DNA of 64,000 nt from an uncultured delta proteobacterium. GTDB lineage: Bacteria; Desulfobacterota; Binatia; Bin18. The notes beneath the pieces are model-generated. The model did not search any database and was not told the origin of the DNA. It saw nothing but the letters and a program-made list of their open reading frames with translations. The stretch's first letter is position 1; every line of letters begins with the position of its first letter. The translations under genes were made by a program, and so were the position numbers. The stretch is taken from positions 192,001 through 256,000 of the forward strand of contig CAVTCR010000050.1 in NCBI GenBank assembly GCA_963733195.1, written 5' to 3'. Shown piece by piece: positions 1 through 64,000 of this stretch.

Positions 1-9
1 TTTATCTCC

Positions 10-1465
10 GTGCTGCTCAGGCTCTGCGTGCTTCTCATAGGGGTGGTGGGTCTCGGTACTGGGGCGAGTGCCCAGACGGGGTGTCATTACTATGCCTCCC
101 CGACCGGCACGGGGAACGGGCTTTCTCCCGCAACCCCGTTTAAGGTCAACAATTTTTGGGCAGTCGCGGCTCCAGGGAAGACCCTGTGCCTGTTAGATGG
201 GGCGTATAGCGGGTCAGAATCGATGATTGACCCGCCGGATAATTTGAGTGGCACCCAAGGGAACCCCATTACGGTCCGGGCCCTGAATGATGGGGCAGTG
301 AGGATTGACGGGGGAGGGCGCACGGCACGTCATCGATCTCATCGAACAGTAACGACTGGTTTGTTGTTGAGGGGATTAGATGACGCGCAGTGGCTCTCAA
401 AGTTGGGGTCGGCGAGCGGTCACTCGCTAGTGATAATAATATTATGCGTTGTGTTGTCTGCTGGGACATTTCACCGTCCACCGGGGACGGGGATGGCGCG
501 GATTACGTACCGAAGGAATACTAACGTCAACAGGGGAAACGCTGTTTGAAGACGTGGCTTGTTTTGGGCGCGGTCGAAAAATATTTTACCAATGCGCAGG
601 GAGGCAACTAGTGGTCAGTATTCAAGCTCGACTTTTAGGCGCGTCTGGGGGAGATGGGAAGGCAAGTACGGATACTGTTGCTAATCCGAAACACACCTTT
701 GAATTGTTCGTATAACTCGTGGTAATACCATATTTGAGAATATCATTGGGACATGGGACGATTCTGGGCAGCCAAGTTTGAGCGAACCTGAAGGCGCTCG
801 ATTTTCTGGGCGCACGTCAAACCAGCTCCAGGTGCGATATGCCTATTAACCGTCATGGGATGATCCAAATCCTGGGTTCCATATTGGCTGATTAATGACT
901 GGAGATCTAACATGACTTCAGGCAAAACCTGAGAGATAGCGTCCGCGAGGCAAAGCGATAAATTACCCGTTGACCAGATTCTCTTGGCAAACGAACTCCC
1001 TGTTTTTCCTGGAGCCGGAAGATGTCGTTTGCAGGGAAAAGAGCCATTGCGTATGGACAATATGAGCATCCCAGGCACGCAGTTATTTCTCAGGGCCGGG
1101 GGGATGAGTGTCGCCAAAATTGGTGGAAGCGCGCATCAGTGTATATTGGCAGCGAGTGGAAGAAAGACAAACATTTCGTGAAGGGGCAACGATAGAGGCG
1201 GCTATTGGTTCCGGGAACAGTATTCATGGACCGAAGGTACCAGGGGCTGCGCAAGCGCTATCAGGATGGGGTTCTTACTGGCGAGCCGCTCTGGCCATGG
1301 CCGATGAACCAGCGCATTAAGAACGCCATGATGGCATCGGGCAGGTCTCCGGTTGATGTAACCCAAACGGTGACCCGGATATTTGGTCCAATTCCTCAGA
1401 GGTGCCTTAGGAGCAATAGTAATAGTAGTGTGGGCGCACCAGCTAACCTGCGTATAACCCAATAG
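10..1465 (+). pseudogene. Secreted right-handed beta-helix / pectate-lyase-like protein, broken by several frameshifts
   Basis: Signal peptide, then YYASPTGTGNG..PGKTLCLLDGAY..SGTQGNPITVRALNDGAVRIDG; C-terminal piece GEPLWPWPMNQRI..APANLRITQ in ORF 1205..1465. Confidence 0.55.
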
Positions 1466-1633
1466 TAATTATTCTGGACTGAAGGGAAGCGTAAACCATT
1501 ATGACACCTGATATGGGATGCATAACGTTTAAGTGGCAAATAACCGAAGCGATAGATATTTCTTTATCATCGCATTTCCGCAATGGGTTCGGACACTGTT
1601 TTAGAGAAACGTGTAAGTAGTGGGAAAGGTTGA

Positions 1634-1707
1634 TAGCGGCGGGCGGAATCGAACCGCCGACCTAGGGATTATGAGACCCTCGCTCTAGCCTACTGAGCTA
1701 CGCCGCC
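1634..1707 (-). tRNA. tRNA with CAT anticodon, probably elongator tRNA-Met; CCA not encoded
   Basis: GGCGGCGTAGCTCAGTAGGCTAGAGCGAGGGTCTCATAATCCCTAGGTCGGCGGTTCGATTCCGCCCGCCGCTA folds as a cloverleaf. Confidence 0.93.
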
Positions 1708-1712
1708 ACATG
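1670..1712. repeat. att-like 43-bp direct repeat, copy 1 (tRNA 5' half plus 5 nt leader)
   Basis: TATGAGACCCTCGCTCTAGCCTACTGAGCTACGCCGCCACATG is identical at 4221..4263. Confidence 0.92.
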
Positions 1713-1746
1713 AGGAAAGTCAGGTGACTTACAGACAATTGCAGGG

Positions 1747-2095
1747 TCAACTCCGAGGAAGGGTAAGTTGAAGGGTAGTTGTTTGAGCGGTCAACGCACT
1801 TTCTATCCGTTTCGCAGCTTCCCGTAAGTCCCCATCCGACACAATGTGATAGCGGTCAAAGATGTTGCGTGTCTTATGACCACTCATTTGCATTGCTACT
1901 CGTTCAGGGATACCTGCTCTCACCATATTTCTCACTGCCGTTCGTCTGAAGTCGTGCGGAATCCTACCAACAAGCCCCGCTTCCTGGCAAGCCCGGTGCC
2001 AACGCTTGTAGTAGTTCGCAATCTTTCGCCCATAGTCATGAAAAACAAGTGGACACTGAGGATCGCGGGTAGTGTCTTCAATCTGTTGGTATGAG
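1747..2095 (-). pseudogene. Tyrosine recombinase/integrase, C-terminal catalytic fragment
   Basis: RIPHDFRRTAVRNM (HxxR), SGHKT and FDRY motifs; no recognisable N-terminal domains. Confidence 0.85.
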
Positions 2096-2370
2096 AACAA
2101 GCGGCTATGAGGGAGCGAGAGAGGAGAACTGCCGATGGTGGAAGCAGTCGTACGGTGTCCGCACTGTCGAGTGACACGGTAGTGAAGTATGGCCGGGCAA
2201 GTAATGGCAAGGCGCGGTGTCGCTGTCTGCAATAGGTTGACACGCGCCCTCGACATCGAATAGGGTTACCGTCGTTCAACAGACGTCGGCGTCAGCGGGG
2301 CGGAGGCTGAGCCCAGCAAAGACCGTTCGAGCACCGCAGGGGCTGACGCGCGCGCCAAGGAGCCACTGGT

Positions 2371-3792
2371 ATGCGTCATCTGCTTATCCATCTCATCAAT
2401 CCGAAGACCGATTCACTGACCACGCGGCCCCTGTATCTGAATCGGGCCCTGTACTCGCCGCTGGCCGGCTTGCTCGCCGTCGCCGGGGCCCTGCCGCGCG
2501 ATCGCTGCGAGGTGGTGCTGACCGACGAGAACATCGAGGCGATCGATTTCGACCTCAAGGCAGACCTGGTCGGCATCTCCGCCATGACCTGTTACGTGAA
2601 CCGCGGCTACGAGATTGCCGATGCGTTCCGGGAGCGCGGGGTGCCAGTAGTGATGGGGGGGGTGCACCCGAGTTTCATGCCGCAGGAGGCGCTCAAGCAT
2701 TGCGACGCAGTGGTGATCGGCGAGGCGGAGTTAGTGCTTCCCCAACTCCTCGACGACCTCGAACGGGGCGTGATGCGTGGCACGTACAAGGCGGAGAGGC
2801 TGCACCCGATGGAAGGTCTGCCAATGCCACGGTATGACCTGATCAAAAAGAACCGGTATGTGAACCGGACGTTCGTGCAAACCTCCCGCGGCTGTCACCA
2901 GGGCTGTACGTTCTGCGCCGAGCCGCTGATGAACGGGCTCAAGTTTCGCTACCGTCCGGTGGAAGACGTGATCCGCGAAGTCGAGAGCTGCGGCTCGCGC
3001 CTCATCTCGATCAACGATGCCGACTTCTTCGGCACGCCGGAGCGTCCGAAGGAGGTCATGCGCGCCCTCAAGGGGCGGGGCATCCACTGGCAGGCCGGCG
3101 TTACCTCAAAGCTCGCGCAGGACGACCATATGCTCGAGCTTGCGGCCGAGAGCGGCTGCACCTTACTGAGTATCGGCTTTGAGTCGATCACGCGCTCGAC
3201 CCTGACGAGCGTCCACAAGCACGTGAACCGTCCCGACACCTTCGCGGCCTTGGTGGAAAAAGTGCACTCCTACGGGATCATGGTGTTCGGCCTCTTCATG
3301 TTCGGGTTTGACGGCGACGACGGCTCAGTCTTCGAGGAGACCGCCCGGTTCAATATCGACGCGGACTATGATGCCTGCGCCTATTCGGTCCTCACGCCCT
3401 ATCCGGGCACCCTGACCTGGTACGAGATGAAGAAGGCCGATCGCATCGTCTCCTTTGATTGGACAAAATATGACCAGGGAAATGTGGTCTATCGACCGGC
3501 ACAGATGTCGGGTGACGAACTCCGACTCGGGCAGGCCTCTGCCTATGAGACGTTTTACGCGCCGTCATCAATCCTCCGTCGCTTCCCGCTGCGCGGGGGG
3601 CGCAATCGGCTCCAGTGGTCCATCTACAATCTGTTCATGAAAAAAGGTGCAGCGACGGATCGTAAGGAGGCGATTGCCGAGCCGACCATAGCCCCCGCCA
3701 CAGCGCCGATGCCCCCCCTTCTACCGCTCAAGCGGGAGTGGCGCCAAGCGGTGGTGGAAGCGACAGGGGCCGCCGGGCTGGATGGTCAATGA
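2371..3792 (+). CDS. B12-binding domain radical SAM protein
   Basis: N-terminal cobalamin-binding region (VVMGGVHPS, VVIGEAE); SRGCHQGCTFC CxxxCxxC motif; IGFES; TPYPGT. Confidence 0.9.
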   Translation: MRHLLIHLINPKTDSLTTRPLYLNRALYSPLAGLLAVAGALPRDRCEVVLTDENIEAIDFDLKADLVGISAMTCYVNRGYEIADAFRERGVPVVMGGVHPSFMPQEALKHCDAVVIGEAELVLPQLLDDLERGVMRGTYKAERLHPMEGLPMPRYDLIKKNRYVNRTFVQTSRGCHQGCTFCAEPLMNGLKFRYRPVEDVIREVESCGSRLISINDADFFGTPERPKEVMRALKGRGIHWQAGVTSKLAQDDHMLELAAESGCTLLSIGFESITRSTLTSVHKHVNRPDTFAALVEKVHSYGIMVFGLFMFGFDGDDGSVFEETARFNIDADYDACAYSVLTPYPGTLTWYEMKKADRIVSFDWTKYDQGNVVYRPAQMSGDELRLGQASAYETFYAPSSILRRFPLRGGRNRLQWSIYNLFMKKGAATDRKEAIAEPTIAPATAPMPPLLPLKREWRQAVVEATGAAGLDGQ

Positions 3793-3924
3793 GCCGACGC
3801 CTTGGCGCTAGGCTCTTTTCGCAGAACATGGGAGGCAGAGGGTTTTGTTCACCGAAATGCAAAAACAGAGATGCAGTCCAACGGTTTCGGGAACGTCATA
3901 GCGAAGAATTGCGAACCAAGGCCC

Positions 3925-4125
3925 GTGACCAAGCGGGAACGCGTTGTTGTGCACCGTCGCGGGAAGGCCGTTGCTGCTTTGATTCCTTTGGAAGACCTTG
4001 CCTTGATGGAAGAGTTGGAAGACCAGAAAGATATCGAGGAGTACCGGGTTGCTAAAGAGGAGTGGGAACGTGACGGAAGGAAGACGGTACCGTGGGTGAA
4101 GGTCAAGGCGGACCTCGGACTCTAG
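3925..4125 (+). pseudogene. Phd/YefM-family antitoxin, N-terminally truncated
   Basis: ERVVVHRRGKAVAALIPLEDLALMEELED..VPWVKVKADLGL. Confidence 0.7.
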
Positions 4126-4136
4126 CTTCTTCCCGA

Positions 4137-4220
4137 TCCTATCGGCTCGAATTCACCACGGGCGCGGATCGGCATTCCGCAACTTCTCCAAAGCCATTCA
4201 AGAACGCCTCACCCCTCACC
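4137..4220 (+). pseudogene. RelE/ParE-family toxin N-terminal remnant
   Basis: SYRLEFTTGADR / FRNFSKAIQERLTPH across a frameshift, right after the antitoxin; ends at the att repeat. Confidence 0.55.
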
Positions 4221-4263
4221 TATGAGACCCTCGCTCTAGCCTACTGAGCTACGCCGCCACATG
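4221..4263. repeat. att-like direct repeat, copy 2 (displaced tRNA 5' half)
   Basis: Identical to 1670..1712. Confidence 0.92.
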
Positions 4264-4277
4264 GTGAAGGAGAGGTT

Positions 4278-4307
4278 TTTATACCAGAGGGGTCAGAGAC
4301 TGGGCAA
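4278..4307 (-). promoter_or_regulatory. Putative sigma70 promoter of the original tRNA locus
   Basis: TTGCCC-N18-TATAAA with TG extension, about 20 nt upstream of the tRNA 5' half. Confidence 0.5.
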
Positions 4308-4394
4308 GTCCAGCGCTCGATTACTGGCCCCAGTTGCGCCATTGCCACTTTCACGCGATCATCGCGCATTCCGCAAGGAAGGAGCGTCACTATA

Positions 4395-5562
4395 ATGAGA
4401 GAAGTCGTTATCGTTTCTGCTGCCCGTACAGGAATTGGCAAGGCGTTTCGAGGCAGCCTCAACAAGACTCATGGAGCAACACTCGCGGCTCATGTCATTA
4501 AGCATGCGGTCGAACGCGCAAAGATTGATCCTGTCGAAATTGAGGACGTAGTACTGGGTTGTGGCCTGCCTGAAGGAGCGACTGGTCATAATATCGCCCG
4601 TGTGGCAGCGTTACGAGCCGGATTGCCGAAAACTACAGCTGGAGTAACGGTCAATCGTTACTGCTCGTCTGGGTTACAGGCGATAAGTATGGCAGCGCAG
4701 AGGATTATTGTCGATGGCGCAGATACTATGGTTGCTGGCGGCGTAGAATCGATCAGCCTCGTACAAGGCTCGCTAAACACTAACAATTTCGTCGAAGAGT
4801 GGATGCATGCGAACCTGAAATCCATTTATTACCCGATGCTCTCAACGGCGGAGATCGTTGCGCAACGTTACAAGGTGTCGCGTGAGTCACAAGATGAATA
4901 CTCATTGATCAGCCAACAACGCACGGCCACCGCGCAAGCCGCAGGGAAATTCAGAGATGAGATCGTCCCGTTCACAACCAACATGGAAGTCACTGACAAA
5001 GCAAGTGGGCAAACCTCTCTTCAGGAAGTAACGCTTTCGCGAGATGAGGGGAACCGTCCAGATACGACGCTTGATAAGCTCACTGCCCTCCCCTCTGTCA
5101 CGAACGGCAGCATTACCGCAGGAAATTCCAGCCAGCTTTCCGATGGTGCAGCCGCCTGCGTGCTGATGGAAGCAAGTATCGCCGCGAAGAAAGGGCTGCA
5201 ACCAATGGGCGTGTATCGTGGTCTCATCGCCACCGGTTGTGAACCTGACGAAATGGGGATTGGGCCGGTGTTCGCTGTTCCCAAACTCCTACAGAGGCAT
5301 GGACTGAAGATGGAAGACATCGGCCTGTGGGAACTACGAAGTTTTTGCCGTGCAGACCTAATTGTCGCGATCGGCTAGGGATTCAATGGAACGATTCGTG
5401 GATGGTGGCGCGATTTCCATCGGTCACCCATACGGCATGAGTGGTGCACGCATGGTCGCCCATGCCCTTGCCGAAGGCAAGCGACGTAGCGTGAAGTATG
5501 TGGTCACAACGATGTGTGTTGGCGGCGGAATGGGCGTCGCTGGTTTATTCGAGGTCAACTAA
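4395..5562 (+). CDS. Acetyl-CoA C-acyltransferase (thiolase), frameshifted near 5335-5400
   Basis: VNRYCSSGLQ, TAGNSSQLSDGAA, GGAISIGHPYGMSG, CVGGGMG. Confidence 0.9.
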
Positions 5563-5568
5563 AAAGAA

Positions 5569-5603
5569 AAGGGGAAAGGATAAGGGATAAGGGGTGGGGA
5601 ATA
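5569..5603 (+). repeat. Heptamer tandem array, left arm
   Basis: AAGGGGA AAGGATA AGGGATA AGGGGTG GGGAATA. Confidence 0.75.
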
Positions 5604-5609
5604 GAAAAG

Positions 5610-5996
5610 AGAGGCTAATCACCAGCTCTGCTTCTTGCAATGACCTGATCTGCGCTGCCAGAGAGCGACTAAGTTCCAAAAGTGAAGTTCGCAAGTCGTT
5701 GTAGTGGACTTGATCGATGAAGCTAAGATCTATGCAACCCGCAGTAGACTGCGAACTTCTCCGGCGGAGCCCTTGGCGATAAGGAGGAAACGAATGTACT
5801 CCTTACGCGAAGAGCGCTCAAAACCTTCAGCGATGTTTGTCGGAACAGACACGGCAGCTCGTTGGAGTTGGTCGCGCAAGCCAAAGTCTTTGCTCAGCTT
5901 GCCTGCGGCTGTGAGGAAGTATACTTGCTTGACCAACTCAATTCCCTTTTGCCAAACCCGTAGATCTTCAAAATTTTCGATTCTTTTCTTCTCCAT
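5610..5996 (-). CDS. Four helix bundle protein (23S rRNA IVS protein / bAvd-like family), frameshift near 5730; 3' end approximate
   Basis: FEDLRVWQKG..DFGLRDQLQRAAVSVPTNIAEGFER..FLLIAKGSAGEVRS; continues DLSFIDQVHYNDLRTSLLELSRSLAAQIRSL in a shifted frame. Confidence 0.88.
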
Positions 5997-5997
5997 G

Positions 5998-6025
5998 TCC
6001 CCTTATCCTTTATCCCTTATCCTTT
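5998..6025 (-). repeat. Heptamer tandem array, right arm, inverted relative to the left
   Basis: Plus strand TCCCCTT ATCCTTT ATCCCTT ATCCTTT. Confidence 0.75.
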
Positions 6026-6068
6026 GCTCCGCTATCTTTGTCTCTATCGGCCAATACACGGAGGACCT

Positions 6069-6950
6069 ATGCCCTCGCTAGGAACGATTGACATCGTTTG
6101 CAACTTATTCACCGAAGAAGAAGTCCGTCTTGGTCGCACTGGTGTAGATGAACATTTCCTTAATCAGGTGCGCTTCCCGCAGGAATTACGTCGCGGAGTG
6201 TCAATAGAAGCCTATCTCGAGAAAATGGACCGTGCCGGAATTCAACGCTCACTCCTCATCGCCGTCCGCGCTGGTGATTTACGCGTTAGGCACTCGTTCG
6301 AAATTCCATACGAGCGGGTCGCAGAGATTTGTCAGAAGTATCCCGACCGGTTCTCTGGTCTTGCGGGTGTGGACCCTACACGCGGGATGCAAGGATTGCG
6401 CGAACTAACCCATGCGGTGCATGAGTATGGTTTTGTTGGTGCGCATCTCTATCCGCATTGGTTTGAGATGGCTCCTGACCATGCCCGCTACTATCCGATC
6501 TATGCCAAGTGTTGTGAGCTTGAGATTCCCATCATGATGCAGGTGGGGCATTGCTTGCGATATCAAAAAGATCGCGTCTTACCGAGTGTCGGTCGCCCAA
6601 TCACTCTCGACCGTGTTGCCATCGATTTCCCTGAACTCACGCTCATTGGCATTCATATTGGTTATCCCTGGACCGAGGAGATGATCTCGGTCGCATGGAA
6701 ACACCCCAATGTCTACATCGGCACCGACGCCTATGCCCCACGCCACTGGCAGTCACCGCTTGTGCAGTTCATTAACACTTGGGGACAAGACAAAGTATTA
6801 TTCGGCACCGATTGGCCGGTGATTGACCCAGAACGAGCAATGGCAGAGGTAGACGGGCTTGAGATCAGACCAGAACCAAGGCGAAAATTATTGCGTGACA
6901 CTGCACTGCGGATTTTTCGCTTGCCAGAGTCCGCAGCAAGGACTAAGTAA
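6069..6950 (+). CDS. Amidohydrolase family protein (Amidohydro_2)
   Basis: YPIYAKCCEL, DFPELTLIGIHIGYPW, KVLFGTDWP; GGAGG RBS. Confidence 0.88.
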   Translation: MPSLGTIDIVCNLFTEEEVRLGRTGVDEHFLNQVRFPQELRRGVSIEAYLEKMDRAGIQRSLLIAVRAGDLRVRHSFEIPYERVAEICQKYPDRFSGLAGVDPTRGMQGLRELTHAVHEYGFVGAHLYPHWFEMAPDHARYYPIYAKCCELEIPIMMQVGHCLRYQKDRVLPSVGRPITLDRVAIDFPELTLIGIHIGYPWTEEMISVAWKHPNVYIGTDAYAPRHWQSPLVQFINTWGQDKVLFGTDWPVIDPERAMAEVDGLEIRPEPRRKLLRDTALRIFRLPESAARTK

Positions 6951-7010
6951 CGAGGACTGAGGGCCGAGCAAAAAAGAGAAAACTCAGTCCTCAGCACTCG
7001 AAACTGAAGA
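6941..7010. repeat. Inverted heptamer arrays forming a hairpin between convergent genes
   Basis: GACTAAG TAACGAG GACTGAG GGCCGAG - 14 nt - CTCAGTC CTCAGCA CTCGAAA CTGAAGA. Confidence 0.65.
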
Positions 7011-7012
7011 AG

Positions 7013-7366
7013 TTACCATTCGAGATCCTGCGGTCGTGGTCCTGGAAGGTTCGGGTCAATCTCCATAGGGGTGGTCTTTAATACTGGTCGGCAGGCATCA
7101 GGAAGTGCTGACAAAAACTCGTCTTGAACGAATTCACTCTCTCCTAGAGTCACGCCATACCCTACACCACCAATCACAGCCATTCCTCCACAGGTCGCGA
7201 TCTTGACCGGAAGCGCAATAATCGTCCCGATGATGCTAAACACCGCACCACCGGTTGCAGTGGGAAGATCGCGCTGTGCCGCACGTACGTTCGCGCCTGT
7301 GAGGAGTTGCACAGAGAACATCATTGCCACTGCTGTCATCACTAGAGTGGTACGTCTCAGTTTCAT
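7013..7366 (-). CDS. Hypothetical secreted/membrane protein
   Basis: GGGAGG RBS, signal peptide, Gly-rich hydrophobic helices. Confidence 0.6.
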   Translation of the reverse strand: MKLRRTTLVMTAVAMMFSVQLLTGANVRAAQRDLPTATGGAVFSIIGTIIALPVKIATCGGMAVIGGVGYGVTLGESEFVQDEFLSALPDACRPVLKTTPMEIDPNLPGPRPQDLEW

Positions 7367-7572
7367 CGTTGCCTCCCTACGCTACGATCCATCGTATTCT
7401 CTCATTCCGCGAGCAAAGTTACAAGGCGAAATCAGACGTAGCATAGAGAAGGGGCAGAAAACTCTCAACCGTTCCTTACGCGCGTCGCTGAGATGCGGCT
7501 CCGTTTGCTGGTAATCGTATTGTATGTTGATCTGAGGAAGAAAATGACAGTGTAATAGGAAGACTCTCAGCG

Positions 7573-7980
7573 ATGGATGTCACGGAAAAAGGACAAACTC
7601 CTTTCCTACGCAAGAGTTTGTTCAGCAATTGGAGCAAAACGGAATACCTCCTGCTGATGATCGTCAGTCTCTATGTGTGTAGTGCCTGGCTTATCACCCG
7701 CGTGTACGACCGTCCCGAGGCGTTTCGTGGGTTATTGTATGTCCCGGTGTCCGGACTCGCCTTCTTTGTCGTATTAATGACCTACCTCATCACTCGTATC
7801 TTCTGGATCATGATATGGTGGCATCCTTACTATTTGATTCGGACACTCCTGCATGACTTCTCGCAGACGCTCTTAAACCCCAAACGCCTCTTGGGTGCCC
7901 TCCCTCTTACCGCGATGTTTTTTGTTTTTTTCGGGTCCTTTTCCAGTATGAAGAGCATGATTCCGATTATTAACCCTTTA
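7573..7980 (+). pseudogene. Truncated membrane protein, probably the N-terminal part of a PAP2/IPC-synthase-like protein
   Basis: TM helices ending FSSMKSMIPIINP, then the ORF runs into the convergent gene. Confidence 0.4.
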
Positions 7981-7997
7981 CGTCTTTCCAATCACCA

Positions 7998-8495
7998 TCA
8001 AAGCTCCACACCAGCATTTCGCAGCAAGGTCTCTAGCTCGGGCATCTGTTGAATGAGCAAATGCAGCAAGTACGGTGTGGCGAGGAAAAGCAGCGCAACA
8101 CTCACTACTACCGTCGTCCACATCCACCGCGCGGTACTGGAGAAATACGTACTCCGCCACAGCAAAGGCAGTGCTAACGGTCCAACAAGCAGCAACATGG
8201 TGACCACATAGGATGGACGATAGTACCAATCAAGCGCATGACCAAAGGCCGCCGCTGTTTTATACGCATCAATCGCGCTGGAGAGCCACACCATTACCAC
8301 CGCCAAGACAACCGTGAGACGGTTTATACTGAAAGCCACACAGCAATTCCTCCCAAGGAGCAAGCAGGATACGAAGATGATAAGACCTTTGCTTCGTTCC
8401 GCATTGTACACTTGGCCAAGCCCAGGAACGACAAGCGAGAGCAGAAACGCAAGGTAAGGATTCTTCTGCGTGGGCAAGAAATGTTTGTTCCTGAC
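7998..8495 (-). CDS. Membrane protein with TM2-like motif (start uncertain)
   Basis: KNPYLAFLLSLVVPGLGQVYN and several TM helices. Confidence 0.6.
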   Translation of the reverse strand, partial: VRNKHFLPTQKNPYLAFLLSLVVPGLGQVYNAERSKGLIIFVSCLLLGRNCCVAFSINRLTVVLAVVMVWLSSAIDAYKTAAAFGHALDWYYRPSYVVTMLLLVGPLALPLLWRSTYFSSTARWMWTTVVVSVALLFLATPYLLHLLIQQMPELETLLRNAGVEL

Positions 8496-9413
8496 TATCG
8501 AATGAGGATAGGATTGGAAGCATAAGTGCCGAAGCACTCTCCCGTTCCAGCAGAGCTTGGCGCAACTTCTCCGCACTGCAGTGTAACTGTGATCCCTTCA
8601 CCAGTCCCAGTCCTACAAATAGCAGCAAAGCCTTCTATCAGCTTGGAACCCGGGTTAACATCATCCACCACAGGAACGATCGTCGCGCTAGGGCACTGCT
8701 GGGGAAGAAGCCCCTCTAGACGCGCCGCTAAATTTGCTAGATCTGGTGGGATTGGCTGCAGAGTAATGGGCGTCCCCACTTGCACTGGTAGCGGAAGAGA
8801 GGCTACTGGCGCTAGCGCGGCAGTTACTAACTCTAAGAGCGGGCGGGGATTCATCACAGCCATCAGGAAAATCCCAGAAAGCCCGCGATATGGCAAGCTG
8901 TGCTAGCTTCTCTCCTGTTGTCTTTATTCCCGGACACGGTAGATGAGCAACTGCACTGAGAGTGATGTTCTCTTGCCCGGTCTCTCCTGCTCCGAAGACG
9001 TTTCTAATACCCGCGAAGAACACCTGTGTCGGCACGTCAGTTATTACGCGTACGCCATTGCACGGGGCACTCCCTCCCCACAGGTTCCAGCTTGACGCTT
9101 CTTGCAGTTCTCCACTGGTCTGATTGTAGTTCATCGGGGCAACGTCGTTCGCTGGACTGACACTACTGTTGACCACATTTTTTTCACTGAATGTGTTTGC
9201 GAGCTCCTCGGCTCTGGTCTTCCGATCGCCAGAATCCTCAATTAGTGCCGCTGCAGCCGCTAAGGCTGCAGCGTCTACTCGCGCCTGGCCTTGAGCTCGC
9301 ACAAACACCAGCCAGCCAGTATCAAGCGCAAGGCCAAGGAATAGAAGAAACAGCAGCAATCCCATGGCCACAAAAACCAGTACCACACCACGATCGTTGC
9401 GTACGGTGTTCAT
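8495..9413 (-). CDS. tadG: TadG-like Flp pilus assembly protein, frameshift near 8840
   Basis: NDRGVVLVFVAMG..LGLALDTG..ARVDAAALAAA; C-terminal part in ORF 8495..8896. Confidence 0.75.
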
Positions 9414-9433
9414 AGTACTTCTCAACTCGGATA

Positions 9434-9908
9434 TCAGGATGGTCTTTGCCATTCCCAACGCATCTCGGCTGTGCGAGAGATTGTGATCGGTCTCAAACCC
9501 AATCAGTTGCAGGAGAAACCAGCCATACTGCCCTTCGATGGTCACCCGAACCGCATCTTCGTTTATATTATCTGAAGGAACAAATTCACTTTCAAGCGTA
9601 AAGCCGTTAAATAAGCCAACATCAGGGATTTTGGCGGATGCAACTTTGAGAATAGAGGGACCACTGCCACAAGGGACGGTACAGGTTCCCTCTTCCCCTG
9701 CCGGAAATCCTCCCCCCCCCACAGAGCGAACAACTGCCCCGGCGCGTGCCCCTTCGCGAGCAGCATTCACAATCACTTGTCCGACAAAGAATGCCAAACC
9801 AAAATCGACAATCCCACCAATGATGACGAGAAGAAAAGGAAGGATGAAAGCAAATTCGATGAGCGCTTGCCCGCGTTTATTGGAGTGAAAGGAAAGGATA
9901 CGGCCCAT
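9434..9908 (-). CDS. tadE: TadE-like pseudopilin, frameshift near 9490
   Basis: KRGQALIEFAFILP..IVDFG..NAAREGARAG; shifted frame ends ITISRTAEMRWEWQRPS*. Confidence 0.85.
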
Positions 9909-10048
9909 AGCCCCTCCGTCTTTCAGCGCTTTGACTTACTAACATACCTGTTTTTGAGATCACTATTCAATTATCTACGACCGCTGTGTACGGTACAGGT
10001 CCAAATGGCACAAAAAGATAGACCACAAATACCCCGGATTTGCAACCA

Positions 10049-10064
10049 AGCAAGATCCTTACCA
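10049..10064 (-). promoter_or_regulatory. sigma54 -24/-12 promoter for tadE-tadG
   Basis: TGGTAA-GGATC-TTGCT (GG-N10-GC). Confidence 0.55.
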
Positions 10065-10167
10065 AGGCAGCCACCTGGTCCCATTTTGCACTGCAAAATG
10101 GGAGAAGTTCATAGGGGTTATACCGCAAGTTGCTAAAAAAATAAGCTCCTAAAGAATGAAGTTCTTA

Positions 10168-10232
10168 TGTCACTTTTGTCAAAACTTCTGTCATTTCTGA
10201 CAAATGACAACGGCATGACACAGAGTCTGACA
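10168..10232. promoter_or_regulatory. Array of TGTCA/TGACA half-sites, putative enhancer (UAS)
   Basis: TGTCActttTGTCAaaacttcTGTCAtttcTGACAaaTGACAacggcaTGACAcagagtcTGACA. Confidence 0.6.
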
Positions 10233-10264
10233 GTGGAATTGTTGAGAAAATCACCGCTTTCCGC

Positions 10265-10280
10265 TGGCACATAGCATGCT
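10265..10280 (+). promoter_or_regulatory. sigma54 promoter for the flp operon
   Basis: TGGCAC-ATAGC-ATGCT. Confidence 0.7.
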
Positions 10281-10353
10281 CCCTGTTTCTTTGCATATAC
10301 GACGCTACACTATATGGGGGTGGCACAAATTAATCTGAGAAAGGAGCTCTTTT

Positions 10354-10572
10354 ATGAAAGATTTATTGAAACGTCTATTGATTGAAGAAGAAGGACAAGG
10401 CATCACCGAGTATGCTCTTATCCTCGGCTTGATCGTGTTTGGGGTCTGGGTCATTATTAATTCTTCTAACATAGGCGAGGCTATTACTACCCTTTTCGCG
10501 AATGTCACAGGTGAAATTGGTAAGTGTAGCGTCCCTGGAACCTGCGGCGAAGGCTCTGGCGGCACTCCATAA
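10354..10572 (+). CDS. flp: Flp family type IVb pilin
   Basis: EEEGQGITEYALILGLI Flp motif; AAGGAG RBS. Confidence 0.92.
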   Translation: MKDLLKRLLIEEEGQGITEYALILGLIVFGVWVIINSSNIGEAITTLFANVTGEIGKCSVPGTCGEGSGGTP

Positions 10573-10695
10573 TGCATGGCCCTCAGCAGTCTAGAGCAGC
10601 GAAGAGTCAAGCCTGAGCAAAAGCTGGCAGTTTGTTTCTTCACACTTCTTCTACCAAATCCCTCCTCCTGTCCGGTTATTGACCTATACAACTTG

Positions 10696-10729
10696 TAAGA
10701 GAGGCACCTGAATTCAGGTGCCTCTCTTA
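10696..10729. terminator. Perfect 34-bp palindrome after flp, terminator or attenuator
   Basis: TAAGAGAGGCACCTGAATTCAGGTGCCTCTCTTA. Confidence 0.6.
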
Positions 10730-10805
10730 GTTCTATCCCGCAGAGCCTCAGGCGCGATTGCCGAGATGTGGCTACCTTTCTCATCCAAAGGACAATAAGA
10801 AAGAC

Positions 10806-11348
10806 ATGGTCATCCTCAAAGATGTCCTTTTCCTCCTCTTCTCTGGACTCGCAGTGATATTTGATCTCAGAGAGCAACGCATCCCTAACTGGCTCAATTT
10901 CCCGGCGACAGGAGCCGGATTACTGCTGAATGGCTGGAATGGGTTTCCCTCCTTACTCGATAGTCTATACGGTTGCGGGCTCGGCATTGGGATTTTCGTC
11001 CTGCCGTTCATCCTCGGTTGGTTAGGCGCAGGGGATGTAAAACTCATGGGTGCACTCGGAGCTATTCTCGGGTCTGCGATCATTCCTCGCGTTGCCTTCT
11101 ACTCCGTTCTTGCTGGAGGCTTGCTTGCCCTATTTTCCCTTGTGGGAAAAAAGTTTAAGCTTAGAAGCTTAACAAGTGTTTGGTTGGACTTCAAACTGCT
11201 GCTAATGACTAAAGGAACAGTATTACCTGAAGCAGTTGGACAACGGAGCCGGAAAGGCTCACATACGGTTCCTTACGGAGTCGCAATCGTGTTAGGAGCG
11301 CTAGTTGCAGTGTATTATGATCCCGATGGACACTGGGCAGGATTTTAG
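10806..11348 (+). CDS. cpaA: Prepilin peptidase, A24 family
   Basis: FDLREQRIPNWL, LGAGDVKLM, VPYGVAI. Confidence 0.92.
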   Translation: MVILKDVLFLLFSGLAVIFDLREQRIPNWLNFPATGAGLLLNGWNGFPSLLDSLYGCGLGIGIFVLPFILGWLGAGDVKLMGALGAILGSAIIPRVAFYSVLAGGLLALFSLVGKKFKLRSLTSVWLDFKLLLMTKGTVLPEAVGQRSRKGSHTVPYGVAIVLGALVAVYYDPDGHWAGF

Positions 11349-11360
11349 CGCAAGAGGTGA

Positions 11361-12191
11361 ATGTCTATGCAAAATCGCTTACGACTCGCCATGCTGATTG
11401 CGATCTCGTTTGGGCTGCTCGCAGCCTACGGGATTTTTAGTTTCCTTCGGCAGCAACGTTTGGACTCCGAGCGATTCAGAAGCTCACTACAAGATATTGT
11501 CGTCGCAACCAAAGAGATTCCCTCTGGAGCTGCCATCACCACGGATATGGTGAAAACTACTTCTTACCTCAAGGCCTCTGTCCCGCCAGGCGCGTTTTCC
11601 TCGCTACAACAAGTGACCGGAAAAATTGCTAAGACCACGATCGCACCGGGTGAACCGATGCTTCCTTCCCGTTTGGCCGATAAAGCTGGATTGACTGTGT
11701 TGTTAAGTCCGGGGTACCGCGCCATTGCCGTACGCGTCAACGAGATCATTGGGGTCAGCGGATTTATTGTTCCCAACGATCGGGTCGATGTCATAGCCCT
11801 GGTCGCTTCTCCTTCCGCTGCCAACGAACCCGCCAAACAGATCTCGAAGATCGTGTTACAAAATAAACGCGTCTTATCAGTCGCACAAACAGTCAATGAA
11901 CCAAAAGATGGAAAACCACAGGTTGCAAGTTCGATTACATTGGAATTGACTCCTGAGGAAGCAGAAAAATTGTCGCTGGCCTCTATTGAAGGGCAGATTG
12001 TGTTAGCGTTGCGAGCGGCACAGGACGAGAACATCGTCGACACGCCGGGGAGTACTACTCGTGATCTTCTCAACCTTGCCGCACCGCCACCACCAGTGCC
12101 AATCGCAGCACCGCCACCACCTGCGGCTCCTCCGGCGCGATACCGGGTAGAGCTCTATGCAGGCAGCAAACGATCGGAGTTTGAGTTCTAG
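11361..12191 (+). CDS. cpaB: Flp pilus assembly protein CpaB
   Basis: SAF domain, GYRAIAVRVNEIIGVSGFIVPNDRVDVI. Confidence 0.92.
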   Translation: MSMQNRLRLAMLIAISFGLLAAYGIFSFLRQQRLDSERFRSSLQDIVVATKEIPSGAAITTDMVKTTSYLKASVPPGAFSSLQQVTGKIAKTTIAPGEPMLPSRLADKAGLTVLLSPGYRAIAVRVNEIIGVSGFIVPNDRVDVIALVASPSAANEPAKQISKIVLQNKRVLSVAQTVNEPKDGKPQVASSITLELTPEEAEKLSLASIEGQIVLALRAAQDENIVDTPGSTTRDLLNLAAPPPPVPIAAPPPPAAPPARYRVELYAGSKRSEFEF

Positions 12192-12209
12192 AGAAAGGGG
12201 CATAGGCAC

Positions 12210-13934
12210 ATGGGGAGTTGTGGGACACGAAGAGGGAGGGGCGTGCCTTGGGGGATAGCCCTCAGTATGCTGTTAGGACTGTGGGGAAGAGGTCAGATCG
12301 CTTACGGTCAGGAAACACATCCATCCATCTCAGTCACAGTGAATCAGTCGCGGGTTTTGCAATTGCGCACACGTTCACGCACGGTATCAGTTGCACAACC
12401 AGACATCGCCGACGTCGTCGTGTTATCCCCCACCGACCTGCTGATTAATGGCAAAGCCGTGGGGACAACCTCACTTGTCATTTGGAATGAGCAAGGAGGA
12501 ATTTCGCACTTCAGCCTTACTGTCATTCCTGATGTGCTCGGCTTACAACGACAACTGCGTGCTTTGTTCCCTGATGATCAGGTCGAAATATCAACTTCAG
12601 GCTCCACCCTCGTACTCAGAGGAGAAGTGGCCAACGAAGTCATTTATGACAAGGTCTTAGAGATCACCCGTACGTACCTGCCTACCAGGCAACAAACTGC
12701 AGAGACGGCGACACCTGGCACGTCACAATCTGTGAATGTTAATACACGGACGCAACCCCGCCTCCCGCAGACTGGCACTGCCTTTGCCGGCGGTGGACAA
12801 TTAGCCTTTCTTCCAGAATCAGCCCTGACCGACACCAACCGATGGGGTGATAAACGGCAACTACCGGGGATTGTCGACCTGTTAGTCATTCGCGAGGCTC
12901 GCCAGGTACAGCTCGACGTTATTGTCGCAGAAATCTCTCTCACGCGGCTACGGGAGCTCGGCGTCGACATCGGCGTAGTCGGAAAACATACATCTTTCTT
13001 AAGCCGAGCAGGAACACAGGGCGGGTTCTCTGCTGGTTCGCTGTTTGAAGATACCAGCCAGTTTCCGCCCACCACTCTTTTTGGCGGTGGTACTTCTGCT
13101 GTGCTTTCCCATGTGACAGGAAATTTAGCACTGACGACAGTCTATCGCCTTTTTCAAGATAAAACCGTTACTGAAGTGCTGGCCCAACCCCGCTTGGTGA
13201 TGAAAAACGGACAGTCTGGAGGATTTCTGGCTGGTGGTGAGTTCCCCGTTCCCTTTGCAACCGACGATGACATCACTATCGACTTCAAACCATTCGGGGT
13301 ACGGCTGGACTTTGTGCCAACTATCACGTGGTCTGATACAATTGATCTACGTGTGTTTCCAGAAGTGAGTGACATTGATCCGTCGGTATCAGTAGCGTTT
13401 GGCGGGGTCGTGATTCCAGGGCTCCGGGTGCGCAGAAGCGTGAATCGTGTCGAGATGCGTGAGGGAGAGACACTGATTATCAGTGGCCTTCTCGATCGCA
13501 GGACTCTCAGAGACCTGAGCAAGATTCCTTTCCTTGGCGACCTCCCGATCATAGGCGCGCTCTTTCGTACGACACGCTTTCGCAATCAGGAAACAGAGTT
13601 GATTTTCGTCGTGACGCCTAAGGTTGTGAAGGCGCTGCGTCCAGGTGTACGGCCGCCGCTCCCATCACTTCGCAAGTATAACGATCCGGATATGCGTCAG
13701 GTCCCTGTGCCCACACCTCCCTCTGCACCAATACCACCGCAGGCTTCTCCTGCTCCGTATCAGGCTCCAGCACCGGAGTCTTCCTTACAGAAATCGACGC
13801 TTGGGGAGTCAACTCCAGAGAGCAACCTGCCCACACCAACATCTTCCCCTAAGCCAACAATCCCCGTACCATCCTTACCATTACCAGCCTCTTCTAGTCG
13901 CCCCGCTCCTGCCGGAGGACCAACACTACCGTAG
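12210..13934 (+). CDS. cpaC: Pilus secretin CpaC/RcpA with Pro-rich tail
   Basis: FLAGGEFPVP, FKPFGVRLDF, KIPFLGDLPIIGALFR..ETELIFVVTP. Confidence 0.92.
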   Translation: MGSCGTRRGRGVPWGIALSMLLGLWGRGQIAYGQETHPSISVTVNQSRVLQLRTRSRTVSVAQPDIADVVVLSPTDLLINGKAVGTTSLVIWNEQGGISHFSLTVIPDVLGLQRQLRALFPDDQVEISTSGSTLVLRGEVANEVIYDKVLEITRTYLPTRQQTAETATPGTSQSVNVNTRTQPRLPQTGTAFAGGGQLAFLPESALTDTNRWGDKRQLPGIVDLLVIREARQVQLDVIVAEISLTRLRELGVDIGVVGKHTSFLSRAGTQGGFSAGSLFEDTSQFPPTTLFGGGTSAVLSHVTGNLALTTVYRLFQDKTVTEVLAQPRLVMKNGQSGGFLAGGEFPVPFATDDDITIDFKPFGVRLDFVPTITWSDTIDLRVFPEVSDIDPSVSVAFGGVVIPGLRVRRSVNRVEMREGETLIISGLLDRRTLRDLSKIPFLGDLPIIGALFRTTRFRNQETELIFVVTPKVVKALRPGVRPPLPSLRKYNDPDMRQVPVPTPPSAPIPPQASPAPYQAPAPESSLQKSTLGESTPESNLPTPTSSPKPTIPVPSLPLPASSSRPAPAGGPTLP

Positions 13935-13961
13935 GAGTTCGGGGATGAAGGAGTACACGCT

Positions 13962-15185
13962 ATGAGCATAAAGATTCCTGTTATCCTGATCGGAGAAGAT
14001 AGCATCGCCCTTGCCTCACTGCGGCAGCAATTGGAAAAGGATTCAGGTTTCGTTGTGCATAAACGCCCGAATGGATTCGGTGAAGCTGCGGAACTCTTGC
14101 AAAGGACACCGACCCCAGCCATCGTGGTGATTGATCTTGGGCGTGATCCTGACAAGATTTTTCAGGCAACCGAAGATTTCAAACGTCACTTTCCCAATAC
14201 GCACCTCATTATGACCACAGCGGACAATAGTTCGCCGGTGATTTTACGTGCGCTACGCACCGGAGCCGAAGAGTTCTTCTCACAGCCGTTTAATTGGCCG
14301 GAAGTCGTGCAGTCCTTTGAGCGCTTGCGCGAGAAAGTGACCCAGTACATCGTCACCCATCGGCAGCAAGGTCACCTGCTTACCGTTTTCTCAGCCAAAG
14401 GCGGTGTCGGCACAACTACCGTGACCGCTAATCTCGGAGTGGCCTTAGCCACCACGCAACAGAGAACGGTGTGCCTTGTTGATCTCGTCTTACAGTTTGG
14501 CGGACTCTCGAGTTTCCTGAATTTGGACGCATCTTACACTATTCTCGATTTTGCTAAGAATCTCCAACGCATCGATCCTTTGTTTATTGAAGGCTCACTG
14601 GGTAAGCATGCTTCAGGCGTTCGTGTGTTAGCAGAACCGGCGCATGCAGAGGAAGCGGGGAAAATCACGGCAAGTGACATTGATCAGACGATCGATGCCT
14701 TGACTGAAGCCTTTGACTTCGTGTTGGTCGACACGCCAAAGGAATTTGACGAAACGTCGTTCGTCGCGCTGGATAAGGCCGATCGTATCCTCTTTGTTAT
14801 GGAAATGAGCATCCCCGCACTCCGTAGTGCACATAAGGCGTTGGAATCATTCGAGCGGTTGCGTATAGACCTGAAAAAAGTCCGGCTCATCCTTAATCGC
14901 TACGAAAAAAGTAAACTCCTTAGCCAGGACTCGCTCGAGAAAACCCTGGCGGTGCAAACCTTTTGCACAATTCCGAACGACTACCCAATCGCCATTTCTT
15001 CGTTGAATCAAGGAGTGCCGATTCTCGACACCAGCCCCCATTCAAAACTAGCCAAGAGCTACCAGAGTTTGGCAACCGCCATCGACCGAGACCTCTCCTC
15101 CTCGGTCTCGGTCACGCGACCAAAACTCGAGCAGAAGAAGGCAGGCTTGCTGAGTCGTCTGATTCCCGCACGAAACGCGAAATGA
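13962..15185 (+). CDS. cpaE: CpaE/TadZ receiver + MinD-like ATPase
   Basis: Degenerate REC domain; [10 protein letters not shown]; LVDLVLQFG; IPNDY. Confidence 0.9.
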
Positions 15186-15198
15186 GGAAGGGCACGTC

Positions 15199-16587
15199 AT
15201 GCGTACTCCACCATCATTCCCCTTCGAAACGATACGACGAGAACTCGAACGGCCCCGGACAGAAACTCCGATCAAGCCCCAACCCCGTAGCGAGCGGGCC
15301 CTTGCACCAGACCTGTTCACTCAGAATCTCAAAATCAAGATTCATCGCAAGTTAATTGATACGATTGATTTGACTCGACTCTCAACGTTGGAGAGCGAGT
15401 CGGTCAAGACAGAAATTCGCCATATCCTTGAAGATATGATTATGGCAGAGGCGTTGCCGCTCAGTCGTTCCGACCGTGAGCGGATTGTCGCTGAAATACA
15501 ACATGAGGCGTTCGGCCTTGGACCCATCGAATTTCTCATGACAGATCCGACCATTTCCGATATTTTAGTCAACACCTACGACAATGTCTTTGTCGAACGA
15601 AATGGACGCTTGGAACGAACCGATGTCCGTTTTCGTGACAACGAACACGTGATGCAAATCATCGAGCGCATCGTTTCTCGCGTCGGTCGGCGCATTGACG
15701 AATCGTCACCGATGGTTGATGCGCGTCTCTCAGACGGATCTCGTGTGAACGCGATTATTCCGCCACTTGCTCTGGATGGACCGATTCTCTCTATTCGTCG
15801 CTTTGGTGCTGACCCGCTGACGATGCAAGACCTTGTTCAATTGCATTCGATTCCTGAGCCGATAGCCGATATCTTATCGGCCTGTGTAAAAGCCCGACTC
15901 AATATTCTGGTCTCTGGAGGAACCGGAGCAGGGAAAACTACGTTGCTCAACTGTCTGTCCAACTTTATCCCCTCTCACGAGCGTATCATCACGATCGAGG
16001 ACTCTGCAGAATTAAAATTACAGCAGGAACACATTGTCCGCCTCGAAACCCGTCTACCGAATATTGAAGGTAGAGGGACAGTCACCCAGCGGGACTTAGT
16101 GCGCAATGCACTGCGCATGCGACCGGACCGCATCGTACTTGGCGAAGTCAGAGGTGGAGAAGCGTTGGATATGATCCAGGCGATGAATACCGGCCACGAT
16201 GGTTCACTTAGCACGATCCATGCCAACAGTTGCCGGGATGCATTGTCACGCGCGGAAACAATGATGTTAATGGCTGGCCTCAATCTTCCCGAACGCGCGC
16301 TGCGAGAACAGATTTCCTCAGCCTTGGATGTCGTCATCCAGCTCTCGCGCCTGAGTGACGGCACTCGTAAACTGGTCGAATTCTCTGAGGTGACGGGCAT
16401 GGAGGGCCAAACGATTACTACCCAGTTGATCTTTCGCTTCGATCAGACCGGGATTGAGAATGGTAAAGTCCTCGGAGACTTCACTGCCACTGGTGTCCGC
16501 CCTGCTTTTCTCGACCGTTTAGAGCGGTATGGGCAGAAAGTACCGAGCAGTTACTTTACACCGCTGAACCATCAAGAAGAGAGCGAT
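15199..16587 (+). CDS. cpaF: CpaF/TadA pilus ATPase (reads in frame into tadB)
   Basis: [41 protein letters not shown]. Confidence 0.92.
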
Positions 16588-17556
16588 ATGACGATTTTTC
16601 TCCTCGCCATTCTTGCGTTCCTTGCGCTCTCGAGTTTGTTCGTTGCCATCATTCTGTTGACGCAAGCGGCAGAGAGTTCACCGCAGACCCGAATTCGTAA
16701 ACGTATCACTACCCTGGGCTCCAGCTCCATAGGCGCTAGTACCCCACTGCTCAAAGATTCGCTCTATAGCGAGATTCCCAGTTTCCATCGGTTGCTCTCC
16801 GGTGTTCAAATAGCAAAGAATTTGGATCTTCTCCTAGATCGCGCTAATCTAAACATCGGCGTCGGCTTGTTTATCCTTTTGTCATTCTCTACCGCCGCCG
16901 TTGCGTTTTCCATTTTGATAACCGTTTTCAATCAACCGAGTGGATTGTCTATGTTCGGCGCAGCTTTGACTGCTATCGGTCCTTATATCTACGTGAAGTA
17001 TTTAGCACACAAACGGATGCGAAAATTTCTCGAGCAATTACCAGATGGTCTCGATATCATGGCACAAGGGTTAAAAGCTGGACTGGGTCTGAGCCAAGCG
17101 CAAGCCTATGTGGCAAAGGAAATGCCAGATCCGATTGGTACAGAGTTCGCCGTCTTCATGGAGGAATTGAATCTGGGACTTCCAATAAGAGAAGCGCTGG
17201 AGAATTTTATTGAACGTCTTCCGCTCCCAGAGATGCGCCTGTTTAGTACCGCCCTCTCCGTTCAGCGTGAAGTTGGTGGGAGCTTAGCCGAACTGTTGAA
17301 TAATTTGGCAGACGTGATCCGCGAACGGTTCCGAGTCGAACGCGAGATCAATAGCTTGACGGCGCAAAACCGCATGGCAGCATGGGTGGTATGTTCGCTT
17401 CCACCAGTGTTGTTTGCGGGGATGTATACTATCAATCCTAAGATGATGAGCGAAGTTGCCGCGAGCGGCGTAGGATGGATCATGTTTATGCTTGCTCTAG
17501 TCTTGGAAATTACCGGGATCGTGGTCTTTCGTCGGCTCTTACGTCTCCATATCTAG
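16588..17556 (+). CDS. tadB: TadB, type II secretion F family
   Basis: N-terminal [11 protein letters not shown]; [10 protein letters not shown]; [12 protein letters not shown]. Confidence 0.88.
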
Positions 17557-17573
17557 CCGCCCGCGCAATCGAT

Positions 17574-18506
17574 ATGGAACTTTTGCTTGTCGCGATTGGC
17601 ACCTTCGGTTTTGTTGGAGGACTCTCCCTTCTCTTCCTCGCTCCTAAAGTTGACAGTGAAGAGGACATTATTCAGAAGCGCCTGGCTGCCATTAGCGAGG
17701 GATCAGCAAGAACCAACGGTCAACTGCTTATCGATAACTCGGAAAAAACTTTCTGGGAGCAGACGGCAAACTTTTTTCTCGGTGACAAGGAACTCCCTGA
17801 ACGCTATACGGCAATTGGTCGCACCCTCCACCAAGCCGGATATTCCGGGGAGCGCGCAATGCGGATCTTTTGGGGGGTCTGTTTTTTCTCGACCATTGCT
17901 TTTGCCGCAGCTGCGTTTCTCTTAGCCTCGATCTCGTTTGCACCGTTCTCTAGTACCCTTATGCTGGTCTTCGCCGCTGCCGGGGTTGGCTATCTCCTGC
18001 CACATAGCAATGTTCGCCGCAAGGCGAAACAACGCATGCTAGAAATTCGCGAGACCTTCCCTGACACACTCGACCTGTTGGTGATTTGCGTTGAAGCCGG
18101 ACTTGGAGTTGATAATGCATTAATAAAGGTCTCCGAAGAACAGCAAGGGCAAGGGTTGGCAGTCGGTGATGAACTCCTCTTGATGACGCGAGAGATGCAA
18201 GCCGGCTTGGCGCGGCGTGAAGCGCTCACGCGCTTAGCCGACCGCCTCGACCTTGAAGAAGTTCGTGGGCTGACCGCGTTTCTCGTGCAAACCGAAGAGA
18301 TCGGCGGTAGCATTGCCAGGTCTTTGCGGATATATGCCGAAACGATGCGACAGAAGCGTATTCAAAAGGCCGAGGAGGCCGCACGGAAGCTGGTCATTAA
18401 ACTACTCTTCCCATTGGCACTCTGTATCCTGCCGGCACTGTTCTGTGTAATTTTCGCACCACCAGCAGTGAATATTGCAAAGGTGCTGAAGTACTATACT
18501 CACTAG
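17574..18506 (+). CDS. tadC: TadC, type II secretion F family
   Basis: FPDTLDLLVICVEAGLG; AEEAARKLVIKLLFPL. Confidence 0.9.
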   Translation: MELLLVAIGTFGFVGGLSLLFLAPKVDSEEDIIQKRLAAISEGSARTNGQLLIDNSEKTFWEQTANFFLGDKELPERYTAIGRTLHQAGYSGERAMRIFWGVCFFSTIAFAAAAFLLASISFAPFSSTLMLVFAAAGVGYLLPHSNVRRKAKQRMLEIRETFPDTLDLLVICVEAGLGVDNALIKVSEEQQGQGLAVGDELLLMTREMQAGLARREALTRLADRLDLEEVRGLTAFLVQTEEIGGSIARSLRIYAETMRQKRIQKAEEAARKLVIKLLFPLALCILPALFCVIFAPPAVNIAKVLKYYTH

Positions 18507-18520
18507 AGGACGATGATGTC

Positions 18521-18919
18521 ATGCCGGCATTGAATCTAACAAAGAAAACGTGGCTCGCTACTACCGTGAGGAAAGCGGATAACTTCTTTACACGCCTCGT
18601 TGGACTCTTGCGTCGTCAGTCACTCGGCCCGGAAGAAGCGTTGTGGCTTATACCGAGCAAAGGCGTTCACACTATTGGAATGAAGTTTCCCATCGACGTG
18701 ATCTTCCTTGACCGAACCAATAAAGTCATCGCCACAGTTCGGGATTTAGCCCCGCTACGAATTTCACGTCTCCATTTCAGTGCTCATAGCGTTTTGGAAC
18801 TTCCACGAGGGGCGGTCAACAAATCATCGACGACCGTCGGTGATCAACTCGAGATTCTGTTGGCTGAGTCGTCAGCCATGGACGATCTCAAAGACACCTT
18901 ACTGAATAAGGTCACCTGA
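18521..18919 (+). CDS. DUF192 domain protein
   Basis: ADNFFTRLVGLL, VHTIGMKFPIDVIFLD, VLELPRG. Confidence 0.85.
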   Translation: MPALNLTKKTWLATTVRKADNFFTRLVGLLRRQSLGPEEALWLIPSKGVHTIGMKFPIDVIFLDRTNKVIATVRDLAPLRISRLHFSAHSVLELPRGAVNKSSTTVGDQLEILLAESSAMDDLKDTLLNKVT

Positions 18920-18963
18920 CCTAATTGTGGAACATACCAGGATTTGGGTTTTTCGCCAACGAT

Positions 18964-19024
18964 GGCAGGCACAGCCTGCCCTACCTTGAATCTGCGGGGA
19001 CACGTAGGGCGGCTCCGCCCGCCA
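18964..19024. repeat. REP-like inverted pair (GTAG type)
   Basis: GGCAGGCACAGCCTGCCCTAC ... GTAGGGCGGCTCCGCCCGCC. Confidence 0.5.
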
Positions 19025-19082
19025 CTGGATGAACAAACCAGAAACCGAACCTTAGTGTAACTTCCATATAGACAAAGTCCAG

Positions 19083-20396
19083 CTAAGAGACAGAAGACGA
19101 GCTTTCGTCTTTGAGGTCTTTGAACTCCGCAAACTTCTCCAGTTTACGGTAGAGCGTTCGCACTGAAATTCCCAAGCGCTTTGCAGCTGAGGCTTTATCT
19201 CCGCCCGCTTCCTGCAGCGCTGCACGAATCACTTCTCGTTCTGCCTCATCGATGCGGCCCACAACTTTCGCGCTCAGCTCCTCGCGGTGCCCAGTCGCAT
19301 ATTGTTGGAGATGCATAGGAAGGTCACTTATAGTTATATGCTCGTTGTCTGACACTAAGACAGCACTCTCAACGACATTACGGAGTTCGCGCACATTGCC
19401 TGGCCAAGAATAATCCGCCAAGAGGGTTTGGGCGGACTGGCTGACTTTCTTGGGCGGCTTTTGCATCCGTTGACAGCATTGCAGGGTAAAGTGCTCAACC
19501 AACGGCAGGACATCTTCGCGTCGCTCCCGCAGTGGAGGTAAAATGACACGGGCACTATTGAGCCGATAATAGAGGTCTTCACGAAAGCGCTGTTCCTGGA
19601 TCGCTCTCTCCATCTGTTTGTTCGTCGCAGCAATAATACGCACGTCAGCGGTTTTCGGTGTCGATTCACCGACGCGATAAAATTCGCGGCTTTCAAGAAA
19701 ACGCAGCAACTTTAGTTGTATCGCAAGAGGCAAGTCACCGATTTCATCAAGAAACAAGCTTCCACCTTCTGCCGTTTCAATTAAGCCTTTTTTATTCCTT
19801 TCTGCCCCAGTGAACGCACCTTTTACATAGCCAAATAATTCACTCTCCACCAACGTTTCGGGAATCGCCGTCATGTTGCAGGCGACAAGCGGGCCATCCC
19901 GTCTGGCGCTGTGCTCGTGAATATAACGCGCCATGACTTCTTTTCCGGTTCCGGTCTCACCAGTGATAAGCACGGTAATGTCATAGGGGGCATAGCGGTG
20001 GACAAGACTAGTGACCTCACGAAATTTTGCGCTGTCTCCGATGATAAGAGGAATCTGTTGCTCGCTACTTCTAGTAGCCTCCTCTTCTTCGGGTGAATGG
20101 AGGTTCAGTAGATACGCCAGATTATGAGGATAGCGGGGGTGAAAATGGATAAGAATCGTATCCCCACTCCCTCCCTGTATCTGTCGCATAAACTGCTCCC
20201 AGTTACTTCCATTGCACAACGTGAGGTCGAGAAAAATATACTTGAGTTGATCCTTTGGGATACGAGTACAGGTTCGTTCTGTTTCCTCCCAACTGCGGCT
20301 GATATGAATGAGGAATTGACGTTCTTCGAGCAGTTTTTGTATAGCGACCGGAGATGCTCCTGAAGAGTGCACGAGCAAAACTTGATACGCTGTCAT
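19083..20396 (-). CDS. sigma54-dependent transcriptional activator (NtrC/AtoC family)
   Basis: [38 protein letters not shown]-terminal HTH. Confidence 0.93.
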   Translation of the reverse strand: MTAYQVLLVHSSGASPVAIQKLLEERQFLIHISRSWEETERTCTRIPKDQLKYIFLDLTLCNGSNWEQFMRQIQGGSGDTILIHFHPRYPHNLAYLLNLHSPEEEEATRSSEQQIPLIIGDSAKFREVTSLVHRYAPYDITVLITGETGTGKEVMARYIHEHSARRDGPLVACNMTAIPETLVESELFGYVKGAFTGAERNKKGLIETAEGGSLFLDEIGDLPLAIQLKLLRFLESREFYRVGESTPKTADVRIIAATNKQMERAIQEQRFREDLYYRLNSARVILPPLRERREDVLPLVEHFTLQCCQRMQKPPKKVSQSAQTLLADYSWPGNVRELRNVVESAVLVSDNEHITISDLPMHLQQYATGHREELSAKVVGRIDEAEREVIRAALQEAGGDKASAAKRLGISVRTLYRKLEKFAEFKDLKDESSSSVS

Positions 20397-20665
20397 AATT
20401 CTGTCCGTAGAGGCGAAGGCCTCAGCCCCGACAATAGACTACATCCAAGAGGGAAGAAAGTGATGTCATCAGCCCCTTCCACACGATACAGTATACACAC
20501 TTGGTGAAACAATGGCGTAGAGTTGTCAAGTGATGATAGAACAATCCAACGGAGGAGAAGTTTTCCTGATGACATATCAAGTGACATACGCTACAAAGCA
20601 GTCTTAGGTGGTTTCGCCGTAGGGTCGGCGTTTCTTTCTTCTCTTGCTCGCCATACAACAAGTGA

Positions 20666-21739
20666 GTGAAACTGCTAAATCTTTTTACAGGACTGCCGTT
20701 GGAAAGGGAAGATCAACGCGTCATGATACACCGAGATTTAAAACTCACAAAGAGCGTGCTCTTTACTTTGCTCTTCGTCGCAAGTGGTTGTACCGCACAG
20801 AAACCCCCTTCCTCTCCTTCCCCTACCGGGGGAACAACCAGGGTACCAGCCTCGTACTACACTACCTATTATTCTACCCAAAAGGCCCGATCTCTCGGTG
20901 AAACGTACAGTGAGAATCTCGATCATATTCTCGATCAACTCACTCGGAGTTCAATCGGTCAGTTGCAGTTCGCGAATGCTGTTGTTTCACTGAGTGTAGG
21001 ATTTTTCACCCACGCCGCGAGTCAGCCTCCTGACGAGCGATATCTGGAAGCCATCATCGGCATGCCAGATATTTTAGACGAGGAGAAAGATTTTAGTACG
21101 CTTGTGGAACAGCTCTTCTCGGATTACGGCCGTGAACTGTTGTCTACCATGGCGCAGGACGAAACCATTGCCCGCGATACGAAGATCGCAGGATACGGAC
21201 TCCATTTTTCGTGGAGAAGCCTCCTGAAGACTCCCTCTGGTCCACGTCTCTCCATGCGCGAGGCAGTTCTCTATCTCGCAAAAAATCAAACGCAACAGTT
21301 TCTCAACCAACAAATCACGCAGGACATGCTCTTGACTCATGCAACACTCTTCTCGCGCCAGGGAGAGCGACCGGCAGAACTGGTTCAATACGTCTCTCCG
21401 GCACAATCGCCTCAGCTTCCTTCCCCTATCCCACCGGAGAGCCAAGAAGACCCTCCGACTCTTTCTCTTTATGATCCAGAACCACCACAGGAAATACAGC
21501 CCTCGCCAATTCCAGAAACAGACGGTCTCCAATATCCACCCCAACCGGTGGAATCGGTCACCCGTAAGGAGCTGAATACTGCACGGAAAAGTAAGGGCAA
21601 ATTGCGCGCTTTAACCGCCCCCTCTGCCGTTGGGCAGAGGAGGCGAATCATCATCCGCCGCCCCTCCCACAACACCACAGCCATCATTCCCATCCCCACA
21701 ACGGAGGGACACCTATCAACTGATCCCGCCAGCAGGTAG
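20666..21739 (+). CDS. Hypothetical lipoprotein with Pro-rich C-terminus
   Basis: Lipobox-like VASGC; 357-aa ORF. Confidence 0.6.
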   Translation: MKLLNLFTGLPLEREDQRVMIHRDLKLTKSVLFTLLFVASGCTAQKPPSSPSPTGGTTRVPASYYTTYYSTQKARSLGETYSENLDHILDQLTRSSIGQLQFANAVVSLSVGFFTHAASQPPDERYLEAIIGMPDILDEEKDFSTLVEQLFSDYGRELLSTMAQDETIARDTKIAGYGLHFSWRSLLKTPSGPRLSMREAVLYLAKNQTQQFLNQQITQDMLLTHATLFSRQGERPAELVQYVSPAQSPQLPSPIPPESQEDPPTLSLYDPEPPQEIQPSPIPETDGLQYPPQPVESVTRKELNTARKSKGKLRALTAPSAVGQRRRIIIRRPSHNTTAIIPIPTTEGHLSTDPASR

Positions 21740-21770
21740 TGGTTTAGTTTGGTCGACGACATTACGAAAA

Positions 21771-21859
21771 TGGCATTCTGAACGGAGCGGAGTGGAGCAT
21801 CTCTCCCCTTCGCGCTTTCGCACGAGAGATGCTTCGGCACGGGGCTCCTCAGCATGACA
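21771..21859. repeat. REP-like element
   Basis: CATTCTGAACGGAGCGGAGTGGAGCATCTC ... GAGATGCTTCG..CTCAGCATGACA. Confidence 0.5.
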
Positions 21860-22002
21860 CGGAGCGCGTAGTTTCCTCTTAACCTGGGAAGGGAAACTGA
21901 ACCGCTACCGAAAATGCTGAAGATTTCTTCTCAGTGACCGATCGCTCCTCTTATAACACTATCCAAACGGTATGCGTATTTCGGAGAAAGGACACTCCCA
22001 TC

Positions 22003-22410
22003 ATGGATGAACGTAATCGTCGTGAAATGACCCGGGTACCACTACGACTCGATGTCATTCTTCGATCAAAGAGTTCCCCTGCTATGCCCGGAAAAACAAC
22101 GGACGTCAGCCTCAAAGGCATACACATAGACTGCGGTAATCCGCTACCAGTGGGTTCTATTTGTCAGCTCACACTTCTCGTTGGCCTTCAGGCTGATCCG
22201 ATTCGCATTGAACTGGGAGGTACGGTTGTGCGTGCCGATAAGAATGGGATGGCGGTCGAAATCGAGGACGTATTGCCAATTGATACACTCACACACCTGC
22301 AGAACATCATGCGATATAATGCAACCGATGGCGATTGTATCGATCAGGAACTCTATACTCGCGTCAGTCGGAGGTGGGGGCAGGCGGTTTCCGATGATCT
22401 CCTGAAGTAA
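22003..22410 (+). CDS. PilZ domain protein
   Basis: RREMTR (RxxxR) and DVSLKG (DxSxxG) c-di-GMP motifs. Confidence 0.88.
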   Translation: MDERNRREMTRVPLRLDVILRSKSSPAMPGKTTDVSLKGIHIDCGNPLPVGSICQLTLLVGLQADPIRIELGGTVVRADKNGMAVEIEDVLPIDTLTHLQNIMRYNATDGDCIDQELYTRVSRRWGQAVSDDLLK

Positions 22411-22486
22411 ACCACAACCAATTATCTGTTGACGTTTCGTAATCGAAGACTTGTGAGTGAAAACGTTAGTTAACGAACGTTCCTCA

Positions 22487-24463
22487 TCACTCGACTTCTG
22501 TGTGTGAATCAGTCTCACGAGAGCGCCCTTGCCTGACGCTCTCAGCCTGCGGTTCCTGACGTTTAAGTTGTTTGGAATTGCGCGTATTTTGTCCAGTACT
22601 AGCCTTGCTCGCTTTACTTGGTGATGGAGCAGTATTTGCCTCCTTGCTGGAAGTCGTACCTGCCGACCCATTCCCCCACCACCCTTCCGACAACGGCTTC
22701 ATGAGCGTCAGACCAACTACGATACATAACACCAAAGTTGCTCCGATTATCTGGCGCCTGTTCATCCGAGCAATTACAGAACGGAGCCGCCATAAGGCCA
22801 ACTGACTGGGCGATATCGAGGAACGACGCAGTTGCTGCACGATCTGGAAGAGGGACTGCCGAGCTCCTGTTTCTGCACCAGGATCTGTTCCTGATTCCTT
22901 CTTGAGAGCAGCAACCATCTCTTCAATTATATGAGGAGAAATTTTCTCCTGGCCCGTTGCATAAGCAGCCACCATCGCATTGTTACATATGGCATTGATT
23001 TGCTGGGGGACCGCTTCGGAGTGCTGAGCGATCATCTCAATCACTTCCGGAGCAAATAAATCGTGTTGGTTCCAGCCGGCTGCACGAAACCGATGGTGAA
23101 TAAATATATCAATTTCTTTTTTGCGGAGCGGAGTTACACGGCAGCGGACAGCGAGACGTTCCTGAATCCATCTCAATTCTTTGCGGCCGAGTTTCACCTC
23201 TAGCTCAGGACGCGCGACGAGGACAATCTGTAATAACTTGCCGTGGGGCCCTTCGAGGTCAAGAAGTTGTGGGAGCTTCTTCAATGCCTCAGGAGAAAGG
23301 TTGTGGGCATTATCAAGAACAAGAACTTCAGTCCCTCCCCGATACGTCCAGGCCCAGAGGGCATCTTCAATCGCCTCAAGCTTCACTTTCTCATCGTCAG
23401 TATTAGTGAAACGTAGTGACAATTGGTCACAGAGGGTGGAGAGCAACATCTCAAAGGTTGTATTTGGCGCGTCACATGCAACCTCGTGAACTGTTTCTTC
23501 CAGGGAATTCGTCAATAAATGAATAAGCTTTGTCTTTCCTGTTCCTGGTTTTCCCAGAAGAGCAATGAGGCCCTTTCTTTCACGAATCGCGTTCAGAATA
23601 CTCTTATATGCCTCCTCATACACGGCATTGGTGTAAAAGAAGCGTGGATCAGAAGCAAAAATGGTCTTAAAGACATCTGGGTCCAGTGAAACACTCTGGG
23701 GAAGCATTTGGTGTACCGCAGACCGGACTCTAGTCAAATGAACCGGAAGTGGAGAAGCTTGCGCCCAAGCGGAAGTGACATCGCTCACCTGTACGCGCGG
23801 ACTCCCCTTCGCTACCTGATAAAGTTGTTTCTCCGTCACCTCCAGACACGACAACTTCCCCCCATACACTAAGCCCGTATCAAGCCCCACCTTGTACGGT
23901 AACTCAAACCGCACCGCCCGATGCGGCGTGTGCCCAAAGACCACCGTGTACGGCAAAAGGTGCGTATTGGTTAGGAATTCCTGCCGAATCCACAACATCT
24001 CCTCTACAGTCTGTTCCGCTAACGGTAACAGCGGATTGACCCCAGCATGGACACAGAGGACCTTGTCGACCACGGTAAACGTTTCGAGTTCCTGGAAAAA
24101 CTGCAGGTGCTCGGGGGGCAACCTGTCCGCTACCTCTTGCCCACTCACTCCTTGCGGCACCCGATAACTCCGCAATGTCGCCTGCCCTCCATTGTCAAGG
24201 AACCCCTCCCCAAAATGTCCTTCCTTGCCAAGAAAGTCGAGGAACATATCTTCATGGTTCCCTTTAAGACAGGTCAACTGATAGTTTCTCTCAGCCTTGA
24301 GCCGCAACAGAAAATCCACCACCTCCCGGGACCCTGGTCCGCGATCGATGTAATCGCCGAGGAACACGAGCCGGTCGTCTGGCTGCAGTGGCAACCCCGC
24401 CACTAAAACTTCCAGCTCTTGAGCACACCCATGAATGTCCCCAACAATGTACACTCGCTCCAT
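22487..24463 (-). CDS. PPP/ApaH-like metallophosphoesterase fused to an ExeA/GspA-type AAA ATPase with C-terminal TM
   Basis: GDIHG, GDYIDRG, GNHE, VHAG, GHTP, then DPRFFY, GKPGTGKT, LQIVLVARPEL. Confidence 0.85.
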   Translation of the reverse strand: MERVYIVGDIHGCAQELEVLVAGLPLQPDDRLVFLGDYIDRGPGSREVVDFLLRLKAERNYQLTCLKGNHEDMFLDFLGKEGHFGEGFLDNGGQATLRSYRVPQGVSGQEVADRLPPEHLQFFQELETFTVVDKVLCVHAGVNPLLPLAEQTVEEMLWIRQEFLTNTHLLPYTVVFGHTPHRAVRFELPYKVGLDTGLVYGGKLSCLEVTEKQLYQVAKGSPRVQVSDVTSAWAQASPLPVHLTRVRSAVHQMLPQSVSLDPDVFKTIFASDPRFFYTNAVYEEAYKSILNAIRERKGLIALLGKPGTGKTKLIHLLTNSLEETVHEVACDAPNTTFEMLLSTLCDQLSLRFTNTDDEKVKLEAIEDALWAWTYRGGTEVLVLDNAHNLSPEALKKLPQLLDLEGPHGKLLQIVLVARPELEVKLGRKELRWIQERLAVRCRVTPLRKKEIDIFIHHRFRAAGWNQHDLFAPEVIEMIAQHSEAVPQQINAICNNAMVAAYATGQEKISPHIIEEMVAALKKESGTDPGAETGARQSLFQIVQQLRRSSISPSQLALWRLRSVIARMNRRQIIGATLVLCIVVGLTLMKPLSEGWWGNGSAGTTSSKEANTAPSPSKASKASTGQNTRNSKQLKRQEPQAESVRQGRSRETDSHTEVE

Positions 24464-25248
24464 TGCTTCGTGCCTTTTACTTCCCTGCTGACGGTGTTGC
24501 TATCCCTTCAGAAAGTTTCGTCTGCGCCCAAGCGGAAGTGACATCGCTCACCTGTACGCGCGGACTCCCCTTCGCTACCTGATAAAGTTGTTTCTCCGTC
24601 ACCTCCAGACACGACAACTTCCCTCCATACACTAAGCCCGTATCAAGCCCCACCTTGTACGGTAACTCAAACCGCACCGCCCGATGCGGCGTGTGCCCAA
24701 AGACCACCGTGTACGGCAAAAGGTGCGTATTGGTTAGGAATTCCTGCCGAATCCACAACATCTCCTCTACAGTCTGTTCCGCTAACGGTAACAGCGGATT
24801 GACCCCAGCATGGACACAGAGGACCTTGTCGACCACGGTAAACGTTTCGAGTTCCTGGAAAAACTGCAGGTGCTCGGGGGCAACCTGTCCGCTACCTCTT
24901 GCCCGCTCACTCCTTGCGGCACCCGATAACTCCGCAATGTCGCCTGCCCTCCATTATGCAAAAACGCGTCACCATAGTGGCCAGGTAGTCCGATAAAGTC
25001 GAGGAACATATCTTCATGGTTCCCTTTGAGACAGGTCAACTGATAGTTTCTCTCAGCCTTGAGCCGCAATAGGAAGTCTATAACTTCTTGAGACTCCAAT
25101 CCACGATCGATGTAATCGCCGAGGAACACGAGCCGGTCGTCTGGCTGCAGTGGCAACCCCGCCACTAAAACTTCCAGCTCTTGAGCACACCCATGAATGT
25201 CCCCAACAATGTACACTCGCTCCATTGCTTCGTGCCTTTTACTTCCCT
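23760..25248. repeat. Tandem duplication of ~727 bp (23760..24486 and 24523..25248)
   Basis: Near-identical sequence, diverged mainly in two short patches. Confidence 0.95.
24477..25225 (-). CDS. Stand-alone metallophosphoesterase, 1-bp frameshift in the G run near 24878
   Basis: Same motifs as the fused copy; G5 here versus G6 there. Confidence 0.85.
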
Positions 25249-26015
25249 TTATACACCGGTTCTCGCTTTTCTAAAAAGGCAGCGACGCCTTCACGACAAT
25301 CTTCGGTCTTGGTCATCCGGCGTTGTTCATTCATTTCCGCTGTCAGTGTATCGTCAAGACTGCTTGCCAGAGCTTTGTGAATTGACGCTTTTATTGCAGC
25401 CAAGGCCAATGGCGCATTCTTTGCCAAGCGTTCGGCGTAAGTTACTACGTAGGCTTGAAACTCGGCTTCAGCAACCACATGGTTCACGAGCCCTATGCGA
25501 AACGCCTCTTCAGCATTCACCATATCGCCCGTTAACGCCATTTCCATCCCACGCAGACCAGCAAGTCGTGGGAGGAAATAGCTAGCGCCGCCATCGAGTG
25601 TCAGTCCCCGCTTAACGAAAAGGAGGGAAAACCGCGCAGCCGGAGAAGCCAGGCGGACATCAGCAGCTAGGGCAAGAGAACAACCGTAACCGGCCGCTAC
25701 GCCACCAACAGCAGCAATCACCGGCTTCGGTAAGTTCCAGAGGGCTCGAATTGTCGCGTTAAATCCGTCCTCGAGAAGGTCTTCGTTCGCAGGAGCCGAT
25801 TCGCTTTGCCCGGATCGTAGATCAGCTCCCGAACAAAATGCACTGCCTGCCCCGGTTAACACCACTACTCGTGTGTCTGTGTCTTTGCCGCTTTCAGTAA
25901 GGTGCTCACGGAGAGCAAGGATCGTCTCACGGTCAAGCGCATTCTTCCGCTCGGGTCGATTAATCGTGATCCAATGCACCCGCGATTGTTTTTCGCTCAA
26001 GACAACACCATTCAT
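25239..26015 (-). CDS. Enoyl-CoA hydratase/isomerase
   Basis: INRPERKNAL, FCSGADL, KPVIAAVGGVAAGYG, AFLEKREP. Confidence 0.92.
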   Translation of the reverse strand: MNGVVLSEKQSRVHWITINRPERKNALDRETILALREHLTESGKDTDTRVVVLTGAGSAFCSGADLRSGQSESAPANEDLLEDGFNATIRALWNLPKPVIAAVGGVAAGYGCSLALAADVRLASPAARFSLLFVKRGLTLDGGASYFLPRLAGLRGMEMALTGDMVNAEEAFRIGLVNHVVAEAEFQAYVVTYAERLAKNAPLALAAIKASIHKALASSLDDTLTAEMNEQRRMTKTEDCREGVAAFLEKREPVYKGK

Positions 26016-26667
26016 TGTTGATCTCCTTCACCGGGACGGAAAAAACTTCCTGAAACGCACGGCAGGCCAATTGCACTACTTCACGCATCTCAATAGTAAT
26101 TCTCACTTCTTGCGCAATACTCGTTACCGCCGCTTCTGGCAATCCACATGGAACGATATACGAGAATGGGTCAAGATCGACATCAATATTTAACGCAAAG
26201 CCATGCAGTGAGGTTCCATGCTGGACTGCAATACCAACGGCTCCGATTTTTTGCTCTTGCACCCACACACCCGGAAACCCACGTCGACGTTCCACAGCAA
26301 CACCATAGTTAGCACACAAGTGGCGCATTACTTCTTCCAAATGCGCGATAAAAGCCCGCACCCCATAGGAACGAAAAAGGGTCGAAAAAATCGGATACGC
26401 TACAAGCTGTCCCGGACCATGATACGTGGCACTCCCACCCCGCGTACTCGCAACTAGCGAGATCCCCTTCTCTGCAAGTTCCGCACGAGAGCGTAGAAGA
26501 TGCTCAGTCTGACGGCGATAGCCAAGCGTCACCACAGGATAGTGTTCTGTAATAAGAACCACATTCTCTCCAGTTTTTCGGCAGCGAGCATGAACGCTCT
26601 GCTGTGACCGCAAAGCCCACAGATAATCAGTCAAACCAAGAGAGGCAACAAGAATCTCCATAGGCAT
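25960..26667 (-). CDS. lipB: Lipoyl(octanoyl) transferase
   Basis: EHYPVVTLG, RGGSATYHGPGQLVAYPI, KIGAVG, HGFALN, IVPCGL. Confidence 0.92.
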   Translation of the reverse strand: MPMEILVASLGLTDYLWALRSQQSVHARCRKTGENVVLITEHYPVVTLGYRRQTEHLLRSRAELAEKGISLVASTRGGSATYHGPGQLVAYPIFSTLFRSYGVRAFIAHLEEVMRHLCANYGVAVERRRGFPGVWVQEQKIGAVGIAVQHGTSLHGFALNIDVDLDPFSYIVPCGLPEAAVTSIAQEVRITIEMREVVQLACRAFQEVFSVPVKEINNEWCCLERKTIAGALDHD

Positions 26668-26742
26668 AGAAGACCAGTACTTGAGACTACTCCACTTAAT
26701 GTGGAGGCACAAGCAACAAGTATTGACTCCCCTTCCCCTTAG

Positions 26743-27171
26743 ATGGTACCGCTGTATCCATTCATTATGATGTTAGTGCGCTTGTTGTACAAAAGCTACG
26801 CGTTTGTCGCAGGGACTGCCCTGATCCTGTTAGGAGTGGGGAACTACCTGACAGCTGAATCGAAGGTTCACCATTACCAATCAGTCATGACTACGATTTC
26901 TTCATTGCGGCAACCTTCCTCGGATTTTCTGCCGTACGGAGAGAAAGCCTATTTCCCGAGCGAAGCACACGAACGGTGGGAGATTGCACGAGCGAAGCGT
27001 GACTTTTATCAAGTGGTACTCAGTGCAGGGCGCTTAATGATGGGGATCGGATTCCTTTGTACTGCCGTAAGTTTGATCCGATTACGCCGCCAATACGCCC
27101 TGGGAACGGCAACGCTTCTTTCAGCTACGATGAGTAGGAATTATGCGCAGAGACCGCCATCTCCCACATAA
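26743..27171 (+). CDS. Hypothetical two-TM membrane protein
   Basis: Two hydrophobic segments. Confidence 0.55.
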   Translation: MVPLYPFIMMLVRLLYKSYAFVAGTALILLGVGNYLTAESKVHHYQSVMTTISSLRQPSSDFLPYGEKAYFPSEAHERWEIARAKRDFYQVVLSAGRLMMGIGFLCTAVSLIRLRRQYALGTATLLSATMSRNYAQRPPSPT

Positions 27172-28228
27172 AAACGTACTTACACAAGAATGGGTTCTTG
27201 GTGATTTCTCATCAGATGAGCGAATGAGCCTGATTCCTGTTCGCTCACGTCAGAAAATGCTGTCGCGTAGCAATAAAGAACACAGCCGCTCCCCTATTTT
27301 TTCCCTAGCTGCGACGATAGCGTTTCTTCTTCATCTCGCGGTCTTGCTTTTTCTCTGGCAAAAACCTCATCTCACAACACCAGCGCAGGAGTCGTTAAGC
27401 TCACAGGTCACAGAAGTTGAATTTGTTCCGCTTCTTGATCCCGTTTCCACGGCTCGACTGCCCGCGCCTCCCCCGCAACAGGTATTGCAAGATTTTCATT
27501 CATCAGCATTGGCTCGTGCAGAGTCTCTTGAACACACTCTTACCCAAGCTGTTGCGCAACGAGCCACTGCGGAAGCTGAACAACAACAACATCTCGATGC
27601 TCTTGTCATAGCGCAAGCAACACTCCAGGGCCAAGTAACTTCGCTTGCTGAGGAGAAAGCCGAGATCATCGCGCGACTCGAGAACGAACGCCAGCGTAAT
27701 GTCACATTGGCGCAGCAAGTCCACGATATCCAGCAGGCACGAGACAAGGAACTACAAGAAGTAAAAGAGACTTACGATCGTCTCGTCGCTGCGCTCCAAG
27801 GAGAGATCTCACAAAAGGAGATTGCTCTTCACCAGGCAAAAGATAAACTAACAGTGACTATTCTTGACCGCATCTTGTTTCCCAGCGGTCAGGCAACTCT
27901 GACTCCAGAAGGGGAACAACTTATTGAAAAGGTCGGAGCGATCCTCGTAAAAGTGGCCGGACAACGTATCCTCATCGAAGGACACACGGATAACGTGCCC
28001 ATCGGAGCAACCCTCAGTACGCGGTTTCCTTCCAATTGGGAATTGTCGAGCGCTCGCGCTGCAGAGGTCGTCAAATATCTGATTTCCCGTGTTCAACTTT
28101 CGCCACAGCAGTTGAACGCGGTTGGACGAGCAGATACGAGCCCAGTCGCTAGCAACACAAACGAAGAAGGTCGTAGACTCAATCGACGCATCGAGATCAT
28201 CGTCCTCCCGTTAGAGGCGCAGTCGTAA
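27143..28228 (+). CDS. OmpA/MotB family protein with coiled coil (start uncertain)
   Basis: TM; ILFPSG; IEGHTDNVPI; SNWELSSARA; NRRIEI. Confidence 0.85.
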   Translation: MRRDRHLPHKNVLTQEWVLGDFSSDERMSLIPVRSRQKMLSRSNKEHSRSPIFSLAATIAFLLHLAVLLFLWQKPHLTTPAQESLSSQVTEVEFVPLLDPVSTARLPAPPPQQVLQDFHSSALARAESLEHTLTQAVAQRATAEAEQQQHLDALVIAQATLQGQVTSLAEEKAEIIARLENERQRNVTLAQQVHDIQQARDKELQEVKETYDRLVAALQGEISQKEIALHQAKDKLTVTILDRILFPSGQATLTPEGEQLIEKVGAILVKVAGQRILIEGHTDNVPIGATLSTRFPSNWELSSARAAEVVKYLISRVQLSPQQLNAVGRADTSPVASNTNEEGRRLNRRIEIIVLPLEAQS

Positions 28229-28369
28229 AGACGTCCATAAGGACATCCACCGAACCCTGCGTTGCCGCTCCTGTTTTCTCTAGGTCTGTAGGCTCGCGGC
28301 TCCCCTTGCAGGAGTACAGGGTTACGCTATAAATGAGCCACCAGCCTGGAGGAACGTTGAGGAATTTAC

Positions 28370-29071
28370 ATGCTGCGATGGCTTCCGGAGGATGTCTCTC
28401 CGTATGGCGCGGGGATCGACGCGCTCTTCCATCTTATTTACCTCCTTACGGCTATTGTCTTTCTCGCCGTTACCGCTGTCATGATCGTTTTCCTCTTCCG
28501 GTACCGTGCCCGAGAAGGTCGGCGAGCGATATATACACACGGTAATACCACCGTTGAGATTCTGTGGACGATCGTTCCAGCTGCCATTTTCATCTGGCTT
28601 GGGCTGCTCAGTAAGTCGCAGTGGGAAAAGATCCGCATGACCATGCCTCTCTCAGATACGATGATCCGTGTCACTGCGAAGCAGTTTAATTGGGAGATCC
28701 TGTACCCTGGACCGGATAGGCAATTTGGCACTACCGACGATAAGCAAGTCGATAATGAGATCCATATCCCAGTCGGACAGCCGATTCGCGTCATCATCAG
28801 CTCAAAAGATGTCATCCATAGCCTCTTTCTTCCCAACCTCCGTTTCAAACAAGATGCGGTTCCAGGACGGGACATACAGGCATGGTTTCAAGCAAACAAA
28901 CCAGGGAAGTACGAAGTTCCCTGTGCCGAACTCTGCGGCTTCGGCCACTCCGGCATGAAAGGATGGCTGTATGCCCTCTCTGCCGAAGACTATCGACAAT
29001 GGCAGCGCGAGCAATGGCCACAGGAGATTCCGTTATCTGTAGAGACGGAAAAGGGACACCCGGATGAGTAA
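28370..29071 (+). CDS. coxB: Cytochrome c oxidase subunit II
   Basis: EILWTIVP, KDVIHS, CAELCGFGHSGM (CuA). Confidence 0.95.
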   Translation: MLRWLPEDVSPYGAGIDALFHLIYLLTAIVFLAVTAVMIVFLFRYRAREGRRAIYTHGNTTVEILWTIVPAAIFIWLGLLSKSQWEKIRMTMPLSDTMIRVTAKQFNWEILYPGPDRQFGTTDDKQVDNEIHIPVGQPIRVIISSKDVIHSLFLPNLRFKQDAVPGRDIQAWFQANKPGKYEVPCAELCGFGHSGMKGWLYALSAEDYRQWQREQWPQEIPLSVETEKGHPDE

Positions 29072-30906
29072 AGCCATAGCGCCAGCTTCCTTTTCTGATC
29101 ATACCGTACCAACTGAACCGCCAGGGTTCTGGCGAACATATATCTTCTCGCTTGATCACAAAATGATTGGTAAGCAGTTCTTATTCCTGAGCGGTGTGAT
29201 GCTCGTCTGTGGTGGCCTGCTCGCCATGTTGATGCGCTGGGAATTAGCCTGGCCGGAAAGCCCACTACCGCTGATCGGCGCGTCGCAACAATTTATCGAC
29301 AGCGGCACGCCCCAAACGGCAATGGACAAAACATGGCAGGAATGGCTCGCGCAGGACGAAGCCGAACAAAACTGGCTGGCGCGCACTATGCCTACCGGTG
29401 CAGTGACTCCGGCGTTTTACAACTCCTTGTTCACCATGCACGCCACCATCATGATCTTTTTTGTTGTCACTCCATTTTTGGTGGGTGGATTTGGGAATTT
29501 TCTTATCCCGCTCATGATTGGTGCTGGCGACATGGCCTTCCCGTTCCTCAATATGCTTTCCTTCTGGTTCACGGTGCCCGCCGCAGCACTTGTATTGTAC
29601 AGTTTTTTTGTTCCAGGCGGAGCCGCGGCAGGAGGATGGACAATGTACGCAACGCTCTCTGCCAAGGCACAATATAGCGGCGTCGAGTGGGGCGTAGACC
29701 TCTGGATTATCAGCCTGATTTTGCTGAGCGTGGCCTCACTCATGGGGTCGATCAACTACATTACCACGATCATCAACATGCGAGCGCCGGGAATGATCGT
29801 GGTTTCGCCTGCCGCTGACGATATGGTCACTGTTTGTTACTGCGATTTTGTTGTTACTTGCCTTGCCGGTTCTCACGGCAGCGTTGTTGCTGTTATTATT
29901 TGATCGAACGATGGGAACAAGCTTTTTCTTACCCGAAGGCGGTGGGGAACCATTACTGTGGCAACACTTATTTTGGTTCTTCGGCCATCCTGAAGTCTAC
30001 ATTTTGGTGCTCCCCGCAATGGGAGTGACATCAGAAATTCTATCGACCTTCTCTCGTAAGCCAATTTTTGGTTACCGTGCGATGGTCTTGTCTATGATAT
30101 CTCTAGCGTTCCTGTCGTGGGTTGTCTGGGGGCATCACATGTTTCAAAGTGGTATGAATCCCGCCCTCGGCACCGCGTTTATGCTCACAACCATGGTCAT
30201 CGCCGTTCCATCCGCGATTAAGACATTCAATTGGCTCGGGACTCTATGGGGAGGAAATATCCAGTTTACCAGCCCGATGCTGTTCGCCCTCGGTTTTATT
30301 TCCAACTTCGTGATCGGCGGGTTGAGTGGTATCTACATGGCCTCAACCCCGGTCGATATCTATATTCACGACACCTACTTCGTCGTTGCCCACTTTCACT
30401 ACGTTGTCGCTGGGATTATCTTTGGCATGTTTGCTGGGTTGTACTATTGGTTTCCCAAAATGTTCGGACGTCTCCTCAATGAACCTCTTGGGAAAGTGCA
30501 CTTCTTTCTCACGTATGTATTCTTTAATACCACGTTCTTTCCTATGCATTTCCTGGGAGTCGCAGGCCATATACGTCGTATCTATAACCCCACACAATAC
30601 GAATTTCTCCATCCTATGCAGGAGTGGAACCTTTTTATCACTTATAGTGCCTTCTGTTTGTTTCTTGCCCAACTGCCATTTTGCGTAAACCTCATCTGGA
30701 GCCTCAGGTACGGACGAAGAGCAGAGGCCAATCCGTGGTTCGCTAACACACTCGAATGGAGTGTTCCCTCCCCGCCTACACATGGGAATTTTGTAGTGAC
30801 GCCAACTGTGTACCGTGGCCCGTACGAATACAGTTCTCCACTAGTCACCGAAGACTGGTTACCACAGGATCGGGTACTGAGTCCGGCAACTGTTGCTGCA
30901 CGATAA
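29064..30906 (+). CDS. coxA: Cytochrome c oxidase subunit I, frameshift near 29800
   Basis: DHKMIG, TMHATIM, WFFGHPEVY, WGHHMF, VVAHFHY. Confidence 0.95.
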
Positions 30907-30913
30907 CTTGATT

Positions 30914-31859
30914 ATGAAAACCTTTTCGTTGAACTCCCCGTCGCCTTCACCGTGGCCGCACCGCTTCGCGTTGCTCACCACACTGGCGACACTGCCGCTG
31001 TTGTTTATCGGCGGATTAGTCACCAGCACGAATTCTGGACTGGCCGTACCGGATTGGCCGACCACGTTCGGTGAGAATATGTTTCTCTATCCCTGGTCAA
31101 AGATGGTGGGAGGAATTTTCTACGAACACAGTCATCGCCTGTTTGGTTCGCTGGTCGGCTTTTTGACGATCTTCCTGGCGATCTCTCTGTGGGTAACAGA
31201 ACCGCGGCAATGGCTACGCTGGCTTGGGGTTGTTGCGCTTGGCGCGGTCATTGTTCAAGGCATCCTCGGTGGTCTTACGAGTCACCCTGCTTGAACAGAC
31301 GCTTGCGATTGTTCATGCATGCTTTGCTCAGGCGTTCTTCGCACTCGCCGCCAGCCTCGTCCTTTTTACTTCCGCCGAATGGCGCACCCCCATTGTCCCA
31401 CAGGCTGCTCCAGATGCAGGAAGAGTTCAGCGCCTTGGCGTCCTCACCACAGGACTCATTTATGTACAGTTAATTTTCGGCGCTATCCTCCGCCATCGTG
31501 GAGCAGCAGATATGCTCCATATCGCCGGGGCAGTAATCGTTACCGTCCACGTGATATTGCTCGCAGCACGAGTGACACGGAACTACGACAACCTTCCTGT
31601 ACTGGTGAAGACTGCACGTTGCTTACTCAGTCTCCTGGTTGTACAGCTGTTGCTTGGTATTGGCGCCTATCTTGGGAAATTCACCCAGTCTGGAACCGCG
31701 CTAAATCCTTATGTCGTGCCGCTTGCGACGACACATGTGGTTGTAGGTGCACTTATGCTTGTGACCTGTCTTATTTTAACTCTGCGGTCGTATCGTCTGT
31801 TGACGCCTCAGCCTCTGACGCTACAATCTCACACATTATCGAAGCAGGCTTCCCTATGA
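30914..31859 (+). CDS. ctaA: COX15/CtaA family heme A synthase, frameshift near 31275
   Basis: SGLAVPDWP, FYEHSHRL, VHACFAQ, THVVVGAL. Confidence 0.85.
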
Positions 31860-32770
31860 CACCATCGACAGATTCGAATCTCGTTCTGGATGTTTCGGCT
31901 TCTCGCATACGACGACGGGCAGTTGACTACTTCGAGCTGACTAAACCACGGATTGTCGCCATGATCTTGATTACCACTGCCGCAGGGTTTTATCTTGGCG
32001 CACAAGGATCTCCCGACTATTTGGTCCTGCTCCATACGCTGATCGGTACAGCTCTCACTGCCGGTGGCACCCTGGCACTCAATCAATTGATGGAACGAGA
32101 AGCTGATGCCCTGATGGTTCGTACACGTACCCGACCACTCCCAGACGGGAGACTGTTACCAGTTGACGCTTTGGTATTCGGTCTTTTACTCACAGTTTGT
32201 GGGATCGGCTATCTCGTATGGGCGTCGTTATGGCGGAGCGCTTCAGTCACCGCTCTTATCGTCGTTACGTACCTTCTCATGTACACACCACTCAAACAGC
32301 GAACTTCGTTGTGCAGCCTTATAGGGGCAGTTCCTGGAGCACTCCCTCCTGTCATTGGTTGGGCAGCCGTACGCGGGTCACTTGGCATCGAGGCGTGGAT
32401 CTTATTCACAATTATGTTTCTATGGCAGGTCCCACACTCACTGGCCATTGGTTGGCTGTATCGTGACGATTTCGCCAAAGCCAAGTTTTGCTTGCTCCCC
32501 GTCATCGATCCTAATGGAAAAGCTACTGGACGCCAGGTAGTTCTTAATTGCGTTCTCCTTTTTGCGGTCGGTTTTCTTCCAGTACTTATTGGTTTTGCAG
32601 GTATGGGCTACTGCGTTGCCGCCTTTTTTCTCGGCGGCCTTTTTCTCTGGTATGGGGTCAATTTTGCACGCTTACGTTCGCTCGTTGCGGCTCGGCAGCT
32701 TCTCTTTGCGTCGCTAATTTATCTACCCGCAATTCTCACTGCACTCGCATTAGACAAAGTCTGGTCGTGA
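31856..32770 (+). CDS. cyoE: Heme o synthase (protoheme IX farnesyltransferase)
   Basis: ELTKPRI, DALMVRTRTRPLP, YTPLK, GALPPVIGW. Confidence 0.93.
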   Translation: MTPSTDSNLVLDVSASRIRRRAVDYFELTKPRIVAMILITTAAGFYLGAQGSPDYLVLLHTLIGTALTAGGTLALNQLMEREADALMVRTRTRPLPDGRLLPVDALVFGLLLTVCGIGYLVWASLWRSASVTALIVVTYLLMYTPLKQRTSLCSLIGAVPGALPPVIGWAAVRGSLGIEAWILFTIMFLWQVPHSLAIGWLYRDDFAKAKFCLLPVIDPNGKATGRQVVLNCVLLFAVGFLPVLIGFAGMGYCVAAFFLGGLFLWYGVNFARLRSLVAARQLLFASLIYLPAILTALALDKVWS

Positions 32771-32788
32771 ACCGGCAAGGGAAACACA

Positions 32789-33436
32789 ATGCCAAGCCAA
32801 GAATCTTCGTTTGGTAAAGTCATTGAGTTTCCGCTCAAGCAACAACGGGCTCGACTCGACCAAGTCCCCCTGCCCTCATCTGAAGTCTCCTCCATCAGCA
32901 GCGCACGCCTTGCTATGCTCTTATTCATTGGTTCTGAAGCTATGTTGTTTGCCGGGCTACTTGCCGTTTATGCGGCACTGCGTTTTGGTTCCCTCAACTG
33001 GCCCCCTGCACACCTGTATCTTCCGATTAAGGTCACGGGGGTCAACACCACATTTCTTCTGTTCAGTTGCTACACAATGTGGAAAGCCCTCAGAGCAGGT
33101 CGTGCAAACCATCAAGAGAAACTTGTCTTCTTCTTGAATATCACCGGTCTCCTCGGCGTGGTCTTTCTGTGTATTCAAGGCTATGAATGGGTCCAGATTC
33201 TTCGCGAAGGGGTGATGACGAAGGCACGTATCTATGGCTCGACCTTTTATCTACTGATTGGCTGCCATGCCCTTCATGTATTCGGAGCCGTTGTATGGCT
33301 GTGGATCGTTATCCGCTGGGCAAAACAAGGGCAACTGCTAGCCTCGCGTTTTATCAGAGCTGAACTGTGCGGTATGTATTGGTACTTTGTCGGCGCAGTG
33401 TGGGCAGTTTTATTTCCGCTCGTATATCTCAGTTGA
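32789..33436 (+). CDS. Heme-copper oxidase subunit III
   Basis: FIGSEAMLFAG, GCHALHVFG, MYWYFV. Confidence 0.88.
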   Translation: MPSQESSFGKVIEFPLKQQRARLDQVPLPSSEVSSISSARLAMLLFIGSEAMLFAGLLAVYAALRFGSLNWPPAHLYLPIKVTGVNTTFLLFSCYTMWKALRAGRANHQEKLVFFLNITGLLGVVFLCIQGYEWVQILREGVMTKARIYGSTFYLLIGCHALHVFGAVVWLWIVIRWAKQGQLLASRFIRAELCGMYWYFVGAVWAVLFPLVYLS

Positions 33437-33451
33437 TGCTGAGGAAATATC

Positions 33452-33775
33452 GTGGCCGGTCGTTTTTCATACTGCTTATGCCTCTTCACGCGACCGATTC
33501 CCTTGCTCTCGTTCCTCGTTCTTTTTGCTTCATATCTCGGCGTACCAGAGAGTATTGCCCAAGGATGTGCCATGTGTCAGACCGTCATGCCACATGGCAG
33601 TGACCCCATGGCCCGAGGGCTGTTCTGGGGAGTATTCATTCTGCTGGTTGCACCGTTTTTGGTGGTTGGTGCGATCGGGGCATGGCTTTATTATCACTCC
33701 AGTATCACCCGTCGTACTTCAACGCCTGCACCGATGGTATTGCTCTCAGAACGAGGCTACACCCAGGACCAGTAG
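33452..33775 (+). CDS. Small membrane protein with CAMC motif
   Basis: AQGCAMC followed by a TM helix, inside the oxidase operon. Confidence 0.6.
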   Translation: MAGRFSYCLCLFTRPIPLLSFLVLFASYLGVPESIAQGCAMCQTVMPHGSDPMARGLFWGVFILLVAPFLVVGAIGAWLYYHSSITRRTSTPAPMVLLSERGYTQDQ

Positions 33776-33795
33776 TGACAGACTCTTCATTCACT

Positions 33796-34401
33796 ATGCA
33801 GTCCACTGCTTCCTCGATGGAAGTCGAAGGGAGTTGTCCTCACATACATCCAGGCAAACTTGGTATGTGGGCGTTCCTGATCAGCGACGCTGTCACTTTT
33901 ACCACGCTCCTCGTCAGTAGCAGCCTTCTCCGCATATGGAGTCATGATTGGCCGGTTCCGGCAGAGGTTCTTAACCTCCCAGTCGCAGGATTCATGACCA
34001 GCCTCTTACTTGCCAGCAGTATCGCAATGGCCCTTTCACTCGCAGCCCTCAAGCAAGGAAATCAACTACGTTTCAAAATCGCCCTACTACTCACCATTCT
34101 TGGTGGTTTTTCGTTTCTTCTCTTACAAGCCTGGGAATGGTCACACCTCATCCATCAAAGACTCACCCTTTCGCACAACCCGTGGGGCGCACGGTTGTTT
34201 GGTGCTTCCTTCTACGTTCTGACCGGTTTTCACGGCTGTCATGTTATCGCTGGAATCGTGTACTTGATCATTATCCTTCTACGAGGGTGGCAGGGTCGGT
34301 ATCATCCTGAAAATACCAGTCCAGTCGCCATTGCTGGATTGTACTGGTACTTCGTTGACGTGGCTTGGCTCTTTATCCTTTTTGTTGTCTATTTGCTGTA
34401 A
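33796..34401 (+). CDS. Heme-copper oxidase subunit III, second paralog
   Basis: GKLGMWAFLISDA, TGFHGCHV, GLYWYFVD. Confidence 0.88.
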   Translation: MQSTASSMEVEGSCPHIHPGKLGMWAFLISDAVTFTTLLVSSSLLRIWSHDWPVPAEVLNLPVAGFMTSLLLASSIAMALSLAALKQGNQLRFKIALLLTILGGFSFLLLQAWEWSHLIHQRLTLSHNPWGARLFGASFYVLTGFHGCHVIAGIVYLIIILLRGWQGRYHPENTSPVAIAGLYWYFVDVAWLFILFVVYLL

Positions 34402-34433
34402 CGCGATTTATCACTGTTTGTCATACGTTTTCT

Positions 34434-34868
34434 ATGCTGGAACTGTCGCAACTCCCTACCTTTAACGCTAGCCTGAACGCGACGAGTGCACTATTACTCC
34501 TAACAGGTTATTACTTCATCCGTCAGCAGAATATATCAGCCCACCGCCTCTGTATGACGTCGGCCTTTGTGGTTTCAATCCTGTTTCTCTGCTCCTATCT
34601 GTATTATCATGCGCATGCTGGTAGCACGCGCTTCATGGGTGTCGGTTGGATTCGGCCAGTCTACTTCACCATTCTGCTGTCGCACACCATCCTCGCCGCT
34701 ATCGTTCCGATACTGGCCATAGTCACTTTGTATCGTGCGTTGAGACAAGAATTGGACAAACACCGCCGCATCGCACGGTGGACGTTACCGATCTGGTTGT
34801 ACGTTTCACTCACCGGAGTGGTGATTTATTGGCTCCTCTACCATGGCTATGGACCACAACGTGGATAA
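34434..34868 (+). CDS. DUF420 family membrane protein
   Basis: LPTFNASLN, YFTILLSHTILA, PIWLYVSLTGV. Confidence 0.88.
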   Translation: MLELSQLPTFNASLNATSALLLLTGYYFIRQQNISAHRLCMTSAFVVSILFLCSYLYYHAHAGSTRFMGVGWIRPVYFTILLSHTILAAIVPILAIVTLYRALRQELDKHRRIARWTLPIWLYVSLTGVVIYWLLYHGYGPQRG

Positions 34869-34900
34869 AGGAATGGAGAAATTGTGATTTGAACGGATGG

Positions 34901-35188
34901 TTATATTTCCGAACCGATAAGAAACAAGAAAAGCGTGTAGGCAGGAACGAGCGCGGTGATAAAAGCCCCCGGGAAAAGAAAATAGGTCAAGGCCTCTTCT
35001 CGGCGTTCCAGCACCATCCTCTGCGCATGTTTGGCAAAATAGAAACTCGCACTAATAAGATATAGAGAAATCAGCCAGGGGACTCTCAACCCCAAGCTTT
35101 GCCTTTCGACCAGGTCAGCTAAAAGTAAAAAGACACCAAGACACATCAAGATACGCAGTTGCAACAGGGTCCGTTTTTCTGCATTCAT
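34901..35188 (-). CDS. Hypothetical membrane protein
   Basis: Three hydrophobic segments. Confidence 0.45.
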   Translation of the reverse strand: MNAEKRTLLQLRILMCLGVFLLLADLVERQSLGLRVPWLISLYLISASFYFAKHAQRMVLERREEALTYFLFPGAFITALVPAYTLFLFLIGSEI

Positions 35189-35334
35189 TTTCTACTCTCT
35201 GCACGACTAGCTCAATCGTAGGTGTGAAGGTCGGCTTGCCGTATGCAGGAGGTTTTCCTCCACAACAGTCAGTCGCCTCCCTCGTCATTCCTATCGGCAA
35301 CCTTTCTGGTTGCCTTTAGGGAAGGAGGAGAAGG

Positions 35335-36117
35335 TTATTGGAAATGTCGCCGGGCGGTATAGGTAGCGAGAAGAAAGGACCCAAGCGCAAACAACACAGT
35401 AATGAACAGGGACGGAAGCAACTGCGGGATCGGACCGACCGTTGTAGGCGTAGTGAAGTATAAGCACCGCCGCAGCGCAGCCATTCCGTAGGTCAAGGGA
35501 TTCAATTGCATGATCCACGTAAACCACGTAGGCAGTCCTGCCGTTGGAAAGAATGCTCCTGAAAGGAACCAGATCGGCATAAGAATCAGGTTCATCACCG
35601 CATGGAATCCTTGTACGGATTCCATGCGCCATGCGATGATCAGCCCGATATTACTCAACGCTAAAGCGACGAGAAACATCACACCAATGGCAAACAATGC
35701 AGAAGTAAGACTGAGAGGAATCCCAGCCACTGGGGCAAGGAGCAACAATAGCGTCCCTTGCAATACTGCCAAGGTGGTACTACCAAGCGCTTGTCCGAGG
35801 ATCACGCTCATACGCGAAACTGGCGCGACGAGAACACCTTGAAGAAAGCCCATCTTGCGATCCTCAATAACAGCAATGGTCGCAAAGATGGCAGTAAATA
35901 GCAGAGCTAGAAGAATAATTCCCGGATAAAAGTACTCAAGGTATCCACTTCCTTCAGGCGCTCCTGGGGGTCGAAAGGATGCACTAAACCCTCCGCCCAA
36001 TAACAACCAAAATGTTAAAGGTTGGGCAAACGCCCCAATCACGCGGCTTCGTTGTCGCATGAAGCGGACAATTTCTCTGTGCCAGAGCGCACACACTGGT
36101 AACCAAAAATTTCTCAT
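35335..36117 (-). CDS. ABC-2 type transporter permease
   Basis: YLEYFYPG, FLSGAFFP, LNPLTYG. Confidence 0.9.
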   Translation of the reverse strand: MRNFWLPVCALWHREIVRFMRQRSRVIGAFAQPLTFWLLLGGGFSASFRPPGAPEGSGYLEYFYPGIILLALLFTAIFATIAVIEDRKMGFLQGVLVAPVSRMSVILGQALGSTTLAVLQGTLLLLLAPVAGIPLSLTSALFAIGVMFLVALALSNIGLIIAWRMESVQGFHAVMNLILMPIWFLSGAFFPTAGLPTWFTWIMQLNPLTYGMAALRRCLYFTTPTTVGPIPQLLPSLFITVLFALGSFLLATYTARRHFQ

Positions 36118-37106
36118 GCCGCTTGCTCCGTATTCTGTTCCTCGTCCCAGAATCGATGACCGGTTTGGTGAATGAACACATCTTCGAGTGTTGGTTTACC
36201 AAAGGTGACCGACTGGACTTCTCCAGGAAAGGCTTCAACGACCTCACGAACAAATTCGTGCCCTTGTGATCGCTCAACCCGCAGAGTTCCATCAACCAGC
36301 ATCGGCTCACAGGCAAAACGTTGCATCAGCTTCTCTCGCAGAGCGGAAACATTCTGCGTACGAATCGCGACAACGTCGCCACCAACCTGCGCTTTCAGTT
36401 TGTCCGGGGTATCAAGTGCGACGAGTTTCCCTTGATGAAGTATACCAACACGATCACAGCGCTCTGCCTCTTCCATAATATGGGTCGTCAGTACAATTGT
36501 CGTTCCTCCTTGATCTCGCAGGAGGTGAAGGTAGTCGTTGAAGTCCCGACGAGCACCGGGGTCGAGTCCTGTGCTCGGTTCGTCCAACAGGAGTAAGGTT
36601 GGCTGATGTAACAATCCTTTGGCTAATTCCACACGTCGCTGCAAACCACCAGAGAGCGTTACCACCATATCTTGGGTTCGGTCGTTTAAACCCAACCGTT
36701 GAAGGACAACGTCCATCCGATCCCGTAGAGTTTTTCCGCTCATTCCGTATAAATGGCCGTGGCATCTGAGATTTTCAGCTACGGTCAGTTTGGGATCAAG
36801 GCTAGGATACTGGAAAACTACGCCAATACGCGCACGCACTCCTTGAGGATCATGCAGGATATCTTCGTCAAACAAACGGACGGTGCCACTCGTTGCTGGA
36901 ATTAGTGTCGAGAGAATCTTAAAGAGGGTCGATTTTCCTCCACCATTGGGTCCAAGGAGCGCGAAAATCTCGCCGGAAGGGATGGAAAAGGAAACATCAT
37001 CTAGGGCAACTCGCGTACCGTATACATGGCGAAGGTGAGAAATAGCTACAACGGCAACAGAATTCACAAGCGCGGACTCCTCCTGAGCAACGTAAAGATT
37101 CCCCAC
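36114..37106 (-). CDS. ABC transporter ATP-binding protein (DrrA-like)
   Basis: GPNGGGKST, LSGG, LLLDEP. Confidence 0.92.
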   Translation of the reverse strand: MGNLYVAQEESALVNSVAVVAISHLRHVYGTRVALDDVSFSIPSGEIFALLGPNGGGKSTLFKILSTLIPATSGTVRLFDEDILHDPQGVRARIGVVFQYPSLDPKLTVAENLRCHGHLYGMSGKTLRDRMDVVLQRLGLNDRTQDMVVTLSGGLQRRVELAKGLLHQPTLLLLDEPSTGLDPGARRDFNDYLHLLRDQGGTTIVLTTHIMEEAERCDRVGILHQGKLVALDTPDKLKAQVGGDVVAIRTQNVSALREKLMQRFACEPMLVDGTLRVERSQGHEFVREVVEAFPGEVQSVTFGKPTLEDVFIHQTGHRFWDEEQNTEQAA

Positions 37107-37257
37107 CCGATGTACTTAGTGGGATGAGTTTCTGGGGGGTGTATCTTGCCACAGGAAATCAAACTTCGGTAGGCCATGAACCTCCGCGTTTTCTCTCCTT
37201 CACGGTCAGCTCGTTGCTCGCAGTTCAGCGATGTGATAGGCGAAACATGTTTCCTGT

Positions 37258-37329
37258 GCCCTCGTGGTGAAATGGATATCATACAGGTCTCCGGAACCTG
37301 GGGTCTGGGTTCAATTCCCGGCGAGGGCA
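37258..37329 (+). tRNA. tRNA-Arg(CCG)
   Basis: GCCCTCG..CAGGT CTCCGGA ACCTG..GGTTCAATTCC..CGAGGGCA cloverleaf. Confidence 0.9.
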
Positions 37330-37556
37330 TGCTTCTTTTCTACCTTAGGTTCTTCTGAGAGAAGCCCTTTGCAGTTCTTTCGCTATCACTGGCCCCTCTC
37401 GTCCGCAGATCTCGTTACACCTCTGTACCTATCTCCACCCGATTTGGGCTCTGCAAATTCGCCGAATTTGCTTTTGAGAAGTCAAGTTGCTACCTTTTCT
37501 AAAAAGGGAAATGTGTTGGACCCCTTCCTCCCTTACCCTGCCCAAGAGAACAGTTC

Positions 37557-37961
37557 ATGATTAGGAAGAAGATCTTAATTGTTGAGGACAACGAAGATAA
37601 TCGTAATATTCTTATCTATAGGCTCCGGAAAGTCGGTGACTTTGACATCAAAGAAGCACAGAACGGACAAGAAGCTCTCGCCCTTATAACGCAAGACCCT
37701 CCCGACTTGCTGTTCCTCGATCTAAAGCTACCAATTCTTGACGGCTGGGAAACTGCACGCCGTATTCGCGCGATGCAAGGCTCAATCAAGAACCTCCCTA
37801 TCATTGCATTGACTGCCCAAGCGATGGTTGGCGATGAGGAAAAAGCGATTGCCGCTGGATGTGACGATTATATCGCCAAACCAATCATTGACTCAGGCAT
37901 CGTCAGAGAGAAGATTCTTCACTTCTTACCGCAGCACGCTGCCCAAGCAAACAACCTTTGA
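37557..37961 (+). CDS. Single-domain response regulator (DivK-like)
   Basis: ILIVEDNEDN, LFLDLKLPILDG, IIALTA, YIAKP. Confidence 0.9.
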   Translation: MIRKKILIVEDNEDNRNILIYRLRKVGDFDIKEAQNGQEALALITQDPPDLLFLDLKLPILDGWETARRIRAMQGSIKNLPIIALTAQAMVGDEEKAIAAGCDDYIAKPIIDSGIVREKILHFLPQHAAQANNL

Positions 37962-37984
37962 TTCATATTGAGGGGGTAAGGGGT

Positions 37985-38015
37985 GTAGCCGGAGAACAGA
38001 AAGTTCTCCGGCTAC
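37985..38015. terminator. 13-bp stem hairpin between convergent genes
   Basis: GTAGCCGGAGAAC-AGAAA-GTTCTCCGGCTAC. Confidence 0.55.
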
Positions 38016-38173
38016 GGGCAAGGAAGGGAGGAGACAAGGAGAGAAGACAGGGGGCATAGCAGGGAGAAGGAATCGCTGTCTTTCTCTCCTATTGTTAAGT
38101 TTGACGGCCTAGGTCGAAAGAAATTCACCTATTATTTCTTCAAGCCACAAAAAATTTTTTCGCACCATACAAC

Positions 38174-39193
38174 CTACGATTTCTCTTGCTTCACTAGCTT
38201 TCTCAGACTCACCGTAAACGCCTCGCAGTACCCGTTTTCTCGGGGATAGACCGTTTGCTGCAATTCGCTATGAAGCAACGGTAGGTTATAAAATGGGACA
38301 GAGGGATAGAGGTGGTGCTCCAGGTGATAATTCACCTGTTTTGGTGCGAAGAAAAAACTCAGTACAGGAGGAATGAGGTATGTTCGAGTCTGTTGATAGA
38401 GATTCTGAGGGTCCGGTACATTACCATGCTCTATTGCACCACGGATACGGAAGAATACTTGCGTGAATGTGCAATACGGAACGAGCCAATAAAGTCCGAA
38501 CCACTCGACCGCCTTGCTTCCCCAGAACCATAGTCCACCGAAAAGCACGACACTCCAGAAAAGCGCAAACACGGACATGTCGGCAATGTGACGATATTGT
38601 TCATCGCGCGCCTCTCCCAGAAAGCGACGATTGAAGTCCTTCATTCCGAATGGAAGATCGATAAAGTACTTCAACGTCGACAGAACATTCAGACCACAAA
38701 GATCACGAAGAAGTAAGCGGAGAAACTTTTTGCTCCCTACCGGATAGCGAGCGAAAATCGCACGGTCTGGATCATCTACCGTATGCGTATGCTGATGGTG
38801 GTAGAGGTGGATAAATCGCCATTTTGCCAACGAAATAAACACCGGAAAGCCAGCTAAGAAACGCGCGAGCCAGTCATTGAACCACAACCGACGCGATAGC
38901 CGCTTATGTATGCCCTCGTGGGTAATGACCATCAAGGCATGCTGTCGTGAGGCAATCACCCCAACAGAAAGAAGGTAGACAAGAACCCCTACAGTGCCCG
39001 ATGACAATGGAACTAGCACCACGCTGCTATAGACAGCGAGCGTAATGACACCCCAAATCTCGAGGAGATGATAAACCGAAAGCCCCGAGTTTATCCGAGA
39101 CAAGACTTTTATCGTCTGCTGTAGTTCTTCTGGTGAATCTAGAGCAACCGCTGCTGCGTTCACTTTCTGCACAATTTCAGATGTACACCACAT
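38174..39193 (-). CDS. Fatty acid desaturase family protein
   Basis: His boxes HEGIH, HLYHH, YHLEHH. Confidence 0.9.
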   Translation of the reverse strand: MWCTSEIVQKVNAAAVALDSPEELQQTIKVLSRINSGLSVYHLLEIWGVITLAVYSSVVLVPLSSGTVGVLVYLLSVGVIASRQHALMVITHEGIHKRLSRRLWFNDWLARFLAGFPVFISLAKWRFIHLYHHQHTHTVDDPDRAIFARYPVGSKKFLRLLLRDLCGLNVLSTLKYFIDLPFGMKDFNRRFLGEARDEQYRHIADMSVFALFWSVVLFGGLWFWGSKAVEWFGLYWLVPYCTFTQVFFRIRGAIEHGNVPDPQNLYQQTRTYLIPPVLSFFFAPKQVNYHLEHHLYPSVPFYNLPLLHSELQQTVYPRENGYCEAFTVSLRKLVKQEKS

Positions 39194-39276
39194 GCCGTTT
39201 CCCTGGCAATCCCAGCGCAGGCCTGATAAAGGAGCTATCACGCAATCTCACAAAACTCTTGATCAGAGGAGGGAAC

Positions 39277-40083
39277 ATGCCATACGCCCAGATCAACGGA
39301 ATCCGCCTGCATTACGAAGTCGAAGGCCACGGACCACCACTTCTATTCGTCGCTGGCTTAGGCCAACCTGCTATCGCTTGGGACCCAGAGCTTATTCGGA
39401 CACTCGCGCGATCCTATCAAGTTATTACTTACGACAACCGCGGCACGGGTCTTTCCGATAAACCCGATGAGCCGTACTCAATTTCGCTCTTTGCCAGTGA
39501 TGCAGTAGGGCTCCTTGATGAACTTTCCACCACCCGAGCACATATTTTTGGTGTTTCCATGGGTGGCATGATTGCCCAAGAACTCGGCGTACATCATCCA
39601 CAGCGAGTCGCAAGCCTGACTCTGGGGTGCACGACAGCAGGAGGAAGAAATGCCGTACCAGCGCCACCCGAATCCATGAAAATGCTTGCGGGACGAGCAG
39701 GGATGACACCAGAAGAAGCAGGACGCGAAGGATGGAAATTGTCTTTCTCTGATGAATTCATTCTCAACCATCGCGCTCAGCTTGAAATCCATTTACAACG
39801 CACCCTCGCTCAAGTCACTCCACGTTTTGCGTACGAGCGTCATTTCCAAGCAACCATGACGTTGCGCGTCTTTAAGCACCTCAAAAACATTACCGCACCG
39901 ACACTGGTCGTCACTGGCCGCGATGATATCTTAATTCCAGCCGCGAATTCCGAAATTCTGGCGCGGGAGATTCCTGGAGCTGAGTTAACAATGCTCGATA
40001 ATGCTGGGCATGGCTTCTTTATCTCTGCTCGCGAGCAATTTACCACCGCCCTTCAGGACTTTCTCTCCCGCCACCCCCTGTAA
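39277..40083 (+). CDS. Alpha/beta hydrolase
   Basis: YDNRGTGLS, GVSMGG, AGHG. Confidence 0.9.
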   Translation: MPYAQINGIRLHYEVEGHGPPLLFVAGLGQPAIAWDPELIRTLARSYQVITYDNRGTGLSDKPDEPYSISLFASDAVGLLDELSTTRAHIFGVSMGGMIAQELGVHHPQRVASLTLGCTTAGGRNAVPAPPESMKMLAGRAGMTPEEAGREGWKLSFSDEFILNHRAQLEIHLQRTLAQVTPRFAYERHFQATMTLRVFKHLKNITAPTLVVTGRDDILIPAANSEILAREIPGAELTMLDNAGHGFFISAREQFTTALQDFLSRHPL

Positions 40084-40178
40084 AACAGAAGGAAACTGCG
40101 GCTGTTAAAAATTTGCCCTCGCGGCAATTAAGGAACAGCAGAGTACGTACCGATACATGAAGCAGAGAGCACAAAGAA

Positions 40179-40655
40179 ATGGTTGGACGATTTCTGCTTC
40201 ATGTTTGTACATACGCAAGCCTCGCCGTAGCACTGACGGCGTGCGATCCGTGTGACAACCGCATCTTACAAGAACTTCCTGATCCCACAGGAACAACCAA
40301 AGCCGTGATTTTTCAGCGGAGTTGTGGACCTTTTGGTGGAACCAGCACCCAGATTTCCGTTCTTCCTATGTCTACTCAACGGCTCATTGCTGGTGGGAAT
40401 ACATTTAGCGCTGACACAGCCGACGGCTCAGCCCCCGCATTACCAAGCGGCGGCCCTCCAGTCGTTGTAACCTGGGCAAATCCTCAGGAACTCTACGTCA
40501 CCTACGATTCTCGCGTCCGCGTGTTCCAAGCAGAAAAACAAATCAACAATATCTCTATTTCCTACGAAGGACGATCAGCCGCAGAGAAGACGCCTCGAAA
40601 CACACCCCCAGCTCCCCTCAAACCGCGGAAAACCGGTAGTGTAAACCCACGATAA
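40179..40655 (+). CDS. Hypothetical lipoprotein
   Basis: Lipobox LTAC; AVIFQRSCG. Confidence 0.6.
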   Translation: MVGRFLLHVCTYASLAVALTACDPCDNRILQELPDPTGTTKAVIFQRSCGPFGGTSTQISVLPMSTQRLIAGGNTFSADTADGSAPALPSGGPPVVVTWANPQELYVTYDSRVRVFQAEKQINNISISYEGRSAAEKTPRNTPPAPLKPRKTGSVNPR

Positions 40656-40751
40656 CCATCCAGATTCTCACGCCTGCACTTTCAGACAATGTGATCAGCT
40701 AGAGGGGAACTTTTCTTACCAAACAAGTCTTTGCACGTTGAGTGTTCGGCC

Positions 40752-41905
40752 TCATTGCTCCTTCGCCGCCCGATACCAAATCCGCCCGTCTTTCAGTGTG
40801 AGCTGGGTCACGAGTTTCTGCTCACCGCTCATGTGATTCTGATCAGTATCAACAAAATCAAACTGGCCGCGCTCAAGACTAAACACCGCGACATCAGCTA
40901 TTGCTCCTGGTTTCAGCGTTCCAAGTTGTCCAGTCTCACCAATCGCGCGTGCCGGATTGGTCGTCACACATCGGATGACTTCATCCAGCGTAACACCGAG
41001 ATTCAGGAACTTTGACATCGTCGTCGGTAAATCAAAGACCGGGCCGCGCGTTGCGCTCGGGATGGACAGGTCTGTGGCAATCGTGTCAGGCATAAACCCT
41101 TGATCAAGTGCCATCCGTACGAAGGGAAAAGTGAAATGCATACGGCCATGTGCGCAGTCGAAGATTACCCCCGCCTTTTGCGCATCCCGCACTTCCCGCA
41201 GAATCTCTTTTTTCTCTGGCCCCATGATGCCGTATTGATAACGATGTAAACAATGAGTGACAACATCTCCCGGTTTCATGAATTCCAGGATCTTTGGCAC
41301 CGGCAGCAGCGCGTCAGTAATATGGACCATCAGTGGAACGTCAGCCATATCTGCGGCCTGCCGGGCAAGTCGTAGGGGTTCCGTCCCAGCAGAGTCAGGA
41401 ACGACATTATTGCTAAAACGAAGCTTCACACCAATCGCCAAATCACGATTCTCACGAATTGTACGTGCACAACCTTCGGGATCGGCATAATCCATGTTCA
41501 TCAGTTCACCAACTTGCAAATGGATAAGCCCGAGTGCTGACAAATGCACGAAGCAGCGTAATCGCACCTGGCTGCGTTCAGCGACATAATGTCGGAGTCC
41601 AGGAAAAGTTGCCGACCCCGCAGCTGCCGGCATCGATCGATAGTAGTCACTCCACTTGCAGAACAGCGCTGATCAGTCTGTGGGCCCATGTCGTGCGCAT
41701 TGATGAATGTATGCGCATGAATGTCGATGAGTCCCGGACAAACGATTTTGCCAGTGACGTCAATCGTGCGGATCGCCTCAGTCGCAGGAATGTTCGGCGC
41801 CACCGCAGCAATTTTGCCTTTAGAGATCGCCACATCGGCCCGCTGATGCAACGGCCATCCCGGATCGATGACCTCGCCTCCCTTCAACACAAGATCGTAT
41901 GACAT
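40752..41905 (-). CDS. Amidohydrolase/deacetylase (dihydroorotase-like), frameshift near 41635
   Basis: PGLIDIHAH, AAGSATF, LMVHI, DTIATD, TTNPA. Confidence 0.85.
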
Positions 41906-41921
41906 GGCAGTTCCCCTCCTT

Positions 41922-43718
41922 TTAGAACTGATACGTTACCCGTAACACCGATTCATCGCGCCGCCGGTAGAGTCCCCCCAACCCCCAGGTTTCATCAACC
42001 TTTCCGCCAAACCCGGGGACAAAGAAATAACTCTGCGCAAAGCGAACGATCACACTGGGAGTGACATAATAATCAACAATCCAGGTGAACTGACTACTGA
42101 AGTGGTTGATCGGATCGATGACGATAAATGCTAGTGGTAGCAACGTCCCGCGCAGATAGACCGAACTCGCCGCTAATGTACCGACGACCTCCCAATTACG
42201 AACTTTGTCAGTTGAGGAAATTTGTCCTTGGAAACGTGAGGTGCCTTCGGGAATATATTGCCAGAACAGTTGCGACGTCACGAAGAACGTTGTCCGTCGA
42301 TTCAAAGCGCGAATCCAGGTTGGCCGGTCGAAACCAACGAACCCCTGCCACGCGTCACTCTTCTTGACACCAAGAAAGCCGCTAGGAACTGGCGAGCCAG
42401 ATTCGTCAAGGATAAAGATTGGCTTGCGCTTATCCGCAAACGGCTTGCCAAATTCGTAGATCATTTCCATGCGCCAGACGCCTTCAGTGTACATACTGTC
42501 GGCATAGCTGGCAGAGACACCTAACGTATGAGTGTAAGGATAGTACGCTTCCGCGGGCAAGATTCCTTGCTCGACGAGACGAGTATTGCCGAACGCGACT
42601 TCACTGATCGTCCCGCATGTTGGCTTTCCCTGGACGCACACGTTCCGTCCACGCAGACTTGTCGTATTCATCCCATCATCTTGTGACAAACGTTGATAGA
42701 GATAGTTGAGTGTGAACGTCAGCCCTTGCGGAGTCATCGCTCCAACACGCACGCCTACCTGACTATTCTCTCCTGGATCTTTGCTGTAATCACCACGCCG
42801 GCCTAATACCGTTCCGTTAAGCAGTTTGAAGTTTCCTCCAGTCGGACTGCCAACGAAAGGATTGGTCGTGGGCACCCCCCACGGGCGGCCCGGCAGGAAA
42901 CCAATTTTGGCCGGTACCCAGTGACCAGGCACCCAGTAGGTTTCCAGGTAGGTATCAACGAGCGGCCCGACACGACCAAAACTGTAGGCCCCTTTAATCG
43001 TCCAGTACGGAATGCGCAAATCGTCCCAAGGTTCTACCCCGAGCCCACCGGCGTGCCAAGTCGTATCAAGCGCGTTGGTACGATCGAGCATGCGGAGATT
43101 GTCCGACTCTCCCCAGACTACCATCTGCCGACCAAGACGTAACGTCAGTGGGATATCGGCGAACTCAATATCGCTGTACGCCTCACGAAAGATACTCTCG
43201 AACCGTAACGCATGAGCAGCACCCTGAGTGAGGTCCGAAAGCTTGCCATCACGTCGGGCCCGACCTTGGTAGGGAAACGCTTCAAGCCGCGGCCCAGGTT
43301 GGAAGTCGTAGATACTGTCATAGGAACCGCGATACAAGCCAACGAGATGCGCCCGGCGAATCCACGGCACGGAAAGAAAACCGAAGGCTTGCCCGTCGTT
43401 GATCCAATCGTATTCCAGACGCAGGCGCAGCACATTCCGCTGTTGAATGATCGACCATTTCTCAGGCTCAGGATGACGCAGAATTTGTTGGCTTTGCACA
43501 TTGCCCGACAGCGAAACCGGACCGTAAGAAAAATCTGCATCACTGAGCGTGCAGCAATACGACAAGATAACCAGGGTAAAGAGCAAAGATCGAAAAGGCG
43601 AAAGGGCGAAGGGGCGAAGGAGAAAAAACCACAGACAGAAGTACCTGTTATGAATTCTTTTTTTGTCCATCACTTTTGATTCTTGAATTTTGCCTACTTT
43701 TGATTTGCCGGAGATCAC
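41922..43718 (-). CDS. DUF1302-family outer-membrane protein
   Basis: LRLGRQMVVWGESD, C-terminal YQF; adjacent to DUF1329. Confidence 0.75.
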   Translation of the reverse strand: MISGKSKVGKIQESKVMDKKRIHNRYFCLWFFLLRPFALSPFRSLLFTLVILSYCCTLSDADFSYGPVSLSGNVQSQQILRHPEPEKWSIIQQRNVLRLRLEYDWINDGQAFGFLSVPWIRRAHLVGLYRGSYDSIYDFQPGPRLEAFPYQGRARRDGKLSDLTQGAAHALRFESIFREAYSDIEFADIPLTLRLGRQMVVWGESDNLRMLDRTNALDTTWHAGGLGVEPWDDLRIPYWTIKGAYSFGRVGPLVDTYLETYWVPGHWVPAKIGFLPGRPWGVPTTNPFVGSPTGGNFKLLNGTVLGRRGDYSKDPGENSQVGVRVGAMTPQGLTFTLNYLYQRLSQDDGMNTTSLRGRNVCVQGKPTCGTISEVAFGNTRLVEQGILPAEAYYPYTHTLGVSASYADSMYTEGVWRMEMIYEFGKPFADKRKPIFILDESGSPVPSGFLGVKKSDAWQGFVGFDRPTWIRALNRRTTFFVTSQLFWQYIPEGTSRFQGQISSTDKVRNWEVVGTLAASSVYLRGTLLPLAFIVIDPINHFSSQFTWIVDYYVTPSVIVRFAQSYFFVPGFGGKVDETWGLGGLYRRRDESVLRVTYQF

Positions 43719-44965
43719 TGGCCACGCGCCATAATCCGATCGAGGTTAAAAAAATCATCCGGTAGTGGAACATTGTAGAGTGTTTTGGTTACTACAGTCA
43801 TCGACCCGAGCTTTTCTTCATAATCGATCATTGACTCGCCCACCCATACCGGCACGCGAACATGCTCGTTCCCAGGGTTGAATTTCGGATTGCCGTACAA
43901 CTCAAAAAGCGTCTTCTGGTGTCTCCCGTCCTGATCGTAAAACAAGACATACACCGGTACGAACATTTGCCGATCGACATAGAGCACGCGTTTGCTGTAC
44001 ATGTGACGATGCGCTGCCGGGGTGCATTCCAGTACAATCATCTCGCGCAATTCCCAAGGATCGACCGGATACCAATTCCCACGTCCGCCGAATGTCGTAG
44101 TCACGACTTTGGCTCCGACCGGCGCCAGCATTCGTCGTGACCCGAGGAACTTCCAGTTACAAGCGCGGACGTATCCCCAATAACCAAAAAAATCCTCATT
44201 GAGAAAACCGGAGTCATACGATGCCTCATCTTGCTTAATAATCATTTTGCGAATTTTGCGGCTCGTGGGGCTGTACACCCAGTTATCATCATTGACTCGG
44301 TCGCGGGCATAGCGGAGCTTAATACTCATAGTGTTCTTCAAATCAAAGGGCGCCAGAATGTGAGAGAACTCCTTATAGAGAATCCCGTCGCCCTCCCACT
44401 TGTTCGGATTAGAACCACTGGTTTGCGGGCGATGCATGCCGTAGTGGACCACATAGTAATTCTCAATTTCCCGTTCCATCGATCCCGACTCGGTCACGAG
44501 GCGAAAGTTGTTCCAGACTTGCATAACGTCACCAAAGTCTCTGTGACGTAAATTCCATGCAGCCTTTAACCCAGCAAGAGAGTCAGCCGAATCAAGTACC
44601 GGAAAAGGCAAACCTGCCACATAGCCTTCGAGTTCACCGTACGTTCCGAGCTTCGTCTGCGCCGCGTATTGCTTTGTTGCTTGGATATATTCTTCACTCA
44701 CAGGCAGATCAGTTGTTTCCTGAATAGTAAAAGCCAGTTCTCCAGCTTTTATCTTGTCGAGAATTTCCGACGGTAAATAGTCTGTTGCCGCTTCCCAGGA
44801 GTCCTTAGAAATCGTCGTTCCAGGCGTAAGTCCGTTCACGGACGGCTTCCCTGTCTCATAGGGATGAAACATGTGTTGGATCGTCGTCGCAGGAACCTCG
44901 GCGTAGGCCGCTTGCCCAATAAGACTCGCAAGATTGAGGAGCACCGCAAAACATTGTCTTCGCAT
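43715..44965 (-). CDS. DUF1329 family periplasmic protein
   Basis: YVAGLPFP, WVYSPTSRKIRK, YSKRVLYVD. Confidence 0.8.
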   Translation of the reverse strand: MRRQCFAVLLNLASLIGQAAYAEVPATTIQHMFHPYETGKPSVNGLTPGTTISKDSWEAATDYLPSEILDKIKAGELAFTIQETTDLPVSEEYIQATKQYAAQTKLGTYGELEGYVAGLPFPVLDSADSLAGLKAAWNLRHRDFGDVMQVWNNFRLVTESGSMEREIENYYVVHYGMHRPQTSGSNPNKWEGDGILYKEFSHILAPFDLKNTMSIKLRYARDRVNDDNWVYSPTSRKIRKMIIKQDEASYDSGFLNEDFFGYWGYVRACNWKFLGSRRMLAPVGAKVVTTTFGGRGNWYPVDPWELREMIVLECTPAAHRHMYSKRVLYVDRQMFVPVYVLFYDQDGRHQKTLFELYGNPKFNPGNEHVRVPVWVGESMIDYEEKLGSMTVVTKTLYNVPLPDDFFNLDRIMARGQ

Positions 44966-45148
44966 TCTCTTCCTTTTCCCTTCTTATCGAGGTGCTGCAT
45001 GGCCCGTATAGCGTGAAGAGAAAACGGAAGCAAGGAAGAATCATCGATCTTGCTACGGACGGCATGCAAGCTCATCAGAATTCCCCCCGGTCTCTCGTAC
45101 CCGACTCAACACCATATCGACCGCACGTTGGCGGGGATTGGTCAGCGT

Positions 45149-45185
45149 TCTCTCTCCCTTGGCGGGAGAGAGTCAGAGAGAGGGG
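45149..45185. repeat. REP-like element
   Basis: TCTCTCTCCCTTGGCGGGAGAGAGTCAGAGAGAGGGG. Confidence 0.5.
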
Positions 45186-45249
45186 AAGCGAATAAATACT
45201 CTTCATTTGTATTGCGGTGAACTCCAAGTGGTCTTGCTTTACCTCATAA

Positions 45250-45269
45250 TTAGGTGCATATCCTCCTAA
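45250..45269. promoter_or_regulatory. Putative MarR operator
   Basis: Imperfect palindrome TTAGGTGCATATCCTCCTAA just before the MarR start. Confidence 0.4.
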
Positions 45270-45271
45270 CT

Positions 45272-45772
45272 ATGACGAAACCGGAAGACAGCAAAGCTAT
45301 CGCCCAGAGCCGACAGATTGGTCAGCTGTGCGCCTGTTTTAATCTGCGAAGGGCGACTCGAGCAGTCACACAATTGTATGATACCGTCCTCCGTCCGGTT
45401 GGTTTACGAACCACGCAATTTACCCTTCTGAATGCCGTCCGCCTGCAAGCACCGGTCACAATCAGACGACTTGCGGCCTCTGTCGTCATGGACCGAACAA
45501 CCTTAACCCGCGACTTGCGCCCCCTAGAACGACAAAGACTCGTTTCTATCGAAACGGGAGAAGATCGGCGAGAACGCAAAGTCGATCTTACCGCAAAAGG
45601 TGCGCAGGTTATTACCCGCGCTTTACCGCTATGGCAAAAGGCCCAGGCTTACGTCGCCCAGGGTCTCGGGCAAGAGCGACTCCAGCGGCTGCTGGAAGAT
45701 CTCGCCGCAACCGTAGCCCTCACTCGGGCAAATAGGAAAAATACGGAGAAAACGAAGGAAGCTCGTACATGA
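45272..45772 (+). CDS. MarR family regulator
   Basis: CACFNLRRATR, MDRTTLTR, DRRER..LTAKG. Confidence 0.9.
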   Translation: MTKPEDSKAIAQSRQIGQLCACFNLRRATRAVTQLYDTVLRPVGLRTTQFTLLNAVRLQAPVTIRRLAASVVMDRTTLTRDLRPLERQRLVSIETGEDRRERKVDLTAKGAQVITRALPLWQKAQAYVAQGLGQERLQRLLEDLAATVALTRANRKNTEKTKEART

Positions 45773-45861
45773 AATCCGTGTACCGATAAGGAGAGGAAGG
45801 CAGCCCTACTTCTCTGGTTTACTCAAATTCTGAAACGGAACGATGAAGGAGAGTTGATCCA

Positions 45862-48189
45862 ATGAATACCCAACCACGTGAGAGTTCCTGGCACTCCACG
45901 GCGTGCATTATTTGCTATGTCAACTGTGGAATCGAAGTGCAGACCGAAGGGCGCACCATCACTCGTGTCCGTGGCGACAAGGCGCATCCCAGTACGCAAG
46001 GCTACCTCTGCCAGAAAGTACAGCGTGTCAACTTCTATCAAAATCATGCCGATCGTTTGACTACACCCTTACGGCGACGCACGGATGGAAGTTTCGAGGC
46101 GATCGACTGGGACACAGCACTAACGGAGATTGCCCAACGCTTGAATCAGCTTCGCAAGCAGTATGGTGGGCAAGCATTTGCCTTCTACGGCGGCGGCGGA
46201 CAAGGGAATCATCTGGGCGGTGCTTACGGTGTGTCGCTCATGCGAGCGATGGGCTCAAACAATTATTACAGTGCCCTCTCACAAGAGAAGACTGGCGACT
46301 TTTGGGTGAATGGGTTTCTTTTCGGTGCACAGAACGTCCACACAGCGGAAGATGTCGAGCATTGTGATTTGCTGGTTGTTCTTGGCTGTAATCCGTGGAT
46401 GGCCCATGGCTTCCGCAATGCGCGTAACCTCATCAACGAGATCAAGCATGATCCACAACGTCATTTGTTAGTGATTGATCCTCGTCGCACAGAGGTCGCT
46501 GAGGTCGCAGACCTGCATCTGCAGCTCCGTCCTGGTACCGATGCATTTCTTCTTGGAGCGATTCTATCTTTGATTCTCCGTCGCGGTGGTGAAGCGGCAG
46601 ATTTTCTTGCCTCGCACACGGTAGGATTTGACGAAGTGCGTGGGGCTTTGCTCACGATTCCAGTCGATGGCTGGATACGCCATGCCGGAGTGGAACGTGT
46701 AGATGTCGAGCGGGCAGTAGATATGATTCTGGCTGCCCAGGCGATGACGGTGCGGGTCGAGCTTGGCATCCAGCAAGGCTGCAATTCGACGCTCAATTCG
46801 TACTTAGAAAAACTTCTTTTCTTGTTAACTGGCAACTTCGGTCGCAAAGGTACGAACAACTTGCACTCGTGGTTACAGCCGTTGTGGGGGAATTCACGAG
46901 GGGAGCGTTCAACGGTCACTGGACAAGAACAAATCGGCGGCTTGTACCCTCCCAATCGTTTACCTGCCGAAATCTTGTCCGACCACCCAGATCGCCTGCG
47001 AGCGATGTGGGTCGATAGCTCGAATCCGCTCAACACCGCTGCCAATACCAAGGCGGTGGAAGAAGCGTTCCAGGCACTCGACCTTACGGTCGTTGTTGAT
47101 GTTGCGCTGACCGAGACTGCCGCCCTCGCCCACTACGTTCTGCCGGCAGCTTCACAGTACGAAAAATGGGAATACACTCTCTTCACCTTCGAGTTTCCCA
47201 CCAACTATATCCACCTGCGGGCACCGTTATTCGAGCCCTTACCGGGTACGCTGCCTGAACCAGAGATCTACACCCGCTTACTACGGAAGATGGGAGATCT
47301 TCCCTCGGACGCTGAATTGGCAGAACTACGCACGCTAGCAGGCGGAAACCGCCGAGAGTTTATGCAACAGTTCACTACATTTCTTGGTAGCCGTCGTGGG
47401 CTCAGTGCGATTGCACCCGCGGTTCTCTACGAAACCTTAGGACGGACTTTTGCCGATGGTTCTGGAACTGCCTCGCTGTTGTGGTTGGCCTCGCATCGCC
47501 TTGCCACCGAACAGCCTGAGGCTGTCCGCGCAACCGGACTCCGTGGTGAAGGATTCACTCTTGGTGAGGCACTGTTCGAGAAGATTCGCACCGGTCACTC
47601 AGGTGTAGCATTTAGCGCACATACCTACGATCAGGTGTGGAGCCTAATGAAACACAAAGATCGCAAAATTCATCTTGCGATTCCGCAGTTGCTTGATTGG
47701 CTGAAGTCCCTCACTCCAGAGCAAGACGCTATCAACCCCGCCTATCCATTTATGCTCATCGCTGGCCAGCGGCGTTCCTACAACGCTAATCAGATCTTTC
47801 GTACTCCGGCTTGGCGCAAGAATGATCCAGATGGAGCACTGCGTATTCATCCTAACGACATCGCTAGAGTTGGAGCAAAAGATGGTGGTTGGATAGCGGT
47901 CGAGACCAGTACCGGTCGTCTGAACGTACGAGTCGAAGCTGATGATTCGTTGCGGTTAGGTGTCGTTGCCCTCCCCCACGGCTACGGGCAAGCGTATCCC
48001 TCAGGGGAGGAACGGCTCACAAATGGTCCGCGTATCAATCAGATCACCTCAAGCGATCATTGCGACCCAATCGCCGCTACGCCGTATCACAAGAATGTCC
48101 CCGTGCGACTCGTCCCCCTTACCGGACCAGAAGCCGAGCGTGCAGAAGAGCTGTCGAAGCGGGCAAAACTAGTTGAGGCTACGCAATAA
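45862..48189 (+). CDS. Molybdopterin-dependent oxidoreductase
   Basis: CIICYVNCG..GYLCQK Fe-S motif, VIDPRRT, VLPAASQYEK, ALPHGYG. Confidence 0.9.
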   Translation: MNTQPRESSWHSTACIICYVNCGIEVQTEGRTITRVRGDKAHPSTQGYLCQKVQRVNFYQNHADRLTTPLRRRTDGSFEAIDWDTALTEIAQRLNQLRKQYGGQAFAFYGGGGQGNHLGGAYGVSLMRAMGSNNYYSALSQEKTGDFWVNGFLFGAQNVHTAEDVEHCDLLVVLGCNPWMAHGFRNARNLINEIKHDPQRHLLVIDPRRTEVAEVADLHLQLRPGTDAFLLGAILSLILRRGGEAADFLASHTVGFDEVRGALLTIPVDGWIRHAGVERVDVERAVDMILAAQAMTVRVELGIQQGCNSTLNSYLEKLLFLLTGNFGRKGTNNLHSWLQPLWGNSRGERSTVTGQEQIGGLYPPNRLPAEILSDHPDRLRAMWVDSSNPLNTAANTKAVEEAFQALDLTVVVDVALTETAALAHYVLPAASQYEKWEYTLFTFEFPTNYIHLRAPLFEPLPGTLPEPEIYTRLLRKMGDLPSDAELAELRTLAGGNRREFMQQFTTFLGSRRGLSAIAPAVLYETLGRTFADGSGTASLLWLASHRLATEQPEAVRATGLRGEGFTLGEALFEKIRTGHSGVAFSAHTYDQVWSLMKHKDRKIHLAIPQLLDWLKSLTPEQDAINPAYPFMLIAGQRRSYNANQIFRTPAWRKNDPDGALRIHPNDIARVGAKDGGWIAVETSTGRLNVRVEADDSLRLGVVALPHGYGQAYPSGEERLTNGPRINQITSSDHCDPIAATPYHKNVPVRLVPLTGPEAERAEELSKRAKLVEATQ

Positions 48190-48304
48190 AAAACACTCAG
48201 CCCTTCGTACCGCACCCAGGGGAACCTAGCTTTCCAGAGATGAACGCCGCACAAGCGCTGGGAGTGATAGGGCGATGAACATCAAAGGAAACGCAAAAAG
48301 AGGC

Positions 48305-48352
48305 TTGACGTCACAGGCTTTATGCTTATACTGTCTATCGACGATTAACGAT
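48305..48352 (+). promoter_or_regulatory. sigma70 promoter with an ArsR-type operator
   Basis: TTGACG-N16-TATACT followed by ATCG-N8-CGAT. Confidence 0.55.
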
Positions 48353-48370
48353 GAACAATGGAACTAAACC

Positions 48371-48646
48371 GTGAATCCTAGAGCAGCCAACGAAGAGCTG
48401 AGTGTGATATGTAAAGCGTTGGCACATCCCGTGCGAGTGCGGATCCTGCAAATTCTACTGGAACGCCAATGTCTGTGTGGTGACGTAGTGAATGCTCTAC
48501 CTTTGGCACAGTCTACGGTGTCAGAGCATCTCAGAATCCTCAAAGGAGCGGGACTAATCTATGATGAAGCCGACGGCCCGCGGCGCTCGTATTACGTCAA
48601 TCAGCGGCTCTTGGAGCGGTTCAAGAGGATGATCGCCGCACTGTAA
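48371..48646 (+). CDS. ArsR/SmtB family regulator
   Basis: KALAHPVRVRIL, CLCGD, LAQSTVSEHL. Confidence 0.9.
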   Translation: MNPRAANEELSVICKALAHPVRVRILQILLERQCLCGDVVNALPLAQSTVSEHLRILKGAGLIYDEADGPRRSYYVNQRLLERFKRMIAAL

Positions 48647-48723
48647 AATTTTTTGCACCGTTACTTACTGAACTGATCGATTATGAGGAGTTCTGTGGGC
48701 TACGCACAGCGAAGGCTGCGTAG

Positions 48724-49821
48724 ATGAAAAGAACAAACGTAGTAGGAAAGATTGGTGAAGCAGTAGCTATGACACAAACGTTGCAACTCATTACCAACAA
48801 CAAGCACACACATGAAGAACTGCCCGTGCTGACAACCGACGTGAACGCTGAGGTTGGACTGCTTGACGCCTATTCCCAGGCAGTTATCAGGGCGGCAGAG
48901 AAAGTGAGTCCGGCAGTCGTCAGTATTGAAGTGCACAAGTCGGTGAGAAATGGGCCGACGCCTGGTTCGCGCCCGTCCCCGGGGATGCACGGGAACGGCT
49001 CTGGGTTCATCTTTACGCCGGACGGGTTTGTTCTCACTAATAGTCATGTCGTGCATGATGCGAGCAAGATCGAAGTGGCATTAACCGACGGTCATCGGTT
49101 TCAAGCCGAGTTAGTCGGTGATGATCCGGATACTGACCTGGCGGTGATCAGAATCGCAGGACCGAACTTCATGGCCGCCCAGCTTGGGAACTCACAGGCA
49201 CTGCGGGTGGGCCAATTAGTCGTTGCCCTGGGCAATCCCTATGGGTTCCAATGCACGGTGACTGCCGGGGTGGTTAGTGCATTGGGACGTTCCCTACGGG
49301 CGCAGTCCGGGCGCTTGATCGACAACCTCATTCAGACCGATGCAGCCCTTAACCCCGGCAATTCAGGCGGTCCACTAGTCACGTCACGAGGCGAGGTCAT
49401 CGGCGTCAATACGGCGGTGATTCTGCCGGCCCAAGGGATTTGTTTCGCTATCGCCATGAGCACGGCGCAGTTTGTCGCGGCACGGTTGATCAAAGATGGG
49501 AAAGTCCGTAGGAGCTATATTGGAGTAGGAGGGCAGAATGTGACCTTGCCCCGTCGCGTGGTGCGCTTCCACAACCTCTTGACCGAGAGTGGGGTCCTGG
49601 TCGTTTCGCTGGAGCCAAACAGCCCCGCGCAACGGGCTGGCGTTCGTGAAGGCGATGTCATCGTCGGGTATGGCCGCCACGTCATTGCTAGCATTGATGA
49701 CTTGCAGCGACTGATGACCGAGGAGCAGGTGGGAGTGCGCTCAGAGATCACCTTGCTGCGACGCGGTGAGAAGTTGGAACTCTCAATCGTGCCAGAAGAA
49801 TCGAAGAGGGTGAGAGGATAG
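48724..49821 (+). CDS. HtrA-like serine protease with PDZ domain
   Basis: LTNSHVV, DLAVI, NPGNSGGPL, SPAQRAG. Confidence 0.92.
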   Translation: MKRTNVVGKIGEAVAMTQTLQLITNNKHTHEELPVLTTDVNAEVGLLDAYSQAVIRAAEKVSPAVVSIEVHKSVRNGPTPGSRPSPGMHGNGSGFIFTPDGFVLTNSHVVHDASKIEVALTDGHRFQAELVGDDPDTDLAVIRIAGPNFMAAQLGNSQALRVGQLVVALGNPYGFQCTVTAGVVSALGRSLRAQSGRLIDNLIQTDAALNPGNSGGPLVTSRGEVIGVNTAVILPAQGICFAIAMSTAQFVAARLIKDGKVRRSYIGVGGQNVTLPRRVVRFHNLLTESGVLVVSLEPNSPAQRAGVREGDVIVGYGRHVIASIDDLQRLMTEEQVGVRSEITLLRRGEKLELSIVPEESKRVRG

Positions 49822-50038
49822 GTCTTTCGTAGAACAAGCTACTGTCTGTTCACGCAAAAAGATCAGCCTTTACTATTATCTCTCGATGTGGCCAGGTCAG
49901 CCCGAAAAAAACGAGAACCGTGGCCGCTGCGAATACGTGCAGGAGGCGTTCGTACCGATCGGCCTCCTCCAAGTATCCATCTCATCCGTTGTGATCACCT
50001 TATCTCTACTGCATTCTTCTTTACCTGTGCCGCACCTT

Positions 50039-51469
50039 TTAGAACCAGAACCGCATCTCCCAGCTCGTGAAGTGGACTGTTCTGCTCGGGCCGGTGTCCG
50101 CGATGAACGCCCCGGGGTGGAACTGGGAGTATGCGATCAGGAAATCGAGAGTGCGGTCGTGCTCGTAGGTGAGCACGACCTCCGCCTGGACGCCGATGTA
50201 GCGGGCGCGTGAGCCTCCGTCGCCGCGGAGCAGATTACCAGCAACATCGTAGATGCCATCGTCTAAGCTTTCCCGCCAGTAGAACGGCGCCGCACCTTCA
50301 AGCTTCCACCCACTGCCGAAATCAAAACCGATCGACGGGTGCAGGTTGATGAGATTGTAGGGACCGAGCAGCGACAGCTCGCCGAAATACTTACCCTTCG
50401 GGAACAGGGCATTAAAGGTCTGGAGGTCAGGGTCATCCGGGTCGTCGTCGCCGCTGATGATGTTAGCCTTGAGGCCCAGGCGCGGCGTAAAGAGAAGGGC
50501 CTTAAAGGTATAACCTATGTCTGACGCGACGGACCAGGCGCGGATGGTGCCGCCGTCGAAGTCGCCGAACTGGTAGAATGCTTCCCCATTCCACTCCCAC
50601 ACGCCGGCTTGACCGAAGAAACGTGTCCCCACCGTATGCCGGCGCTCGTTGCCGTTGCCCTGGTTGAAGGCCGCCCGATCGTTGTCGTACCCGATGTAAT
50701 AGAGATCGACGCCGGTCTTCTTGCCGAACGGCAGGGAGTGGGTCGCGTAGAGCGACCAGACTGCCTGGGTATTGTCCGTCTCGTCATCGAACTCACCGAC
50801 ATCGGCCGCGACCGGGCGGAAGTAGAAGGCATCGGCCCGCCACTCACCGACTTCGACGAAGCCTTTGATCCCGTCGAACGCCCGCAAGACGTTCGGGCCG
50901 TAACGGAGGCCGATGAGCCGCTCCGAACCGTACGATAAGAGTTGGCGGCCGCCACGGAGGGTGAAGGCCGTGCCCGTGCCGAGTGGGAGCCGCAGGTCGG
51001 CAAAGCCCTGCAGGAGATCGAGACGGTCCTCGTCAACGGGACTCTCAACCGGCTCCACGCCATCGGCGAACGCGGCGATGAGTTGCCCGAACAGCCGTAC
51101 GTGGGAGCCGAGGTGGAGGTCGGCCAGCGGCATGGCCCGGAGCCACAGGTAGCCGTCGTCGGGCTCTGAGGCTCCGCCCCACAGGTTGTTATGGTAATGC
51201 TCGTAGCGGGCGCGGAGTTCGAGACCAGTGGTAAGATAGACCTCCTGTATCCCCTTGGTCCCCGTGAGCGGGAGGTATTTGAACGGCTCCCACCAAGCGC
51301 CGGTGCGCGCCGCCGGATCGTGCAGATAGGCGTAGTCTTCCCCGTACCGAGTCGTACTCAGCGGCGGGGGCTGCGGTTGGGGTTCTTTGGCAGCGTGTGC
51401 CTGCGCGGCTGAAATGGCGAAAGCCGTAACCGCCAGGACCCACAGAGCGACCAACACCCGCTGCATCAC
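50039..51469 (-). CDS. Alginate export (AlgE-like) family outer-membrane protein
   Basis: RYGEDYAYL, LRGGRQLLSYGSERLI, TFNALFP, C-terminal F. Confidence 0.85.
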   Translation of the reverse strand: MMQRVLVALWVLAVTAFAISAAQAHAAKEPQPQPPPLSTTRYGEDYAYLHDPAARTGAWWEPFKYLPLTGTKGIQEVYLTTGLELRARYEHYHNNLWGGASEPDDGYLWLRAMPLADLHLGSHVRLFGQLIAAFADGVEPVESPVDEDRLDLLQGFADLRLPLGTGTAFTLRGGRQLLSYGSERLIGLRYGPNVLRAFDGIKGFVEVGEWRADAFYFRPVAADVGEFDDETDNTQAVWSLYATHSLPFGKKTGVDLYYIGYDNDRAAFNQGNGNERRHTVGTRFFGQAGVWEWNGEAFYQFGDFDGGTIRAWSVASDIGYTFKALLFTPRLGLKANIISGDDDPDDPDLQTFNALFPKGKYFGELSLLGPYNLINLHPSIGFDFGSGWKLEGAAPFYWRESLDDGIYDVAGNLLRGDGGSRARYIGVQAEVVLTYEHDRTLDFLIAYSQFHPGAFIADTGPSRTVHFTSWEMRFWF

Positions 51470-51508
51470 CGGCCGTCTGGTTAGACTCGTTCCCGTCGCC
51501 CCGCTGAT

Positions 51509-53464
51509 TCAGAACGCAAAACAGTCACAGCCCGAGTCCCCAGCTTCCCAGCGGCTCTTGAAGCCACCGTTGCGCTTCCGTGCACCGAGAACGGCGCGCC
51601 GTCCCAGAGCAGCACACGCGTGCGGTAGCGGTTGTGGCGGCGCTCCACAGTAGCAGGTGTGTACCCACCGTACTTGGCAACCGGTGACCAGTCCGGGCTG
51701 ACCGGTAAGTGAGGGCGGCGCAAGCTTCGAGAACTCGGCTGTGGCATACACGACTTTCCCTCCTACTAGGGTCAACACTGATTCAAGTCGTTTAATCTCT
51801 TCCTCGGGAATCGCAAAGTAATCGGCCGACAGCACGGCGAGGTCCGCCAGTTGCCCCGGCACAATCGCCCCCTTCTTGCTCTCTTCACCCGAGAACCAAC
51901 TGCTTCCAACCGTGTACAACCGCAAGGCGTCCATGCGCTCCAGGCGATTCGCCTCCGGATAGAGTGCGGTTCCACCGACGGTTTTGCCCGTAACGAGCCA
52001 GTAGAGTGACACGAACGGGTTGTGACTCGCCACTCGCGTGGCGTCGGTGCCGGCGCCCACCGGGACGCCCATCGCCAGCATCTTCCGAATCGGCGGCGCA
52101 TCCTCTGCTGCCTTCCGTCCGTAGCGATCCACGAAGTATTCACCCTGAAAGGCCATGCGATGCTGCACGGCGATACCGCCACCCAGCGCTTTCACCCGCT
52201 CGATATTGCGTTCGGTAATAGTCTCGGCAGTGGTCAAAGAACCACCGCAGACCGTTGAAGGGCACCTCGCGGTTGACCGCCTCAAAGACATTCAGCGCAC
52301 GGGTGATAGTCTCGTCGTAGGTCGCGTGCAGGCGGAAGGGCCAGCGGTTCTTCGCGACAAGCGCAACGACCTCTTGCAGTTCAGACTCCATGACCGGCGC
52401 GAGATCGGGCCGCGGTTGCAGAAAGTCTTCAAAATCTGAGGCGGAGAAGACCAGCATCTCCCCGGCGCCGTTGACGCGGTAGAAGTCATCCCCCTCGCCG
52501 GGTTTCGTCATCTGTCACCCACTTGGCGAAATCCTCCCGCTCCTGCTTAGGGTGCTGGGTGAACAGGTTGTAGGCGGTGCGGACCGTGACCAACCCCTCA
52601 CGGGCGAGCTCGCTGAACACCGCGTAGTCGTCAGGGTAGTACTGGGAGCCTCCGCCCGCATCAATGACGCTGGTGACGCCAAAGCGGTTGAGTTCCCGCA
52701 TGAAGTGACGCGTGGAGTTGCGCTGGTTGGTCGGGCGGCAGTTTCGGCCCTTTGCCCAGGGTCGAGTAGAGAATCGTTGCGTTGGGTTTGGCGATGAGCA
52801 GGCCGGTCGGGTTTCCCGGCCTTATCACGTTGAATCTCACCCCCCTGTGGCTCGGGCGTGTCTTTGGTGTAGCCCACCGCGCGGAGTGCCGCGCGGTTGA
52901 GCAGGGCACGATCGTACAGATGCAGAATAAAGACTGGGGTATCCGGCGCTACTTGGTTGATCTCGTCTAGCGTGGGCAGGCGACGTTCAGCGAACTGGAA
53001 CTCTGTCCAGCCGCCGACCACGCGCACCCACTGGCCAGGCGGCGTGCGTGCGCCTGTTCCTTCAGCATCCGCAGGCCATCCGCCAGCGAAGGGACGCCGT
53101 CCCAGCGTAACTCAAGGTTATAATTGAGCCCGCCGCGAATGAGATGAATATGGGAATCATTCAGCCCGGGGATGACGGTGCGACCGCCGACGTCAATCAC
53201 CTGGGTCTGGTCGCCCTTGTGGGCCATCACCTCTTGTTCACTTTCCACGGCCACAAAGCGACCGTCTTTGATCGCCACAGCTGTGGCAAATGACCGGCGC
53301 TCGTCCTGCGTGGCGATGCGACCGTTAAGGAGGATGAGATCGGCGTGGCTTGTAGCGGCGGGTGGTGTCGTCTCCGTCGCCCTACTTGTACTCCTCAATG
53401 CATACGAGAGCCCGGTCGCGGCTCCCAGTTTCAAGACAGACCTTCGTGTCCAGGTGTGTTTCAT
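51509..53464 (-). CDS. Tat-exported YtcJ-like amidohydrolase (Amidohydro_3), split by several frameshifts
   Basis: TRRSVLK Tat motif, PGLNDSHIH, RLHATYDE, GAGTDATRV, C-terminal GCDCFAF. Confidence 0.85.
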
Positions 53465-53557
53465 TGCCGACTCCTGTGCCCAGGGACGGTTTGCGTCTCC
53501 GTGTTTACCGATCTTTGCGGAGGGAACTTATCGCGGGTGGTCGCCTCCGGGATATTC

Positions 53558-54200
53558 TCAGCCGCGCTCTTCCTTCGGGTGCTGATAGAGCCATCCTGCC
53601 ATGAGGCGGGTATAGTACGGCATGATCATGTACGTCATTAAGCCTACGATCAGGGCTGAGATGAGCAGATTACTTATGCCCGGCAGGCCCAACGCCGGGA
53701 CTGCCTGGAACAGCGGCCGTAGCACCCACGGCACGAGAATGGTCAAAGGAAAGATCGCCGAGAGCGTGAGCAAGAATTGTTTGTACGGCTTGGCGTGCTT
53801 CTGCACCGATGGCGGGGTGAACCAGAACTCTAACCCTGTCTTGATCTCCACCTGATCCCCGTGGACGAGCAGCGGCTCGACCTGGGCAAGCAGCGCTCGG
53901 CGGGTGTCCGAGGCCAGCCATGCTTGTGCGTGCTCCAGGGTGTCAAAGTGCAGCACAATCGTATACAGGCCAGTGCCTTCTGGCGGCCGGATGATGTTGG
54001 CCCCTTGATGCCCAGGGAAGCGTTGCGCGGTCGGGGTGATCTCACGGAGCCACAGCTTCATACTGCGCTTCCGCACCTGGTTTGACTTGGTGTTGGATAA
54101 CAGAGGTCACCACGTCGGGATGGGGTATCGAGTGCAGTGCGTCGCCTGGCGTAAGAGGTCGCGCATTCTCGGTCTCGGTCTGTGCGCCATGCTCGTGCAT
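53558..54200 (-). CDS. Antibiotic biosynthesis monooxygenase-domain membrane protein, frameshift near 54070
   Basis: VVTSVIQHQVKPG, FPGHQG, WLASDTR, TGLEFWF. Confidence 0.8.
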
Positions 54201-54218
54201 TGTTGTTTCCTTACGTCC

Positions 54219-54917
54219 TCAGGGCAGGTCAAACAGCAGAGCTTCCGCCGTGCTCTCCGTAACGAAGGTCAGAGATTCACCATCGGTGATGGCCACCCCA
54301 TCCCCACTGTGGAGCGTTTGGGTGTTGAGGGTTAGGTCTCCCCGGGCAACGTGGAGGTAGCCCGTGCGGTTTGGCGCTAGCTTGTGCGTTACGGTATCGC
54401 CGGGTCGTAGCGTAGTCGCATACACGAACGCATCCTGGTGGATGGTGACCGACCCGTCACGGCCATCGGGGGAAGCGACGAGGCGAAGCTGCCCGCGTGT
54501 GGCGGCTTCAGGGAAAGTCCGTTGCTCATAACTTGGGGACAGCCTCGTCCGGTTGGGCAGCAACCAGATTTGCAGCAGGTGGAGGAGGTCGTTGGATGAA
54601 GGATTATATTCACTATGCGTGATTCCCGTGCCGGCACTCATGCGTTGCACATCGCCCGGATGGATCACGGACCCGTTGCCCAAGCTATCTTTATGCGCTA
54701 ACGCTCCTTTGAGCACATAGGTGAGGATCTCCATATCGCGATGCGAGTGGGGCGGAAAACCTTTGCCGGGCTGCACCCGGTCTTCATTGATCACGCGCAG
54801 AACGCTGACGCCCATGTGGGCTGGATCGTAATAGTCGGCAAAAGAAAAAGTATGGTAACTGTCGAGCCAGCCGTGCTGCGCATGGCCGCGCTCATGGGCT
54901 GATCGTAACGTAAGCAT
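54219..54917 (-). CDS. Pirin family protein (YhhW-like)
   Basis: [34 protein letters not shown]. Confidence 0.92.
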
Positions 54918-54998
54918 GGGTTTTCCCTTTTCGTGATCTGCTGTGTTTGCTTCTATCCCGCCTCTAGGCTCTATGGAGATGTACCTCTTCAGTCAACG

Positions 54999-55621
54999 CT
55001 ACTTTTTGGCGAAGTAGCTCGTCATGAGATTGCGGTAGTTCGGAATGTAGGTGGAGAACAGGGCGCCCAGACCCTCGATGTCATTGCGCCAGTCGCGATG
55101 CAACTCGCAGGCCACACCGAACCAGCTCATCAGTTGCGCCCCCGCTGCCTCCATGCGCGACCAGGCCGCGTCACGCGTCACCTCATTGAAGGTGCCCGAG
55201 GCGTCGGTGACAACGAATACGTCAAAGCCCTCCTCAATGGCGGACAGGGCGGGGAAGGCCACACAGACTTCGGTCACCACGCCGGCAATGATCAACTGCT
55301 TGCGGCCGGTCTTCTTGATGGCGTTGACGAAATCCTCGTTGTCCCAGGCGTTGATATTGCCGGGGCGCGCGATGTACGGCGCATCGGGGAACAGCTCCTT
55401 CAGTTCCGGCACCAGTGGGCCGTTGGGGCCGTTCTCAAAGCTGGTGGTCAGAATCGTGGGGAGCTTGAAATACTTGCCGACGCCGCGAGCGCCAGCACGT
55501 TGTTCTTGAACTCGCCTGGCGAAAAGTCCTGAACCAGCGAGATCAGGCCAGCCTGGTGATCCACCAGCAGGCAAGCAGCATTATCTTTGGCAAGGCGGTT
55601 GTACTTAAATGTTGCGTTCAT
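54999..55621 (-). CDS. ycaC: YcaC-like isochorismatase-family hydrolase, frameshift near 55490
   Basis: LLVDHQAGL, TTSFENGPNGP, INAWDNEDF, VTEVCV, ELHRDWR. Confidence 0.88.
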
Positions 55622-55642
55622 AATAGGACTCCTTTCTTGTCA

Positions 55643-55990
55643 TCAATTCTTTGCTCTGTTTTTGGTTGCATGCAGGGTGACAGCGGTAGTGGCGTCTGCG
55701 TTCTCGTCTTGCGAATCGGCGGACGTCTCGATCATCTGTTTGATAAAGAGCTGACAGCCTGTGAGAGAGACGCCAGGTTGATGTTTGAGGCGGCCCAGCA
55801 GTGCGGCGCTCGCTTCATCGAGCATGTGCAGGGCCGTAAGATCAATGACGACAGCGCGCCCCAAGCGAACCCGTACCTCGCGATAGATCTCTTCCAGCAC
55901 GGGTACATCCTCACCTATAAGCGAGCCTTCGACACGGAGGATTGTGTGATTCCTCTCCGGGTCATCTGTTTGTGTTATCCGCACTGCCAT
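55643..55990 (-). CDS. STAS-like domain protein
   Basis: LRVEGSL..VVIDLTALHMLDE. Confidence 0.65.
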   Translation of the reverse strand: MAVRITQTDDPERNHTILRVEGSLIGEDVPVLEEIYREVRVRLGRAVVIDLTALHMLDEASAALLGRLKHQPGVSLTGCQLFIKQMIETSADSQDENADATTAVTLHATKNRAKN

Positions 55991-56026
55991 AGCGACACTT
56001 TCTCTCGTTGCATGGACCTATTGGAG

Positions 56027-56042
56027 AGCAAGTGGTGGGCCA
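56027..56042 (-). promoter_or_regulatory. sigma54 promoter of the STAS-ycaC operon
   Basis: TGGCCC-ACCAC-TTGCT. Confidence 0.7.
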
Positions 56043-56151
56043 AGGGTACGCATCTTGTCGGCGCACGCGCTAAGTCATCGATGCGAAAGAAAAAAGAAGA
56101 TAGGTCAGAGGGAAAAAGCCTCACGCCTGAAGCCAAGACGGCACGCCGCAA

Positions 56152-56184
56152 CGCGACATGGCGCGTCCGACGCGATATGTCGCG
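56152..56184. promoter_or_regulatory. Palindromic putative UAS
   Basis: CGCGACAT..CGCGTC-C-GACGCG..ATGTCGCG, about 110 bp upstream of the sigma54 motif. Confidence 0.5.
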
Positions 56185-56220
56185 GCGAGACTCGATAAGG
56201 ATGACTGAACCAAAATAGGG

Positions 56221-56504
56221 CTGTCATTGCGAGATCCCCAGACAGAAGCGCTGCAGAGCACTCATGCGCAATAAGCAGAACAAGGGGCACGGTCCTGTCC
56301 GTCATGTCCAGCGTACCCCGCGTTCGTCCCGAGACCTGTCAGGCTACCGGAGTGGTATTCAGTTTTCATCTCCTGGATTCCGGGTCTCGCTGATGGTCTT
56401 GCCCGGAATGACGGGCGTGCCATCTTCGTGTTCCGCGCAAGCTAAATCCAGGGGCGAGTGGTAGGCTTTTGTTTCTGAACAGGAGCAGCGCGACGAAGCA
56501 ATCT
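56221..56504. repeat. Cluster of degenerate REP-like elements
   Basis: GTCATTGCGAG.., CTGGATTCCGG..CCGGAATGAC, GCGACGAAGCAATCT. Confidence 0.4.
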
Positions 56505-56551
56505 TTGCCTACAAGAATTGATGAACCCATCAAAATCATGTGGACCGAGTA

Positions 56552-58239
56552 TTATTGCGTACCGTACTTCACGCTCAGCTTTTTCATGCGGCTGCGCAGC
56601 GTCGAAGCGGGCAGGCCCAGAATCTCCGCCGCGCCCCCTTTGCCAGCGATGAGCCCACGCGTATGGCGCAAGACTTCTTCGATATAGGCGCGTTCCATTT
56701 CTTCCAGCGTGCGTGAGGGTGGTGATGCCGCGTGCGCGGTAGGAGTGGCCGTTGCTGCTTCCGCTCGGCTCAGCGGCAGATCGACGAACAACACCTCACC
56801 CTCGGCCAGCAGCACGGCTCGTTCAATCAGGTGCTCCAGCTCGCGCACGTTGCCAGGCCAAGCGTACTGCTGTAGGCGCGTCAGGGAAGCAGGGTCGATC
56901 GAGGAAATCGGTTTTTTGAAACGGGCGCGAAATTTCTGGGCAAAATAGGTGGTCAGTAGCGCGATATCGCCGGGTCGCTCACGCAACGGCGGCGCCTGAA
57001 TCGGAAAGACGTTGAGGCGATAGAAGAGGTCGGAGCGGAATTTTCCTTCAGCAACAAGTTTGTCAAGCGGCTGGTTTGTCGCCGCGAGTACTCGGACATC
57101 CACCGAGATGGAGTGTGCTCCTCCCACACGTTCGAAGGCGCCGTGCTGCAAAACGCGCAAAAATTTCGCTTGCGTTTCCAGCGACAGTTCTCCCACTTCG
57201 TCGAGAAAGAGGGTGCCGCCGTCGGCCAGTTGGATACGTCCGAGTTTGCGTTGGTGCGCGCCGGTGAAGGCGCCTTTCTCGTGCCCGAATAACTCGCTTT
57301 CCACCAGTCCCGCGGGCAAGGCGGCGCAATTAATCGTAATGAATGGACGGTGGCTGCGAGCGCTGCGCGTGTGGATGGCGTGAGCGATCAATTCCTTGCC
57401 TGTTCCAGTCTCCCCACAGATCAGTACGGTAGCGTCCGCTGAGGCAACTGTCTCAATTGCCTTCACGACGTGTTTGAATGCAGGGCTGGTGCCGATCATC
57501 TCCGCGAAATAGTCTTCTTCCCTCATCGCCTTTTGCAGGGAGTACATCTGCGATTCGAGCGTTTGCACTTTCTCCCGTTGCTGCGCGAGTTCCCGCGAGC
57601 GCCGTTCCAGTTCGGTGAGCACCGTCGTAGTTCGGCATCGAGATTCTCCGGTTGGTGATCCTCCCTCAGGGCACGCATGTCTTCATGCTGTCAGTGGCTG
57701 CTCTGCCAACGACGAGGCAGCGCGCATCTCCTTTCCCCACGCATTCCTTTTCCACGCAATAGACAGGGCTGCCGAAGATCGCGGTCGCATGCCCGCTCGC
57801 ATATCCTGTCAGGGTCCAGCATACCGGTACAGTGCTGGGAGCCGATGTGTTTTAGGTGTTGTTCTGCTTCGTAGGAGTTGATCCACTCCGACTCTGTGGC
57901 AAACACGCCACGGCCCGTATCGATCTGGAAGTGCAGCGGGCGCACGCGCACGATTCCTTCCAACGTGTGCAGGCGTGGGCCGGCGGCCCACCAGTCTTCT
58001 ACGCTGTTCCAGGCGAACAATTCTTTCGAGGTCAGCGCGTCGCGATACCCACAGGCGTAGCCAAAGCGAGTCAGGAGACGTCGCGTGCGTTCCAGACCCA
58101 GAGTCTTAGTGAGTTCCTTGCGCAGCAGACCCATCGCATCTGCATCAAAGAGCAGCATACGTCGATGCCGGAAGTGAATCGTCCCCGCCGCCTCGTCCAC
58201 AGTGAGTAACTCTGGCAACTTCAGTTCGCTGAGGTTCAT
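56552..58239 (-). CDS. XylR/DmpR-type sigma54 activator (XylR_N + V4R + AAA + HTH), frameshifts near 57830 and 57625
   Basis: [47 protein letters not shown]; [14 protein letters not shown]. Confidence 0.88.
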
Positions 58240-58484
58240 ACGCTTGGTTTCTCTATGCCTTTGTGTTTGCAGACATGACTTCATTGTCCCCTTTTGGAAG
58301 ATATATGGAAGTCACTATGGAGATCGCACGTCGTGCGACAGACTGGCGCTCGCTCGATAGGAGATAGGGGGGTGGGAGTTTTGTTGACCGTACGTACTGC
58401 GATTTCCCTACGGGAATGACGATGACAAACCCATCGTCATTCCCCGGGCAAGCCCACACAGGGGGCACGTCTCAGAACTGGATA

Positions 58485-59024
58485 TTACGAGCCCAGCTCT
58501 TCTAAAAGACTGACTAAGTCATCGGCATGTTCCTCCTCCATCGCCAATATTCCCTCTAGCATTCGGCGAGTCGTCGGGTCGTCGTTGTCGAGGTACCCGA
58601 TCATCTCCCGGTAACTATCGATAGCGACGCGTTCTGCTACGAGATCTTCTTTAATCATATCTACGAGTGTCTTGCCTTCAACGTACTCCGAGTGGCTTCT
58701 CGTCAGGAGTCCTTCGGGCGAGAGATTAGGCTCCCCTCCCAACTGAACGATCCGCTGCGCAATCTGGTCTGCATGCGTTTGCTCTTCGTTCGCGTGTTGT
58801 AAGAACTCTTGCGCGACGCTCTGCGCGTTGATTCCCGACGCCATAAAGTAATGGCGCTTATACCGCAACACGCACACGATCTCTGTCGCCAAGGCCTCGT
58901 TCAACAGCCTTACCACGGTTTCGCGGTCTGCACGGTATCCCGGCGTGACTGCACCCTGTTCGATGTGTTGCCGCGCTCGTTCACGCAACGATTTAATGTC
59001 TGTGAGAAATGGCTTGTCCGTCAT
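58485..59024 (-). CDS. Ferritin-like / bacterioferritin domain protein
   Basis: ALATEIVCVLRY, EEQTHAD, EDLVAER, EEEHADD. Confidence 0.88.
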   Translation of the reverse strand: MTDKPFLTDIKSLRERARQHIEQGAVTPGYRADRETVVRLLNEALATEIVCVLRYKRHYFMASGINAQSVAQEFLQHANEEQTHADQIAQRIVQLGGEPNLSPEGLLTRSHSEYVEGKTLVDMIKEDLVAERVAIDSYREMIGYLDNDDPTTRRMLEGILAMEEEHADDLVSLLEELGS

Positions 59025-59310
59025 AATGTCCTCCTTAGATTCTATATACAGTCACTGAACTCACCTTACGACTTCTGAAAGTTGGTGCCTAGCGGCTAAT
59101 GACAAAGCTCAGCTACCAGAGCCGCCTTCGGCAGCGCAATCTTCAAACACTCCCCGATTCCCAAGCTCAGCCGATAGCGAGCCGTGCCTCGAATTTTAGA
59201 TTTGCAGCGTCACCTGTAGAGCGATATTCGCATTGAGTACGCGAGAGACTGGACAATTCTTTTCGGCGGACCGGTTCGTTTCATATTCGTACTCCTTTCC
59301 TCATGAGACT

Positions 59311-59580
59311 TCAGTGCGAATGCACTTCGCCTTCAAGCGCAACCTTGCCGGCGAAGTGGCGATAGACGAACGTGGAGTAACCGAGAGCGAGAATGATGCC
59401 AATCGTCCACCAGACCAAGCCGACTCTCAGACCGTACGCGCCCGCCAGCATAGCAATGATGTACAGACTCGAGGCGAGAAACGCGCGCAGTCCACAGAGG
59501 TTCGAAGAAGTAGCCGTCTGCGTTGAGCGGTACCCCACGGATCACATTACCCAGAGCCACACCAAAGGGCAGGGCTTCGG
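59311..59580 (-). pseudogene. cydB: Cytochrome bd subunit II remnant with internal deletions
   Basis: FGVALGNVIRGVPLNADGYFFEPLWT, RAFLASS, YGLRVGLVWW..VYRHFAGKV. Confidence 0.75.
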
Positions 59581-59598
59581 CTGTCCAGATGTCGCGCT

Positions 59599-59714
59599 GA
59601 CCAGGAGACTTCGTCATTTTCACAAAGTCTCCTGGTCGGTGTGTCTATGCGCACGCAGAGCAAAGCCCTGTTTCCCGGGTGTTTTCGCTTCAGTTAGTTG
59701 GCATGGCGTGGGCT
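59599..59714 (+). promoter_or_regulatory. 39-bp palindrome plus degenerate sigma54 motif, module copy 1
   Basis: GACCAGGAGACTTCGTCATTTTCACAAAGTCTCCTGGTC, then TGGCAT-GGCGT-GGGCT starting 62 bp later. Confidence 0.5.
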
Positions 59715-60112
59715 GAATGGAGTACGAGACCTACAGGTGGCGAGTGTAGTCACCATAAGTGAGATAGGGATTTCTGTGAGGATACCATGCACACCGCACA
59801 CTCCTCTGCCTACCGACGTCGACTACCTCGGCATGGGCCGATAGCACAGCCGCGACCCGATGCTGCCGACTGGGACACCGGACCTGAGTGGTTATCCAGC
59901 ACCGGCATGCTCCCAGAACAGTTTTTCCCTTCCAGACGAGCCGCTGGGCACGGCGTTCCGAGGCAACCTTGGTGAAGGCACAACGGCAGCTGGCTGCTTG
60001 ACAACGCGGAGAAGCGCAGCCATCTAGCGAGTAGCCCAAGAAAACCGTATAAAATACAGTAGCCGCTAGTGCAGCGCCTTGGGAATCAGCACCCAAAGAA
60101 GGAGGAAGGATA

Positions 60113-60550
60113 ATGTATACATGTAATCTCAGGGTCCGCCTTTCCTTTGTTGCTGGCGTTATGATGGCAACTCTTCTGTGGATAACGCCCAGTAAGAGTC
60201 TGGCGCAGAGGGAAGAGGTTGTGAAAGCAGGGAGACCAACCTTCGAGCAGTCTTGCGCGGTCTGTCATGGGCGCGAAGGCAAAGGTGATGGCGGGGCGGT
60301 AAACCTGTTGACGGTTAAGCCCGCAGACCTCACCCAGATTAGCAAGAAGAATGGGGGTAGTTTCCCGTTCTGGCGCGTCTACTCGATCATTGATGGCCGT
60401 GAAAAGGTCCTAGGGCACGGGGGCGACGAGATGCCGATCTGGGGGTCAGTGTTTCGCATGCAGGCCGGTGGCGGGGCCGATGCTGAAGCTCAGGTGCGGG
60501 GGCGAATCTTGGAGCTTGTGTATTACCTGGAGTCCATCCAGGAAAAATAA
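60113..60550 (+). CDS. Monoheme c-type cytochrome
   Basis: Signal peptide, CAVCH, PADLT, EMPIWG. Confidence 0.9.
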   Translation: MYTCNLRVRLSFVAGVMMATLLWITPSKSLAQREEVVKAGRPTFEQSCAVCHGREGKGDGGAVNLLTVKPADLTQISKKNGGSFPFWRVYSIIDGREKVLGHGGDEMPIWGSVFRMQAGGGADAEAQVRGRILELVYYLESIQEK

Positions 60551-60754
60551 GGCCCAATCCTGAAAACGATTGTTCGTCTCCACTTATACGTGGTTTGGAG
60601 ACGTTCCTCCACGCAAACCGGTAACACCACCGGGCAATATTAATGCCAGGAGCGCCGTGCATGCAGTGCTGATGCTACCAGCGCTTTTTCCCTGTATTCC
60701 TCACCACGGGATCACGAATTTTCGTGAATCAGCTCTGCCAAAGCTCGTATCCCA

Positions 60755-60871
60755 GACCACGAACCTTCGTCATTTTCACAAAGATTCGTGGTCGAAAAAT
60801 CTCCTCGGACTTGGAGGTCAGACCGTTATATAGATGTTTTCTCTGCTCCTGCGGTTGGCATAGCTTCTGCT
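60755..60871 (+). promoter_or_regulatory. 39-bp palindrome plus sigma54 promoter upstream of dnaK, module copy 2
   Basis: GACCACGAACCTTCGTCATTTTCACAAAGATTCGTGGTC, then TGGCAT-AGCTT-CTGCT starting 63 bp later. Confidence 0.65.
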
Positions 60872-60899
60872 ATATCATGCACTTCTGCTATATCATGCA
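60864..60899. repeat. 18-bp tandem duplication
   Basis: CTTCTGCTATATCATGCA x2. Confidence 0.85.
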
Positions 60900-60955
60900 G
60901 AGGAAGAGCCAATAGCGTGAGTACGCAACAGACCTAAAAGGGAGGTATAGCCAAT

Positions 60956-62848
60956 ATGGCTAAAGCAATAGGAATTGATCTTGGTACGACCAACTCGGTC
61001 GTCGCAGTGATGGAGGGCGGAAAACCGACCGTCGTCATCAATAGTGAAGGCAATCGTCTCACTCCCTCTGTTGTCTCCTTTACCAAAACCGGCGAGCGCC
61101 TCGTCGGTCAACTCGCCAAGCGTCAGGCGGTGCTCAACCCCGACCGGACCATCTCCTCGGCCAAGCGGTTCATCGGTCGTCGCTATCCCGAGGTCCAGTC
61201 GGAACTCAAAAATATCCCCTACAAGGTAGTGGCGGGCCCAAACGAGGCGGTGCGGTTCGATATTGGGGATAAACTCTACGCGCCTGAAGAGATTTCCTCA
61301 CAGGTCTTGCGCAAGCTTGCTGACGACGCTGGGAAATATCTGGGGGAAAAGGTAACCGATGCGGTGATCACAGTCCCAGCATACTTCAACGATGCGCAGC
61401 GGCAAGCGACCAAAGACGCAGGCACAATCGCCGGCCTCAACGTCCTGCGTATCATTAATGAGCCAACGGCTGCCGCGCTCGCTTACGGTCTCGAGAAAAA
61501 AGGCAACGAGACGATTCTGGTTTTCGATCTCGGCGGCGGCACGTTTGATGTCTCAATCCTCGACGTCAGCGAAGGTGTCTTTGAGGTCAAAGCGACCGCG
61601 GGTGATACCCACCTCGGCGGTGATGATTTCGATAAGCGCATTGTCGATTGGTTGGCCGAGGAGTTCTTGCGCGATCAAGGGATCGATCTGCGGAAAGACC
61701 GACAGGCGCTACAGCGGCTCACCGAAGCAGCTGAAAAGGCGAAGATCGAACTGTCGAGCGTCGTCGAAACGACGATCAACCTGCCCTTCATCACAGCCGA
61801 TGCGTCGGGGCCAAAACACCTGGAGACGCGACTGCCGCGGGCGAAGTTCGATCAACTGACAGCCGATCTGGTCGAGCGGTGCGCCGGACCGGTCCGCCAA
61901 GCGCTCGCAGACGCGAAACTCACCGAACGAGATATTAATGAAGTCGTGCTCGTCGGCGGGTCGACACGTATTCCAGCCGTTGTCACCCTCGTGCGCCGAC
62001 TGATGGGCGGCAAAGAGCCGAACCAGTCGGTCAACCCAGACGAGGTCGTGGCGGTAGGGGCAGCGATTCAAGCCGGTGTCCTCGCGGGCGAGGTCAAGGG
62101 CGTGTTGTTGCTCGATGTGACCCCGCTCTCATTAGGTGTTGAAACCCTCGGTGGCGTGATGACCAAATTGATCGAGCGCAACACGACGATTCCGGTGCGC
62201 CGCTCTGAAACCTTCTCGACCGCCGACGATAACCAGACCGCCGTCGAGGTCCATGTCCTGCAGGGTGAACGCGAGATGGCGCGAGACAACCGCTCGCTAG
62301 GTCATTTCCGGCTCGAAGGGATCCGACCAGCGCGGCGCGGTGTACCCCAGATCGAAGTGACCTTTGACATTGACGCTAACGGTATTCTTACCGCGACTGC
62401 CCAAGACAAAGATACTGGCAAAGAACAGAAGATCACTATCACCGGCTCGACCCAGCTCGCGAAAGACGAGATTGATCGCATGGTCGCCGATGCCCAGAGT
62501 CACGCGGCCGACGACCGGCGGCGGCGTGAGGAAGTGGAAGCGCGCAATACGGCTGATGCGATGGCCTATCAAGTCGAACGACAACTCCAAGAGCTAGGGG
62601 CGGGCGTGCCGGTCAACGAGAAAGCGCGCGCCGAACAGTTCATTGCAGAGATTCGCCAATTGATACAGAGCAACTCGACCGATATCGCACGGCTCCGACA
62701 ATTGACCGGCGATTTACAACAGCTCGCCGCCGGGCTCGCGGCTGCTCCCTCTAGCCGTGCGGCGGCTGAAGGCGATAGGACTGGAGCGCAGGGCTCACGA
62801 TCAGGCGGACCGGATGATGTCATTGACGCCGACTTCACCCAGAGGTAA
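60956..62848 (+). CDS. dnaK: Molecular chaperone DnaK
   Basis: [37 protein letters not shown]. Confidence 0.97.
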
Positions 62849-62852
62849 TCCG

Positions 62853-63352
62853 ATGTCTCAAGGAGAACAGAACAAGGTGGAACCGGCAAGCGCTGAACAC
62901 GCTGAGATCGAACGACTCACAGCCGAGCTCAGCCGGGAGCATGACCTCTACCTGCGTGCCCTGGCTGATTTCGAGAACTATCGTCGGCGAGTGGAGCGCG
63001 AGCGCGAGAGTGCAGCGAAGCGAGACAAGCGCGAATTGCTGCTGGCGCTGCTCGATCTAGCGGATGACTTCGAGCGAGCGCTGGCCCATGTCAATGACTC
63101 GCCAGAAGCAGTCGTGGCCGGGCTGCACACTATACAGCGGCGGTTGACCAGCGTACTCGAAGCCCAAGGTGTAAAGTCGTTTGATAGTGTCGGCCAAGCA
63201 TTCGATCCAGCCGTGCACGAAGCAGTAGGAACTGTGCAGAGCGATCAGCAGGAAGCAGGGAACCGTGCTCGACGAGCTGAGCCGCGGCTACCACTGGGGC
63301 GACTGAAATGCTCCGGCCGGCACGCGTCCGCGTCGTCCAAGAAAATGGATAG
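62853..63352 (+). CDS. grpE: Nucleotide exchange factor GrpE, frameshifted near the 3' end
   Basis: LRALADFENYRRR, FDPAVHEAV, LRPARVRV in a shifted frame. Confidence 0.9.
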
Positions 63353-63358
63353 GCGAAG

Positions 63359-64000
63359 ATGGCAGTTCAGTTTCGCGACTACTACGACGTGCTCGGCGTC
63401 GCCCGCACAGCGACCGAAGATGACATCAAAAAGGCGTACCGCTCGCTCGCTCGCAAGTATCACCCCGATATCAATCCTGGTGATAAAACCGCCGAGGAAA
63501 AATTCAAAGAACTCAACGAAGCCTACACGGTGCTGTCCGATCAGGAGAAGCGTCAGCGCTACGATCAGCTCGGCGCAGACTGGAAGGCGGGATCCGATTT
63601 CACCCCACCGCCGGGATGGGAGCAGGCGCGTGGCAATTACCAAGACTTTGGTGATCTCTTTGGTGCAGCAGGTACCGGACGCGGCGCTGCGGGCTTCAGC
63701 GATTTCTTTGAGGCGCTTTTCGGCGCTCGTCGTGGGCGCGCAGGGGCCGGCTTCGCTATGCGCGGCTCCGATATCGAAGCCGAAATCCCGCTTACGCTCC
63801 AAGAGGCTCATCGTGGCATCACACGCGGTATCACACTCCAAGGTCCCAACGGTCCGAAGACACTTGAGGTCACCATCCCCGCCGGGATGCGCGAAGGTTC
63901 GGTGATCCGACTCGCCGGTCAGGGCGAACCGGGGATGGGCAACGCCCCTGCCGGTGACCTCTTACTCCACGTGCGACTTGAGCCACACCCTCTCTTCACC
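63359..64000 (+). CDS. DnaJ-class co-chaperone without zinc finger (CbpA-like), runs off the window
   Basis: [39 protein letters not shown]. Confidence 0.9.

What the first reader, a model, noticed from the sequence alone, without database searches (positions are those of the whole stretch)
5569..6025. Four-helix-bundle (Avd/IVP-like) gene caged by inverted heptamer arrays, antisense within an apparent operon: candidate minimal mobile or RNA-processed cassette
Seen: the left array (AAGGATA AGGGATA AGGGG) and the right array (TCCCCTT ATCCTTT ATCCCTT ATCCTTT) are reverse complements and tightly bracket the gene. The gene lies between co-directional thiolase and amidohydrolase genes, and the right array supplies its RBS (AAGGGGA-C-ATG). 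No transposase or RT is adjacent. Established: this family was first found in excised 23S rRNA intervening sequences and resembles the RNA-binding DGR accessory protein Avd. Inference: the arms pair in the transcript and loop out the gene, like an mRNA intervening sequence, and the unit may spread with a recombinase or RT supplied in trans. This is the best candidate here for an undescribed system.
Basis: partly seen in the sequence, partly recalled or inferred. Interest (0 to 1): 0.78.

Follow-up and report, generated by a model that had tools for sequence, protein, structure and literature searches.

The report
Four-helix-bundle gene caged by heptamer stems

Summary
Arms 5565-5594 and 5999-6028 (30 nt, 83% complementary; 19-nt core 95%) bracket a minus-strand PF05635/TIGR02436 gene lying between a thiolase and an amidohydrolase gene.

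It is not a local oddity:
- All 8 PF05635 loci of this Candidatus Binatia genome have such arms, each with its own repeat unit.
- In two subfamilies fetched from many phyla, 49 of 79 and 58 of 78 loci have strong inverted arms. Flanks displaced by 500 nt gave 0 of 69 in both sets.
- Arms are tandem heptamers. The purine/G-rich arm always comes first, and the whole cassette is about 495 nt.

The cassette is absent from orthologous sites in relatives (three loci checked), inverted at one site, and its arm sequences turn over while staying complementary. The genome also holds at least 49 ORF-less hairpins of the same kind.

The closest known thing is the ORF-bearing 23S rRNA intervening sequence (IVS), which RNase III cuts out. 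My best reading is an IVS-type hairpin cassette living in operons. RNA processing is inferred, not shown.

No RT or transposase lies next to the gene. The antisense orientation seen here is rare (2 of 63 loci). This copy carries a 1-nt frame break, in an assembly that has indel problems close by. I found no published description of this layout in six literature searches.

The parts
5565..5594 (.). Left arm: purine/G-rich tandem heptamer array on the + strand. It is the C-rich 3' arm in the sense of the gene. The array extends roughly over 5563-5600.
   Evidence: pairs with 5999-6028 in the MFE folds of both strands.
5999..6028 (.). Right arm: pyrimidine-rich array on the + strand. Its complement is the purine-rich 5' arm of the gene and carries Shine-Dalgarno-like AAGGA / AAGGGG just before the ATG at 5996.
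5730..5996 (-). PF05635 / TIGR02436 four-helix-bundle gene: first 88 codons, ending at an in-frame TAG (5730-5732).
   Evidence: R46-x3-S50-x3-N54-x2-E57 is present (read).
5617..5729 (-). C-terminal remainder of the same gene in a shifted frame. It aligns with the C-terminus of the intact 124-aa ortholog of G010/L104. A 1-nt gap at 5731/5732 causes the break. The end coordinate is approximate.
4395..5562 (+). Upstream host gene: thiolase. Its stop lies 0-3 nt before the cassette. Its frame is broken around 5335-5395 in this assembly.
   Evidence: An independent metagenome contig has 8 extra bases there. The orthologs are intact.
6029..6068 (+). Spacer between the right arm and the amidohydrolase start. 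It holds the GGAGG Shine-Dalgarno of that gene.
6069..6950 (+). Downstream host gene: Amidohydro_2 family.

Best explanation
The locus is one copy of a widespread cassette. [quoted passage not shown] The purine/G-rich arm comes first and the pyrimidine/C-rich arm last. The whole is about 460-520 nt, wedged between the stop codon of one host gene and the ribosome-binding site of the next.

Shown here:
- The layout is conserved across phyla while the arm sequence is specific to each locus.
- Arms and gene are present or absent together at orthologous sites.
- The cassette can be inverted.
- Arms turn over fast but stay complementary.
- ORF-less hairpins of the same build are abundant in the same genome.

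Inferred:
- The cassette works like the ORF-bearing intervening sequences of 23S rRNA. In any transcript that crosses it, on either strand, the arms pair into a stem of 30 bp or more.
- RNase III cuts that stem. The cassette RNA is removed from, or insulated within, the host transcript, so an insertion in an operon, a restriction-modification locus, a cas locus or an rRNA gene is tolerated.
- In the usual sense orientation, cleavage would also free the gene's own ribosome-binding site.
- Gain, loss and inversion are DNA events that use the arms.

The copy in this window is in the rare antisense orientation, has no promoter-like site, and carries a frame break. It may be silent or decaying, or simply mis-assembled.
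For: Generality:
- 8 of 8 PF05635 loci of the genome are bracketed by inverted arrays with 8 different units.
- Set 1 (80 loci from many phyla, 79 testable): inverted-arm score 15 or more in 49 of 79, against 6 of 79 for direct orientation and 0 of 69 for flanks displaced by 500 nt.
- Set 2 (a subfamily 22% identical to set 1; 78 of 80 testable): 58 of 78, against 16 of 78 direct and 0 of 69 displaced.
- 2 of 2 viral-contig homologs also have arms.

Arm properties:
- The cognate 3' arm is the best partner of its 5' arm in 41 of 87 loci.
- 57 of 79 5' arms are periodic, with period 7 or 14 in 39, 8 in 9 and 9 in 9. Control windows: 1 of 231.
- In set 2, all 55 periodic arms have period 7 or 14.
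- The 5' arm has G>C in 72 of 79 and 55 of 58 loci.

Geometry:
- Cassette length median 495 nt (IQR 460-520); this one is 464 nt.
- Upstream stop to arm: median 3 nt. Arm to next start: median 16 nt.

Folding:
- In MFE folds of this cassette the arms pair on both strands (z -4.4 and -6.1, 0 of 100 shuffles as good).
- 15 or more terminal pairs occur in 56 of 87 and 42 of 78 cassettes, against 16 of 87 and 21 of 78 displaced windows.

Presence, absence and inversion:
- This site is empty in G002 (stop + 19 nt + ATG) and filled in G010 in the same orientation.
- The C52 site is filled in G000 and G002, and empty in G010, G013 and G016. The C62 site is empty in G010.
- At the C62 site the gene is inverted in G001 relative to the same flank, beside a 230-nt expanded array.

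Other:
- Orthologous cassettes carry different but still complementary arms.
- Arm similarity tracks protein identity (Mantel test, 0 of 999 permutations).
- Set 2 keeps one unit type at 80-86% protein identity across phyla.
- Known parallel: the Coxiella 23S IVS is 428 nt with a 28-bp terminal stem cut by RNase III in mid-stem (passages of PMC4990558).
Against: - No RNA evidence. The only runs holding this DNA are metagenome contigs. None shows ends or joints at the arms, and the one RNA run covers only parts of the two host genes.
- Mismatches inside the arms show no excess of G-U-compatible types for either strand (126 sense-wobble, 105 antisense-wobble, 280 other; p = 0.19). Selection on an RNA rather than a DNA structure is therefore not shown.
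- 30 of 79 and 20 of 78 loci fall below the arm threshold. A few have no detectable arms at all, for example L012, L013, L037 and L054.
- The arms are not specific to this gene. At least 49 ORF-less hairpins and one caged cas4 gene exist in the same genome.
- One relative has 24 array matches and no PF05635 match (G016).
- The displaced-window control in the fold test is not clean (16 of 87 and 21 of 78).
Confidence: 0.55

Rival explanations
1. The arms matter as DNA, not RNA. The cassette is an invertible or excisable DNA module whose inverted arrays are substrates for recombination or replication slippage. Flipping would switch the gene between being co-transcribed with the host operon (on) and antisense (off), and hairpin or cruciform formation would drive precise loss.
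For: - Inversion of the orthologous gene between G000 and G001 at one site.
- Precise absence at three sites.
- Array expansion to about 230 nt.
- No strand-specific wobble signal.
- Purine-first order is the same on both strands, so a flipped gene again gets a purine-rich arm in front of it (reasoned).
- A strong orientation bias (58 of 63 co-directional with the upstream gene) shows that orientation matters.
Against: - Only one inversion was seen, and it is between species, not within a population.
- No recombinase is linked to the loci. The nearest one here is a fragment 3.3 kb away.
- This reading does not explain why the same layout is tolerated inside rRNA genes, where RNase III excision is documented.
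- It is compatible with the main explanation rather than exclusive of it.
Confidence: 0.2
2. The heptamer-array hairpins are a general intergenic device of these genomes, such as a terminator, an insulator or an mRNA-stability element, comparable to cyanobacterial heptamer repeats. PF05635 genes merely tend to land in, or survive in, their loops. On this reading the arms are host sequence, not part of a unit.
For: - At least 49 ORF-less hairpins, median 103 nt, are depleted from long open frames (20 of 49 against 245 of 300 random positions).
- 121 array sites of one unit type occur in the genome.
- A hairpin elsewhere (C47:11140) shares an exact 24-nt stretch with this cassette's left arm.
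- cas4 is caged in the same way.
- Arrays occur in a genome without a PF05635 match (G016).
Against: - Empty orthologous sites have neither arms nor gene, only an 11-19-nt spacer. This holds at 4 of the 5 empty sites whose sequence I read (this site in G002; the C52 site in G010, G013, G016). The fifth, the C62 site in G010, has no arrays but is not a short spacer: its flanks lie 212 nt apart.
- The arm unit type travels with the protein subfamily across phyla.
- 8 of 8 PF05635 loci are caged. By contrast only 17 long-interior inverted array pairs were detected in the whole 6.9-Mb genome, most of them adjacent separate hairpins.
Confidence: 0.15
3. The arrays are binding sites for the encoded protein. 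The homopentameric four-helix-bundle protein would bind the roughly five tandem heptamers of its own arms, as RNA or DNA, for autoregulation or for propagating the element, possibly with a reverse transcriptase supplied in trans as Avd works with the RT of diversity-generating retroelements (DGRs).
For: - Median arm length is 35 nt, or five heptamers.
- The solved relative 2GSC has five chains in its entry.
- Unit type correlates with protein similarity and is conserved within one subfamily across phyla.
- Arrays of one unit type occur in 16 of 23 related genomes with a PF05635 match, but in only 2 of 18 without one.
- About ten RT matches exist in the genome.
Against: - No binding data exist.
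- The correlation can be explained by common descent alone.
- Subfamily-level co-occurrence is weak. Arrays occur in 10 of 14 genomes with the matching subfamily and in 8 of 27 without it.
- No RT lies near any PF05635 locus.
Confidence: 0.08
4. The apparent cage is a chance match of two low-complexity purine/pyrimidine tracts.
For: The arms are low in complexity and only 83% complementary over 30 nt.
Against: It is the best of only 2 such repeats in 64 kb, rank 1 of 87 against foreign arms, and the same pattern recurs in 8 of 8 paralogous loci and in most of 157 foreign loci, with 0 of 69 in the controls.
Confidence: 0.01

Closest known systems
ORF-bearing intervening sequences (IVS) of 23S rRNA genes (Leptospira, Coxiella, Brucella, Xanthomonas-type S23p ORF)
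   Same: - Same protein family (PF05635).
- Same size class: 428 nt in Coxiella, 464 nt here, median 495 nt.
- Terminal inverted repeats form a stem of about 28-30 bp around the ORF.
- Sporadic presence among relatives.
- ORF-less short versions exist alongside.
(Passages of PMC4990558; passages of bioRxiv 10.1101/2024.02.27.582315.)
   Different: - This one lies between protein-coding genes, not in an rRNA helix. No Rfam family matches any of the 8 loci.
- The arms are tandem heptamer arrays with a fixed purine-first order. Whether rRNA-borne stems share this was not tested.
- RNase III excision is shown for the rRNA elements and only inferred here.
Avd, the accessory protein of diversity-generating retroelements (DGRs)
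   Same: Four-helix-bundle fold family. PF05635 is the commonest Pfam next to DGR reverse transcriptases (passage of PMC10053308).
   Different: - No RT, template repeat or variable repeat lies next to this gene or to any of the 8 loci. The RT matches are on other contigs or far away.
- That Avd genes lack flanking arrays is recalled and was not tested.
Heptamer tandem repeats of cyanobacteria (STRR) and the TAACTGA repeats of Beggiatoaceae, Cyanobacteria and Bacteroidetes
   Same: Intergenic tandem 7-mers of unknown function with a patchy, cross-phylum distribution (passages of PMC4679880). Cyanobacterial cassettes in my set have such arms (L014, L017, L212, L222).
   Different: Those reports describe direct repeats upstream of genes. 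The passages I read mention one inverted case and no link to PF05635. STRR details are recalled from memory, not read.
MITEs and REP/BIME-type intergenic hairpins
   Same: - Many short non-coding palindromic copies beside a few protein-coding ones.
- Insertion/absence polymorphism.
- Nested copies (C16:8890-9040).
   Different: - Arm sequence is not conserved between copies. Only the build (tandem 7-mers, complementarity, purine-first order) is.
- No transposase.
- No target-site duplication was evident at the three sites examined.
Integron gene cassettes (attC)
   Same: A promoter-less small ORF with a structure-defined, sequence-variable imperfect palindrome, inserted in arrays of genes.
   Different: Both halves of attC sit together at the 3' end of the cassette, not on either side of the ORF. 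No integrase or attI is present. This comparison rests on recall only.

Membership tests
PF05635 / TIGR02436 four-helix-bundle protein (23S rRNA IVS protein) | Profile match above the curated cut-off | tested here: met
   PF05635: 102.4 bits, cut-off 33.8. TIGR02436: 91.1 bits, cut-off 24.
PF05635 / TIGR02436 four-helix-bundle protein (23S rRNA IVS protein) | Complete protein of about 110-125 aa covering all four helices | tested here: not met
   The frame ends after 88 codons and the profile is matched only over positions 1-79 of 106. The rest lies in another frame, with a 1-nt gap relative to the intact 124-aa ortholog. This may be an assembly error.
PF05635 / TIGR02436 four-helix-bundle protein (23S rRNA IVS protein) | Conserved motif reported as GxxRxxxSxxxNxxE (PMC3936711, passage) | tested here: inconclusive
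   R46-x3-S50-x3-N54-x2-E57 is present. The leading G is not at the stated spacing; the nearest is G39 (read).
PF05635 / TIGR02436 four-helix-bundle protein (23S rRNA IVS protein) | Sequence relative with a solved four-helix-bundle structure | tested here: met
   The intact paralog P0001 (59% identical to this gene) matches 2GSC (E 7e-15) and 2RLD. No fold was predicted here.
rRNA intervening sequence (IVS) | Inserted in a helix of a 16S or 23S rRNA gene | tested here: not met
   It lies between a thiolase and an amidohydrolase gene. No Rfam match at E up to 0.1 in any of the 8 loci.
rRNA intervening sequence (IVS) | Terminal inverted repeats forming a long stem around the element | tested here: met
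   30-nt arms, paired in the MFE folds of both strands.
rRNA intervening sequence (IVS) | Excised from the transcript by RNase III without religation | not testable with these tools
   Only metagenome contigs hold this DNA.
rRNA intervening sequence (IVS) | Sporadic presence among close relatives | tested here: met
   Empty site in same-genus G002, filled in G010. Two further loci are polymorphic.
Diversity-generating retroelement (Avd component) | Adjacent reverse transcriptase with a template/variable repeat pair | tested here: not met
   No RT domain in the 16 ORFs scanned between 1 and 13934. The 12 PF00078 matches of the genome lie on C35, C83, C39, C14, C59, C66, C64, C1 and C6, not beside PF05635 loci. 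A template/variable repeat pair was not searched for.
MITE / terminal-inverted-repeat (TIR) transposon | Terminal inverted repeats conserved in sequence between copies, plus a target-site duplication | tested here: not met
   The 8 copies have 8 different arm units. No duplication was evident at the filled versus empty sites.

The most novel reading that the evidence does not exclude
PF05635 four-helix-bundle proteins are the trans-acting partners of a pan-bacterial class of 'heptamer-array hairpin' elements. The caged genes would be the autonomous form. The abundant ORF-less hairpins, the short ORF-less rRNA intervening sequences and at least part of the cyanobacterial heptamer repeats would be their non-autonomous derivatives. 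Each pentamer would recognise the roughly five tandem heptamers of its own arm type and promote their processing or spread. This would give a function to a large orphan family and an origin to rRNA fragmentation elements.
Probability: 0.2. Interest if true: 0.9.

Novelty: new variant of a known kind. Interest (0 to 1): 0.77.

Why it matters
The origin and purpose of rRNA intervening sequences, and the function of their conserved ORF, have been open since the early 1990s. PF05635 is a large family that annotators keep meeting inside cas, restriction-modification, capsule and metabolic operons without explanation.

If nearly every solo member sits in a covarying stem of tandem heptamers, the rRNA cases become a special instance of a general cassette that can live inside any transcript. 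The question then becomes testable:
- RNase III mapping in cultured carriers.
- Binding of the protein to its own arms.
- Inversion and excision assays.

It also flags a class of repeat (purine-first heptamer hairpins) that breaks assemblies and can be mistaken for noise.

Tried and rejected
RNA evidence:
- The look-up of sequencing runs gave only soil and sediment metagenome contigs holding 0.27 or less of the words. Read laying on X1, X2, X4 and X18 left 5618-5704 and the frame break uncovered. The RNA run covered only parts of the two host genes. Nothing can be said about processing.
- One X2 joint (5590 to 6003, depth 2, side 21, 16 other letters between) is below the tool's own reliability advice. 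It most likely comes from an ORF-less hairpin with the same units, such as C47:11140. I do not count it as an excision product.

Wobble test for RNA-level selection: no signal (126 against 105, p = 0.19).

Autonomous versus non-autonomous link:
- 24 of 49 ORF-less hairpins share 6-mers with the arms of the C63 cassette, 4 with this cassette, 3 with C53:98001, 1 with C52, and 17 with none (no chance control).
- Across 41 related genomes, one array type is found in 16 of 23 genomes with PF05635 and in 2 of 18 without. Kinship confounds this comparison.
- At subfamily level the figures are only 10 of 14 against 8 of 27.
- The C63 gene itself has no close ortholog in relatives (best 52%), though 84-86% identical copies exist in other phyla.

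Other searches:
- Promoter scan: 0 sigma-70-like sites in 5300-6300.
- Rfam: no match. PADLOC: no match.

Long-interior array pairs in the genome (17): most are halves of two separate neighbouring hairpins around ordinary genes, not cages.

Literature: six searches found no paper describing heptamer arms around non-rRNA PF05635 genes. Subscription journals and supplements were not seen.

I rejected chance, a DGR, and a TIR transposon (see the membership tests).
Full report
**1. What is at the coordinates**

The + strand reads: thiolase stop (5560-5562), then a purine-rich run of degenerate heptamers, then about 400 nt, then the complementary pyrimidine-rich run, then 40 nt, then the amidohydrolase start.
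- The repeat finder gives arms 5565-5594 / 5999-6028 (30 nt, 83% complementary) with a 19-nt core at 95%.
- In the whole window only two inverted repeats of 22 nt or more lie within 800 nt of each other, and this is the better one.
- The enclosed minus-strand ORF 5730-5996 is a PF05635 / TIGR02436 protein.
- An intact paralog, 59% identical to it, matches the solved four-helix-bundle proteins 2GSC and 2RLD.
- The two flanking genes are co-directional and the gene is antisense to them.

**2. State of this copy**

The frame stops after 88 codons, and the conserved C-terminal third continues in another frame.
- Aligned with the orthologous cassette of a related genome (G010 = L104), the window lacks one base at 5731/5732. 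That ortholog encodes an intact 124-aa protein in the same antisense orientation.
- The thiolase next door is also broken. A metagenome contig laid on it carries 8 extra bases within 5335-5395, and the orthologs are intact.
- Five other PF05635 loci of the genome also show split or partial matches. One break sits in a run of A (read).

I cannot tell assembly indels from real decay. No contig covers the break.

**3. The layout is general**

The genome is a Candidatus Binatia MAG, judged from the titles of the closest loci. It has 8 PF05635 loci. Every one is bracketed by inverted arrays of short tandem repeats, each with a different unit.

Set 1, 80 loci fetched with a three-sequence alignment from Acidobacteriota, Cyanobacteria, Chloroflexota, Bacteroidota, Nitrospirota and others:
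- 79 were testable; L011 lacks the upstream flank.
- The upstream 170 nt against the reverse complement of the downstream 230 nt scored 15 or more in 49 of 79.
- The direct orientation gave 6 of 79, and flanks displaced 500 nt outward gave 0 of 69.
- With a looser mismatch penalty, 79 of 87 loci (foreign plus own) scored 13 or more. No control was run at that threshold.

Set 2, a second subfamily only 22% identical to the first, queried with the copy in the restriction-modification locus on C63:
- 58 of 78 testable loci (80 fetched) reached the threshold, against 16 of 78 direct and 0 of 69 displaced.

Two of two homologs on viral contigs also have heptamer arms. The cognate 3' arm is the best partner of its 5' arm among all 87 loci in 41 cases. 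For the target it is rank 1.

**4. Anatomy**

- Periodicity: 57 of 79 5' arms are periodic, with period 7 in 24, 14 in 15, 8 in 9 and 9 in 9. Control windows gave 1 of 231. In set 2, all 55 periodic arms among the 58 strong ones have period 7 or 14.
- Arm length: median 35 nt, about five heptamers.
- Arm order: the 5' arm has G>C in 72 of 79 and 55 of 58 loci.
- This order is not tied to the direction of the gene. A purine-first hairpin is purine-first when read on either strand. All 49 ORF-less hairpins of the genome obey the same rule.
- One consequence, by reasoning: whichever way the interior lies, the ORF has a purine-rich, Shine-Dalgarno-like arm in front of it.
- Cassette length: median 495 nt (IQR 460-520); 464 nt here.
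- Fit between genes: median 3 nt from the upstream stop to the arm, and 16 nt from the arm to the next start. Stop-to-stop frames of 100 codons or more served as proxies for genes.
- ORF end: in 25 of 71 foreign loci the ORF runs into the 3' arm.

**5. Orientation**

63 loci had both neighbours resolved. With the gene taken as +, the neighbours were:

| Left, right | Loci |
|---|---|
| +,+ | 41 |
| +,- | 17 |
| -,+ | 3 |
| -,- | 2 |

Another 16 loci were incomplete. The antisense-in-operon arrangement of the target is therefore rare. No sigma-70-like promoter was found for the gene.

**6. Gain, loss, inversion and arm turnover**

| Site | Filled | Empty |
|---|---|---|
| Target | G000; G010 (another genus, same orientation; protein 79.5% identical) | G002 (same genus): thiolase stop, 19 nt, amidohydrolase ATG, no arms, no gene |
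| C52 | G000, G002 | G010, G013, G016: 11-12-nt spacer |
| C62 | G000; G001 (inverted) | G010 |

- At the C62 site in G001 (same genus), the gene is inverted relative to the same upstream flank. It follows a G-rich array expanded to about 230 nt.
- Orthologous cassettes carry different arm units that are still complementary within each genome.
- Arm 6-mer sharing rises with protein identity. The mean is 0.32 at 70% identity or more, and 0.03-0.04 at 40-60% identity. The Mantel test gave 0 of 999 permutations. Shared descent can explain this.
- In set 2, one unit type is kept at 80-86% protein identity in Desulfobacteraceae, Acidobacteriota, Nitrospira, Methylococcaceae and Chitinophaga MAGs. 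The closest homolog among 40 relatives of this genome is only 52% identical. This points to horizontal transfer of gene and arms together.

**7. ORF-less hairpins and other cargo**

- A conservative scan of the genome found 66 inverted array pairs. 49 of them have only 4-96 nt between the arrays.
- These 49 have a median length of 103 nt and are depleted from long open frames: 20 of 49 against 245 of 300 random positions.
- A degenerate three-unit pattern of one unit type has 121 sites in the genome.
- One hairpin (C47:11140) shares an exact 24-nt stretch with the target's left arm, and one hairpin is nested in another.
- Of the 17 long-interior pairs, most are halves of neighbouring hairpins around ordinary genes.
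- Real cages among them are the C63 gene, a truncated PF05635 remnant at C50:106734-107183 (E 2e-5), and a cas4 gene between cas1 and another cas gene (C28:61835-62552; my reading of the translations, no profile run).
- The arms are therefore typical of this gene family but not exclusive to it.

**8. Folding**

The target's arms pair as the closing stem in the MFE structure of both strands: z -4.4 on the gene strand and -6.1 on the operon strand, with 0 of 100 shuffles as stable. Over fixed windows, 15 or more terminal pairs occur in 56 of 87 and 42 of 78 cassettes, against 16 of 87 and 21 of 78 displaced windows.

**9. Mechanism**

The nearest documented system is the ORF-bearing IVS of 23S rRNA. 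In the passages I read of PMC4990558, the Coxiella element is 428 nt, encodes an S23p protein of this family, and is closed by a 28-bp stem of terminal inverted repeats. RNase III cuts it in mid-stem. The passages also say that IVSs occur sporadically, are thought to be horizontally transferred, and were once proposed to be mobile elements whose ORF serves mobility.

The cassettes described here match that in protein, size, stem and patchiness. I therefore commit to an IVS-type mode of action. The arms pair in whatever transcript crosses the cassette, and RNase III removes or insulates it, which makes insertion in operons tolerable.

This step is inferred. The one test available to me, an excess of G-U-compatible mismatches on one strand, was negative. 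No usable RNA data exist for this organism. DNA-level roles of the arms in inversion, precise loss and array slippage are shown as outcomes but not as mechanisms. They are compatible with the RNA role.

**10. What is known in print**

In the passages I read:
- PF05635 genes are noted inside cas loci, for example between cmr3 and cmr2, and often near cas4 or cas6 (PMC3936711).
- PF05635 is noted as the Avd-like Pfam next to DGR reverse transcriptases (PMC10053308).
- It is noted in rRNA insertions of Candidate Phyla Radiation (CPR) bacteria, alongside shorter ORF-less insertions (bioRxiv 10.1101/2024.02.27.582315).
- Heptamer direct repeats with a cross-phylum distribution are described without any link to this family (PMC4679880).

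None of these passages, and none of six full-text searches, describes complementary heptamer arrays around non-rRNA members. Older subscription papers were not available: Ralph and McClelland 1993, the STRR papers, and the Avd structure paper. I cite them from recall only. Supplements were not read.

**11. Verdict**

The RT or recombinase in trans remains speculation. The locus itself is an atypical, possibly defective copy. What it reveals is a rule for the whole family that appears to be unreported.

Noticed in passing
window 5335-5395 (thiolase) and 5731/5732: Clustered small deletions relative to an independent metagenome contig (8 bases within 60 nt) and to orthologs. Several other PF05635 copies of the genome also have frame breaks, one in a run of A. 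The assembly probably has local indel errors.
   Followed up: partly
window 1747-2256 (-): A 169-aa ORF matching only the C-terminal part of the phage-integrase (tyrosine recombinase) family (E 6.9e-9), 3.3 kb from the cassette. A Phd/YefM-like antitoxin ORF at 3802-4125 matches weakly (26.1 bits, below the 29.8-bit cut-off), and a B12-binding radical SAM gene at 2371-3792 lies between.
   Followed up: no
G000 genome-wide, e.g. C3:11304-11413, C78:3408-3504, C47:11140-11242, C16:8916-9003: At least 49 ORF-less hairpins made of two inverted heptamer arrays (median 103 nt, loop about 23 nt, always purine-first). 121 array sites of the unit type ARTKRAR. One hairpin (C16) is nested inside another.
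   Followed up: partly
G000:C28:61835-62552 (L282:1336-2052): A cas4 gene, frame-broken, lies between cas1 and another cas gene and is caged by complementary heptamer arrays (score 23.5) in the same way as the four-helix-bundle genes. This rests on my reading of the translations; no profile search was run.
   Followed up: partly
G000:C50:106734-107183 (same contig, outside the window): A truncated remnant of a PF05635 gene (40-58 residues matched, E 2e-5) lies between complementary arrays. It is a ninth, degraded cassette that the family search missed.
   Followed up: partly
G001:C429:1-700; G006:C6:10987-11091; G022:C115:1227-1317: Very long arrays: about 230 nt of 8-nt units beside an inverted cassette, and 13-15 perfect heptamers in a row. 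Several contigs end in such arrays, so they probably break assemblies.
   Followed up: no
L008:337-450 (G000:C52, about 1 kb upstream of a cassette): A different repeat of about 110 nt, with dozens of copies at 85-100% identity in G010, G013, G016 and G001. G016 alone has more than 40 near-identical 32-nt matches.
   Followed up: no
G002:C27, about 290 nt between the cassette and the downstream gene (seen): An extra insertion downstream of the orthologous C52-site cassette, absent from G000. It looks like another small repeat element.
   Followed up: no
G000:C63:34227-38826: The restriction-modification locus holding the C63 cassette has further heptamer arrays between its genes (37804-37877, 38791-38826). 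The gene is 84-86% identical to copies in other phyla but at most 52% identical to any copy in 40 related genomes.
   Followed up: partly
window 56809-56833 / 57125-57149: The only other inverted repeat of 22 nt or more in the window (25 nt, 76%, 291 nt apart). It is not made of heptamers.
   Followed up: no
window 8688-13934: Tad/Flp pilus genes (TadE/TadG-like, prepilin peptidase, RcpC/CpaB, secretin).
   Followed up: no
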